This document shows positions 1 to 64,000 of a stretch of 64,000 nt of DNA, piece after piece. The stretch comes from Cetorhinus maximus. Lineage: Eukaryota. The notes beneath the pieces are model-generated. The model had not been told where the DNA came from, searched no databases, and saw only the letters and a list, made by a program, of their open reading frames with translations. Both the position numbers and the translations under genes were made by a program. Each line of letters opens with the position of its first letter. The first letter of the stretch is position 1. The DNA lies in contig NC_135906.1 of NCBI RefSeq assembly GCF_964194155.1, forward strand, positions 19,282,001-19,346,000. The letters run 5' to 3'.

Positions 1-390
1 GGTCTACTCCTGCTCCTACTTCTTGACTGCTTTAACTCTACAGTCATGCTCTTCTCGCACAGAGCCATGTACAAGTATGTCTTCCATATGGTATATTACT
101 CCTACCTTGCTTTCTTGCATTTGAGACATTGTTCTCTGGAAAATTTCAGGAGCAAATACAATTCCAAATGGTAATCTACTAAGCAATAATGACTGAATGG
201 TGTTAAGTGGCCAGTAATCTGGATTCTTTATCCAGAGGCAATTGCCAAAATCCACTGGTTGCATCCAATTTGGTGAATAGAGTACTCTTAACTAGTTTGG
301 AAAAGCTGTCATCCACTGAGGCCATGGGGTTGATCTCTCATTCCATTGATTTGTTTAGTTCTGTTAAATCCATGCAGATTCTAATTGAGC
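1..390 (-). mobile_element. Degraded Ty3/Gypsy reverse transcriptase fragment
   Basis: Minus-strand peptides IRICMDLT, FTKLDATSGFWQLP, RLPFGIVFAPEIFQRTM, GVIYHMEDILVHG, with frameshifts and stops. Confidence 0.8.
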
Positions 391-914
391 TGTTTATTCA
401 TGTGATGTTGCATCATTACATCAGCCTCCGTTACCCCTTGACAGGGACGATGGACGAACAGGACTTGGTATAGGAGAGGATACTGGCAGCAAATTTTTGG
501 ATCTGCTGAAGTTTATGGAGATTGAAAGTCTCTAGGTGGTGAGGGACCAGACAGAGTAGAAGTGGACAGAATTGCATAGTTAAATCAACCTTTATCCATT
601 TGGTTCCAGGCTCTAGGCATGAATCTAGATCGTTCAGATGCATTTAAAGTTGTTTTTTTTTTAGTCCTAAGCATAATCGAACACAAACCAATCAGAATAA
701 ATTGACAAAAATTACTCTGACCACAGAGGGTTGCTGGCGTTAGTAATGGAAATATCACACTGCTGCAGTATGACCTGTTTTGAAATGAGGTTGGAAACGA
801 AGATAGATTTCTGGGATAATATAGAAGAATTTGAGGACTGCCTGATGTACACTATGCCTGAATAGTGCTTACTTCTGTGACAACATGGAGTGTGATTATA
901 TTTGTTTTCATTGA

Positions 915-2063
915 AAATATAAGAGGTGACCAGGTGTGTAGATGAGGGCAATGCATTTGACGTAGTCTACTTGGACTTCAGCAAGGCTTTTGATAAGGTC
1001 CTGCATGGGAGACTGATAATGAAGGTAGGAGCCCATGGGATCCAAGGCAATTTGGCAAATTGGATCCAGAATTGGCTGAATGGCAGGAAGTCGAGGGGTG
1101 TTTTTGTGACTGGATGTGTCCAGTGGGGTTCCACAGGGATCGGTGTTGGGTCCCTTGCGACACGAAAATTGGTGAGGTGGTAAATAGTGAGGAGGATAGC
1201 CTTAGATTACAGGAGGATGTAGATGGGCTAGTCAGATAGGCTCATCAGAGGCAAATGGAGTTTAATCTGGATAAATGTGAGGTGATGCACTTGGGCAGGA
1301 AAAACAAGGCACGGGAATACACGATGACCCTGGGAAGTACCGAGGATCAGAGGGACCTTGGTGTGTATGTCCACTGGTCCCTTAAGGTAGCGGGACAGGT
1401 AGATAAGGTGGTTAAGAAGACTTATGGGATACTTGCCTTTATTAGCTGAGGCATAGAATATAAGAGCAGGGAGGTTATGCTGGAACTGTATAAAACGCTG
1501 GTTAGGCCACAGCTAGAGTATTACGTGCAATTCTGGAATCTGCATTATAGGAAGGATATGATTGCACTAGAGAGAGTACAGAGGAGATTTACCAGGATGT
1601 TGCCTGGGCTGGAGAGTTTAAATTATGAGGAGAGATTGGACAGACTGGGATTATTTTCCCTGGAGCAGAGGAGATTGAGGGGGGAACATGATTAAGGTAT
1701 ATAAAATTGAGGGGCATAGATAGGATAGACAGGAAGGAACTTTTCCCCTTGGTAGAGGGATCAATAACCAGGGGGCATACTTTTAAGGTAAGGGGCAGGA
1801 GGTTTAGAGGGGATGTGAGGAAGAATTTTTTCACCCAGAGGGTAGTGGAATCTGGAAGTCACTGTCTGAAAGGGTGGTAGAGGCAGAAACCCTCATAACA
1901 TTTAAGAAGTATTTGGATGTGCACTTGCGATGCCATGGCATACAAAGCTATGGGCCTAGTGCTGGAAAATGGGATTAGACTAGTTAGGTACTTGTTTGAC
2001 CAGCACAGACTTGATGGGCCAAAGGGCCTTTTTCCATGCTGTAGACCTCTGTGACTATGGCTC
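915..2063 (+). mobile_element. 5'-truncated CR1 LINE (RT C-terminus, 3' UTR, short-repeat tail)
   Basis: VVYLDFSKAFDKV, MEFNLDKCEVMHLG, LYKTLVRPQLEY, LERVQRRFTRM; ends ctctgtgactatggctcta; disrupted frames. Confidence 0.92.
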
Positions 2064-5000
2064 TACAGTCATTTAAACAGATGAACAATCAAGTAAATCC
2101 TTTCACACTTGATCCCTGCAAGTCAAGTGAATCCCAGGTGTTTATTGAGAAACTATCCCCTTTTTGTTATGACTACAATAATTATTCTAATTTCATATGA
2201 ACCGGAGTAGACCACTTGGCCTACAAAACTTGCTGTGCCATTTTTGTTACTGATGGTGGTTCTCTATCTCTTTAATCAAATTCCCTGCTCTTTCGCCATA
2301 TTCCTAATACCTCATGTTCCAAGTAGTTATCTATATCCCTCTTATTGATCTACATCGATCCCTCTTGAAGCTTTCTACATTCTATCAATCATTTGTGTGA
2401 AGACATTTTAACCAATTTAGTTTGAACTTTAAAATTAAGCCCCCTTGGCTCTGGGATAAAGCAACAATCTCCATCTATCTTATACACTCCATTATTTTGG
2501 GGTTCATTAATAATATAAGTTTAATGTCTGTTTTATTTGTGCCAATGGTGACCTGATGTAGTGGAGATCTGGAGTTGAGACACAAACTGACTGTGGATCT
2601 CAGCAGAGTGCAATACCTTTTCCAAGAAGTCTTCTTGTACTTGGCTCCCATGTCGGGTCATGCCCTGAATTTGGATTTAAGCTGAATTTAAATTTTAATT
2701 GTCACATTGGTGTGAACTAATGGTGCGCCTCATTGTGTAAAGGCAACCTTAAACACCTCAGTTAAATCACTCCTTTTCGTCTGCACGTCAAGAAAAGTTT
2801 CACCATCCTCAGGGGAGAACTTGAGTTAGAAACTTCATGGGGTCAATCTGAGGCTAGGTGTATGCACTGTGGTAATGATCATGAAGTCTATTGCCACTCT
2901 GACTATGACGACTCCAAAGATTTGTTCCAAGCCATGGCCTTAAATAGTTCATGATGCTAGCTTTGCAAACTAAACCAACATGTTGCATATCTACCCCAGA
3001 TAGATCTGATGGAATTCCAGTCTTGAGCAACATTCAGCTCCTTTATTCTGCGCTTTTGTGGACTAGATGGCAAGTAAAGAGCCTTCTACTCTGTACGAAA
3101 TAAAGTTTTCAGAAAGCACTCAGGAATAGCAATTGGCATAAACATTGCAAAATTGCAAGATGCTGTCAATTAAAGAATAAATCTTTTCAGTTTTTCAGAG
3201 CGGCAGCACTTGAGGGAGGGATATACTTTGAAAGTGCTCCCCTCCAAGATGTTATGCCTTTACTGGCACTCACTGTCTAGACTCTCAAATGAGTGGCTAC
3301 TTAGGCAAGGTACCCAAGGGCAGCAAGTGCCTATGGAATCATACACATTAAGATTTAAATGTCTTCAAAAGATGAGTTGTAAATTGGCAGATTATATTCA
3401 TGAAATTGAGAAGGAATTTTTAAACATTTCTTAGAATCATTGAATAGTTACAGCACAGTTTGTGCCAGCTCTTAAGAGCATCTTGCTAGTCCCACTCCTC
3501 CTCCATATTTTCTTGTAGCTCTGCCACCTTCAATGATTTTTGCACCTTTACCCCCAGGTCTAGCTGCTTCTACACCCCTTTAGAATTGTATCCTTTATTT
3601 ATAGTTCCTAAGAAGCTTTCTTTTAAAATAGGCACCATAGGTCCATTAAATCTTGATATGTGGGTTGGTTTTCACACTTGAAAGTTAACGAGATAAACTG
3701 ATTCGTGATGAAAACCTGTAACTATCTGCTCTAATATAATGCCTCAATCTATCTCGATCTACTTTAAATTATTAATGCTCATAATTTGTTAGTGCTTATA
3801 AAGTGTTTTCAATATCTAGTTGTGATACTCAACATTTACTGTTCACTGAAATACTGCAGGAGGGTGTAGTGGGGGAATGATCAATTAAAATTGAGCAGAG
3901 GTGTGGGAGATGGGTCTGACATGGTTGAGTGCCCTATCAACTACAGTGAGGGGAACCCTCAATTAAGGAAAATGGATCTATCAAAGGAAAAAGGCTCTCT
4001 TGCTCTGTTCCTGCTGGTCTTGGCAGCAGTTGTTGGACTCGAGTGGGGGCCTCATGTATAAATGCTAAAATGGATCCTATAATGTCAATGGGTCCCAATG
4101 ACGTTTTAAATGTAGCCTGAGCCGGAAACCTGCTTTAGCATCCTGGACCAAGGGAAGCAGGAGTGCTTCTTCGGTTCCCACATAGAAAATCACAGCCCCC
4201 ATTGCCCAATAAAGCTCCCCTTCCCTCCTGCAAGAACCTCCCAAAAGCACCTCCCCACCTTATGTCATCCCACACGATGTTTTGTGTTAACGCTGCTCTC
4301 CAGTTAGAACACTTTGCATTGTGTTGCTGCCGTTTCGTGTTAACATGGCCGTATGCATGAACATTCCCATGTTGAACCTGCAAGTGCTGGGTCTTGGGTA
4401 AGGTGGGGAGCAAGCAATCTTGGCAGGGCGTTTTGAGCCTTAGACAGACTGTTTTGCATAATGTTGCATTTTCCAGGAACCAATTAATGATCAGTGAGGA
4501 CTTCTGTTCCGTTGGTCATCCAATCTTCACCTGGTAGCAATCGCTGTGCATTATTTTCCTACCTACCCTTTTTCACACTTTTCTGTTCCTGGATATTTGG
4601 GGATTAAAATTGATCCTAAATAAAGTGGCTGCAAAAATATTTGATATTTTTTGAAAAATTGAAGGATTCATATTTTGCTTAACTGCCTTAGTTTATATTC
4701 GATGAACAGTAGGACAGATTACCATATGGAATGGAACTGTGTATAAGTGTTGTGGATAGTACTAACCTAATATCAGTACTAACTGATATCTCTCTGTCAG
4801 TTCACAAAAATGCCACACTTTTATTTGAGAAAGTATGGCTGCTTTCCTCCCGTAATTCTTCATCTGAAACTAGACATGGTGAATCAACATCATCCAAAAG
4901 GAGTCTTTTCAATGTGCTACAGAACCAGGAGCTCCCTTTACTGGTCTTAATGTTCTACTTCTCTTTATGCCTCCAACCCAAATCACAAATTGGTGCTGAG

Positions 5001-5291
5001 TAATTTCTTGCCTTCAGCAGCCTAGAAGCCCTGCTTATTGTCACCCTAAAACATGATTTAAATCAATGTTAAATTATTAAGAATTATAAGAAAATTTTAA
5101 AAATCAGAGCAAGAAAGGCCATTTATCCCAAGAATGTTCCATCCAGATTAGGATCTGATTATTCAATCAGTAATTTTGTTCCCACCAACACCTGCTATCT
5201 CCAACTGCAAGGAAGACTTCTCACACTGATCTTCTCTGATAAAGAATAGAAGCAGTGTGTAAAGAAAATAAAAATAAAATCTTATTAGCAT

Positions 5292-5919
5292 TGTTACAAT
5301 CCCCATGGGAGGACTGTAAACCAAAATAACCAAATTTACTGAATGACTCCCCCAAATGAAGAAATTACAAACAAGATTCTACTTTTTATGGCTTTTGGAA
5401 CCACATAAATTAAACATGAATTAACAAGCAAATGATACTACAAAACAAAGGTAAGTCCCTCTTTTTAAATGGTTGATACAACAAAGATCCATCTTACACA
5501 ACCATAAACATTCCCCTTCAGCATGTATGGCATTATGTTGCTACACAGTTCCATAATATGCTATTCTTTNNNNNNNNNNNNNNNNNNNNNNNNNNNNNNN
5601 NNNNNNNNNNNNNNNNNNNNNNNNNNNNNNNNNNNNNNNNNNNNNNNNNNNNNNNNNNNNNNNNNNNNNNNNNNNNNNNNNNNNNNNNNNNNNNNNNNNN
5701 NNNNNNNNNNNNNNNNNNNNNNNNNNNNNNNNNNNNNNNNNNNNNNNNNNNNNNNNNNNNNNNNNNNNNTCCAAGAAAAATGCAATTGATCCCTTTACAA
5801 TTGATGCAAGCTCTTTAAAGTTTTTTTCAAACATTCTTAAAAGCAATTAGAGATTCCAGACATTTTAAAGAAATTACAATTTTCCTTACTGTGTTGCTTC
5901 TGGGTCAAAGGTCATTGCA
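5292..5919 (-). repeat. 3' LTR (interrupted by assembly gap)
   Basis: Both gap flanks align by eye to the 10297-11273 copy (ctgtaaaccaaaat...; gcttctgggtcaaaggtcat). Confidence 0.85.
5570..5769. other. Assembly gap (200 N)
   Basis: Run of N. Confidence 1.
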
Positions 5920-6761
5920 CTTCCCTCCTTGGAAAAGAAAGCTTTATCATGGTTAAGTTTTCTTTACAATAATGTTCAAAATACGGCAAGTTCCTAACCT
6001 CAAACACTTTAACACATAGCGTATTACATCATATACAGGTAGCAACAATGATACATCTTATTTACAGAACAAACTTCATTACAAACGTACAGTTGTACTT
6101 TACAATCTTATAAAATCATGAATGTTCACCTGCCTTTAAGACATTGTTACCATCCTTTGTTCTTTAAACTCTTGACAGGGCACCTGCAATCATATTGTTT
6201 CAACCAGCAACATGCACAGCTTTTAGTGTAACTATCTGCAGCATTAAACTCCATTGAAACAGCTCTTGATTTGAACTTTCCTAGGAGCACCTGTAGGTTG
6301 TGGTTTGTATAGACTAGTACCTTCCTTCACTGTTCGTCACATACACTTCGAACTGCTGAAACGCCAGTTTAATCTTCCTTTTCGATGGTCAATTATTTTC
6401 TTTGATGTTTATCAAACTTCTTATAAAAGTAGCTAACCGGCCATTCTATACTGATATCATCATTTTAGAGCAACACCACTTCTACCCCTACATTACTGGT
6501 GTCAACAACCACTTTGATTGGCCTACTGAAATCTGGGCTTTAAGAACTCACTCAATGATTAAAATGGATTTTAACATCCTAGGTGCTATTTAATTTGACT
6601 GTGATCACTTGAACTTCATATTTTTCATCAATAAATTTGCCAGTGGGGTGACTATTGAAATTAAGGACAGATTTCTGGTAGAACCTGTACATATCCAGGT
6701 AATTGTAGTACTATCCATAGGGTCTATTACTTGTGCTAAGCCTACTGGCTGATTAGGTTCA

Positions 6762-7011
6762 TATTGTGTTGTTATCGATGACCTGTTGGTGTACAGTGAC
6801 ACTTGGGACGATCATATCCAGCATCTGAGAACTTTGTTTGACAGGCTGGCTAAAGCTAATCAACGTCATCAATCTGACAGAGAGTGAGTTTGCTAAAGCC
6901 ACGGTCACTTATTCACCACACGTGGTGGGCCAAGCTTGAGTGTTAAAGCAGGTCAAGGTTCAGGCCATAGTAAACCTTCCTGCTCCCAGGACCAAGAGAG
7001 AGATAACAAAA
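6762..7011 (+). mobile_element. Gypsy RT fragment, opposite in orientation to the host element's integrase
   Basis: IDDLLVYSDTWDDHIQHLRTLFDRLAKAN, ESEFAKATVTY, KVQAIVNLPAPRTKREI on plus. Confidence 0.8.
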
Positions 7012-8951
7012 CACTTCTTTAGTCTGTTCATGTGACACAGCCTTTTCTTCTGAGCGGGAGTATTAACTACATAGTTTACCTTATTGAGTTTCCTTTGAAT
7101 GCAGTAGAGTCCACTAAACTAGCTTTCAATGGTTTGCCAGGCAGAAATAACAAGACTAACATCTCCTGGGGTAAATGACATGCCTACATGGCTCTGTTTG
7201 CTCATGCTTTCATCATCTGTTGAGAGGCCTTGAAGTGTTCCCTAGCCACCGCACAAGCTTTCGAGAGCCTTTCCTAAAACTTGGACACATCAAGGAGGTT
7301 GGTCGTCTCCTCCTGGGCCCAGAACCATTCCTTAATAAGCTTAAGGGCACCCTAACCTCATACCCATAGACCAGTTCGACTAAAACAGGTAGACTCTTTG
7401 GCATGTCTCTAGCCATGAATAACACAAACAATATCCCTGATCCCAACCCTGGGGGTATTCAAAACAATAGACCTTAATCATAGTCTTGAAGGCCTGATGG
7501 TATCTCTCCAGAGCACCTTGAGACTATGATTACCTCTTGGAACATCCCTGACATAAAAGCTGATCCTTGGTCCAACTGAATTTCTTTTGGCAACCCATAT
7601 TTTGTGAAAAACTGAATGAGTTCGCCAATCACAATGTGCACTGTGATCCTTTTCAACACTATTATCTCCAGAAATCAGGTGGATGGTCCATGATGGAACC
7701 ATGATTGTCAGTAGAACCTTACTGAAAGGTTCATTAAATGCTGGAATTGGGATTAATGGGGCTGGCTTGATCAAAGTCTGGGGCTTCCCTACCACTGACG
7801 TATGTGACATGTCTTTCAAAATACAACCACATTCTTCCACTAAATAAAATTGTGCCAATATCCTAGCCCGTATCTTCCAAATACCCACATGATCTGCAAT
7901 TGGGATCTCTTAGGTGATCCGTAAAAACTCATTGCAGTAACATAGAGATACAACAGTTTGGTGGACTACAGCCCAATACTCACCAGCTGCCCCCTGAGGA
8001 GTCCTCCACTTTCTCATTAAAATGACATCCTTGATGTAATAACATTCATTGACCTTTGTAGCCTCTGCCTCAGAACACACTGTCTGAGACAAGCTCCTTA
8101 GATCAGGGTCTGCCTATTAAGCCTTAACTAAGGTGAACCTGCTAAACAATTCACCAAAACTACCCTGCGGGGAGCTGTGAGCTTTACTAGTCAGGACATT
8201 ATCACCTGGGTGATAGCCCTGTTGACTCGGCAGGTGCATCAGGCTTGTTTTTCTCATTTCTCAGCTTTCACGTACCTATTCTTAAGACAAAATCAGGGCC
8301 AGGAAGAGAAATCATGGGCCCTGGTGCTTCTCCTGTTTCTGGGCTCTTTATCCCACCCCCCCCACCCCCTTTTTTAACCCTCCCCTTCACATTCTTTGGG
8401 TGCCCAAAATTGGGAACCTTAGTCACTGTGGGGTCAAACTGTTTCATATAGGCCTAGCATAACTTTTTGTCTTTTGTACTCTATGCCTCTATTTATAAAG
8501 CCTATCAAAAGCTCAGGTTTCAGTATGATACACTTTACAACTGTGGCTTTGTCAGACAATTACTCTCAACTTGGTCACTCGTTATACAGCCAGCTCTGCT
8601 TCTTTAAACCTGACCCTATGCAATATCTGGCCAGCAACATCCAAAAGACTTGAACCTCATAAGCACCTCAAACAACAATACCATGTACAAATGAGAATAT
8701 CTTGAACTAACAGGGACTTATTCTTTTGGAGCGCGAGTCCTGGTTTCACTTCCAAGTTTAAAATTGGCAAAACCTTCCAGTAAGTTAGCACCAACCGATT
8801 CACTTGCAATAACGTACTATTTTTATCCACACGAGTGGGCTTTGTTAACAGAAAAATTACACTTTGCATCGAGTGATAAACATTTTCTCATTTTAAATTG
8901 AAACTAACCACACTTGCAAATGCTCAACGTGGACCATGTAATAGGAGAACA

Positions 8952-9160
8952 AAGTACTGCAGATGCTGGAAATCTGAAATATAAACAGCAAATGCTGCAA
9001 ATACTCAGCAGGCCAGGAAGTATCTATGGAGAGAGGAACAGAGTCAATGCTTCAGGTCCACAATCTGCACTAGTTCTGACGAAGGGTCACTGACTTCTGT
9101 TTCTCTCTGCACAGATGCCGCCAGAGATGCTGAGTATTTCCAACACGTCCCATTTCTATT
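8952..9160. repeat. Palindromic short repeat, probably Penelope-like terminal repeat derived
   Basis: Inverted arms aatactcagca...gagagaggaacagagtca and tgacttctgtttctctct...tgctgagtatt; related relics near 22520-22670 and 61540-62110. Confidence 0.6.
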
Positions 9161-10296
9161 GGAGCAAAAATAAACTCTTTTGCCAGCCTTCTAAAAAAAA
9201 ATCAGACTTCTTGTGAGCCTCTCAATCCCCTTCAGCAGGAAACCCAGCAGTAGCTTCCTGAGGTCTGGTTTGGCACATTAATCATGAATTCCAGAAAAAA
9301 AAGTTAAAGCTTGAAGAAAACATAAACAACTTGCTGAGCAAAAAAATCAATGTCAAAACAATAAATGGATAATTTAACAATGAGTAATTAATAAAAATGA
9401 CCGTTAAAAAGTGCCAAGCATCAGATCTAACTAATAAAAACTTTTTTACCATTTTCCTTAAGAAGCAGAGTGAAAGTGAAACAGACTAGACCTCAAGTCC
9501 TGGTTACCAGGGAAGGGGAAGGGGAAGGGAACCAGAATCAAGATAAGGAGTTGTATTTGACTAACGCCAACCTTGTGTACTTTTTGAGCTGGCCTTGGTG
9601 GAAGGCATATGAAAATGGGAGTCGGATGCGAGTTGCCTTTCAGCCTGGGTTTTCCTCCTCTCCTGGCCTGGTGTGTAAATAGGTTTTTGAGGAGGGAGAG
9701 AGGATATGGTTGGTGTGTGTGCGTGTGTGGTCTCTCACATTCACTCCTCGCTCTCTCACTCGCTCACACACACACTCATTCACTCTCACACTTGCTCATT
9801 GTTTGGAGCTTCAGTAAAAAAGCCCAAATTTCTCTTCCTCACTCTGCCTCCTTGTCCTTTAGTGGTGAATGTATTACATTCATATCCTTTTCACCTGAGA
9901 ATGTTCAAAGCTACATAGTAATCCCAAGTACAGCCTGTTTGTGGTCCTGTAAAATTCCAATATTACCTCATTTCTTTTGTATTCTGTACTTATAGATACA
10001 AGGATTTTTTAATCTATTTTTATGTGAACTTATGCTCCATCTTTTGAAGAACCTGCTTTAGAACCTTTAAGGCACTGCTGCAGCCTGTATATCATCTTTT
10101 CTCAACTGTTTCAAGTTTCTGGGAGTCAGACCCTCTCTTACAACAAAGGCTTGAGCCTCAAAGGTACTCATGTCAATTTCCCAATAAAATATAGCAAAAT
10201 CAAACATGAAATTTTGTTTGTTTAAATGCTGGAAAGTTCCAGTGAACCCATTTTAGTCTCTGGGTTCATATCCTGGACTTGAACTCCCAATTTTTT

Positions 10297-11273
10297 TCCA
10301 ATCCCTTTGGGGGAACTGTAAACCAAAATTACCAAATTTACTGAATGCCCCCCAAATGAAGAAATTATGAACAATGTCCCACTTTTTGTAGCTTTACTTT
10401 AACATAAACAACTTGGATTAACAGGCAAATAATACTCCAACTACAAAGGCAAATTTCACTTCAAATAATTGATACAACAAAGACTGGTCATACACAACCA
10501 CACCATTTCAGCATATATGGCATTACGTAGCTATACAGTTCCACAATATGCTGTTCTTCATTCACACAGGGTAAGTCAGGAGTCCTATACAACAACAGCT
10601 TTCACATCTGGGTTTTATTGGTACAGTTATCATCAGCAAGGCACAATTCTACAAACTTTTTCTCTCCATCGGGTCATGACAGCCCTGATGATAACTTTCC
10701 AGAGTTCCTTTTCAACCAACCAACCCAGCTCATGGCCTGGCCACTTCTGAGAAAACACCCAGCAGTGTCTCTGAGCTATTCACACAGTTTTCCAGGTTTT
10801 AGACCTTTTTAGCCAGCTTTCACAGTACCTCCAAAAGCTCTTGTCTCCTTTCTGCCAAATAGAAAAACTGGCCTCTTAAGTGATTTATTTGCTTCTTCTC
10901 GTGAGAATTCTGAGTTTCTCTTTCTGTCTCTGCTTTCTCTTTGTGTCTGCATCGGTGTGCTGATTGTCTTCATCCTCCATCCCCTCTGCTTGTAGCTTTC
11001 CTTTGTATCTGCAGCTCTCCTTTGTGTTCATCCACCTGGCATTTCTATCTTAAATTTCTTCCTGTTGGTACTGCTTCCAGATTAAGGGTTGGTAGGTCAC
11101 ATGGACCAGTATTTCTTATTATCCAAGAAATGTACAATTGATCCATTTACAATTGATGCAAAGTCTTAAAAGTCCTTTCCAAGCATCCTTAAAAACAATT
11201 ACAGATTCCGCAGACATTTTAAAGAAATTACAATTTCCCTTACTGTACTGCTTCTGGGTCAAAGGTCATAACA
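10297..11273 (-). repeat. 5' LTR, about 975 bp
   Basis: Homologous to 5292-5919; followed on minus by TGGGAGTTCAAGTCCAGGAT, resembling a tRNA-Pro PBS (TGGGGGCTCGTCCGGGAT). Confidence 0.85.
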
Positions 11274-12597
11274 ATGTATAAATTCAGCAAATGCAAAATG
11301 GGATATAAACAGCATCTGCAATTGTGGGTGTAAAATAGCAGATAATGCAACATATGAAACTTTGTACAGCAGGATATTTTATAACAGGGAGAGATAAACT
11401 TGCCAGCTCCTGTTTAGCAAAGGAGAATGATAGAAACAGTAAATAGTACAAGTAGTGTTATGGGTCAAAGCACATTAGACATTCTCATTTTCTTATCTAC
11501 TGTAAGTACTTTTACAGTTAAAGGATGAAAGTCTTAAATATTTATTTCAAAGAGACAATGCCTTAATGAAAAGGTATTGGGGAGAGTGAAGAACCACATG
11601 TTATTTTCATTATAATATTGTGCTTAAGTAGCCCTGCATTGTGTTTGTGTTGTGGGTTTGTAAATGCGAAGAGGGCATTTGTCAATCATTTGTTCAATTA
11701 TTAGTTCTCCTTTGGAAAGGGTGTGTAAAAGTGGAGAATAGAAAAAATTCAATGTAGGTATTTTGCTAGATGCTTGATCATTGTTATAAAATGAAAGATT
11801 GGTGCCACCACTTGGGCATTGTGCAGAAACTAGAAAATACACTGGGAATTAGTTTTGCTGTAGCCAGGGGTGGTAGGACCTAAACTAAATGTATATCAGT
11901 GATATATGTACTGACAGAGACATAACAGTGTACAGGACTTCCAAAACAATTCAACTGTATTAACACGCCCCTTTGAATGGTACTGGTGCTCTCTCACCAC
12001 CTGATATTTATTTTTGTGCACTATTTTTTCAGATCTGGAAGTCAGACTACTTTTTCCAGTTGGGGATAGTGGTATTATTCTTATCCAAATTAGCTCCAGA
12101 ACTAAGAAAATCACAAAAGTATTTGCAAATGGGCACTTTTTGTACAATCACTATACAAATGTTGTGATGAAAATAGTGCCAAAAGTCCAAAAGCTAAATT
12201 AGAAGCAAAGTGCAAACTACAAGTGTGTGTGTTTATATATACACATGTATGTTCATTGCACTTGCTTGACCAAAATCTGCAGCCAGTGTGCACTATTCCT
12301 GTCTGAACCAGTCTATTGCTATTGTATTTTGATATAGATCATTGCCGTCAAAAGAAAGCGAACTGCCTATAATGATTGATGTATTTCTTGTTTTGTCTTT
12401 TCACATGCTGTCTTTAATCTGTGCTTTATTGGCACAACGCCTTCTGAAATAATTCATCCAATCAAAATGCACTATGAAATTCATGTGTCCATCCATGTAT
12501 CTGTCTGTGTGTCCATGCCAACTAATTTTAAAACTGGTTGCAAATCAATCCCAATGCAATCCAATTACAATCATCCATCAACAACATCTACATATAG

Positions 12598-12603
12598 ACC
12601 ACG
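12598..12603 (+). CDS. CACNA1A: Candidate 6-nt alternative microexon of Cav2.1 (e31a/e31* equivalent), encodes Thr-Thr in the IVS3-S4 linker
   Basis: catatag|ACCACG|gttggt; no AG between 12359 and 12595; 8 YCAY motifs and ACTAAT upstream; phase 0 matches exon 32; position upstream of exon 32 matches known Cav2 e31a. Confidence 0.7.
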
Positions 12604-14764
12604 GTTGGTTTGTAATTTTTTTGAGCCTAATGCATACACAAACTACGTACCCTTGGCATGCCATGCAGCACTGAATTGTGAAATGCTGTTGCTTTCTTGG
12701 ATTGTGTTTTTTGGCATGGCTTTGGATTTTGTTTTGGCTCCCACCCACCTCTCACTTCAGTGCCCTCCTCCCAAAGATTCAAAAATAAGTTATATTAATA
12801 ATGGTTTATTAGTAATTGTGAAAAGTTAATTTAGCAGAACAAGGCTGTGCCTTCCACTGTTCTATCTGCTGTGTAGATAAGTCCAACCAGCCAATTAAAC
12901 CTGCAGAGGAAGGGTTAGCAAATTTCTCTTTGTCCTCAAAGACAAAATCAAAGTTCCAGAAAATGTAAATAAAAGTGAAATACTGCAGATACTGGAGGTC
13001 TGAATATGTATTTTTATATCCTACATTAGACATCCTTTTTAAATGTTTTTCTTGATGATGTGGTAGCTCAGGGACCATCATGTTCTATAAGGTGCTTCTC
13101 AACCATCAGCCTATCTTGATCAACTCTCTAATACTAGCTCCCCCTTTATAAAATCCGCCTTTCAACTCTCAAACCTATCTTTCAACCTTAACACCATCTC
13201 CCCTATCACCATATCCATCTTTCAACAATTAGATTACCAAAAGAAATGGGATTACATTATAGGGAAAGAGATTTTACCATAGGCATTGAAATTGCAGCAC
13301 AAATGTTTACAGGTACATCTTTTTTCAAATGGATGGCTTTTCAGGGCTTTAGAGCCAGAAAACAGTCCTTTTGGCTTCTGTTTCCTCTTCAAGCCTGTGG
13401 ACATCACTCCCTGCTTTGGACCCTTTCCTTGTGTTTGGTCACTGGTCCATTTAAAATTTGTGCACATGTATGACTGACCCACTGCCTCCATGTTACCTGA
13501 TATGAGTGATGGAGATTTTGAAATATCCATGGGTGACTGCTATTAAGAATCCTTCATACATACAGCAATATATTGAAAGAGATCCTGATGCTATATGTGT
13601 CACCTATTGACAACTTAAAATTTAATAATATAACTAAAATAAAATAATGAATATATTATTTGAATGCCAGTTATTAAATATGTTAGGAAGGGACAATATT
13701 GAGCAATGATTCATAGTGTCCTTTCACCTTTTAAGACCAGAGTTGAATCTAGTCCAAATTGATGATGAAGGTCTCTATAATAATGAATTTATCATTGCCT
13801 AGTGTGAAAGGCCTTTCCTTAGTGACAAAAATCTGTTACAAGAGTGGGGTGGTCCTTGCCAATAGGTTGCTGTGTCAGCCTTTTATACTTTATATCTTGG
13901 TGACCAGGCTACTGGAGTGTTGATACCACTTCACATGTGTGGAACACAATAGCCTGTCCAAGAATTCTTGTAGTGCAGTCTTGCTGCTTTTTTTTGTCAT
14001 TCTTTACCAAAGGGTATGATTTGGAAAAGCACCATGAAGAAATTATATAAGCCAGTATGGGCTTTTTTGAGAAGCCCAGGTTAAAAAAAAATCAAGGCTG
14101 CTAGTGCAGGGTAAAAGCAAAATTGAAAAAAGTGAAAAGAAAGACAAGGTAAATGAAGAGCCAGCGGTTAGGTTGAAGGATTTATTTTGATTATATATAT
14201 GTATTTGATTTACTTTTAAGTCTGCTCAACTTCTGTTTTTCTTTGCCATTCTGTGGGTATTTGATAGCTGGGTCATACCACTGAAAAATTCAAGCTGTTG
14301 CATTACTAAAAATGTACATTTACTGCATGCGTTTAAAGAGCTGCCGATTTATCAGTCCACAGCTCTTATCAGGGACTGCTACTGTGTTGTTGCTTTTTGC
14401 AGTTGGTACCCGTGCATGCTCACTGGAGTCTATGGATGTAAATCATAACTTTAAAAGGAATTGTTTTATTTCTGCAGAATGTTTGCAAACCCCACATAAC
14501 GTGCATTTTACTTGCAAGTAGACTCCACATTACGGCTTGCTAGTGTCAAAGAACAGTGCATTTGGTTGTGTTATAAATATATATACATATATACTTATAT
14601 ATATATTTTAACAAGGAAACCCATTCTTTCCCATGATTGGATGATAGCCAGACTTGTTATTTGGGAGTCTTCTTTAAGTGCCATTCTTGTCAAATGCAGC
14701 CAGCAGAGACAAGCAGACATTCATTTTTAACTGTCCTGTTTGTTCATTGACCTCGCTTTTGTAG

Positions 14765-14881
14765 AAAAATATTATCAACCTGAGCTTTCTACGGTTCTTC
14801 CGTGCTGCTCGACTTATCAAGCTCCTGAGACAGGGTTACACCATCCGTATCTTGATGTGGACATTTATCCAATCTTTTAAG
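14765..14881 (+). CDS. CACNA1A: Cav2.1 exon 32 equivalent (IVS4 voltage sensor)
   Basis: 117 nt, tttgtag|...|gtgaga; [39 protein letters not shown]. Confidence 0.96.
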
Positions 14882-15289
14882 GTGAGACAAGTAACAGTTT
14901 TGTTTTCAAACCAGTCCCTCAGATATCAAATCAGATATGTTGGCCGGGGAATTGGGTTTTGCAGAAGGTTAGGCGCTGTTCTTTCCCCTTCGAGAGCTAG
15001 GTTCAAATCCAGTACAGGCTGAAAGAATGAAAGTCTGCCTTAGATGTCGAATTCCATGTTTGGCCATATCTCAATACAACTGGGTACAAGCTCACAGCAC
15101 AGAATGCATCAAGTTGGTTAAGTTCATCAGAGAACTCCTATGATGGCTATCGTGAGAAATTGGAAAATGTTGCACAAGTGCAATTGGTCGGGGGGGGGGG
15201 CACCATTTTGAGGTTGGGTTAGAGTAGAGGGAGCTTTACTGTGTGTAAGCATGCTACACTTATTTGAAAATACTTGATGCTAACATCAT

Positions 15290-15985
15290 GGGGGGTAATT
15301 TTAACCTCCAAAACTGGTGAGTTTGGGTCAGGTGGGAAAATAAAATGGTACAAAAGTTCATTAAAATAAATCTCAGGCCCAAACCCAACCCACCTCAAAT
15401 CAATCCAGTTTCTGTTTTAATGGAGGAGGAAAGGGAGGTGAATGACCAAAGTGCTCCCAGGAGGCATGTTGAATGCTTGCGTTTTAGAAGAGTTCTATCC
15501 ATTAATATTGTCCGCTGGGTTTCCTTGGCCTCTGGAAACCGACTGATAAAAAGAGGTGAGAAGGGCCGGATCCAACAGCTAAGTGCCTTTACAGCACTGC
15601 TTGTGGGCCAAGAGGAGGAGGAGTGTTACCTCCAGGTCTAACTGGCTACCTAGCAAACCCATCCCCACCACCCACCCCCAATCCCCACCTCCAATCCCCA
15701 CCTCTATGATCTTCATCCTCCTTGTAATCTTGCCTGTCAACCACACTCTAACAACGCAAGCCCCCGTAACAACTACCATCTTGACCTCCCCAACTACATT
15801 CTGCACCCCCCGACCTCTTCCCCCTGTGATCTCTATCCACCAGACCAACTGCATCCTTCTGCTGCAGGATTTCCCACTTAGCAGAAGGCAGCATGCCAAT
15901 CAGCTTATCAAGCTAGTTTGATAGGTTGATTGATCTGGGAAACCTGGAGAAAAAATTGACAACACATCCTGCAGTTAAAAATTAT
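15290..15985. mobile_element. Degraded non-autonomous DNA transposon (PIF/Harbinger-like MITE)
   Basis: Starts gggggtaattttaac and ends gttaaaaatta; C-rich interior like other copies in the window. Confidence 0.4.
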
Positions 15986-16261
15986 AGAACATTTGGAAAA
16001 CTAGCATTTCCATGTCCATAACCCTTCCCTCCAACCCTGCTCCAAAAGCACTGCTTGATAAGAATGTGGCCAATATTAAAGTTGTTCCATTCCCAGCACC
16101 AGAATCTCAGAATCTAATTTCACCTGGCAGTTTTCAGCCCAGTAGGGAAACAACCTGGTCAATATGTTTACGGAACTGGAAATACCTTATTAGTGTGATA
16201 CATAATATTTGATTTTTGAGACACTTGGAGAATGGAATGGGTGATTGAATCTATTTTTCAG

Positions 16262-16327
16262 GCATTGCCTTACGTCTGTCTCCTGATTGCAATGCTGTTC
16301 TTCATTTATGCCATTATTGGAATGCAG
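16262..16327 (+). CDS. CACNA1A: Cav2.1 exon 33 equivalent (IVS5)
   Basis: 66 nt, tttttcag|...|gtaaga; [22 protein letters not shown]. Confidence 0.97.
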
Positions 16328-16829
16328 GTAAGACAGAATTTCTTTTCTATTTATAATCTGGAAGAAAAATGTCCAAAACCTTTGCAAATCTGTTTCTAAA
16401 ATGTTACCATCAATGCATTATTTTAACAAAACTAAAATAGGTCCCCTCCTCCCTACCCCCTACAGCTCAGCTGGAAAATATTCCACAGGCTATGAAATTC
16501 AGCAAGAATATCTGAGGCTCAGTCTCGCTACAAGTAGTAGGGCCATTTCAAATTACTCACTTTCAGTGAGGTTACAGCAGTGACATACAGACTAGGAGCT
16601 CCAACATGGCATGTCTCTATTCAGGTCATAAATTTGCCACTTAGTGAAATGTCATAGTATAATCATGAACAGAAGAATGTAAACAGCACCTTAGAACCCA
16701 TATAGAAACAGGCTTTTTTAGCCTGTTCTGTCATTTAGTGAGATCATATCTGATCTGCAACCTAACTTCACATACCCGCCTTTGCCCCATATCCCTTAAT
16801 ACATTTGATCAACAAGATCTATCTATTCC

Positions 16830-17175
16830 GTATACTTACAAAGAATTACTTTGAAGCCCAATGATTGCCATTTTGCACACAAGAAGATCTCTCAAATGGT
16901 AATGAGATGAATAATCAGATCACCTGTTTCTTGGTGGCATTAGTTGAGTGGGGAATGTGGAGATAACACTGGGATAACTCTTTGCTCTTCCCTGAGTAGT
17001 GGAATGGCGGGTAGATGTGGCCTTAATTTAATGCCTTATCTGAAGGATAGCTCCTTTAACTGCCTCAGAAATGCATTAGACTGTCAGCTGATATCATGTG
17101 CCTGGTCCTGAAGTCAGGGCTTGAACCCATGGACTTCTGACTTAGTGGCAGGGATGATACCAATTAAGCCAAGCT
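16830..17175 (-). mobile_element. tRNA-derived DeuSINE-like relic
   Basis: Reverse B-box (ttgaaccc) near 17120 and Deu-domain-like body; resembles the SINE at 45190-46260. Confidence 0.55.
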
Positions 17176-18691
17176 GGCATTTTGGACAAGAAATATTGCC
17201 CCTGAATATTCCTTCCTGTTTAATATAAGTTCATTGCAGCAAGACCATAAACCGAATATTCTTTTAGAATTTTGAATATGAGATTTTATATCTAGGTTAT
17301 GTGTTAAAACATTCATTACTGCATAGAATGTCATTTTGATACAGCAGGGATTGATTGGTTCGTGCATTATATGGATCACATGATGGTGATCCACTGTTGT
17401 AATTGGTTTATAGTAATTTAATGGAATGGCAAGTAGAGGTGCTGGGGCTCTTACAATGAGAACAGATTCCAAACTGAATCTCACTGACATTCACATCTCA
17501 GGTTTTCCTATGGGAATAAACAGCCATTCCCGGGTACATTCTCCATGGCAACGCCTCTACCAAACAGTCTACTTGCCAACCAATCAGCACCCTCTTCTCA
17601 TGCAGTATAAATTGTTCTCTTTGAGATTTGGTAATCTTGTGAGTCTGTCCTGATGAGCGCAAGACAAAAAGTTTCGACAGCATGTCTCTTTTTCAGCAAT
17701 AAACTTCCCTATGTTCAGTGGGGAAGTATGGGTGGAAGGGAAGAAACTGATTCTAGTACTGTTTTCCAACTCTGTTCAGAACATCTGGGAAACCAAACAA
17801 GCTGTAGTGTTGTCAGCACCTTCCAAAATTATAGCTTGCGGATGGACGACTGGAGCAGTCCAATCAGAGGAGAGGGAACTGACCAGTGGGGAAAAATAAT
17901 GTGTTGCAAAGCAAACAGGAAGCCTCAAAATATTGATTTGAAAAATCATAACATATATAGCAACTGAATAATTCAAACCAGGCTGAAATGACAGTCCCGA
18001 TGCTCTGCACAACTTCTACTTGAAATAGGTCAGGGAAGTCTCAATTCGGTTTTCAGTGGGTGGAGCGCACAGTTACAGACTTGATCCTAGGCAATCTCAC
18101 TCAATAAATAACCCCAAAAAGCCAATATCATTAGAAATAAAAATAATCAATTAATTGAGAATGATGCAGAATGATTGAATTAGAATAACCTACCAACAGT
18201 TTTCATTTTTTAAATAGTTCCCTCTTTGATATTACATCTCCTATATCTTAGGGTAAACTGCTAGCAAATGAGATGTAATAAATAAAAATGGGGCAAAAGA
18301 AATTGTGTCAATACCCAGGCCCTGTTGAGTAGCTATTTTTGGTGATTTCCAGTGATTGAAAAGGACAGTGAACAGTCCTACTTAGTTTTGTGGAAATGGT
18401 TGTGGCCTGGCTTACAGTGTGCTGCTTCCATCTAGTGGCTAAATAGAGATATCTAGCTGAACACATCAAACATGCATTATCTCTTTTTCTAAATGGTATA
18501 GGCAGCATTGCGCAATTACTGGGATAGACCTGACTGCTAGGTCTGAGGCCACTCATGTTATCACACTTGCAAACCACTGGAAACTGTGGTAAAGCATACC
18601 ACTTAAAAGGCTCGCAGTGTCTCTTCTACTTTCACAAAAGTAGACTATGCAGACTATGTCTGATGATGAGCTGTCACCAAGGCTTCCAATA

Positions 18692-18832
18692 TGGATGGGC
18701 TAGATACAGGATTGGCTGGATACGGGATTGGGTAGATATAGGGGTGGGCTAATCTACAGGGATGTGTTTATCTACGAAGATGGGCTGGACTGCAGGGATG
18801 GGCTAGGCCACAAGGATGAGCTAGTCTACAGG
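18692..18832. repeat. Degenerate minisatellite, about 18-nt unit
   Basis: About 8 imperfect copies of atgggctagatacaggg. Confidence 0.7.
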
Positions 18833-19719
18833 TTTTCAGTCTTAAAGATACGGAGAGTGGCAGCATAGTGGAGTTGAAGAGTAATATTAGCTATTAAATG
18901 GCAAAGCAGCTTAAGGCACCATATGATTTCCTCCTGCTCTTACTTCTTGTGTCACTTCTTTCCTCCTGTGACCTCAACCACCTGAACTCCTCTGGTATGT
19001 TGACAGACCTCAGAATACTTGTGGTGGGAAAATAAAACCAATTGACTAAAACTGGCCATTGATCTATTTATTTATTTCTGTGCTTTCCCAACTTAAACTA
19101 CCATTTTGATGTTTGATTGTTGGATTATTGAAAAACTTTAGCGTCATTTTGCAAACAGTGATACATTATACCTGGTTCCATGAGTCCTACAGACTCTTTC
19201 ATGCTGCATTCTCACTGTGTTAAAATCAGGTTTTTAACTCTAACCTTTAACTCATTATTTCCCAGAGCCTTAACCTTGTAGTACCTTCCCCACCCCTCAC
19301 TCAGTCTTCCATTCTAACTATAATCTACAGTTTTGCCATCTGATTTACCTGCTTTTAACTGCTTCTCCTCAGCTCTTTTCAACCTTGACAGCCCTCTGTT
19401 AACTTTATGAATTTAAAAAACTTGAAATTCCAAGTCTGTTGAGATCCTGCAAAGATGTAGTTCAGTGGAGACTCTATGCCCTTCCAACCTCACATAACTT
19501 CAATTGCAGAAAGGGATTACAGTCTGTTATAAGACAAAACATCTGAGTTATGACATTCTGGAGCTGTTGCCTGTTGCTAAGTCTTCATTATAAATATTTT
19601 TCCTTTTTTCCCCTATGAGCAGAGTACTTGTGTGAGCACAATGATTAAGATCTCTCAGCTTTAGCACAAGCTGTCTCAGCCCCAACATACCAATCAGTTG
19701 CTCTTACATCAATAGTCAT

Positions 19720-20980
19720 GAGGTGCTTTGAGTGCATTGTGTCAATTGTCTTTTGGATCCTCTTTTTCCACTTATTGATCCGAAGTTTGCCCATCAGCAT
19801 CCTTAGTCAGTGGTTGATGCTGTTCTGACCTTGGTCCATCTGATCCAACAGCATAAGGATAGATTAGACAACTATGCTTGCGCTACCTTTGTTGATTTCT
19901 CTTCAGCTTTTAATACTATACAACCATTCAAGCTTAATGAAAAATTGAAAAACTTTGATGTCAATCCTACTCTCATACTTTGATCAATGATTTCCTTCTT
20001 AACAGGACCCAGTGGGTGTTAGGCTCTGAATAAATCCTAGAAACTATGTTAATGAATACTGGACCTCGTCAGGGTTGTGTGCTGTCACCTTTACTTTTCA
20101 TCCTCTATAAGAATGACTGTTGATCAGGGTATCAGTACATAACAATCCTGAAGTATGCTGATGATATGCTACTTGTGGGTATCATAAGGAATAATGAAGG
20201 AAACTATAGGAACTTGGTGGAGAAGTTCGTAAAATGTTCTGAATGAAAACAAGATGAAAGAACTAGTTATAGCCTTTAAGAAAAAGTCTGTTAATGATAT
20301 TGTTCCTGTGAAGATTCATGATGTGGATATTGAAATAGTTACTAAACACATGTATCTAGGTGTCAAAGTTGATAAGTTGAATTGGAGGGATCAGTGAACA
20401 GATGTGGTGGCCAAGGGACACACAATTATACTACCTCAGAAAATTAAAATCCTTTCAAGTAGACCCTACAGTCATGAAACTCTTCTTTCCGGCTGCAGTT
20501 GAGAATGTTATCCTTTTTGGATGTCTCGACTGGTACTGTTGTCTTAGGAAAGCAGACTCTTTAAGGGTACAGTGAGTTTGGAACGGGCAGAAAAGGTATT
20601 TGATGAAAGTAAAGAATGTCGTGAACAATGAGAATCACCCCTTGTTTCAGTATTACTGCTGGTTGTGTTCAGGTGAAAGGCTAAAATCCCTCAGATGCAG
20701 GACAAATCGGGCCCTGAATTCATTTGTGCGCTTCCCTGTACAAACTTTCAACAGAAATTTGATGTATTGATGAGAATATGCACTCGGGGTGGGACTCGAT
20801 GTCGGATTATTTTAACACATTGGAATAGTTTTACTACATATTTTCATTAAAGTTAGGTCTCTGATAGGGTGATTTTCTTTCTTTATTGTTATCATTCATT
20901 TATATGTAATTTTTAACAAACGAGCAATGCACCTGAAATGAATTTCCGTATGGATAATAACATGAAATTGAAATTGAAAT
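19720..20980 (+). mobile_element. Degraded Rex1/Babar-type LINE, 3' part
   Basis: FVDFSSAFNTIQP, QGCVLSPLLFILY, LKYADDMLLVGII; ends with a (GAAATT)n tail. Confidence 0.8.
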
Positions 20981-21001
20981 AAACCTTGCTTCATTTTGCA
21001 G

Positions 21002-21099
21002 CTATTTGGAAATATTGCAGTTGATGATGATGAAGATAGTGAAATTAATCACCACAACAACTTCAGAACATTCTTCCAAGCCCTGATGCTTCTCTTCCG
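21002..21099 (+). CDS. CACNA1A: Cav2.1 exon 34 equivalent (IVS5-P loop)
   Basis: 98 nt, ttttgcag|...|gtaaga; [32 protein letters not shown](R). Confidence 0.96.
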
Positions 21100-21746
21100 G
21101 TAAGAAACATCAACTTTATTTGCCTCTTAATTTCTCCTAATGTCTACTGAGGGACAGGTTCCATAGATACCATGTACCTCTCCAGTACCTCTTTTCATGC
21201 AGCCTAGGTAGTGACTGTCAGCAGGCTATCAAAGTATAGAAGGTACCACAGCCAACTCCAATTCTGTCCTCACCTGCCATGTAGACACGTGCACTTTTCA
21301 GCAACAATCCATTGTGTAATGATCAAGAGCAGGAATATTGGCAAATCCAGTTCCATCTTTCCCTAGCTGATGAAGCCTCCATTCTTCCCCATACCCCTCA
21401 GTGCTGCCCTGGCTAACTCAGCCCTTGCTAACTCAGCCCAGGCCAGGGGTTGAAACTGAAATTCCTTGATCTGTAGAGCTCAGCATGACAGCACATTTAC
21501 CCACTGAGCTATCACAGAGAAGGACTCAGACTGGACGATTCCTCCTGTTAGTAAGTCTACTGTTCTGTCCCAGTGCACAATTTAAGGAGAAATCCCTGAC
21601 CCAATGTGCCTAGAAGAGGCCTCAAATTTTACCTAGAATTGGGAATCACTTGTACTGGGGCTTTTATCAAATTGAAGCCTTTCAGGTGAGTTACTAAGGG
21701 AAGGGTGTGAATTCCCAATTGGTTTTCATCCATCCTTCCTGACTGC

Positions 21747-22282
21747 AATCACAGAATCACAGTGCAGAAGAGGCCCTTCGGCCCATCGAGTCTGCACCAA
21801 CACGTGAGAAACACCTGACCTACCTACCTACCTAATCCCATTTACCAGCACTTGGCCCATAGCCTTGAATGTTATGACGTGCCAAGTGCTCATCCAGGTA
21901 CTTTTTAAAGGATGTGAGGCAACCCGCCTCCACCACCCTCCCAGGCAGCGCATTCCAGACCGTCACCACCCTCTGGGTAAAAAAGTTTTTCCTCACATCC
22001 CCCCTAAACCTCCCGCCCCTCACCTTGAACTTATGCCCCCTTGTGACTGACCCTTCAACAAAGGGGAACAGCTGCTCCCTATCCACCCTGCCCATGCCCC
22101 TCATAATCTTGTACACCTCGATGAGGTCGCCCCTCAGTTTTCTCTGCTCCAATGGAAACAACCCAAGTCTATCCAACCTCTCTTCATAACTTAAATGTTT
22201 CATCCCAGGCAACATCCTGGTGAATCTCCTCTGCACCCCCTCCAGTGCAATCACATCCTTCCTATAATGTGGCGACCAGTCC
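21747..22282 (-). mobile_element. Young 5'-truncated CR1 LINE
   Basis: Uninterrupted ORF2 C-terminus (ORF 21832-22290, [22 protein letters not shown]...GYGPSAGKWD), 3' UTR and tail. Confidence 0.93.
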
Positions 22283-22323
22283 TGTAACAAGATTTTATGT
22301 GTATTTTTTTATGTGTATTTCAG

Positions 22324-22474
22324 GAGTGCAACAGGGGAGGCGTGGCATAGTATCATGTTATCATGCTTGGGCGGCAAACCATGTGATACGCGATCTGGCA
22401 TTGTAGGAAACGAGTGTGGCAATGAGTTTGCCTATTTCTACTTTGTCTCCTTTATTTTCCTCTGTTCCTTCCTG
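22324..22474 (+). CDS. CACNA1A: Cav2.1 exon 35 equivalent (domain IV selectivity filter and IVS6)
   Basis: 151 nt, atttcag|...|gtaagt; [50 protein letters not shown] with the pore glutamate in TGEAW. Confidence 0.97.
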
Positions 22475-23124
22475 GTAAGTATCGAGTGCACCGCATTTCT
22501 TTTCAACCTCATTATTTTAATAACTAAAAACAGAAAATGTTGGATATATATAGCAAGTCTGTCAGTATCTGTTCTGGATGTGCACCCTTCACATCAGAAG
22601 CACTAAACAAAACATCCTACTTAAGATCCTGATGACCGGTTATGTATTTCCAGCTTTTTCAGTTTTCTTCTCTATTATTACGCCACTGTTGTCTCAACAA
22701 GCTAATCAAGTTAGCTTTTTATAGTTAATGAGTCTATTTTCAAAAATGATTTCCATGATTCCCAGAGTGAAATATGATAAACTTCATTTCTGTCACTGTT
22801 GATGTAGTTTGGGGCACTGGGTGGTGCCGTGAGCTTGCATGTAACCATTTCACTTCAGGGACCTGAGTTCTAACCTAGCCATTACTTGTGGGATGAAAGT
22901 CTCTGTTTTTCTGTAGGCTTGAAGGATTTTTCTTGAAATCAGCTTTGAAAATTTTGATCCAGGAAAGAAGTATTTGATGGACATTTCCATGTTTTATTTA
23001 TATACCTCACTGATCATGATATGCTTTACTGGTATTTTTTATGTAAATTTCTCCTCTTCCCTCCCCTGTAGACAAGATTCATGCTAAGTCATTGGTCAGT
23101 TAAGTAGTGAAGATTATTATCTGA

Positions 23125-23255
23125 AAAGGAAGAATGTGCAGGGCTACAGGCAGAAGGCGAGGAGGGGCACTAGGTGAATTGCTACTTTAGAGAACCAGCT
23201 CAGACATGATGGGCCAAATGGCCTCCTGTGCCGTAACCATTCTGTGATTCTATGA
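23125..23255 (+). mobile_element. CR1 or CR1-mobilised SINE 3' end
   Basis: gatgggccaaatggcctcct...ttctgtgattctatga tail. Confidence 0.7.
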
Positions 23256-23616
23256 AATGAGGATGGATGAATATTCTGGAGTTGTATGATATCTCTGAGG
23301 ATTAGAGAATATTTTCCTTCCCTTAGGAGATTTAATGGGTGTAGCATCCATGATAGAGTAGATTGTAGATGATCTAAGCAAGAAGCAGGACTGAGTGGTT
23401 CTTCATTCTCTTTCGCTGCTGCCTTACTTTATAATTATACTACCTTGGTCTGATGTCATAGCTAAGATTCAGAATTCTCTACATGTGAATCCTGTGTCTT
23501 TCTTTTATGTGGCAGAACATGGGTCCCTGCTCTTTCAGTTGACTGTTAAACAGTTAATAACTTGTAGTTAATTAATGCGCACCCCAGTTTATGCTTCTTC
23601 ACTTTTTATATGTCAG

Positions 23617-23744
23617 ATGCTGAACCTCTTTGTTGCCGTCATCATGGACAATTTTGAGTACCTGACGCGGGACTCTTCCATCCTTGGACCCCATCACCTG
23701 GATGAGTACGTCAGGGTCTGGGCTGAGTATGATCCAGCCGCCCG
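23617..23744 (+). CDS. CACNA1A: Cav2.1 exon 36 equivalent (end of IVS6, start of EF-hand)
   Basis: 128 nt, tgtcag|...|gtaagc; [42 protein letters not shown](R); EYVRVW is Cav2.1-type. Confidence 0.97.
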
Positions 23745-24744
23745 GTAAGCACCTATCATTAGCAAGCTTCCTTCCTCAGAGTTCTGTACCACAGCGTGGA
23801 ATCTGAGCGGATGGGAAATGAGAACTATTAGTTGCATCTGAATTGCAGCCAGAAGCAGTGAGCTCTCACTGTGGACTCACTGCACACATTAAAATTGAGG
23901 CTAACGTGTTCATTTTCAATTCATTTTTTTTTTCTGTAGGTTAGTGACACACTGTTATGAGTCAGCCATATATCCAGGTTCAGATCCAAATGGAGAAGAA
24001 CTGGATGAGTAGCTTTTAGTAAGATACCAACAAACAGCCACACCATCCCCACAGCCCCAACTGGAGATCATTCTCTTTAAACTTTTTAGAAACATCTCCA
24101 GCACCAATGACCGCTCAATTTGAATGAGCATTTCTGGCTTGCAAGTCTAAACTCCAGGTGGTATGAGTAGTGGGGTTAAAATTTAAAAAAATTAAATTTC
24201 TAACATCATGACTATGACTCGCTGTGCAGGTATCTATCTGTATACACCGTGCAACAGAGCTCAATATGTACACTTCCTGCTGACAGTATAGCTGTTTGTG
24301 ATCTCTCGGAGACCCTACAAAAATGTTTCTGGATTTATGTGGCTGCAGAAAGACTAGCTGATTGGTTTTGAAAAAAAAATTTAGAAATCTTTGATTGAAC
24401 TTTTAAACTGACTGCTCTGTGGGCCCCATTTTTCAGGCAGTTGTCTCAATGCCTCTCCATCATAATGAGCGGACCTCAGTATGTTGCTAGAGTTTTCTTC
24501 CTGTTCCCAATCAATGATGGCAATTCACTTCATCTGCCTTTATGGCTTTAATATAGGTAACATGTAATTGATTAAATTTTCAGTGTGTATGAAATCTGAG
24601 TATTAACAGGGCTGAGGCAATTTCTCTCGCTTCTAATGAGTATTCCGGGAAAATGCACATTCCTCTTGTGGCATAGCAATTCCATGCGGACACACATTGT
24701 AATAGAAATAAGAATGCACTTAAAAGCCAAAGTCACAGGATATG

Positions 24745-27389
24745 GGCAACGGAACCAGACTGACCACCCAGCATCAACCTAGGCACCGGAAATGACAATA
24801 GCAAACCAGCCCTGCTGATCCTGCAAAGTCCTCCTTACTAACATCTGGGGGCTAGTGCCAAAATTGGGAGAGCTGTCTCACAGATTAGTCAAGCAACAGC
24901 CTGACATAGTTATGCTCACAGGATCATACCTTACTGACAATGTCCCAGACATTACCATCACCATACCTGGTATCTGGTATGTCTTGTCCCACCGCAGGAC
25001 AGACCCAGCAGAGGTGGCGACACTGTAGTGGTATGCAGTCGGGAGGGAGTTGCCCTGGGACCCCTCAACATCGACTCTGGACCCCATGAAGTCTCATCGT
25101 ATCAGGTCTCATGGGCAAGGAAACCTCCTACTGATTCCCACGTCCCGTCTTCACATTGAGGATACCCTCCATCGTGTAGTGTGGCACTACCACCGTGCTA
25201 AACGGAATATATTTCAAACAGATCTAGGAACTCAAGACTGGGCAACCATGAGGCGTTGTGGGCCATCAACAGCAGCAGAATTGTACTCAGCTACAATATG
25301 TAACCTCATGGCCTGGCATACCTCCCACTGTACCATCACCAAGCCAGGGGGGATCAACCCTAGTTCAATAAAGAGTGCAGGAGGACATGCCAGGAGCAGC
25401 ACAGAGCTTACCTAAAAATGAGGTGTCAACCTCGTGAAGCTACAACACAGGACTACTTGTGCGCCAAACAGCATAAGCAGCAAGTGATAGACAGAGCTAA
25501 GCGATTCCACAACCAACGGATAAGAGCTAAGCGATTCCACAAACAACAGATCAGATCTAAGCTCTGCAGTCCTGCCACATCCAGTCGTGAATGGTGTTTG
25601 ACAATTAAACAACTCACTGGAAGAGGAGGCTCCATAAATAACTCCGTCCTCAATGATTGGGGAGCTCAGCACATCAGTGCAAAAGATAAGGCTGAAGCAT
25701 TTGCAACAATCTTCAGTCAGAAGTTCTGAGTGGATGATCCAGCTCAGCCTCCGCTGGAGGTCCCCAGCATCACACATGCCAGTCTTCAGCCAATTCGATT
25801 CACTCCACGTGATATCAAGAAACAACTGAAGGCATTGGATACTACAAAGCCTATGGGACCTGACAACATTCCGGCAATAATATTGAGACTTGTGCTCCAG
25901 AACTTGCCATGCCTGTAGCCAAGCTGTTCCAGGACAGCTACAACTTTGGCACCTACCCACAATGTAGAAAATTTCCCAGGTATGTCCTGTACACAAAAAG
26001 CAGGACATATCCAACCCAGCCAATTACAGCCCCATCAGTCTACACTCCATCATCAGAGAAGAGATGGAAGGAGTCATCGACAGTGCTTTCAAGCGGCAAT
26101 TTCTTACCAATAACCTGCTCATTGATGCCCAGTTTGGGTTCTGCCAGGGCCAATCATCTCCTGACTTCATTACAGCCTTGGTTCAAACATGGACAAAAGA
26201 GTTGAACTGCAGAGTTGAGGTGAGAATGAACGCCTTTGACATCAAGGCTGCATTTGACCGAGTGTGGCATCAAGGCACCCTAGCAAAACTGGAGTCAAAG
26301 GGAATTAGGGGAAAACTCTCCGCTGGTTGGAGTCATACCTAGCATGAAGGAAGCTGGTTGTGGTTGTTGGAGGCCAATCATCTAGTTCCAGGGCATCACT
26401 AAAGGAGTTCCTCAGGATAGTGCCCTAGGCTCAACCATCTTCAGCTGCTTCATCAATGACCTTCCTCCCATCATAAGGTCAGAAGTGGGGATGTTCGCTG
26501 ACTATTGCACAATGCTCAGCACCACTTATGGCTCCTCAGATATTGAAGCAGTCCATGTCCAAATGCAGCAAGACCTGGACAATATCCAGGCTTCAGCTGA
26601 CAAGTGGCAAGTAACATTCGCATGCACAAGTGTCAGGCAATGACCATCCCCAACAAGAGAGAATCCAACTATCGCCCCTTGACATGCAATGGCATTACCA
26701 TCACTGAATCCCCCATTATCAACATCCTGGGGGTTACCATTGATCAGAAACTGAACTGAACTAGCCATATAAATAGTGTGGCTACAAGAGCAGGTCAGAG
26801 GCTAAGAAACCTGTGATGAGCAACTCACTGCCTGACTCCCCAAAGCCTGTCCACCATCTACAAGGCACAAGTCAGGAGTGTGATGGAACACTTGCCTGGG
26901 TGAGTGCAACTCCTACAACACTCAAGAGGCTTGACACCATCCAGGACAAAGCAGCCCACTTGATTGCCGCCCTTTCCATAAACATTCACTCCTTCCACCA
27001 CTGACACACAGTGGCAGCAGTGTGTATCATCTACAAGATGCACTGCAGCAACTCACCAAGACTCCTTAGGCAGTACCTTCCAAACCCACGACCACTACCA
27101 TCTAGGAGGACAAGGGCAGCAGACACATGGGAACACCACCACCTGGAAGTTCCCCTCCAAGCCACACACCTTCCTGACTTGGAAATATATCGCCATTCCT
27201 TCACTGTCGCTGGGTCAAAATCCTGGAACTCCCTCCCTAACAGCACTGTGGGTGTACCTACATCACATGGACTGCAGCGGTTCAAGAAGACAGCTCATCA
27301 CCACCTTCTCAAGGGCAATTAGGGATGGGCAATAAATGCTGGTCAAGCCAGTGACGCCCACATCCCATAAATGAATTTTTTTTTTTAAA
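24745..27389 (+). mobile_element. CR1-clade LINE, second family, long degraded ORF2 (endonuclease remnant plus RT)
   Basis: QQPDIVMLT, KPMGPDNIPA, DAQFGF, AFDIKAAFDRVWH, GMFADY; 3' end aataaatgctgg...aatgaatttt; many stops and frameshifts. Confidence 0.88.
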
Positions 27390-30300
27390 GCCTATGAGTT
27401 GTAGTTATTATTGTTGCTCATCAACACTTAACAGTCCTTTAACTATGACTTTTGGATCGCTTATGAGCCCCAGTTATGATGTGTGAGTGAGGAGGGTCTT
27501 TCATTCTCACGCATATTCAAAGGAATGAGCCGCAAACTCATTCTTAGTTAAGGTTTTAGAAAAGCACTGAAGACCTCTTGCCTTTCAGTGTTCACCTGTA
27601 ACAGTATAAACATGAGAACCAATATTCCAGACCAAAATAAATCAATGTAGCCTGCTTGTTATCACCAGGCGAATATCTGGAGTTTGTTGCTGAGTGAAGT
27701 CCTGAGTGTGTGAGCACCATCAGTGCTGGCCCTATAGGAGCACTTGTCTTGACAGTCACTCATGGTTGCTGTGCAGGAGGTGACCTCATTGTCATCCTGA
27801 CTGAAAGGAGGGAGTGGGATAACAGAAGATAGTCTCGAGGAATCTGGAAAAGGGGAAAATTTAAGGGAAAACTGTAAAACTAGTTATTTTACAAATATTT
27901 CCAAGAGCCTGTTCCCAGAAATAGGTAGATTAGAACCCCTCCAATTTCTGGAGCAGGAGCTGTCATGGTGGGATTTGAACCCATATCCCAGGGCATTAGT
28001 CTGGGGCTCTGGAAAACTAGTGCAGTGATAGTACCACTACCCCACATCTCCCCCTATCCTTGGTTAGATTGGATTCCGGCCAGCTGCTCACATTAACCGC
28101 TCTTAGAAAATGTCAGTTAATTAATCCCCCTTCTGGTGGGAGAGGTGAGTCTTTAGATGTCAACTTAACACTGAGGTAACAACTAAAATCATTTGAAGGA
28201 GTAGGTCTTTGGATAAACTGGATACAATGAATGACTACTGTATGTATTAGTGAAGAAAACACATTGATCACTCACTGAGTGAATCATTAAAATCACAATT
28301 CCCTCCTGCCTTCCCCATCAGTCACAAAAATGAATAAAAAATAGTTTGCAACAGTCTCAGCCTTTTTTGTGCTTCTTTATATAATTGAAATTCCTCTCAA
28401 ATATCCTAACCTTGTCCCCAGTATGTTATGTGTGAATCCTGTTAGTTTTGTCAGCTGTGAAGCAATTACTGTTCAGGAAAGTGATAGTTGTATAAAATTG
28501 TGTCATTTGAAAAAAAGTGTTTAGGACAAGTTTTGTAACAAAAATACATACCTAATCTCAACTTCATTCTGTAAAATTTAAAGTTGTATTGTATTGTCAA
28601 GGTCTGACCTGGCTCCAAGATGTTATAAAATCATGTCATTCATTTGCTTATTTTTAAAACATCAAAGACATAGGCCAGAAAGGGCCCGGCCCCAATTACA
28701 GTTCTGTCCTAAACCTCCATCAGGGTGACAGTAGGAGCCCTGATTAGAAAACGTACATAACAATATATGGGTGAGGCCAAGATAACTGGCTCAGGTGTGA
28801 TACACCTTGCTTTCCATTGTTGAAGAGCCTACAGACACTCAGTAGCTAGATACACATTAGGAATGACTACTTAAACATGGACAGTCAACATTTGTGGATT
28901 TTACCCCAGCAATTTTTTCAGGAGGGCAGAGGATAAAATGAGAAGAATATTTATCATGATAGTAAGAAGATTAGGGGATGTTCTATGGCTCAAAATCATT
29001 AAGGGAGCTTAAAATTGTAGTTGATTTTACCAGTGAGAGAAAAGAATTTAAACACCTGAATCAACATCTAATTGTTCTCATAATTCATTAAAAAATGAAA
29101 AGACTGTTTTTATTAAATAAAGATCGAGAAACCTAATTTCATTGGATCAAAATAAGTAAAATAGTTACATAAATCCACTGAGCCTGGGATCAAAATGAAA
29201 ATGTTGCAGTACCAGTTTTCTGCTACATGACGTATCAAAATGAAGATTCATCATTAAAGAGGATATTCGACAGAGCTGATCCAGCCAAATTGTTCACTTA
29301 GTAGAAACATTCAAATATCAGTGGATAAGTAGGAAAATTAGGAATAATAAGAAAAGCAAGTGGCATTTGTTCACACTAAGTGAATTAGACAGGCGACAAG
29401 CCATTGAATCTTAAGAGTATAAATGAGTTCCAGAGCTAAGCTGCCCACTTACAATTTTAATTTAATTAGAACATGAATTTGACCAGCTACATCCAGGTTC
29501 CTATGATTTTTTTTTGGGTTCACTAATCCCCAACAATTTACCGAAGTGGAGCAGTTAAATTTGCCTTTAGATTATGGAAAGGGTCATTTACGTGAATTGA
29601 ATGAGCAGGGGAGGTCGTCTTTGAATAAAGAAATTAAATAAAATAGAAATAACGTTCAACAAGAACAAGAGAAGATTGGAATGAGAAAGGCCCTTCAAGT
29701 CATCAAGCACATTACCACAGTCTAACATACCAAATCATTGACCTCACCATTCACTCCACCAAGCTCCTTCGAAAGTCTCAGTACAGTAATGTTAAGAGGA
29801 CGTTAAACAAAATTCCTTTGTAGTTGGTATATAGCGGGCAAATGCAATTAATAAGCAAGGATTGTTCACTAACCCCCAACATCTATGGACTGATGAAATC
29901 CTGAATTCTTTATAAGACTTTAGAAAAGAAGATTTTGTATATGAATTTATAAAGAATATATAGACATAATTTCAACAGATTCAGCCCATAATTCAGTTTC
30001 TTATTGTAGTAAGAAGTTACTATGGCGAGAAGTTGCTGCAACAGGCCATACCACTCTTTTTCATACAAGTGGACAGGGATGACATTTGCCTTGTAGATGG
30101 CCTATACCATGGGTCAATATGGGCCCCTACTTTTCCTAGATAATCTAATTGCTGGATCCAGTCAGGACCACATCCAATTGCATGGGTTGCTTGGTCCTAA
30201 TGCTATAAGGACCTCTATAAGTGTAGTTCTATTACTCAGTTTACTTGATTAATTAGGTTATCAATGTTGTAATAGATTTAGTGCTACCGCCAAAAGCTAC

Positions 30301-33300
30301 ATTGAGAAAAATAAATCAGTCAAGAGCACAACAGGATCATTAATAGTTTTCAGTGAGTTTGGCAAGTTAAACCTTGGCCTTTACCATACTCTGCAACTTT
30401 AAATATCTGATTGGCTGGTTTGTTTACTTATTTCCCAAAAATTACACTTTCTACAGTTCTTTAGAGGCAATATCCATCTATTGCTGAATTTTTAATGGAA
30501 TTCTAATTATGCAGTAAACAACCCTAGTTTCTACCTGCACTGTGACCTGTATTGTTTCTAAGCAAGGTGAAGCCTTGACTGTTGGTAAGGTGGTGATATC
30601 ATAATAGTTGCCTCTTTGGATCTCCATGGATGTGGCAACTGATGATACCATGGATCAGGTACAATTCTAAATATAACCATATAAATCTTGAATATTATAC
30701 TCTGCCTATAGCCTATCTCTTTTCTCAAATACAAACTTGATGACATTATTTAGCAATATTCTGTCAGTTGCCCACATAGATGAAAGGATAGGTCATTATT
30801 TGCATCAGCTGCAGATATGTCACTAAGGAATGCAGGTTGCACCTTAAAAAAGAGCAATTTAAGTGACTAAGAGCATCATTTGTAATGTGACACATAACAT
30901 GGGTTAACATTTTGAAGTCACTCATATGGCTGTTGAATGATTTGTTTTTCCTTTCTAATCACTGATTTGTTGAAAATTATGGGGCTTGTGAGAGTGAAGA
31001 TAGGAAAGTGATGAATCCAGGGATCCTGTTAAAGGTCTCTCAAAGTTAATGAGAATACACGGTTACAGTTATCCTTCATGCTAATGTTTATGATTTACAA
31101 CTGATGCTCAGAAATAGCATGTTGTGTAAAACACTCCCCCCCACCCCACGCCCACACCCCCCACCCCCGTGATATCCTGAATAAGAACAGTGGGCTGAGA
31201 TGGTAATGAGACAGCAGGAGAGAGTGATGTGAATAAATCTGTGGACTCCTCTGTAGATCATATCCCAATTTATCAGCACCTATTTACCACTCCCTGTCCA
31301 GCTGCCAGGATAAAGCCTCCCTATCTAGGAACCAAGCCAGGAACTGACAATACCCACTGATTTGGACAATGGAAGAGGAAAGAACAGTTGAGTCTGGAGT
31401 CTGAACTCTGATCCTCGAGACCAAAGTAATGTGAATTTATAGAACAACTGATTGGATCTCACTATTGCCTTTGACAGCAACTTAGATGATTCTGGCGTCT
31501 TGGGTTTTTGAACGGAAGCTGAGAAAGGTTTACCACCACTGTTTCCCTTCTTGCTCAGTCTTGCATTTCAGTGCATATAGTAATAATACAGCGCCTCCAT
31601 GCTTCTTTATATCCATTCAATAGGAGTGCATTGGAAATGTCACTACCCATTTTAGAGTGGATGAAAGCTAGTCTCCAAAGGACCAAATAGGATGTATAGT
31701 GTATGGCAGTGCTCTTGAATTGGAAGAATTGTAAAGGAAGATAGCTGCACATTTTTCAGTAACTTTATTGTCCTGTTTTACAGTTAAGAAACACCAGCTG
31801 AAGGAGCAGAAATGTTGTATAGATCTCTGACTGTAACATCATAGCACTTGTATCCAATGCATTGTGAACAGGGCAATGGTTTGTGGATAGTGCTCCCTGT
31901 TCATGGAGTCATAGGAGCAAAGCCTTGTACCCTAACAGCAGGAACAGTGCTACATAAAACTTCTGCCCTCATGCTGTCTATTCAGTGGTGTAGAGTATCA
32001 AAAGGTGACTGAGGCAGCAATAAGTCTACAGATTTATGATTAGGGGGAAATCACTAGACTGTATTTCCTGCCTAAAATTCAAAATGGCAGCTATGTTGCT
32101 CTTAACAAACTGCTTGATAAATATAATGGCCATTATAACACCATATGTGCCTGCCAGATACTTTGGCTTGGTATTTGATTTTCCCAGAAAACTTAAGCAC
32201 CACAGTTTCAAATAAAGAATCACTCCAACTTCTGATTCCCTCGTTTGACCAAAGCTAACTCCAGGGGCAGGATTCTCCTCTTTGGGGTGGAGTTTCAGCA
32301 TGATGCAATCCCAATCCATTTTTCTAAATCAGGATTCATTTGTGAGGCACATTGGCTCTTGACATGAAACCCCCACCCCCAACCGAGGGAGCCCACTAGT
32401 ACAAGGAAACGATGTTGTAGCACTAAAAGAGGTGATGTGGACTATATGGGGAGGAAGTACCCCAAACATGTCATTGAGGCTCCCACTGAAAGCTTTGCTA
32501 AGCAAGTGCTGAGCCTAACTTGGAGGGAGAGTAGGCTATCTCTGCCTTATTCTGGGCAGTATCAGAGAAGAATTCTGGCTCAAACGTCAGAGAGATAGCG
32601 AGGATTTCCTGAATTGGCTAGGATTGAAGGAATATACCAGATGTATTTATTGTTTAATAGTGACAGTGGATCTGAAATGCTTGGTTGGAATCAAAATTAG
32701 ATTTGCAGGGTTTTTTTGCACTTAACAGGAGAGGGGTTTGTAGTTTGGACTGTAAACTTGTAAATGGTATTCTTGAACAGGATAAATTTGCAATGTGTGT
32801 AAACATACTTACATCATCTGCAAATACTTAGTGCGATTCATACATTACCCTAATTTATAAGTGATCAAGAGGATTCATGAGTCAACCTTGAAAAGGGATG
32901 TGCCTTGTTTGGCTTAATGGCCATTTCATGTTACATGCGAACATACAAATTAGGAGGAGTCGGCCACTTGGCCCCTGAAGCCTGCTCTGCCATTCAATAA
33001 GATCATGGCTGATCTGATTGTAATCTCAACCCCACATTCTCATGTTGTTAAAAAAAAAATTCTGTTTTCACATAGTTCAGGCAGTTTGAGCTATTATTTC
33101 CTATGTCTTCCCCCTTCACTCTACAGTACGACTTAGATTCTAAAGCAAGTCGTAACACCAACATCGTATTAACCCCGATTTTTAAACCCTTAAAAGAAAT
33201 TTATTCAAAGTGAGGTCTTTGCAATTAGAAATAATCATTGTGCAGAACAATTACATCATATGGAATTGATTATAGTCATTGCATGTCATATATAGTCAGG

Positions 33301-33716
33301 GTCATTTCTACCTACATTGAAAAGCATATTTCGTTCACCATCCTATCCCAAGTCCAAAACTTGTCAAAGAACAGCCAGGGATGGGGTCAAGACTTCAGCA
33401 GTAAAGCAGCCATCAGAATTAATGAAAATTCATTGAAAAACTTTAATAACAAACACCTCAACATCAGAGGAAAACTGGACTATGTAAGAATTTAGATACC
33501 TGATTTATATTCTAGCTACTGACTGATAGGATGGAATTCTGTTTAAGGTGGATTCTAGTTGCTTTGATATGATGGTTGAGCCTCTACAAACCAGCTAATT
33601 AGATTCTCAGTGTTTTTGATGTGCTGTGCTTTATACTGTTTTAAATTAAGTTCCTGTATGTTAATTTGTGAAGTTCTGCTCTGTTTTAATCTCAGGGCCT
33701 TGTTTTCACTAACTGA

Positions 33717-33833
<117 letters not shown>

Positions 33834-34294
33834 TGACTTCCACTAACCTACCAACCTAAGCATCAATGAATGAGTGTGCTTTCTCTTTTTTTGCATTTCT
33901 TGAAGTAGAATGTGCAGGAAAATGCAGTCACCTAGAGAAAATAGCATGGAAATGCACTGACCAACCTCAACCTCAGCCATTGCTGCTTGTCGTAACCAAT
34001 ATCACTCGGCATCTTGGGTTACAGTAGTGTTCATTACTGTAGGGACAGAAACTGCATTGACAAAGACTGGCATCTCCTCACAACAGGCAGAGGACTTTTC
34101 ATCAAGACTAAAAGAAAATGCTCTCTGTACTTCTATGCAATATTTTGACATTGCATAGATATTGGGTGAATTTCTGCAATTGACAGACCCATAAAGAATA
34201 ACCTTGTAATTTTTTTGTTTTTGTTTGTTTCCTTCCATTTTTCTTTTCGTTCGTCTTGGATACATCTCCTTTTTGCCTCATTTCTGCTACAAAG

Positions 34295-34391
34295 TGGCCG
34301 CATCAGTTACACTGATATGTATGAGATGTTGAGACACATGTCTCCGCCCTTAGGCCTGGGGAAGAAATGCCCTGCGCGAGTTGCTTATAAG
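34295..34391 (+). CDS. CACNA1A: Cav2.1 mutually exclusive exon 37b (EFb)
   Basis: 97 nt, ctacaaag|...|gtagaa; [32 protein letters not shown]; same length and phase as 37a. Confidence 0.95.
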
Positions 34392-36394
34392 GTAGAAATG
34401 TGTCCTTAGTGTTCAGTGTGTCGGAGAAAATCTGTGACCTTTGAACTGTTAGGGTCAGGGATCGTGCAGTCCAAAAGAAGTGGGAGGAGTCTGAGAGGGT
34501 TGACAATAATTGTGATCTACCTATTAGTTGATGGAATACATATCTAAAAATCATACCTCAATTTCTTTTAGGAGGATTTAATTTATTTCCCAAACTCAAT
34601 TACTTTCCCTTAATTGAAATCATTGTGGCGATTTTGCTTTTCTGCCTACCTGCAGTATTTGATCCAGCAATTGGTTTTTAAAAATTGAGCAAAAGACTTG
34701 CTTTTCGGTGTGATATTGGGCTAGATAAACATTTTCCCTTGCCTTTAGAATTTACAGATCTTGCTATCAGTGCGTTCTGGAGAAAAAAACTCACTACATT
34801 CCACAGGGCCAAACTCTCTTGTGTTCTTCCTCCAGTCTTTTTTTCAGTAGTTTGCATCTTCCCCTCCCTTCAGATCAGTTTATTGTTCACTGCATCAGGA
34901 GAACCAACAAGCAATCTCTAGACTCCTACTGCAAATGTGCCAGTCTCCCTTTTGGATTATCTAGTGAGAGGTGTGTTTGCATGGAAGAGAAAGGGAGGGG
35001 GGATCGTTCTTTCAGAGATTTGGTGGTCCAGGCAAGGACCTCAAATTACACTCACCATTGCTCTGACTGAATCGATTTAGATAAAGGCCTTGATGTGAAT
35101 TCAAGTTTCAACCAAGGAACTAGCACATGTAGTCTCTTACCCTCCTCCCCCCAACTCCCCCTCACCTCCAACAGCCTAATCTGTTCTATAGCCACTCGGG
35201 TTAGTTTTGTTCAAGATCAACTTATCCAAAATTTAACAACAATTAACTAAAATGAATGTAAGCCCTTTATCCCCTCATTCCAATTTTCTCCCATCTCGCT
35301 TGATAGCACTAACACTTAATACAAATCAGGTTCCACAGGTGCTGACCACTCTTATCACTCCACCTGGATGGCCATTCTTTGAGGGTAAACCAGATAGCAA
35401 GTGTTGGCAAGCTTTTGACCCATGGAGTTGGCCACAGCCAACTGGTCATGCCTTCAGTTGACATCCACGCACATGATTGTCCAGCATTAGTATGACAACA
35501 TTGACTTTTCCCTATTTGGGGTATACTGAATCTAATCACTATCCCATCAGAGATCAGCTGACTCAACACAAACCAAGGATGGAACCTGAGACCTTGCTGG
35601 TTTTTTTGACTCAGTATCATAATAGTCCATGCATTTACTCACTGCATGGGCCTTTGAGAGTATGAGCATTGTTCTCTTAAACCAGTATTCAAATCACAAA
35701 CCAAAATGCCCTTAAACAGATTACCCTGTTTTGTTACCTTCACAACCAAAGGCAAAGGTGCTAGAATTCTTCTGGTTATTGTGCATGGCAAACATCCCCT
35801 GCAGTGAATCTTCATTTAGAATGTGTTCACAATCTTATTAGGGATAAGAAGCCTTACATGCAGTTAGAGTTCATACACATTGTAGCCAGAGAAATCCTTC
35901 CCCTGTAGAGTTAGGAAAAGTGAGATCCTGAGAAGCTGTGAGATCTGAGTGTTGGACAGAAAATGCATCATCAAAATATCACCCACTCTACCATTATTGC
36001 TTTTGTATTTTGAATGCAAAACAGAGTTTGAATCCAGCCTTCCTTAGCTTGGCGAAACCTGAATCAGAAAGGAAAAGATCATTGTTTTGATTGATGTGAA
36101 CAAAATTTTAAAAAGTTCAATATAGGAAAGTTGTTTTACAACAAGCACACTCCCCTTCCTGTGGGTTGCATGATTGTTGTGTGTTTCAGAGAGGGAAAAT
36201 TCAATTTCTCTTCAGATATTCAGGCTGAAGAATAGAATTTTTAAAGCATTAAATAGTTTTGATTTTCAAGTTCACCTCTGACCGTTTATCTATTACTAAC
36301 TTTTCCAGCTTTTACCTATTTTCTTTCTGTCAATGCAGTTCTAACCTGTATTGGTCCCTTTTCCCTACATAATACGCCTGGTTAATCATTTGTG

Positions 36395-36402
36395 TTTTCT
36401 CC

Positions 36403-36433
<31 letters not shown>

Positions 36434-36452
36434 GCTCCTCTCTCTCCCTCTA
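36395..36452 (+). repeat. (CT)n microsatellite / polypyrimidine tract
   Basis: Direct reading. Confidence 0.9.
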
Positions 36453-37859
36453 TCCTGCATGCTGCAATGTGAAGATGTGCCAACATTAATAGGCAGTCAT
36501 TAGTGGGCAAAATGCTGTGCCCTTGAGATTATCCAATACTAAAACTTTACCCTCTTTACCAAATTTTTTGTGATTTTAAATGTGGCTTCCCATAAAATTA
36601 CCTATATTGCAGCGTATTTAATGCTGAGATCAACTTCATTTTTAGTTTTTAGTGCTTGCAAGCAAAACAAATATGTTTGCTTTGATGTTGGGAGCTGGAT
36701 TGCCCCATGTCTGTTTATAATGGGGTGTTTACCACAGAGAAGAACATAATATCCCAGTTAAAATTCAAAATGTTGGCATATCAGTGCACCCATCTCAGGC
36801 ACGGTTTCCCATTGAAATTCACGTAATCCAGCACATATGTAACCTCCTCTTTTCCAGCCCATTCATAACCTCTCTTTTCCAGCCCATGGATAATCTCTCT
36901 TTTCTATTCCTTATTCCTTTCCTAATTTCAACATTTTCTACCCCATTCTCACCTCAAGGTGGCACACGTTTTCAATTTTTAGACAACAGAATGAATGTGA
37001 AAACAAATATTACTATTTAAAATCTATGTGTCCTCCTGCAAGCTGACTAGATAAGACACAAATACTCCATTTGTGGCAGAATATTCTTGTTTTGGCTTGG
37101 GGTCAGTTGCAACCCAGGTCCTATCATCCGTGGTCCTCACCATGTTATCTGGGCTATGTGGCCTGCTCTGCTGTGGGATATCACCAGAGTTGGAATCCAC
37201 AGCTGTTTCTTTGTCTTTTGTTGCAAGGATGAGAAAGCCAGGGAATGCTTTTAGATTGGCCTTTGTAGGTCAAAAGAAAGAGCTTTATTATAGAGCATAT
37301 ATTCCTATAATTTTTTTTCTCTTCCATTCCTGTGGAGTCTTCATTTGCCTGCTACTCAGTGTTGCTCATGACTTTGGCCCCCAATACCAAAAGAATCGGT
37401 GAATGATTTTAACACAAGTTAATGTTTAATGGGTCAAGTAGATTTCTACAAAATGTGGCCATAAACCACATCTCGGGGATCAGGCATTGCCGTTGGTGAT
37501 GAGGTGAGAATGGTGAATGACCCTGCACTTTCCTTGAACCAATTAATCCTGTGTTTCACAAGATTTTGACCCTGGGTCTACCCCTATTTGGGAGCACAGG
37601 TCCTAGGGTATTTGAGTTAACCCAGTTCAGGTTCTAAAAGGTGAACCTCAGCAAACTTAAGTCTGCTATCCATGAAATTTACAGAACTAGGTTCCTCAAA
37701 GGGGATGTATTTGCCCACTTTCTAATATGGGTAATTTAATTACAGTATGAACTGTCCCATACATTTATAAATAATTGCTTTGAACAAGGTCAAGGATACT
37801 TTTAGCAGTTGCTGTTGCAAATACAGCTGGCCTTTCCTTGGAAGTACAGGACAGAAAGA

Positions 37860-38760
37860 GTTCAGGAGTCTGACTTGGGGAAGTCGAGATTGGAGGGTTT
37901 CATAAACAGGAGAAATGAAATAGAGAGGGAAATGAGTGACATTGCAGAGCAGATAATAGATGGTGAGAAAACCAAATGTGGAGTTTGAAGCTCATGGTCA
38001 TAATGGACATCGAGGATGTGAACTCCTGGGTTTAGCCTGTGTGAGCAACTGAGAGTTTGAGGAAGTGAGCAGTTTCTCATGGGGCCAGATTCAATCTTGC
38101 TATTATTGTCCTAGAGAAAGTTGTGGAACATCCTCAACTTGCTGCCTGAAGCAACTAGATGGAAAACATAGTAAGAGTTATAAAGGGGCAGTGTTGGGTA
38201 ATGTCAACATACAGGTGGAAGCTGAGCCATGGGTTGGGTCAACCACAGTGTGTAAACAAGAGATTGGAGTGGAGCTAAAAATGGAATCTTGGAATATGCT
38301 GGACATGATAACGCAGGCACAGGAGAAGTCTTCTCTGACAAGTACGTAACCATTAAAAGGCAGTGCCACCGAGGATGGAAGGTTCAGTTGTACCAAAGTC
38401 TAAGGAGAGGTTGAGGAGTCTTAAGGATATTGTTGGTAACTTTCAACAAGGTAGTCTTGGTGCTGTGGGTAAGATGCAAACCAGACAAGTGATTCAAACA
38501 GGGAATAATGGGATAGATGGACTCAAGTATGTGAAGCTGCAGAAAGAGAGATCATTGGGGAAACAGTGTCAGATAGAGTGGCAAACTGAAAGAGGTAAAG
38601 TGTAATGTAATGTGAAAGGTGGGCAGAGTTAATGACGATACTAGAAGAAGCAAACTCAGGATTGTAAAGGGAAGTGGGGCAATGTGTGCAATAAAGAATG
38701 GCAGACTGAGCCAGTGGGCTGGGTTAGGGGCTGTGGTCCAAAGAATTATGCTCACAGCTG
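37860..38760 (-). mobile_element. Old L2-like LINE RT relic
   Basis: Minus strand reads SFHLYVDITQ near 38195-38230, like the L2 motif SFHxYADDTQL. Confidence 0.5.
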
Positions 38761-38877
38761 GGCATAGATAGTAGTCTTGAGTTATATTTATGAATCATAG
38801 ATAACATATAGAAGAACTTGAAATAGCAGAGTTCAGAGCATGCCTGATGTTTTGTCAGCCACAGTACATAATTATGT

Positions 38878-39080
38878 ATGGAATCATAGAATGGCTACAA
38901 CACAGGTCATTTGGCCATTCATGTCTGTACTGGCTCCCTGCGAGAACAACTCAGCTAGTCCCACTCCCCCACATTTTCCCTGCAGCCCCGCAAAGTTTAT
39001 TCAATACCCTTTTGAAAGTCATGATTGAATCTGCTTCCACAACTCTCAGACAGTGCATTCTTGAACCTAACCACTCCTAA
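38878..39080 (-). mobile_element. CR1/SINE 3' end fragment
   Basis: Reverse tail gaatcatagaat followed by ggccattc...; same family as 23125-23255. Confidence 0.65.
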
Positions 39081-39419
39081 AAACTGTAATTCTAAACAAC
39101 GCCTGAGACACGTAATTTTCCATGCAGGAAAGATAAGAGTGATAAGAAGGCTCTGTTTGTCTAAATATTACAAAGAATGAAAATAAAGGAAGACCATGGC
39201 TTGCCTGATGGTTGGAGACCAGGGCCAATGTGCTGGTCAAATTCTAGGCTTTCAATGCCTGGCTCCTTCCAAGTTGATGTTGAGGGATGCTTTGTTTCCT
39301 GTAGAATTTCAAATTCACAAGTTGTCATCTTGATTCTTTGTTTGCTTGGGAAAAAATCTATTAATACAGTATTGGCTGTAAGGAACTCAGGCTGATCTCA
39401 GACCTGGTGTATGAGTGGT

Positions 39420-40448
39420 GATTCTTACAGCCAGTCAGCAGAAAAGTGGCAAAATTGATAGCAAACTGACTACAAAATAGAAAACAGAGAGTAGGGAGTT
39501 AAAGGTAGTTACCCAGACTAGCAGAAGATGGGAAGTAGTTTTCCACTAGGATTAGTGCCAGTCCCACTGCTATTCACCATTTATTCACATTTGCAGATGA
39601 TGCCAAGTTGAGGGGATTTCAATACTGAAGAAAACTGTGACAAGAAGATATTAATCGTGCAAAATGGATGTGTAAATGGAAAATTGATTTCAATGTCGTT
39701 AAGTGCGAGGTGGTGCATTTTGGTAGGAGGAATAATGGGGTTACATCATCCTTGAAAAATAAGAGCCCAAATGGTGCAAAGAGATCCAGGGAGATTCACA
39801 AATCATTAAAATTAGCAATGCAGGTTAACAAAGCCATAACGATGTAAACAAAGCAGGGGTACATTTCTATAGGAATATAGCTGAAATGCAGGGAAGCTAT
39901 GTCAAACTTATTTAGAACCTTGGGTAGACCACACATAGGAGTGCACAGTTCTGGCCTCCATTTTTACACAAGAAGGCTATAAAAGCACCGGAGAAGATGC
40001 AATAGAAGATTTACAAAGATGATACCGGAACTAAGAGGTGATAACTATCAGGAATGGCTGAAGAGGCTAGAGCTCTTTTCTCTAGAAAAGAAATGTCTGT
40101 ATAGTGGCTTGATTGAGATCTTTAAAATTTTGAGGGGTTTGACACTTGAAGGGGAGTATAAAGCTAGGGGCTATAAATATAAAATAGTCATTAATAAATC
40201 CAATAGAGAATTCAAGAGAAATTTCGTTACCCAGAGAGTGGGTATTTTCAATTGGAATTTTCAATTTACTACCGTACTGGAATAGTTGAGGCAAATAGCA
40301 TAGGTCATTTAAGGGGAAGCTCGATAAGCACATCAAGGAGAAAGTAATATAAGGATATGTTGATAGCGTGAGAAGAAGTAAAGTGAGAGGAATCAGTATA
40401 GGCCTGTTGGGCCAAACGGCCTGTTTCTGTCCTGTAAATTCTATGAAA
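39420..40448 (+). mobile_element. Degraded CR1 LINE 3' part
   Basis: FADDAKL, KCEVVHFGRRN, MIPELRG...LFSLEK, RNFVTQRV; tail ctgtaaattctatga. Confidence 0.85.
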
Positions 40449-43400
40449 CTTGATGGCTAACAGCAACTGTGATCCTTTTTATGGACTGTTCACACTGTGC
40501 CCAGGCCACTGGTTCAATGAGTCTCACTCCAAATTCACCAGGAACATCAAGGCGATGTTGGCCATTTTGTTGGGAATGCTGCCAAACTAGAAATGGAAGC
40601 GTGCCAAACCTGAATTGGAAAGCAGGGCTTGTCAAAATTGAAAGCAAAAGAAATAAAATAATTTCAACATCAGAATAGTAGTGGAATTGGGGATTGGTAA
40701 TGGGAGCTCAGCTGGCATGTCAGTCACCGTCATGCCTTTTTAATAGCATAGATGCAATATATTGTAGCGTAGTAAAGGCACCATATAGGTAAAGGGCAAC
40801 CAGCTTATGACCACTGCTGATGGTCACGCTGAGATGTAAAGAGAGAAAACAGAAGCCAAGGACCCTTCCTATTCCCCACAGAGTGGGGAAAAATTCAGAA
40901 GGAGGAAGAATCTCAGCAGGTCTGTGGTGACCGATTCCCTAGTGCCCAGCTTTGGACTGGGAGCAGATCATCTGCTTGTCCTCCCAGCAGCAAAATTGGA
41001 AATAGAGGGATTTCATACCTATAAAGAACATTTCTAAAAAAAACTGCTCCTTCATTCATTTATTCTTTCAAAAAATTCTCACATATTTACTGATAACTGA
41101 TCATTTTATTCCTGACTGATTAGCAACCAATGAAGGACTACTAATGTCTGTTGAGATATTTACATGTAGCACTCACTGCACTGGATCAGACTCATAAAAA
41201 GCTGTAATGGTTATACAAAGGTGTAATCATGCAGTGATTATGTCACAATGGGTTATTTAGCTCTCTATGTCATGTGATGGTACCAGCTATGGCCTCCTTG
41301 CACACTCCCTTTTCCCAATCAATTAACTGAGTATGAAAAATAATTCTGGATGAAAGATCATGTTTTTTGCATTGGTGGCACACTGATTTTGCAAGTGTGC
41401 TCATGCCAGGGGCTGTCAGAAAGTGTGCCTTTATTTCATTTTGTCTGTAGAGAATGACAATGTAATATATGTACACATATATAAATAGAATCAATATTAG
41501 TTTAGATTACCAAAGTGTCTAGATCACATTGCTCTCACAAATTACAATTTAGAAATCACTCCACTATATATTTTATTTTGATAATAGCTGTTTAAGTTTC
41601 TAGAGTAGTTTTGTTCAATTTGCTGAAGTGGTTATCTATTCCCCACAGGAATAGAAAGTGAGGACTTAAAAGTTTACCACGAACAATTTGTAGTTAATTA
41701 ATGTCAATATGCCAATCTCTTTTATATTAGCTAGCTAACTGGGCAGGAGATAAAGGCTGATATTTGGTCACATGATGTTCCTCAGCATGTGGAATGGCCA
41801 GACTTTTCCAATTGAATTCTAGCCTGCTTCCTCCCAGATACACCAGACAGTACGACTTATGTCCTCCCATTGGTGTAGGGATGTCAGTCAACACTTACAT
41901 TGCAACTGGGCAGTCCCAGGATCAAGTTATATGGTCGTCTTGTCACTGACATATTATCTGTGCTGTGTTGGCCTTTGAAAGCTGTAAGGTGCGATTATGT
42001 TCTTTCGAATATCAGGAATGGGACTTACTCAGTGGGCTTCAGAAACAGGCTGCCATGCAGATATCTGTGCTGTGGACCTCCCAACTGGAAAAAGGTTTTT
42101 TGGAGGATGAAATTGGAAGGAAATTTGAGGGGAGAGGGACAATGGTTCTAACGGAATACTGTAAATTTTAAAAAGGCAAATCTTACATTAGATTATCTTC
42201 CTGTAATTTGCTTAATTGTTCCCCCTTCCCTATATGGTCTCCCTCTTCCCCATGCCCCTTTCTGGCTCACCCCAGCTGGGGTTCTATAGCTTGTTAGGAA
42301 ACTGAGAGAGCAGCCTAGCTGGGCCCACAGCAATCTCTGATTACCGCTTCTTCCCTCAGGGGTTATCCTTACCCTGTGCTTGATGCCCCTCTCAGGGCCA
42401 TGATTCAAATTTAAAAATTGTTGATGAGCAGTAGCGGCTGATCTTGTTTCTTACCCCAGTGGAACTGTTCCTCTCATCCTGTTCTTCCCTGGGTGGCCCA
42501 AGATTAAATATTTTCCGTCCCCATTCACCATTAAGCTCTCCACTCCCCTTTGTTCCATACCTTGTGTGTTGACCTTTTACATGACCTCAAAAATAAGCAG
42601 TTCAGTTAGTGATTTAACTGTTTCCGCTGAATGATATAAAACAATTAGTAATTTTTCCATGAATCATTCTCCTGTGGTTCCAGATCTTGCTCAGCCAGTC
42701 TCAAATAAACATAAAACACAGCTTAGATATGTTTGATATTTATTGCATTATTATGACCAACCCTTCCCTTCCCAAAACATGTTGAGCTCCAAACCGAAAG
42801 CAGAGCTCCTCTCCATTGGTTCATTGGTTAAACACTCCACCTATTATATAACTGCCATATAGACCAGAAAGATCATGGATTCAATAGCAAATATGGAAGG
42901 AGACTCCTGATTGCAAAATCGAAGAACATCTAAAAAGTGAGAAATAAAACTAAAAATAGCAAAAATAAATTATACCAACATTAAATATTCATAAACCAGT
43001 TAGCTTGCAAAAACTCCTCAACCAAAAGCAAATTCCCCATTGAAAGTGACACATAGTAACACACTATTCACAAAATCAACTCTCAAGAGATCAGGTATTG
43101 GAATGGAGCCAGCCTCTTCATTCTGGTTTGCACAAAGAATCCTATCAATACAGATCAAACTTCCACCTTCCCCTGACCCCACCAGACTCTGATTTTTATC
43201 TTTTTATTTTTAAAAAGATGCCCAATGAACTTTTCCCTCTTATCTTCCCACATTTACATTTTCCTATGTGATTATCTTTTTATATACATGGCCTTTTGCT
43301 GATGTCTGCTAATCCTTTCTGACATTTTGTGTCCTTCCAAACAATACTGCTTGTCTAGAAAATTCTGTGCTGATGGGAAGAATGCTTCTGTAACATCTTT

Positions 43401-43499
43401 CAATACCCCCAATCTCCCAAGCCATTTTTGAGGTTCCATGGGAACAAACATATGGATTTTTTTGATTTTCCCTTATAATTCATTTACTCATGTTTAGAT

Positions 43500-43680
43500 A
43501 TGAGTTCCTCAGGATAGTACCCTAGGCCCAACTAACTTCAGTTGTTTTATCAATGACCTTCCCTTCATCATCATGTCAGAAATGGGAATGTTCACTGATG
43601 ATTGCACAGTGCTCAGTACCGATCCTCAGACACTGAAGCAGTCTGTGTGTCCATATGCAGCAAGACCTGGACAGCATTCC
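43500..43680 (+). mobile_element. Fragment of the CR1-clade LINE seen at 24745-27389
   Basis: gagttcctcaggatagt...atcaatgaccttcc...gcagcaagacctggac matches about 26405-26590. Confidence 0.85.
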
Positions 43681-44732
43681 GTCACGGCGGGGTCGGGGCC
43701 ATAAAATGTGGTGAACCGTTCAAACGTCCATTGACTTCGGTGGGACTGGAAAATCTCGCTAGCGGGAGGGGCCATAAAATTCCACCCTGTGTCAGATCTC
43801 TCATGCACCTTTTGTAAATAATGACATAACTGCTGTAGATAGAGAGCAAATACTGACACACAGCTGGAGACAATCTGCAGATACTCATATTGACACAGTC
43901 TGAGGACCAACAGTTCCCTGTCCTAACTTGAGTTTTAACTGTCCATGGGAACACAGTGCTGTCAATACAGAGATCCTTTTGCCAGTGTACAGAAATACAA
44001 ATGTGTCAGTAAGTCAATAAATATAGAGGTCTAATGACTTCACAGCCCCTAGGGTACCGTTAAGGAACCCGAGTTGGAACATGTATATCTTAAATGATTT
44101 CCACTGTTCCTTATATACAGCATGACGATTTTTGGACACTTCTTCAAATACCTCTGCCATTTTTCAGCTCTCACTCTCTCATCCCCACTCTCTCATACTG
44201 TCTCTGCTTATCTTCCTCTCCCCATTATCTCTCGCACTCTCTTTCTCTTCACCCCCTTTCCATTACTTGCATTACACTTTCCTCAAAAATAACCTTGAAA
44301 CCATTTCATAGTCTCCAGATTTAATTGCATCAAATGCACTATCTTTGTCCATTCCTAATTCACTCAAGAACCTCTGGATGCTGCTGTTAATTATCCTTGA
44401 ATAATGCTACATTGCATTGAGAGAGCAGATTTTAAGCAATAGCATTTATAGCATAACTGTGAATGAAACACAATTGTCTTATCCTTAGAAGCTTCTGTGT
44501 GAACTTGACTGCACTGCTTGTCCTGTGGGGTACTTGTGCTGCATGCTGCATGCTTCTGCATCACTTGTGTTTGTTAACTGGATGTCAGTACCTCAAGTGG
44601 AACTGGGAATGACCATTGCATTGTTTACTGTTCCACTGATTATTTGTGTGCATCGTGTTAAATTGCAATGATGACCTGCGTATTTGCATCTGTACACAAA
44701 TGGAATGAACTGTTTGACAATGTTTAAACTAA

Positions 44733-44969
<237 letters not shown>

Positions 44970-45189
44970 TAATTGCTACTACAGTACATAACTAACGAAG
45001 AAAAGTTTGTGAAGATTTTTACATGTTATCAATCTCATGCATAGGTGTTCAAGAATGAAGACCTTACTTGCATTGCATAATTATGTCATGTTGCCAAGTA
45101 GATCAAAGGTGGGGCATTCATTTATTATGTATCCCGACTTTTGTTTGGAGGCTCCACCAACACATCTTTTCATTGTGTGAACAGCTCCA

Positions 45190-46260
45190 AGAAGGGGGTT
45201 CACGCCTCACACCAGAGGGTGGAGTGCATAACCTAGCCCAGGGGTCAGCAACCTTTTTTACCTGAAAAGCCTTTTTTTAAAAAAAAAATTGTCTAAAATA
45301 AAAACTATTGGGAGCCACAAGTTGAAAATTCAGCATTTCTAAACCAAATACTTGGCAAAGTGCCAAGTGTCTCTGGTAGCATGCATAATTTTCATATATC
45401 ATAAAATACATGTATTAAATTTATGTATCAGTAGAAAAAAATTAAAATAAGTCAAACTCTGAATTATCACAGTTTTTGAATTTTTTCACTATGATTTTGT
45501 CAGTAAACTCACCCTTAAAACAAACGTTAACTTAGATGCATAGAATCAAGACAATTGTTTCAGCTGTTGACTCTTGTGATTTAAAAAAAGCTTCTAATAG
45601 CACATTCAGAATAAGTTACCATCTCAGCTATATTGGAAAGGATAATGACCACAATTGTAAAACCTATTCCTCATACCAAAGGCACTATCTATAACCATGA
45701 TGTAGTTACCCCACTCAAATAGATTTGGAGCACAACGATGTTTTTCATTAAAATGATCATTTGCTAAAATGATCAAGTGCAGCATATTGATTAGCATTTT
45801 ATCCCCACAATAAAAACACGGCTCTTACTTGTCTTAATATTTTTAGGCTTTTTTCATGTTAATGCAATCCAACCACAGAAGTTTGGAACCACAAATGAGA
45901 TGTTAAAGAGCCACATGCAGCTCCAGAGTCACAGGTTGCAGACCCCTGACCTAGCCTGACAATCCAATGCAGTACTGAGCGAAAGCTGTGTTGTGGGAGA
46001 TGCCATCCTTTGGATGGGTCATTAAACCAAGTCTTTTTGTGCCTCATGCTTCAGGTGGAGGCTTGCCGTGGTGCTATTTGAAGAAGAGTAGATAGTTCTT
46101 CTGGTGCTGACCCTCAGCCAACACACAAAAACTCAGATTTAACTGGTGATTCCACTTATTGTCATTTTTCAAATCTTGCTATGTGCAAAAAAAACCCTAT
46201 TTCATTCAGAGCCATTACTGCACTTCACATTAATTGATTGCTTCTGAATGATGTGTTAAG
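45190..46260 (+). mobile_element. DeuSINE-like (SacSINE1-like) element interrupted by the hAT insertion
   Basis: Joined flanks read gggttcacg...acctagcctgacaatccaatgcagtactgag...tttggatg...ttaaacc, resembling the Deu domain. Confidence 0.6.
45239..45948. mobile_element. hAT (Charlie/Buster-type) non-autonomous element, 710 bp
   Basis: TIRs CAGGGGTCAGCAACCT and AGGTTGCAGACCCCTG (15/16 match); perfect 8-bp TSD ACCTAGCC at 45231-45238 and 45949-45956. Confidence 0.92.
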
Positions 46261-46830
46261 ACACTGAATAAAAGCAAGTCCTTTCTTTTCCAGGCGGGGA
46301 AACATCCAGCTTCCAGACCTCTTTCAGTTTCACTCTAACAACAACTGCTGGAAAGTGTGGGGAAGCTGTCATGATTCTGCCTCCTTCATTGCGGGAAGTG
46401 TCTAGCCTCTGCTCAGCATCTCCTTATTCCTACATGATTCAAACTAATAACCCGCCCTGAAGGGGGTAAATCTTAGGTGTAGATCTGTGTTCAATGCACA
46501 AAGGTGGTGCTCCAATACAAAACATGTGTACCCCAAATAGCAACTACTTAATTTTCAATGGCATTGAAATTTTAAACAAAAACACCATCCCAACTTAATA
46601 AAAAAAAATTCTTGGTTATGTACTACAACTGCTTCACTAAGTTGCAGCCTTCCAAGTAATATGGGGAAATTTTCCCCTCTGTTCTCTGTGCATGTGAAGA
46701 AGAGGTTTACATATGTGGCGCATAGAAGAAATCTTGCTCTGTTGTGGTTGTCTATAAAAACATTTTTGCAATGATTGTGGCCTCATTCAAATTTATTCCA
46801 AAATGTTCTACCAATCTGTTTCTTTATTAG

Positions 46831-46938
46831 GAGGGGCTGATAAACACCAAATGGACCGAGAGTTGAGGAAGGAGATGATGTCTATATGGCCGAACCTTTC
46901 CCAGAAGACAATTGACCTACTAGTGACACCTCACAAAT
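46831..46938 (+). CDS. CACNA1A: Cav2.1 exon 39 equivalent (pre-IQ)
   Basis: 108 nt, tttattag|...|gtaagt; [35 protein letters not shown](S). Confidence 0.97.
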
Positions 46939-47970
46939 GTAAGTGCAGTTCTCAGTGATAACTTCCTTTACTCCTCCATCAGTTCTTTACACTTCCTAGT
47001 GTGCCAACTGGAAGGACAGATTTCTGCCATGTCACTGTCATTGCTATATGTGAACCAAGTGAGCGGTTGTACTGGGAAAAAGTCAGGGTGACTTGCATTT
47101 CCTAATTTCATCTTCTGCCACCCCCCCTCCATCCCCCAGCTCTCCCCCCAGAGAGGCGATCAGCTCAAATGTGCTGTCCATTACCCTATTAACTCTAACG
47201 CTATGTCTAAACATTGTTTTTGGTATTGTTGGCAGTTCTCAATGGCAGGACTTTCTTAATTGTTCACTTAATAGTAAAAAGGTTCATGCTGTCAAACCAG
47301 TGTTTCTATTGGTGAAACTGTACTGTTGTGTACAGCAGGGCTAACTGCCCTCTGATGGTAGAAACTTATCACAAAAGCTAGCAATTCAGGCCAGTTTATT
47401 TATTCTCTACCTTCCACTTACTGCTCTACCTGCACTAAATCAAGGAAGATTCCAGCTCTCCATTCATCACCATCATCTTTCAGGATTCCTCATGACATTA
47501 TTGTCATTTCAGAGTTCAGTCACCATCACTTAACCCTCATTGGCCATCAGTTATTAAAGAACTCATTCACTATAAATCTTAGCTTCTCTTTGTAGCTCAT
47601 TAGCTACAAAGGCAATATTGTATTCATTACCATGGAATCTTTTCTTCCTTTTTTTCTTAAATTAAGTGCTCAAGAATTGGATGGTTCCAAACTTTGGCCA
47701 CACAGCTGGTTTCTGTGGAATCCCATCCGTGAAGAAGCATTGGTGTTGACAGATTGGAGTCAGTCATCAAATTTTTTCATCTTCCTCAATGTGATTGTGA
47801 AAATTACCAGATTTTAGAAAATTGAGAGAAATATGAGTGAAAATTCACTAGATGTTTAGGAAAGGAGTACAGGGAGAGATTGGGAAGAGAGCATGTAACC
47901 AACAAAAGCCCCAGCTCTTGGTTTCAGTCTCCTAATTCTTCTTCTTGTCTTCTAATCTTCCTGTCTGCAG

Positions 47971-48071
47971 CAACTGATCTCACAGTGGGGAAGATCTATG
48001 CAGCTATGATGATCATGGAATACTATCGACAAAGCAAAGCCAAAAAGCTCCAGCTACTCCGTGAGGAGCAG
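47971..48071 (+). CDS. CACNA1A: Cav2.1 exon 40 equivalent (IQ-like IM calmodulin-binding motif)
   Basis: 101 nt, tgtctgcag|...|gtacta; [33 protein letters not shown]. Confidence 0.97.
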
Positions 48072-48842
48072 GTACTAGCATAGCGGAGAGAAATGATTGA
48101 ATCTCAAATGATGTCATACTGTCCAAAAAGAACAAAACAGAGAATTACAGAGAAAGAAAAACAGCTTTCCTTAATTTGCTGTGCTTCCAATTTTGCTTGA
48201 TGTATGCTTCTTACGCATTCCCATCCATGCTGTTTCACTTTAGATGTCACAGTAATAGAGAATAGAACATTTTTAACAGCACTTATCTCCCAACCTGGTT
48301 ATTTATTTTTGCATCTCAGCAAATCTGGGGTATACAAACTGTGGCTCATGGGTCATATATGTCTGGCAAGTCCTAGCAGTACAGCCCATGCAACCTCAAT
48401 AACTGTGTTTCAATTTGCACACATTTCTCACTTGTTGGCTTGTTCTGTTTGAATTTTGTAGGCCTGGAGGTTTGGAAAGGGCTATTTGTAGCACCGTTGC
48501 TCTAGGAACACAGGGATCTGTTAGCATCAGCAACTTGAGATATAATGAGAACAAGCATTTAAAGTTTATATATGGCTTATGAGGATCCATGTTTAGCAGG
48601 TCATGGTGACTCAGCTTGAATGCTCCTTCAAATACTCTTGCTGGCATAAACTATAATTATGAACATCTGTGTTTTTACCCTTTAATTATAAATCTTTTTA
48701 AAGTTTATATAGATAGATAAAAGCACGATCACCTTAATGAAAAAGTGTTTGTCAAATAATTACATTTTGGAAGAGATGAAGGATAAGGAGCTCAAAAATG
48801 CAATGTTGTGTTTCAGCAACAAAATTTAGAAAAAAGTTCACC

Positions 48843-49517
48843 AAGCCTGAATTTTTCGTTCATCGGGCACGCGCAATTGGTGGGTCCGGCAACGGAGGGG
48901 AAATGGGATCCGCAGCCAATCACGATTTCACGCTGGCTGGCCAGTTAATGGCCAGCCAGCGTGAAACGTGCGTTGAAATGCTCAGCGCTGATGGGGTGGG
49001 GGCGGGAAGAGGATGGGCCCCGACCTAACTGAGGGTGGGGTTGAGTGCTTTGAGAGAGCTCCCTGCAGGCAGACAGCTGCCCCAGGGAGCTGCAGACCTC
49101 CACAAAATAAAGGAAGTTACAAAAATGCTGCAAAATATGTCCATGCAGCACAATCAAGCACCTAAAAGCATATCTCATAAAAACACAGTCCCCAGATATC
49201 TCTCTTTATTTTATTTCCCCACAGAGATTTCATCTTATCCTGGATCAAGGTTTGAGCAAAAATGTGAATGCTGCCTGGGAGAATGGTCCGTCTGCCAACC
49301 ATAAGTGTGGACAGGCCTTGTAAAATCGCTGTTAATTTCATTGTTAATGGGCTTAATCGGTGGGCACACTTCCGACTGTCGCGTATACCCGATGAATGAA
49401 ATATCGTGCAGGTGCACGATGACGTCGGGACGCTAGCCCGACGTCATCTCGCGCTATTTCACCTCCGTTCGGGATGGGCACGCATCTGTCTGCCTGCGAG
49501 ACATAAAATTCTGGCCC
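48843..49517. mobile_element. CpG-rich PIF/Harbinger-like MITE
   Basis: Imperfect TIRs gcctgaatttt and aaaattctggccc; retained CpGs; internal hairpin at 49418-49448. Confidence 0.65.
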
Positions 49518-51594
49518 ACGCCTTTTTTTAATGTAAAGTGATGCCCCTTTTGATGGGAGAAGCTTGCTGTTTAGCATTAGTTGGGCCTGTCAGATATCAG
49601 AAGTTCAACAATGTCTATTAATTAACCAATCCCTTGCTTTCTTCAGGTAATATTGTTTGTGGTTTTTTCCATCTGTTTCCTGCTGGTTCCTTCCCCGTTT
49701 TTACTGCCTGACGCTTCTGGTCTCTTTTTATTTTATTTTGAATGCTTTGTGACCTCATATTGTTCACATGCATGAGACTGAGCCAATTACTAGACTCAGC
49801 CTTAAGTCAGTATTCTGCCCATGTAGTGTTAAAGTTGTGCATCCATGGCCAATGTTATAACCAGAGACATCAGTTTTAGAAGCGTGTTCAACACCAGAAA
49901 ACATTAATTGTACTCGAAGCACATTGAAGCAAATGGCGATAACATCAATTATACATATGCCAGCATTTATATAATACTAGCTGATCTCCTGTGACACCTG
50001 GGGAAGGAGCACAGTTGCAGCATTTAGCTGCTAAGGTGACACTCTACTTAACCTGGCCTTAAGGTACTTTCTGTGGGGAAAGTGATCTTATCAGACACAT
50101 CCTATGGTCAATTAGAGGCTAATTGTTGTGGGAGATTAGCAACTTCTAGTTTCTGCTCGAGGAGAGGTCAAGTTGTACATCAAGTACAGAAAATTGGCAT
50201 TTTTCGTGAAATTTTGACACTTCTTCGATATTTTGTGATATTTGAAGTGTGATTGATACTTGCTAACTTATGGATTTGTATAGTAGTGAATTTCCATACT
50301 CACAGTAAGTCAAGAGATTGTGCTGTTTTATAAGGACAGAAACATTATATGTAAATTCTGCAGCTTAAGTGTGTGTGGGTATTTGACCCTTTAAGGATTT
50401 GCATTCTAGAAAAGTTTACTTGTGGCACTTACAGGTCAGGCTGTAGATCAGAACCCTATCTTTGTTTATAAACAGTCAATTAAGAAACTGCAGTATTAAT
50501 TATGATACAGATATTTGTTTTTAATATATTTTTTATTTTGTAGTAGAGGGAAATTCAGAGGAGCAATGTTCCTCATTGTAGCAATAATAAAGAGAGATAA
50601 GAAAGGTTATGAAGGGAAAGAAGTTGGTTGTTAGAGGTGAGTATGTGATGTGTCATTCTTGTAGCGGCAGTGCTGAACTGAGTAACTGATTATTCTGAAT
50701 AGAATAAGCTGCTCCAAATACTGGTTCCTATTTCACTAAAACAACCTGAATAATTTCTACACATTGGCTCTTTATCTGGAGAGCCATGCAGATCCCTTGG
50801 TTCTCAGTTTTGTTTCAGTCGGTATATTGTTACTGCAATAAACATCTTGAGTTATAATATTTTTAGGAAGGAGCAAATAGCAAAGAAAAGGGAAGACTCA
50901 AAATTTTGATAGGGAGTAAATGGAGAAGGGTGAATGGAACTTCTATAATGTTAACCAGTCTCCTGCCTCAAGCAGTATGTTTGAATGCCTACTAGGGTAG
51001 AGGCATTGTGATTTATGAGTAACAAAATACATTAAGTAAATGAGATAATTGTGGAAGCACACCAGCCGAATAAATATATACCATTTTTAAAAAGCAACTA
51101 CAATTCAGAGTACTGTGGATAAATAAAGAGGTTATAAAATAACATTGAAGAATAAAATATTTAAAATGATTAAAATAAGGGAGAATACAAGAAAGTAAGG
51201 AGAGAAGTTAAGAAAGAGATAAGGAAAGTAAAGTGAATATGAGGAGAGAATTACAAAAAAACGCTGAAAGGACAGTGAAGTATTCTGTAAACATATCGGT
51301 AAAAAGAGATTTATTGAATGTGAGTTGGGATGCTTGAGAGGAGAGGATGGCGAGGCTATAGGGGATCTGCAGAAATTGGCAAGAAGTGTTTACTAAGGAG
51401 AATATTCTATGATTCTTTAAGATAAATCCTGAATTGTTTAATAGCAAAATGAGATTTGATTTAATAAAGCATTAGGAAAGTTAACTAAGATAAAGGATGA
51501 CAAAATACAAATTAATGGGATACATGTGAGGATACAGAGGGGAAAAAGGAGAAAAAAATATGTAGACTCAGTCAACCATTTTGTAGTCAGCTCC

Positions 51595-52342
51595 TGTTAT
51601 GATACAACAGTTTGGTAAAGGCTGTTATTTAAAATCCCAGAGAGAAACTTTAAACAACTGCCATAAGCTATATTTTCAATTGGTATGTTTGAGATGCAGG
51701 AATAAGACCACCAGTTCTCGAGAGGTTCTTACAGCAAACTAAATGAGAGATTTATTAATTTACAACAAATTAAACATATACACATGGCTACAAATTACTA
51801 TCATAACTTTTAACAAACTCCCAAATTAATCTCCACTAAGGCAACAATAACCAACAGACTTAAACAGACACCAGGCAAAGCACTTTTCACCTTACAAATT
51901 CAAAATGAGGCTCCTTTAGACTTTGTTCCTTTGCAGATAGTGGTAGACTTACAGGCTTAGATCTTACATGCCTCTGAGCTGCACACACAAACTCCTTTCT
52001 GTTATACCCAGCCTTCGAATGCAAATTCTCATTGTGTCACCAGGCCCTTTGAACTCCACCTCTTCTAACAATAAAACCCCTTTCATAGTACTAATTTTAT
52101 TAGTAATATAAAAATGTTGCTTGGTGCCTCCTAGCTAGGTGCAAGATTTCACTCCCACTCTTGAATGCTCTATTCAACAAAATTCAAATGCACCCTTTAC
52201 CTTACTGTTTACACCTCAACTGTTATACATCAAAGCACCCAGACTAGCTGGCTTTAATCCAATTAACACACACAGACTAAACCTCTATTTAAAAAAAAAT
52301 AATTTCCAATAACATTGTATACATTAATATCTCTTCATGACA
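51595..52342. mobile_element. Solo LTR, 748 bp
   Basis: TGTTATGA...TCATGACA inverted termini; perfect 5-bp TSD GCTCC at 51590-51594 and 52343-52347. Confidence 0.88.
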
Positions 52343-53769
52343 GCTCCCCTGCTGAGTTATGATTAAATTCTGCCCACAAGCATCATGAATTATCATGCAC
52401 ATTATATAGATGGTGGCAGTATACCCAAAGACCTTCTGTACAGTAAATTGGCCACTGGATCATGATCTCCTGGGCCATCATACCTCTGCTACAAGGACAC
52501 CTGCAAGTGAGATATGAAGATGGTGTACACTGATACTGACAACTGGTTGGTCACTGAGTGCCATGGTTTCTGGAGCCTGACTATTTGGAAGGGCATTGAA
52601 GAGGCAAACAGAAACAAAATGCTCAGCTGGCTGAAAAGAGGACCCAGAGAAAACAGAGCCAGTGAATCGTGCACGTTCTCATGCAGTCATTGTCTTTCTG
52701 TGCAGCAAATACAGCAAAGACTGCCATGCCAGAGTGGAGCTCCTAAGCCACACCAGGCGATGCTTAACACAGAGTTGATCACTATGGTGCAAACCGTCGT
52801 CTTATAAGCTGGAAGGCTGCTGCCATAGGATAGGTTTAAGGGAAGTGACAACTTCTCATAACAATTGGAATTAAAGAATACACTGTACAGTGTTTGACTA
52901 AGCAGCATAGACAGTAAAGTCCCATCCTGTACTAAATTAATTGTCTTGGGTTCTATTGTTGGCCTCACACCATCAACCTGGAGGGGGTGGGGCAAATTAG
53001 TTAGGGTTCCCTTCACTCATTGTCTAGAGAACCCTGCTGGAAAATGTGTGATTCTGAGCATCTGAATGAGGACAATGGGACTTGGTTACTGCATAATCAA
53101 ATATCCTGCTAGCACTGGCTGCCTAGGTTCACATTGAAAAATAGCCACTTGGGAGCAGTACTTGAGGACAACCAACAGCTATAAAACCGTAACCCAGAAC
53201 CTTCAGGAGAATAGGAGAGAAACTGGAGATAGATTAAAGAAAATTGAGATATTTAGATCTTCACATTATTCTATTAAATATGAAGTTGTCAAACCAACTA
53301 TCACACATTACCCAAATTATTAAGACTCTAATAAAGCATCTTGAGCACTAGTCAGAACATTATTTACATTTACCCTGTAGTAGTGAGATGCACAGCTACT
53401 ATTATTATTGTAAAAATATGACTTATATTTGATTAGAGGTGACCTCAAGAAGCACTTAGCTGATGTGATTGAGATGTTTAAATTGATTGGCAGGGTAGAT
53501 GGGGAACAACTCTACCCTCAAATGAGGGGAATCCAGGATCCAGAAGAAAGAGGCACAGGCTCAGAAATTTGAGACCTCCCATTTTTGGGTACATGATGGG
53601 CCACAAGTCTAGTTCCCTGCACAAGAATGGAGAGGTTCAAGGAGCCCTTGACATTGAGCCTCAGACCTGAATAACACCAAGCCAGTATGGCAAAAACTAA
53701 AGCTGGATCAGATAGCTGTTATTGCCGCAGCATCCTTCATTTACGGGCAGACCGGCATGGGGAGGGGAG

Positions 53770-54060
53770 AGGTCAGCGAAGGATTGGTTCTGGAGATGGC
53801 AGGGAGATTGGACCCAGGGTAGAGGAGATTGGTTCTTCAGGCTTGGGTGTAGGTGTAGTGGAGAGGGAGCGTATGTCTCAGGGAAGGATCAGTTCCAAAG
53901 GTAAGAGATTGGGTTATGGGAAAGGATAAGTTCTGAGGGTAAGCAATTGAGTCTCAGGGAAGGATTGGTTCTAGGGATAAGAAAGGTTTGGGGAGAGAAA
54001 GATTGCAGGCCTCAGCAGGGGTGATTATGCCTCAGATGGGAAGAGATTGGGCCTTTGAGG
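53770..54060. repeat. Degenerate G-rich tandem repeat
   Basis: Recurrent gggagagattgg...ctcagg units. Confidence 0.5.
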
Positions 54061-54361
54061 GAGAGTGTGATCAGTGGCCGGTTGTGTTGTGCAAGTTTAG
54101 CACTTGGCAAGTAAAGCATTGGGGAAAATAAAAATTGAGAATAGGTTCTATTTATGTAAATAATGCTGCAATTAAAATGTTCCTAACGTGTCCTCCTGAC
54201 ATGAGCCTATCCAGCTTTTCCAAAATTGCGGTAGTATACTTCCAACCTGAAATATCCTTTCTAGTCATCACATATCGGAGGCTTATGAGTTGCTAAGTGC
54301 CTGAAAAACAAGTGCTGCTTGGCCATATTTCTAGGCAACAACCTTAGAATTAGAACTAAAT

Positions 54362-55018
54362 TGAGTCCTGAAAATTGTCTTCACATAAAGCACATGATAA
54401 GTTCATGGTGTTAACAGTCAGCATGGACTCCACACAATTTAATGGCCTCAACACCTACACTTCAGTTTCTCCTTTGTCTGCAGGCTTGCTAGTTAACCTC
54501 TGTATTTTCTACATTCCACAAGTGAATTCGGAGTTCTGGGAACAACTTTGTGCTGGTGCTGGTCTGCTCTTGTGATGCTTTGGAAAGCATATTTTCAGTT
54601 ATGGATGATTGGTAGATCTGCCTTTGAGACTGGAGTATAAGGAGGGAGCAGCAAGGAGAAAGCAGGAGCTGCCAGTAGTAGGAGGAGGGCACTACACATT
54701 CCCATAGGGGCTCTTCAGGGAGAATCTCTCATAGGTCAACTTTTTCTGGGAAGTAATGTATGAAGGTTCTGCCAAATTTCTCAGTCACAAGCTCAGAAAT
54801 AAAACTAAGCTGGGTAAAAGTGAGTCCTGAAAAACTATCTTCACATAAGCACATAACTCACCACATGATAAGCTCATGGTGCGCTAACAGTCAGCATGGA
54901 CTCTGCACAATTTAATGGCCTCATTGCCTCCACTTCAGTTTCTGCTTTGCAGGCTGCTTGTCAAATTCTGTGTCTTTTTTTATGTTACACAAGTGAATTT
55001 TGAGTTCTGGGAACAACT
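54362..55018 (+). repeat. Pair of about 190-bp diverged direct repeats (about 54362-54547 and 54821-55018)
   Basis: Shared tgagtcctgaaaa, taacagtcagcatggactc, cacaatttaatggcctca, gagttctgggaacaact. Confidence 0.85.
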
Positions 55019-55039
55019 GGGAATAACACATACACCACA

Positions 55040-55540
55040 TTTAGAGAATAGCAGGATAAGAGAGTGTTAGGCTTCATCTGGATAGACTGCATCAATATCT
55101 ACACATTTCCCATCATTAGCCGAGCATCTTTCTCACTAGAAGGGGATACTGCTCCCTGAATGTGTTGCTTTTTTATGACCATAAGCTGCATCATGCAACT
55201 CTTTGCCCAGTTTTTCCTGGCTGCAGTCTTTATTCTGCAGCAGGTCCTCTGTGCAGCCTTTATTCTAACCAGACACATTAGGTCACAGGCTGGCCGCTTG
55301 GCAACAAGATGTAACCTTTCCAGGCACGACTTATGACTTCTGCCAGGATCTCTAGCACAGAGACAGCTTGCCTACAGTGAGAAACATACTGCCACCAAAT
55401 TATAACTGAATAGGCATTGGTGTGCTCAAGTTTGGGAGGAGCTTTGCAGTAGACTCTTCGTTGAATCTATATGTTTATGGTTTTATGCTGCATGGTGCAT
55501 GCTGTGTAACACTGCTGTACTGAGGGACCAAATCTTACAA
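55040..55540 (+). mobile_element. Harbinger (HARBI1-like) transposase relic
   Basis: Ordered decayed motifs IDC, GYCSLNV, FPG..FILQQ, GWPLGNKM*PF..LMT, AYSEKHTAT, GIGVLK. Confidence 0.55.
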
Positions 55541-57669
55541 CCGTTTGGGCAGCAAGAATTGGAGGAATCATAGAATCATCATAGAAATTTAGGTCACAGA
55601 GGGAAGTCATTCAGCCCATTGTGTCTGTGCCAAAGGATGAGGAACACAACAAGGAAGAGGAACAGCAACATCCGTCACTAGTACACCCTAGCTACCAGAA
55701 CTCTCAGAGAGCAACTGATGCTTCACCTGAACTATCCCACAATCATTAGAACCATCCAATTGCCCTCCTTCAGTTTGTCCTCATGGATCTTGGCTTCAGC
55801 TGACTACAAGGATGAACACCAACGTAAATTCCAGAAAATGAAAACTTTGACACCAGATTTTAATAACAGTTAACCGGAATAACTGAACAACATTCTTGTT
55901 CAGCCTGCTAATGTGCGTCTTGTGGGTTCAGCTACTTATTCCACTATGAGATGTATTGCTAGTGACTACAGCTTGTAAGATACTGAGCTTCCTTCAAGAA
56001 TGTTGTGGTGCACCTTAAGCATCTCTGGGCTTGAAAGCCAGACTGCAGCATCCCTGGCTGGGGCATTGTAGACGAGTTGGCTATGGTGGCACTGACAATC
56101 GTACTAATGGTTGTGAGGGAGCAGTCAAACTGTCACCTGGAGAAAAGACAGCAGGTGCCTCTCCCATTGAGCTAAGGCCACTCTTGGTGCACCAGCTCTA
56201 TGTGCATATTATAAGAGTTATCAGTGCTGGGCCCCAGAGCCAAAATTGTCTCCATTACGGTGAACCCACTGACGTGTTCATGGAGATTACTCACTCGATG
56301 CATGACAGAATAGACTCCATGCTCATGGAACATCAATATAAGTTGGAGCTGAACTCCTCCATGCTCTCAGCTATTTGTGTGCAAACTTGCTGGCAAGCAG
56401 TCCAATCCACACAGTTTTCCCTAATGTAATCCCAACAGCCTTCCTTGAATCCTGGGTCCTTGCAATTGGAATCTTGAGTCGAGTGGAGAAAGAGCTAATA
56501 CATATCTTCTTACTTGTGGTATTTTATCCCCTGTTCTGGCTCCTATGCACTTGCCTTGTGATTCAACATATGAAGATTATGCCTACCATCTCAGCAGGTC
56601 AGATCAAGTCAGGTTTTCCTAACCAGTGGAAGGGCTGTATCTTTTGGTTCTATCCCATTTAGTGATTCACCAGGAAGCTTATCAATAAAATGGCTACTTC
56701 TCTACCACCCACTCCTGGTAGCACAGGTTTTTTAAAATTTCCTACTTCTCTCAATATTAATATGGGCCATCCTGGCCTAATGGATCTTGGGAGGAGAGAG
56801 GCAAGTAGCTCTTCTGTGGAACTGTCAGAAATTGAGGGAGAGGACACAAACCAAAGGAGACAGGGTGGGTGGCAGCTGATGAGCCTGTAATTACCCCATA
56901 AAAATCATTTTTTTGAGCGATTGGCAGCAGTCCCTTTCAGACCATAGGTTAAGCAGCCTGATACCAATCAGAAAAAATGCTCAGGAGTACTAACAAACCA
57001 TTTCAGAGCCACTTCAAAGCATTCAAAGAATGGTGCTTTTTTCTTCAATTATCAACTATCAGCCATCCTGTTTTCCAGTAATTGAAAATTGCCTCCATTG
57101 AATTCCCAATCTCAGCTGGATTAATAGGATAAACAGATGCTGAGAACAAGACATAGCTTTTTCCTTTTCTCGAACTCCCTTGAATCCAACCACAACATGG
57201 AGGGAGCAAGACTCAAGTGGCTTTCTGAAGCTTCCACCCTGCTTACATCCTAGACCTGGGACTGTAGTGTAAAACAATTGGGGAATAATGGCTTTAAAAG
57301 TCAAAGGCAAAAAAACTTTTCAGCCTAGCACTGCTGAATAGTTGAAGAACTGTACTGTCAGGACACACATCATGGAGAGATCAAAAAGGCACCTAGTTTT
57401 GCTACCAACCTGTACCTAGCCCAGGCTCTCTGGCACCAAATTGAATATAAAGTAAAAAAAAGTTCTACTCTCCAGCATCGTTACCTTTGCCCCTGAAAGT
57501 GTTAACTATATAACTTACCTTTTCAATGGTTCTTGACTGTAATATTGTACCAGATCTTTTGGTTTAACTATCCTGGTAGACTTTGGTAGACAGTGGCAAT
57601 TTGTATTGTGGAAGTTCCAAGTTATCATGATACCCAAATTATGCATTGTTGCTGAAGGCATAAAGGAAA

Positions 57670-58000
57670 GCTCCCCGATGGCTCACTAGATCATACCAGC
57701 CATCAAGGTCTAGGTTTGATGAGCCTGTCATTCTCAGCCAAGGTGTGAGAGTTGGGCACTACAATTAGCCTGAACCAGGGAGGGAAAAAAATGCCAAGCT
57801 TTCTGTTCTTGTTTACTGTCCAGTATCCCCTGCTGGAAAGTATGAGACCATCAGGAGGACCAGATTATGCTCAGCTGTGACTGCCCAGCTGGCATTTATT
57901 GAATGGTTTCACATATGAAGACTGGCACTTGGGTGAGGTACTAGGGGGAGGCCAACATCCAATGTGCAGAATGGCAGTAGATTTCAAACCTTCAGAAATG
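57670..58000 (+). mobile_element. Old SINE-like family, representative copy
   Basis: Shared ctcagccaaggt, ccctgctggaaa, ctcagctgtga, cacttgggtgaggtact; other copies near 52880-53230, 58830-59190, 63520-63930 (plus) and 21150-21520, 58250-58580 (minus). Confidence 0.55.
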
Positions 58001-61000
58001 GAAGGAAACAAATTTGGGGGCAAGAATCAGAGAAGAGGAATTGGAAGAACAAGGCATTGAAATGATGTTGAATTTCCAGAGTGACTTTCAAACAACAAAG
58101 GTTTTTAGAATAGAAATAGATTTTTTTTTCAATTACTGTACAGTGTGCTACATGCAGAACGGTAACTCATGCAGGGGGATCCAACTGTTTCGTTTTTATA
58201 CACATTTTTGTCTCTCCATATTCATCCCTTCCTGATCTCCTGAAAGTGCTAATTCATGCTGGGGTACAGTTCTATGGAAGACAAGTCATCCTCCTGTATT
58301 GCACCTAAATGGTAACTTTTCACATCTACATCTAGATGGTAGTATTGACAGGCTATTTGATCACTGACTTATCTGACACACAGTCACACTTTTTAGCAGG
58401 GGCACTGGATAATAATTAGGAGACATAGCTGATTTTCTCCTTCCTAGCCCATTGACTAGGCCACTTGCAGAATTTGTACCACTACCCAACTGAGATCAGC
58501 CAGCTCAGCAGATTAGGACTCAAATCTGGGACTTTCTCACATATATAGCTCAGCTACACACTACCTTTACCATCTGTGAGGTTTAGGTTTGCAATTATGC
58601 CTCATGATTAAGCATAGCTGAGTATTCCATATTAGTGTGATACATCTTGTCACTTGTGGATTGCCCACCCTCAATGTTCTAAACGAATCCTATTTCAGGC
58701 ATGCCTTGTGCTGACTGAGCTACATGAGGTGCCATTTAAGGCCAAAGAGCCTGATAATTTATGCTCCCTTTCCATGGACTGAGACTTTGTTGAGAGAAGC
58801 TAAAAATAAGCATATAAATCTACAGTTCGATAGTACTAAACCACACATACCAGGAGGTTTAGGTCCAAACACAGGTTTTTACCAATCTCAGCCAAGGTAG
58901 CAATGGGGGAACTATCATTAGCTTCAGCTGCCCTGGGCTTGGAACAGTAATTTTAACTCTTAACTATATCCTTGCAATCTCTGCTGAACAGCGTGCATAC
59001 ATTGTATAAGGATTGGACTGGTCTCAGCTATGATGTTGCCCTTCCATGGGCAGAAAGCCTGCTAACACTCACTGTCTGAGACCACACCTAGAGAATGAGC
59101 ACTTGAGTGAGATACAAGAGAGCTGCAGTTATCTATACTACTCAACAGAAATCTCGACCTTTGGAGAGTAAACAGATAGAAAACTGGCAAGGGGAGCAAA
59201 AGGCGGTCTCATCTAACAAAACTGGCAAATCAGCAGTAGGGAGAGGAGTCTTTCACTTCAGAGAAATGAGGCAGTATTTTTAGATTTGTCTGTTTTACTT
59301 TAATATATTACTTTTATGTGTTGAGGAAGATAATGGACAGTCCTGTCAATAAAAGCAGGACACCCCTGGTGACAGTCATAGTTTATTCTGATAATTAGAT
59401 TTGTATGTAAAGTCAACTTTTTAAGGCATGAAAATAAAGTATTTCTTTCAAACTCGCCTGAGCTGTTTCTCTGTTCTCCACATAACACAGTTTATTTTTC
59501 AACTTTAGTTTGGCCACGAATACATAATGAGTATTGGCTGAGAGCCCAGAAATCCATTGACTTGTTGAAACACCTGAACCCCAGGAAAATATTGTTTGAT
59601 TGACAGCTCTGGCTTTCTGATCTATGCTGTCAATTTCACATGTTTATTTACAGAAGATAAAGAAGTTTCAAGTGCTTGTAGTTTTAACTATTGATACTAC
59701 AAAAGGTCAGGATGATTGACATTTTTATTAATCTGTAATAAAAAAAGCTTTTTTTAAGAAAGTTATTAATTGATGACTTTTTAAAGCTTTTTTTAACATG
59801 TACTACTGTTATTATAGGGTTTATTGGTTTTATGCAGAGCATAGTGGGTTAGTGGACATGGAAATGCCATGGCTGGGGTAATGAGAGGCAATAGGGGTTG
59901 TTTGGGGAGGCAGACCTTGGCATGGGGGCAGGAGGGGCCATAGGGGATGTTTTAGAGGGAATGTGGGGGGCCATACAAGTTGTTCGGTGGGGGCATACCT
60001 TGGCATGAGGAGGACCTCTTTGAACTTGTCTTTCAAAAGGTTCCCTCATGCAGACTATGATTCATGACTCTTTGAAAAACTGGCCTGACTGCACGAATAT
60101 TATGAAGGACTAGGACATGCCTGTCCCAGCAATGGAGCCTGGGGTGCAGGCTCATAACCCGAACAAACCCAGACCCTTAAAAGGTACTTCTAAAAATCAG
60201 AAACTATGGGAATGGGGTCAGGAATCCTGGAATCAGGACCCACCTGCCATTTTTAAAGAGCTCCCAAGTATCCCGACTCAGCGAAAATCCAACCCTTAAT
60301 CTCAAATCCAAAAGTCTATTGTGGTAGCTGCTGAGCTGCCCCTGTAAAACCATTAGACCTGGAAGAAGGGTGCTCATCTTAATTTCTTAAAGCTTAATGT
60401 TTACCACTGTTGACCCTGTCCACAGTTTCTAACTGCAGTCAATTTCTAGTGAGCTGGAGATGAAACCCTGGCTGATTTTTTTTTTCTTTCCTCTGTCTCT
60501 CTCTCCCTAGAGCATTGGGCTTAAAGGTCAAATTATAGTATCTGTACCACTGTTACAGCTACCTCTTCAAATTCAACACAAACCTGAGATTGAACCTGGA
60601 ATCTCTTAGGCCTGTAAATGTACACCAAGCAGTACATTTACCAATCTGGCCATTATAACTGTTTTCTTGAAGAAAACATTAAGTTGTTGATAATTGTGTT
60701 GGCTTTGTAAGCACTCTTACAGCTTACAGTCTTTTGTTCCTGGCAGATATGTAAGTTCCTTATCTTGTGAGCTGAGATAGATCTTATATGCCAGTGATAA
60801 CAACAGCATTATATGGGAACAGATGATAATGCAGCAACCGCAAAACAATACATGTCGATTAAGAGGCACTCTGCCAAATTGGAACAGCAAAATAAAGGGA
60901 ATATCAAAATAAAGAGATTGAGTCATTCCTTTTGCATTTATACAGGAAAAAGTACCTGACTTTGATTAGGAGCCACAATCTAACAAGTTAGAGCTGAAAT

Positions 61001-64000
61001 ATTAACGTTGGGATGGTAAAAATATATCCAAATCTGCAATACTCTACTTTTACCCTGCCATAACTCTTCAAAGGCCTTGCCAGGCCAAGAGGGAATTTTA
61101 CAAGTCTAATTTGCTTATTCACTAACAGCATTTATCACAAAATCAGACACTTGTTGCCCACAATTTTATAACCACCAAACCAAAATGGTGGCAGCAGTGC
61201 AGACTTATAAAAGTACTTCTTTTTTGTCAAGTGAGATGGTGGGCTTAGAGTTCCACCTTGGGCTAACCGTTCAATTTGCTGCCATCAAAAGTCCAAAGCC
61301 AACCTTCATAATTAAAACCTCCCATCCTGGCATGCAGAGTGGACTTGGACTTTTAATTAAAAAGAAAACTCTTGGTGTTCCGTTTTTGAAACTCTCTTGA
61401 ATTGTCTAGCCCCAAACCAAATGGGTGGCAATCTTTGGTATAACTGGCACATACCAATCTTCAGTTAGTTCATTTGAAGGTGTTTACACAGTTGTGAATG
61501 GGGAAAAGTCAAGACTTGTTTCCAATTATAGTAAGAATTAAAACAGAAAATGCTGGAAAAACTCGGCAGGTCTAACAGCATCTGTGGAGAGGAAAACAGA
61601 GTTAATGTTTCGAGTCCGTGTGACTCTTCTTGAGTTTGAGGTGTTTGCATATCAATACCATTGTAATGTTGTTGCAAACCACAGCAGCTGCAGACCTGAG
61701 ATAAAGTTTGTCTTAACTTGGTGACTCCAACATAAGATCCTATATTTGGCCCTATGTTAGTGGATTTGGTGTGTTGTCATTACTTTAAACAGAAGGGATA
61801 TTGCCAGCATGACCAATAGAGTTTCACTTTACCTGTAGACAAATCCCAGAAGAACTTCACCAATAGCTGGCTTATCTATTGGAGGAACCATTTTGAGCTG
61901 TGAGAGAGGAGAGTCAGCATCATTTTGCCATCCTGTTGTTGCACGTATAAACTTGGTGATGCAAGTTTGTGTAGTTCCATTGAAATGAAAAGAAAAAGAA
62001 ACAGAAAATACAAAAAAACTGGGTTCTAGTTCTGGCAAAAGTTCTAACCTGTTGTTTCTCATTTCAGTTGCTGGCAGGTCTGCTGTACATTTCCAGTAGT
62101 TTTCTATCTTTATGTAAATTTGTTAATGAAGATAATTTCCCTTTGACTCTACGTAATGCAAAAGTTCACATTTTATTTCTGTACAGAGAATCTTGGCCAC
62201 CAAACAACAGAAAATAACTTCTGCATGTATCGGAATAACAAGAAAGCCAGTTGACCTCTAATTGACCTAAGGATCTGTCTAAGAGCAATTAGCCTCCAGA
62301 TGAATTCTTGAGATGTCTGCTTACAGCATTTTTTAGCCTTACAGGGACACACAGCTCCTTCTTATCTGCAGAATAATATAATACAATGTCTTTATTAAAC
62401 TGTTTATCCTCTAACTTATGAGCAACATCACAGGAGATTCACTAGTGTTTAACAAAAAAGGTACTAAATGTCCTGATGATTTGGAGATAAAAGGTTCTAA
62501 CTTGGTGAGTTCAGGACCAACCAAGGGAAATGCAATTTGCATGCTACCATTTAAACTGGATTCTGCTTTTCTTTTTTTTACCTCTTCATTTTTCTCCTTA
62601 AGATGCTTTGTTGACTGCTTCTGTCCAAGTTGCCATTCCTCACATGAGAGCCTATGCAGTAAGTGTCAACAAGCTGTCTACACATCAGAGAAGTCGCAGC
62701 TGAACCTAATCCTTTATTCTCACATGTACTTTCTATCAGCAACAAATGGTGATCACTATCATTCTACCTCTGACTAAACTAGTCTCTGAGGCCAATTGTA
62801 GTGATCCCACTAGTATCCCAGGCAGCTCATATCAACTAACAGTACAGAACAGGATCAAGAATGGGATCTTCCTGGGCTCTAAGGCTTGGTTCCATGACAT
62901 AAGGTGCACTTATCATACTTTTAATAACTAAACTCTAGTTACCTGTCATAAATCAAATGTAATATGGTCTGTAAACACCCTCATGACAGAAGGAATTCAG
63001 GTAAAAGATCATAGAATTTAGTCATTACAAACTAAAAACCCTGACTATAATCAATTGCATTAATAAATCTAATTTCAAAACAGTGATTTTTGCCATTCCT
63101 TCCTGAACCTGTTTTTGAACAATTTAATATTGTTTAGAATGCAGGTAGGTCCTGTCTGGGCCTTTCAAAACTGAAGGTGAACCAAATCAGAGTTTGGAAC
63201 CCAAAGTCTCTTTTTATATCAACTAAGAGCCATGAGGTTTAAATGGATTAATAGACTAAAATTGGTTCTAAACGCTCTCACTCAGTCAGATAGGAGCAAA
63301 ATACAAAAACACATGTTGCAATGGCTTTGTTAATGATTAGGTGAGTGAAAGGATAATCCTTAAAATATTTGGCAGCCATCAGAATTCCCACAATAAGGAA
63401 GAGGATTGTGACCTATATCCTATGTGGATGGGGTACGTTCACAATTTGATATCCCTTGTTTAACTATACTTTGTTGTACAGTATATTTGGGTTTTGAAAA
63501 AAATCAGTTTTAATTAAATGTGATGTTGTAATGGCTCACAGATTAAATGCACTAGCCAGCATGCTATTGAGTCATACACAACTGGAAGCACCCACATTTG
63601 CTCTTAGCTAAATGAGCTTGAATGTCAGTTTTGATGAGTTGACGTTGACTCCAGCGTTCCTAGGTTGCAGATGGAAAAAGTTAGTCAGTCCACTGCCACC
63701 CAACCACACCACCTCCTCCCCCATCCCCCCAACTCCGTTGCTAGCGCTTGCTGTTGAAAGTTCTTGTGTCAAAGTTCAATAAGAACAGGATCAAGGATTG
63801 CTGAAATGCTTACAAGGAAATATAGCCTGCTGATTCACTTCCAGGGCGTTCACGGTGAAGAAGGGGTAATATACTATTGGCCTGCTGGGACACCTATCAT
63901 GAGGTAATGCCTTGGAGAGAAACGGTGGGGGGAAGAGGATGGACCAGTTTAACAAACGCTGCTTCAAGTCTCTGTACCATTTGTTTTAACAAATCCCATT

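Follow-up and report, generated by a model that had tools for sequence, protein, structure and literature searches.

A candidate exon 31a in shark CACNA1A: a predicted six-nucleotide Thr-Thr microexon with a homologous element in CACNA1B

Six nucleotides in intron 31 of a Cav2 channel gene of the shark Cetorhinus maximus, ACCACG, probably correspond by orthology to exon 31a of mammalian CACNA1A; as a cassette exon they would add Thr-Thr to the channel. This orthology reading rests on the position of the candidate, its frame, the AG-free zone that precedes it and the homology of both of its flanks to CACNA1B. The switch itself is old and has already been described for the two mammalian genes; the predicted Thr-Thr peptide is new. 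Unless another locus is named, positions refer to the window, the whole 64,000-nt stretch of DNA that was analysed (Table 1).

Results

Gene assignment and the candidate microexon

By sequence, the gene that carries the candidate is shark CACNA1A (Cav2.1), because retrieval with exon 19, the E-values of a downstream exon and the exon identities all favour Cav2.1. Exon 19, which lies upstream of the window, retrieved P/Q-type proteins as its top matches. One downstream exon matched human Cav2.1 with an E-value of 1e-15, compared with 4e-8 for Cav2.2, and Cav2.3 also scored worse. Exons of the window were 79–87% identical to cartilaginous-fish (shark and ray) Cav2.1 models, 69–73% identical to bony vertebrates and 61% identical to a bird Cav2.2.

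Intron 31 is 23,455 nt long and includes one assembly gap of 200 N at 5570–5769. The junction of exons 31 and 32 is in phase 0, and ACC ACG would be read in frame without a stop; inclusion would change ...TEFW-KNIINL... to ...TEFW-TT-KNIINL... A preliminary description, made from the letters alone, had proposed a Cav2 gene with an exon 31a slot, a six-nucleotide exon TAG/ACCACG/GTTGGT encoding Thr-Thr in frame with exon 32, and a weak donor. The sequence and the phase-0 junction bear out the letters of the candidate exon and its frame, the slot proves to lie between exons 31 and 32 of CACNA1A, and the donor is indeed weak, matching five of nine consensus positions (seven for exon 31 and six for exon 32).

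Table 1 Positions of the candidate exon 31a, its predicted signals and related exons
Feature	Position	Strand	Details
Exon 31	L002:1226–1309, 8.7 kb before the window		84 nt; ends TGG/GTAAGT
AG exclusion zone	12359–12595	+	237 nt; previous AG 12357–12358, next AG 12596–12597
Predicted distant branch point	12376–12380	+	TTGAT, branch A at 12379; 5' end of the zone; paralogue TTTGAT at −213, TCTGAT at −199
U-rich polypyrimidine tract	12381–12405	+	19/25 pyrimidines; paralogue 20/25 and 22/25
Eight YCAY motifs, candidate Nova sites	12401–12578	+	Starts 12401, 12454, 12481, 12489, 12493, 12513, 12571, 12575
ACTAAT, earlier branch-point candidate	12521–12526	+	No counterpart in the paralogue
Acceptor block	12571–12597	+	A/C-rich; tandem YCAY (TCATCCAT) and TAG; 23/27 identical to CACNA1B intron 31
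Candidate exon 31a, ACCACG	12598–12603	+	TAG/ACCACG/GTTGGT; would add Thr-Thr to the domain IV S3–S4 linker
Weak donor	12604–12611	+	GTTGGTTT; 8/8 identical in the CACNA1B paralogue
Exon 32	14765–14881	+	Cav2 channel matches; end of the S3–S4 linker and IVS4 voltage sensor
Candidate CACNA1B exon 31a, CAATGG	G000:C10:30595416–30595421		Would encode Gln-Trp; 213-nt AG-free zone, 7 YCAY (L019, L034)
Exon 24a, SLMG	L005:5436–5447 (G000:C29:19247436–19247447)		12 nt; same CACNA1A gene; also in catshark model XP_038640697.1

A homologous element in CACNA1B

The same genome contains two further Cav2 genes, one on C10 and one on C18. The C10 gene scored best with Cav2.2 (1415 bits, compared with 1144–1198 bits for three Cav2.1 proteins); the C18 gene we take, from sequence motifs, to be Cav2.3-like (CACNA1E). 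The C10 element ends TAG/CAATGG/GTTGGTTT and has the longest plus-strand AG-free run of the DNA examined there. When the CACNA1A and CACNA1B elements were compared, 23 of the 27 acceptor-side bases and all eight donor bases were identical, against one of six in the exon itself. The best blastn match between the whole introns (23.5 kb and 11.4 kb) fell on 12568–12611, with 79.5% identity over 44 nt and an E-value of 4e-4. Global alignment of the two zones gave a score of 96.5, compared with a maximum of 22.5 in 500 shuffles (z = 9.1); taken by itself, the sequence ahead of the acceptor block scored 50.5, likewise above all 500 shuffles (maximum 27.0).

The element is not a repeat, because an 18-nt motif built from both elements has only two exact matches in the 4-Gb genome, both by construction, and 47 matches with one mismatch. 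No such element was found in the ~3.1-kb intron 31 of CACNA1E (G000:C18:73969670–73972740), which contains GGGCATT-like repeats and a longest AG-free run of 55 nt. A metagenome scan with the shared acceptor-donor motif gave no match, a result uninformative for vertebrate DNA.

Intron conservation between paralogues of this age argues strongly for function, and what has been kept is precisely the splice signals and the fixed six-nucleotide spacing; the comparison pinpoints the intron bases that survived since duplication. Because a homologous element is present in CACNA1B, the slot is, by these alignments, older than the Cav2.1/Cav2.2 duplication, as the literature already implied. This age is no surprise, since exon 31a is stated in PMC5008151 to be present in every vertebrate Cacna1b gene, and an alternative exon at the same place is described for Drosophila in PMC10657410. 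The earlier suggestion that the slot predates the NP sequence gains from the CACNA1B element, but its argument from a shared Thr is weakened by the QW that the Cav2.2 slot of the same genome would encode.

Other readings of the six nucleotides

The element might instead be a relic, or have a regulatory role within the intron, with flanks kept for protein binding or for exon 31–32 splicing and six bases no longer meaningfully included in sharks. We regard this as unlikely. It would fit the weak donor, the divergence of the exon bases between the paralogues (one of six in common) and the gene models: the insert is missing from all 21 linker-covering cartilaginous-fish Cav2.1 models, which are found among the 22 listed of 33 members in two clusters and one of which may come from the same assembly. 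The AG, the exact six-nucleotide spacing, the stop-free frame and GTTGGTTT have nevertheless been kept in both paralogues. The models, moreover, are weak evidence against inclusion, because mammalian Cacna1b exon 31a likewise has a very low level in brain and no entry in the reference annotation, according to PMC5008151. That gene predictors would probably miss the exon had been anticipated, and none of the same 21 models carries it; exon 24a is present in one of them.

With a real acceptor, a donor further downstream would produce a frameshifting poison exon of 10 or 14 nt that lowers channel mRNA via nonsense-mediated decay. GT dinucleotides do occur 10 nt (TTG/GTTTGT) and 14 nt (TTT/GTAATT) past the acceptor. 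The 14-nt donor, however, lacks a G at both −1 and +5 and is not matched in the paralogue, GTTGGT, the six-nucleotide donor, is the only one that the two genes share unchanged, and the known orthologous inserts are in frame, making a poison exon very improbable.

Least likely is a true exon 31a at some other place in intron 31, such as the assembly gap, with the 12598 site a chance AG-N6-GT: although intron 31 has 63 such sites and AG-free runs of ~200 nt occur on the non-coding strand as well, the 12598 site exceeds all others in its AG-free run (237 nt, the next being 75 nt), the paralogue homology falls on it, and, the 200-N gap aside, none of the other 62 encodes NP, SP, NL or ET, so that the better microexon that would have told against the original proposal was not found among them.

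AG exclusion zone and predicted branch point

The 237-nt zone, correctly delimited in the preliminary description, exceeds every other AG-free run on the plus strand of the locus, over 164 kb that contain 11,016 AGs; the next plus-strand run is 190 nt and the longest on the minus strand is 205 nt. Third-order Markov simulations of the window never reached 237 nt (0 of 100; maximum 178 nt). At this locus, long AG-free zones do not mark microexons in general, because the other long runs (190, 172 and 156 nt) showed no obvious microexon by inspection, and because the zone of exon 24a is only 57 nt. Exon 24a differs from exon 31a further in lying in another domain and in having its inclusion promoted by Nova2.

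Distant-branch-point exons, as described in PMC1431707, characteristically have their branch point and pyrimidine tract together at the 5' end of a long AG exclusion zone; their acceptor is located by a scan that stops at the first AG, and the stretch scanned holds regulatory elements; the same source's estimate is that only a half to a fifth of zones of at least 100 nt mark distant branch points. Both shark paralogues show this layout: a branch-like motif, with the best tract directly behind it, lies at the far end of a long zone. Next to the acceptor, by comparison, only 11 of 20 bases are pyrimidines for the candidate exon and 9 of 20 for the paralogue, as opposed to 15 of 20 before exon 32 of either gene. 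These features suggest that branching probably occurs near 12379 rather than at a proximal site. ACTAAT at 12521, the branch point favoured earlier, was set aside: it is absent from the paralogue and is followed by only 13 pyrimidines in 25 bases.

Like PTB exon 11 and GABBR1 exon 23, which PMC1431707 describes, the shark candidate combines a long zone with a 5' tract and a branch-like motif, and has none adjoining the acceptor. It differs from them in that its branch site is predicted from sequence, TTGAT being a modest match. CACN genes are not mentioned in the main text of that article, and among the literature searched there was no paper on a distant branch point for exon 31a.

YCAY motifs and Nova

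Of the Nova-type YCAY cluster proposed at first, the eight motifs are present, but they are not enriched: among 1,272 background windows, 10% hold at least eight, and the zone itself, after dinucleotide shuffling, has 9.3 on average. Four of the eight stand in register with the paralogue, a borderline result in that 5.4% of 500 shuffles reach as many. The tandem TCATCCAT, 25 nt before the AG, is identical in the paralogue.

According to the text of PMC12149502, Nova2 favours exclusion of exon 31a from both mammalian transcripts, Cav2.1 and Cav2.2; the table of that paper contradicts its text by giving exon 31 a plus. Skipping of Cav2.2 exon 31a through Nova2 is also stated in PMC5633781, and promotion of mammalian exon 31a skipping in PMC3849787 and PMC10676324. 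In PMC2014790, brain-specific splicing conserved in chicken and zebrafish was predicted from YCAY clusters that were themselves conserved. From the orthology, we infer that Nova may repress shark exon 31a.

Comparison with known forms of exon 31a

The shark candidate resembles mammalian CACNA1A exon 31a in gene, intron, phase, length of six nucleotides, its two IVS3–S4 residues and the upstream YCAY motifs; it differs in that it is predicted from sequence and would encode TT, not NP. With mammalian CACNA1B exon 31a, which encodes ET, it shares the paralogous slot, a Thr as second residue and six nucleotides in a long intron. That exon, too, is poorly annotated (PMC5008151). The difference is that the shark gene is Cav2.1, and that the Cav2.2 slot of the same shark would give QW. 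No paper on exon 31a in sharks or other cartilaginous fish was found; Allen 2010, Lin 1999, Li 2024 and Lipscombe and Andrade 2015 may already align the flanks.

In Cav2.1, the NP insert alters omega-agatoxin IVA affinity. The toxin binds near the IVS3–S4 loop in human Cav2.1, as described in PMC12737659, and zebrafish Cav2.1 is reported in PMC7939481 to be relatively insensitive to it. P/Q pharmacology is therefore not transferable to the shark, and we drop the label "P/Q-type switch" that was given to the site at first.

Peptide drift in the slot

Of 289 linker-covering database proteins, 246 lack an insert. NP is found in 27, M in nine, NL in two, and SP, NS and ET in one each; the remaining two inserts, VS and VST, were treated as likely intron read-through and left uncounted as alleles. 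M is carried by teleosts, NL by Polypterus and a teleost, SP by the coelacanth, NS by a bat and ET by a Cav2.2-like protein (P0091). The single Met in several teleost Cav2.1 models (P0208, P0228, P0231, P0449–P0457) would correspond to a 3-nt microexon.

Because bony-vertebrate Cav2.1 also has SP, NL, NS and M, NP marks the mammalian form and not the slot, as far as these sequences go; shark Cav2.1, whose slot would encode TT, has neither NP nor ET. When the predicted TT and QW are added to the database peptides, flanks and length look constrained and the residues do not. A second-place Thr, common to shark Cav2.1 and to ET, could be ancestral, a lead that comes from one species rather than from an exon-allele tree.

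A parallel is offered by exon 24a of the same shark gene, which encodes SLMG, a peptide closer to the SFMG of mammalian Cav2.2 than to the SSTR of mammalian Cav2.1 (both peptides as given in PMC10657410 and PMC11580629). Comparison of intron 24 between CACNA1A and the CACNA1B paralogue yielded only repeat-like matches common to both.

Proposed mechanism and implications

In the mechanism that we propose, the spliceosome would branch ~220 nt upstream of exon 31a, near 12379, at the only good pyrimidine tract, and scanning from this distant branch would run to the first AG, the exon 31a acceptor. AG would be excluded over 237 nt because the acceptor is the first AG scanned from there. A repressor, probably Nova, may bind within the scanned stretch at the YCAYs that are conserved; together with the weak donor, it would keep the exon out of most transcripts in brain, whereas some other neurons would include it. 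Once included, the two extra residues would lengthen the IVS3–S4 linker and tune activation kinetics, and their identity appears to be of little weight. The domain IV insert is described in PMC10657410 as affecting activation kinetics.

A broader reading is offered tentatively. Cav2 exon 31a may be a distant-branch-point microexon, with a 200-nt scanning zone that contains Nova sites, whose architecture has been kept in Cav2.1 and Cav2.2 since the duplication while the peptide was free to drift (TT, QW, NP, SP, NL, M, ET). Shark Cav2.1 peptides would then be Cav2.2-like in both voltage-sensor microexons (TT beside ET, SLMG beside SFMG), and NP and SSTR would be bony-vertebrate innovations.

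If this holds, deep-intronic variants that create an AG at most ~220 nt upstream of the human exons would be worth considering as causes of altered Cav2 splicing. On the exon 31a reading itself, a well-studied neuronal splicing switch would extend to cartilaginous fish in both paralogues, with two unannotated isoforms, Cav2.1 +TT and Cav2.2 +QW, and selection would seem to act on regulated lengthening of the linker, not on particular residues. Shark exon 31a opens no new kind of system.

Other features of the locus

The window introns also contain broken fragments at ~700–1950, 19800–20400, 24800–27400 and 43500–43700, which, from motifs in their translations, are presumably of LINE-like reverse transcriptase. 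Exon 20 (L009:6889–7356) has an expanded Asn-Pro-rich repeat, which exceeds that of the coelacanth model P0136 by ~60 residues. Exon 37 is present as a tandem duplicated pair at 33735–33830 and 34290–34391, the known mutually exclusive EF-hand exons, and this pair recurs, its order unchanged, in the C10 paralogue.
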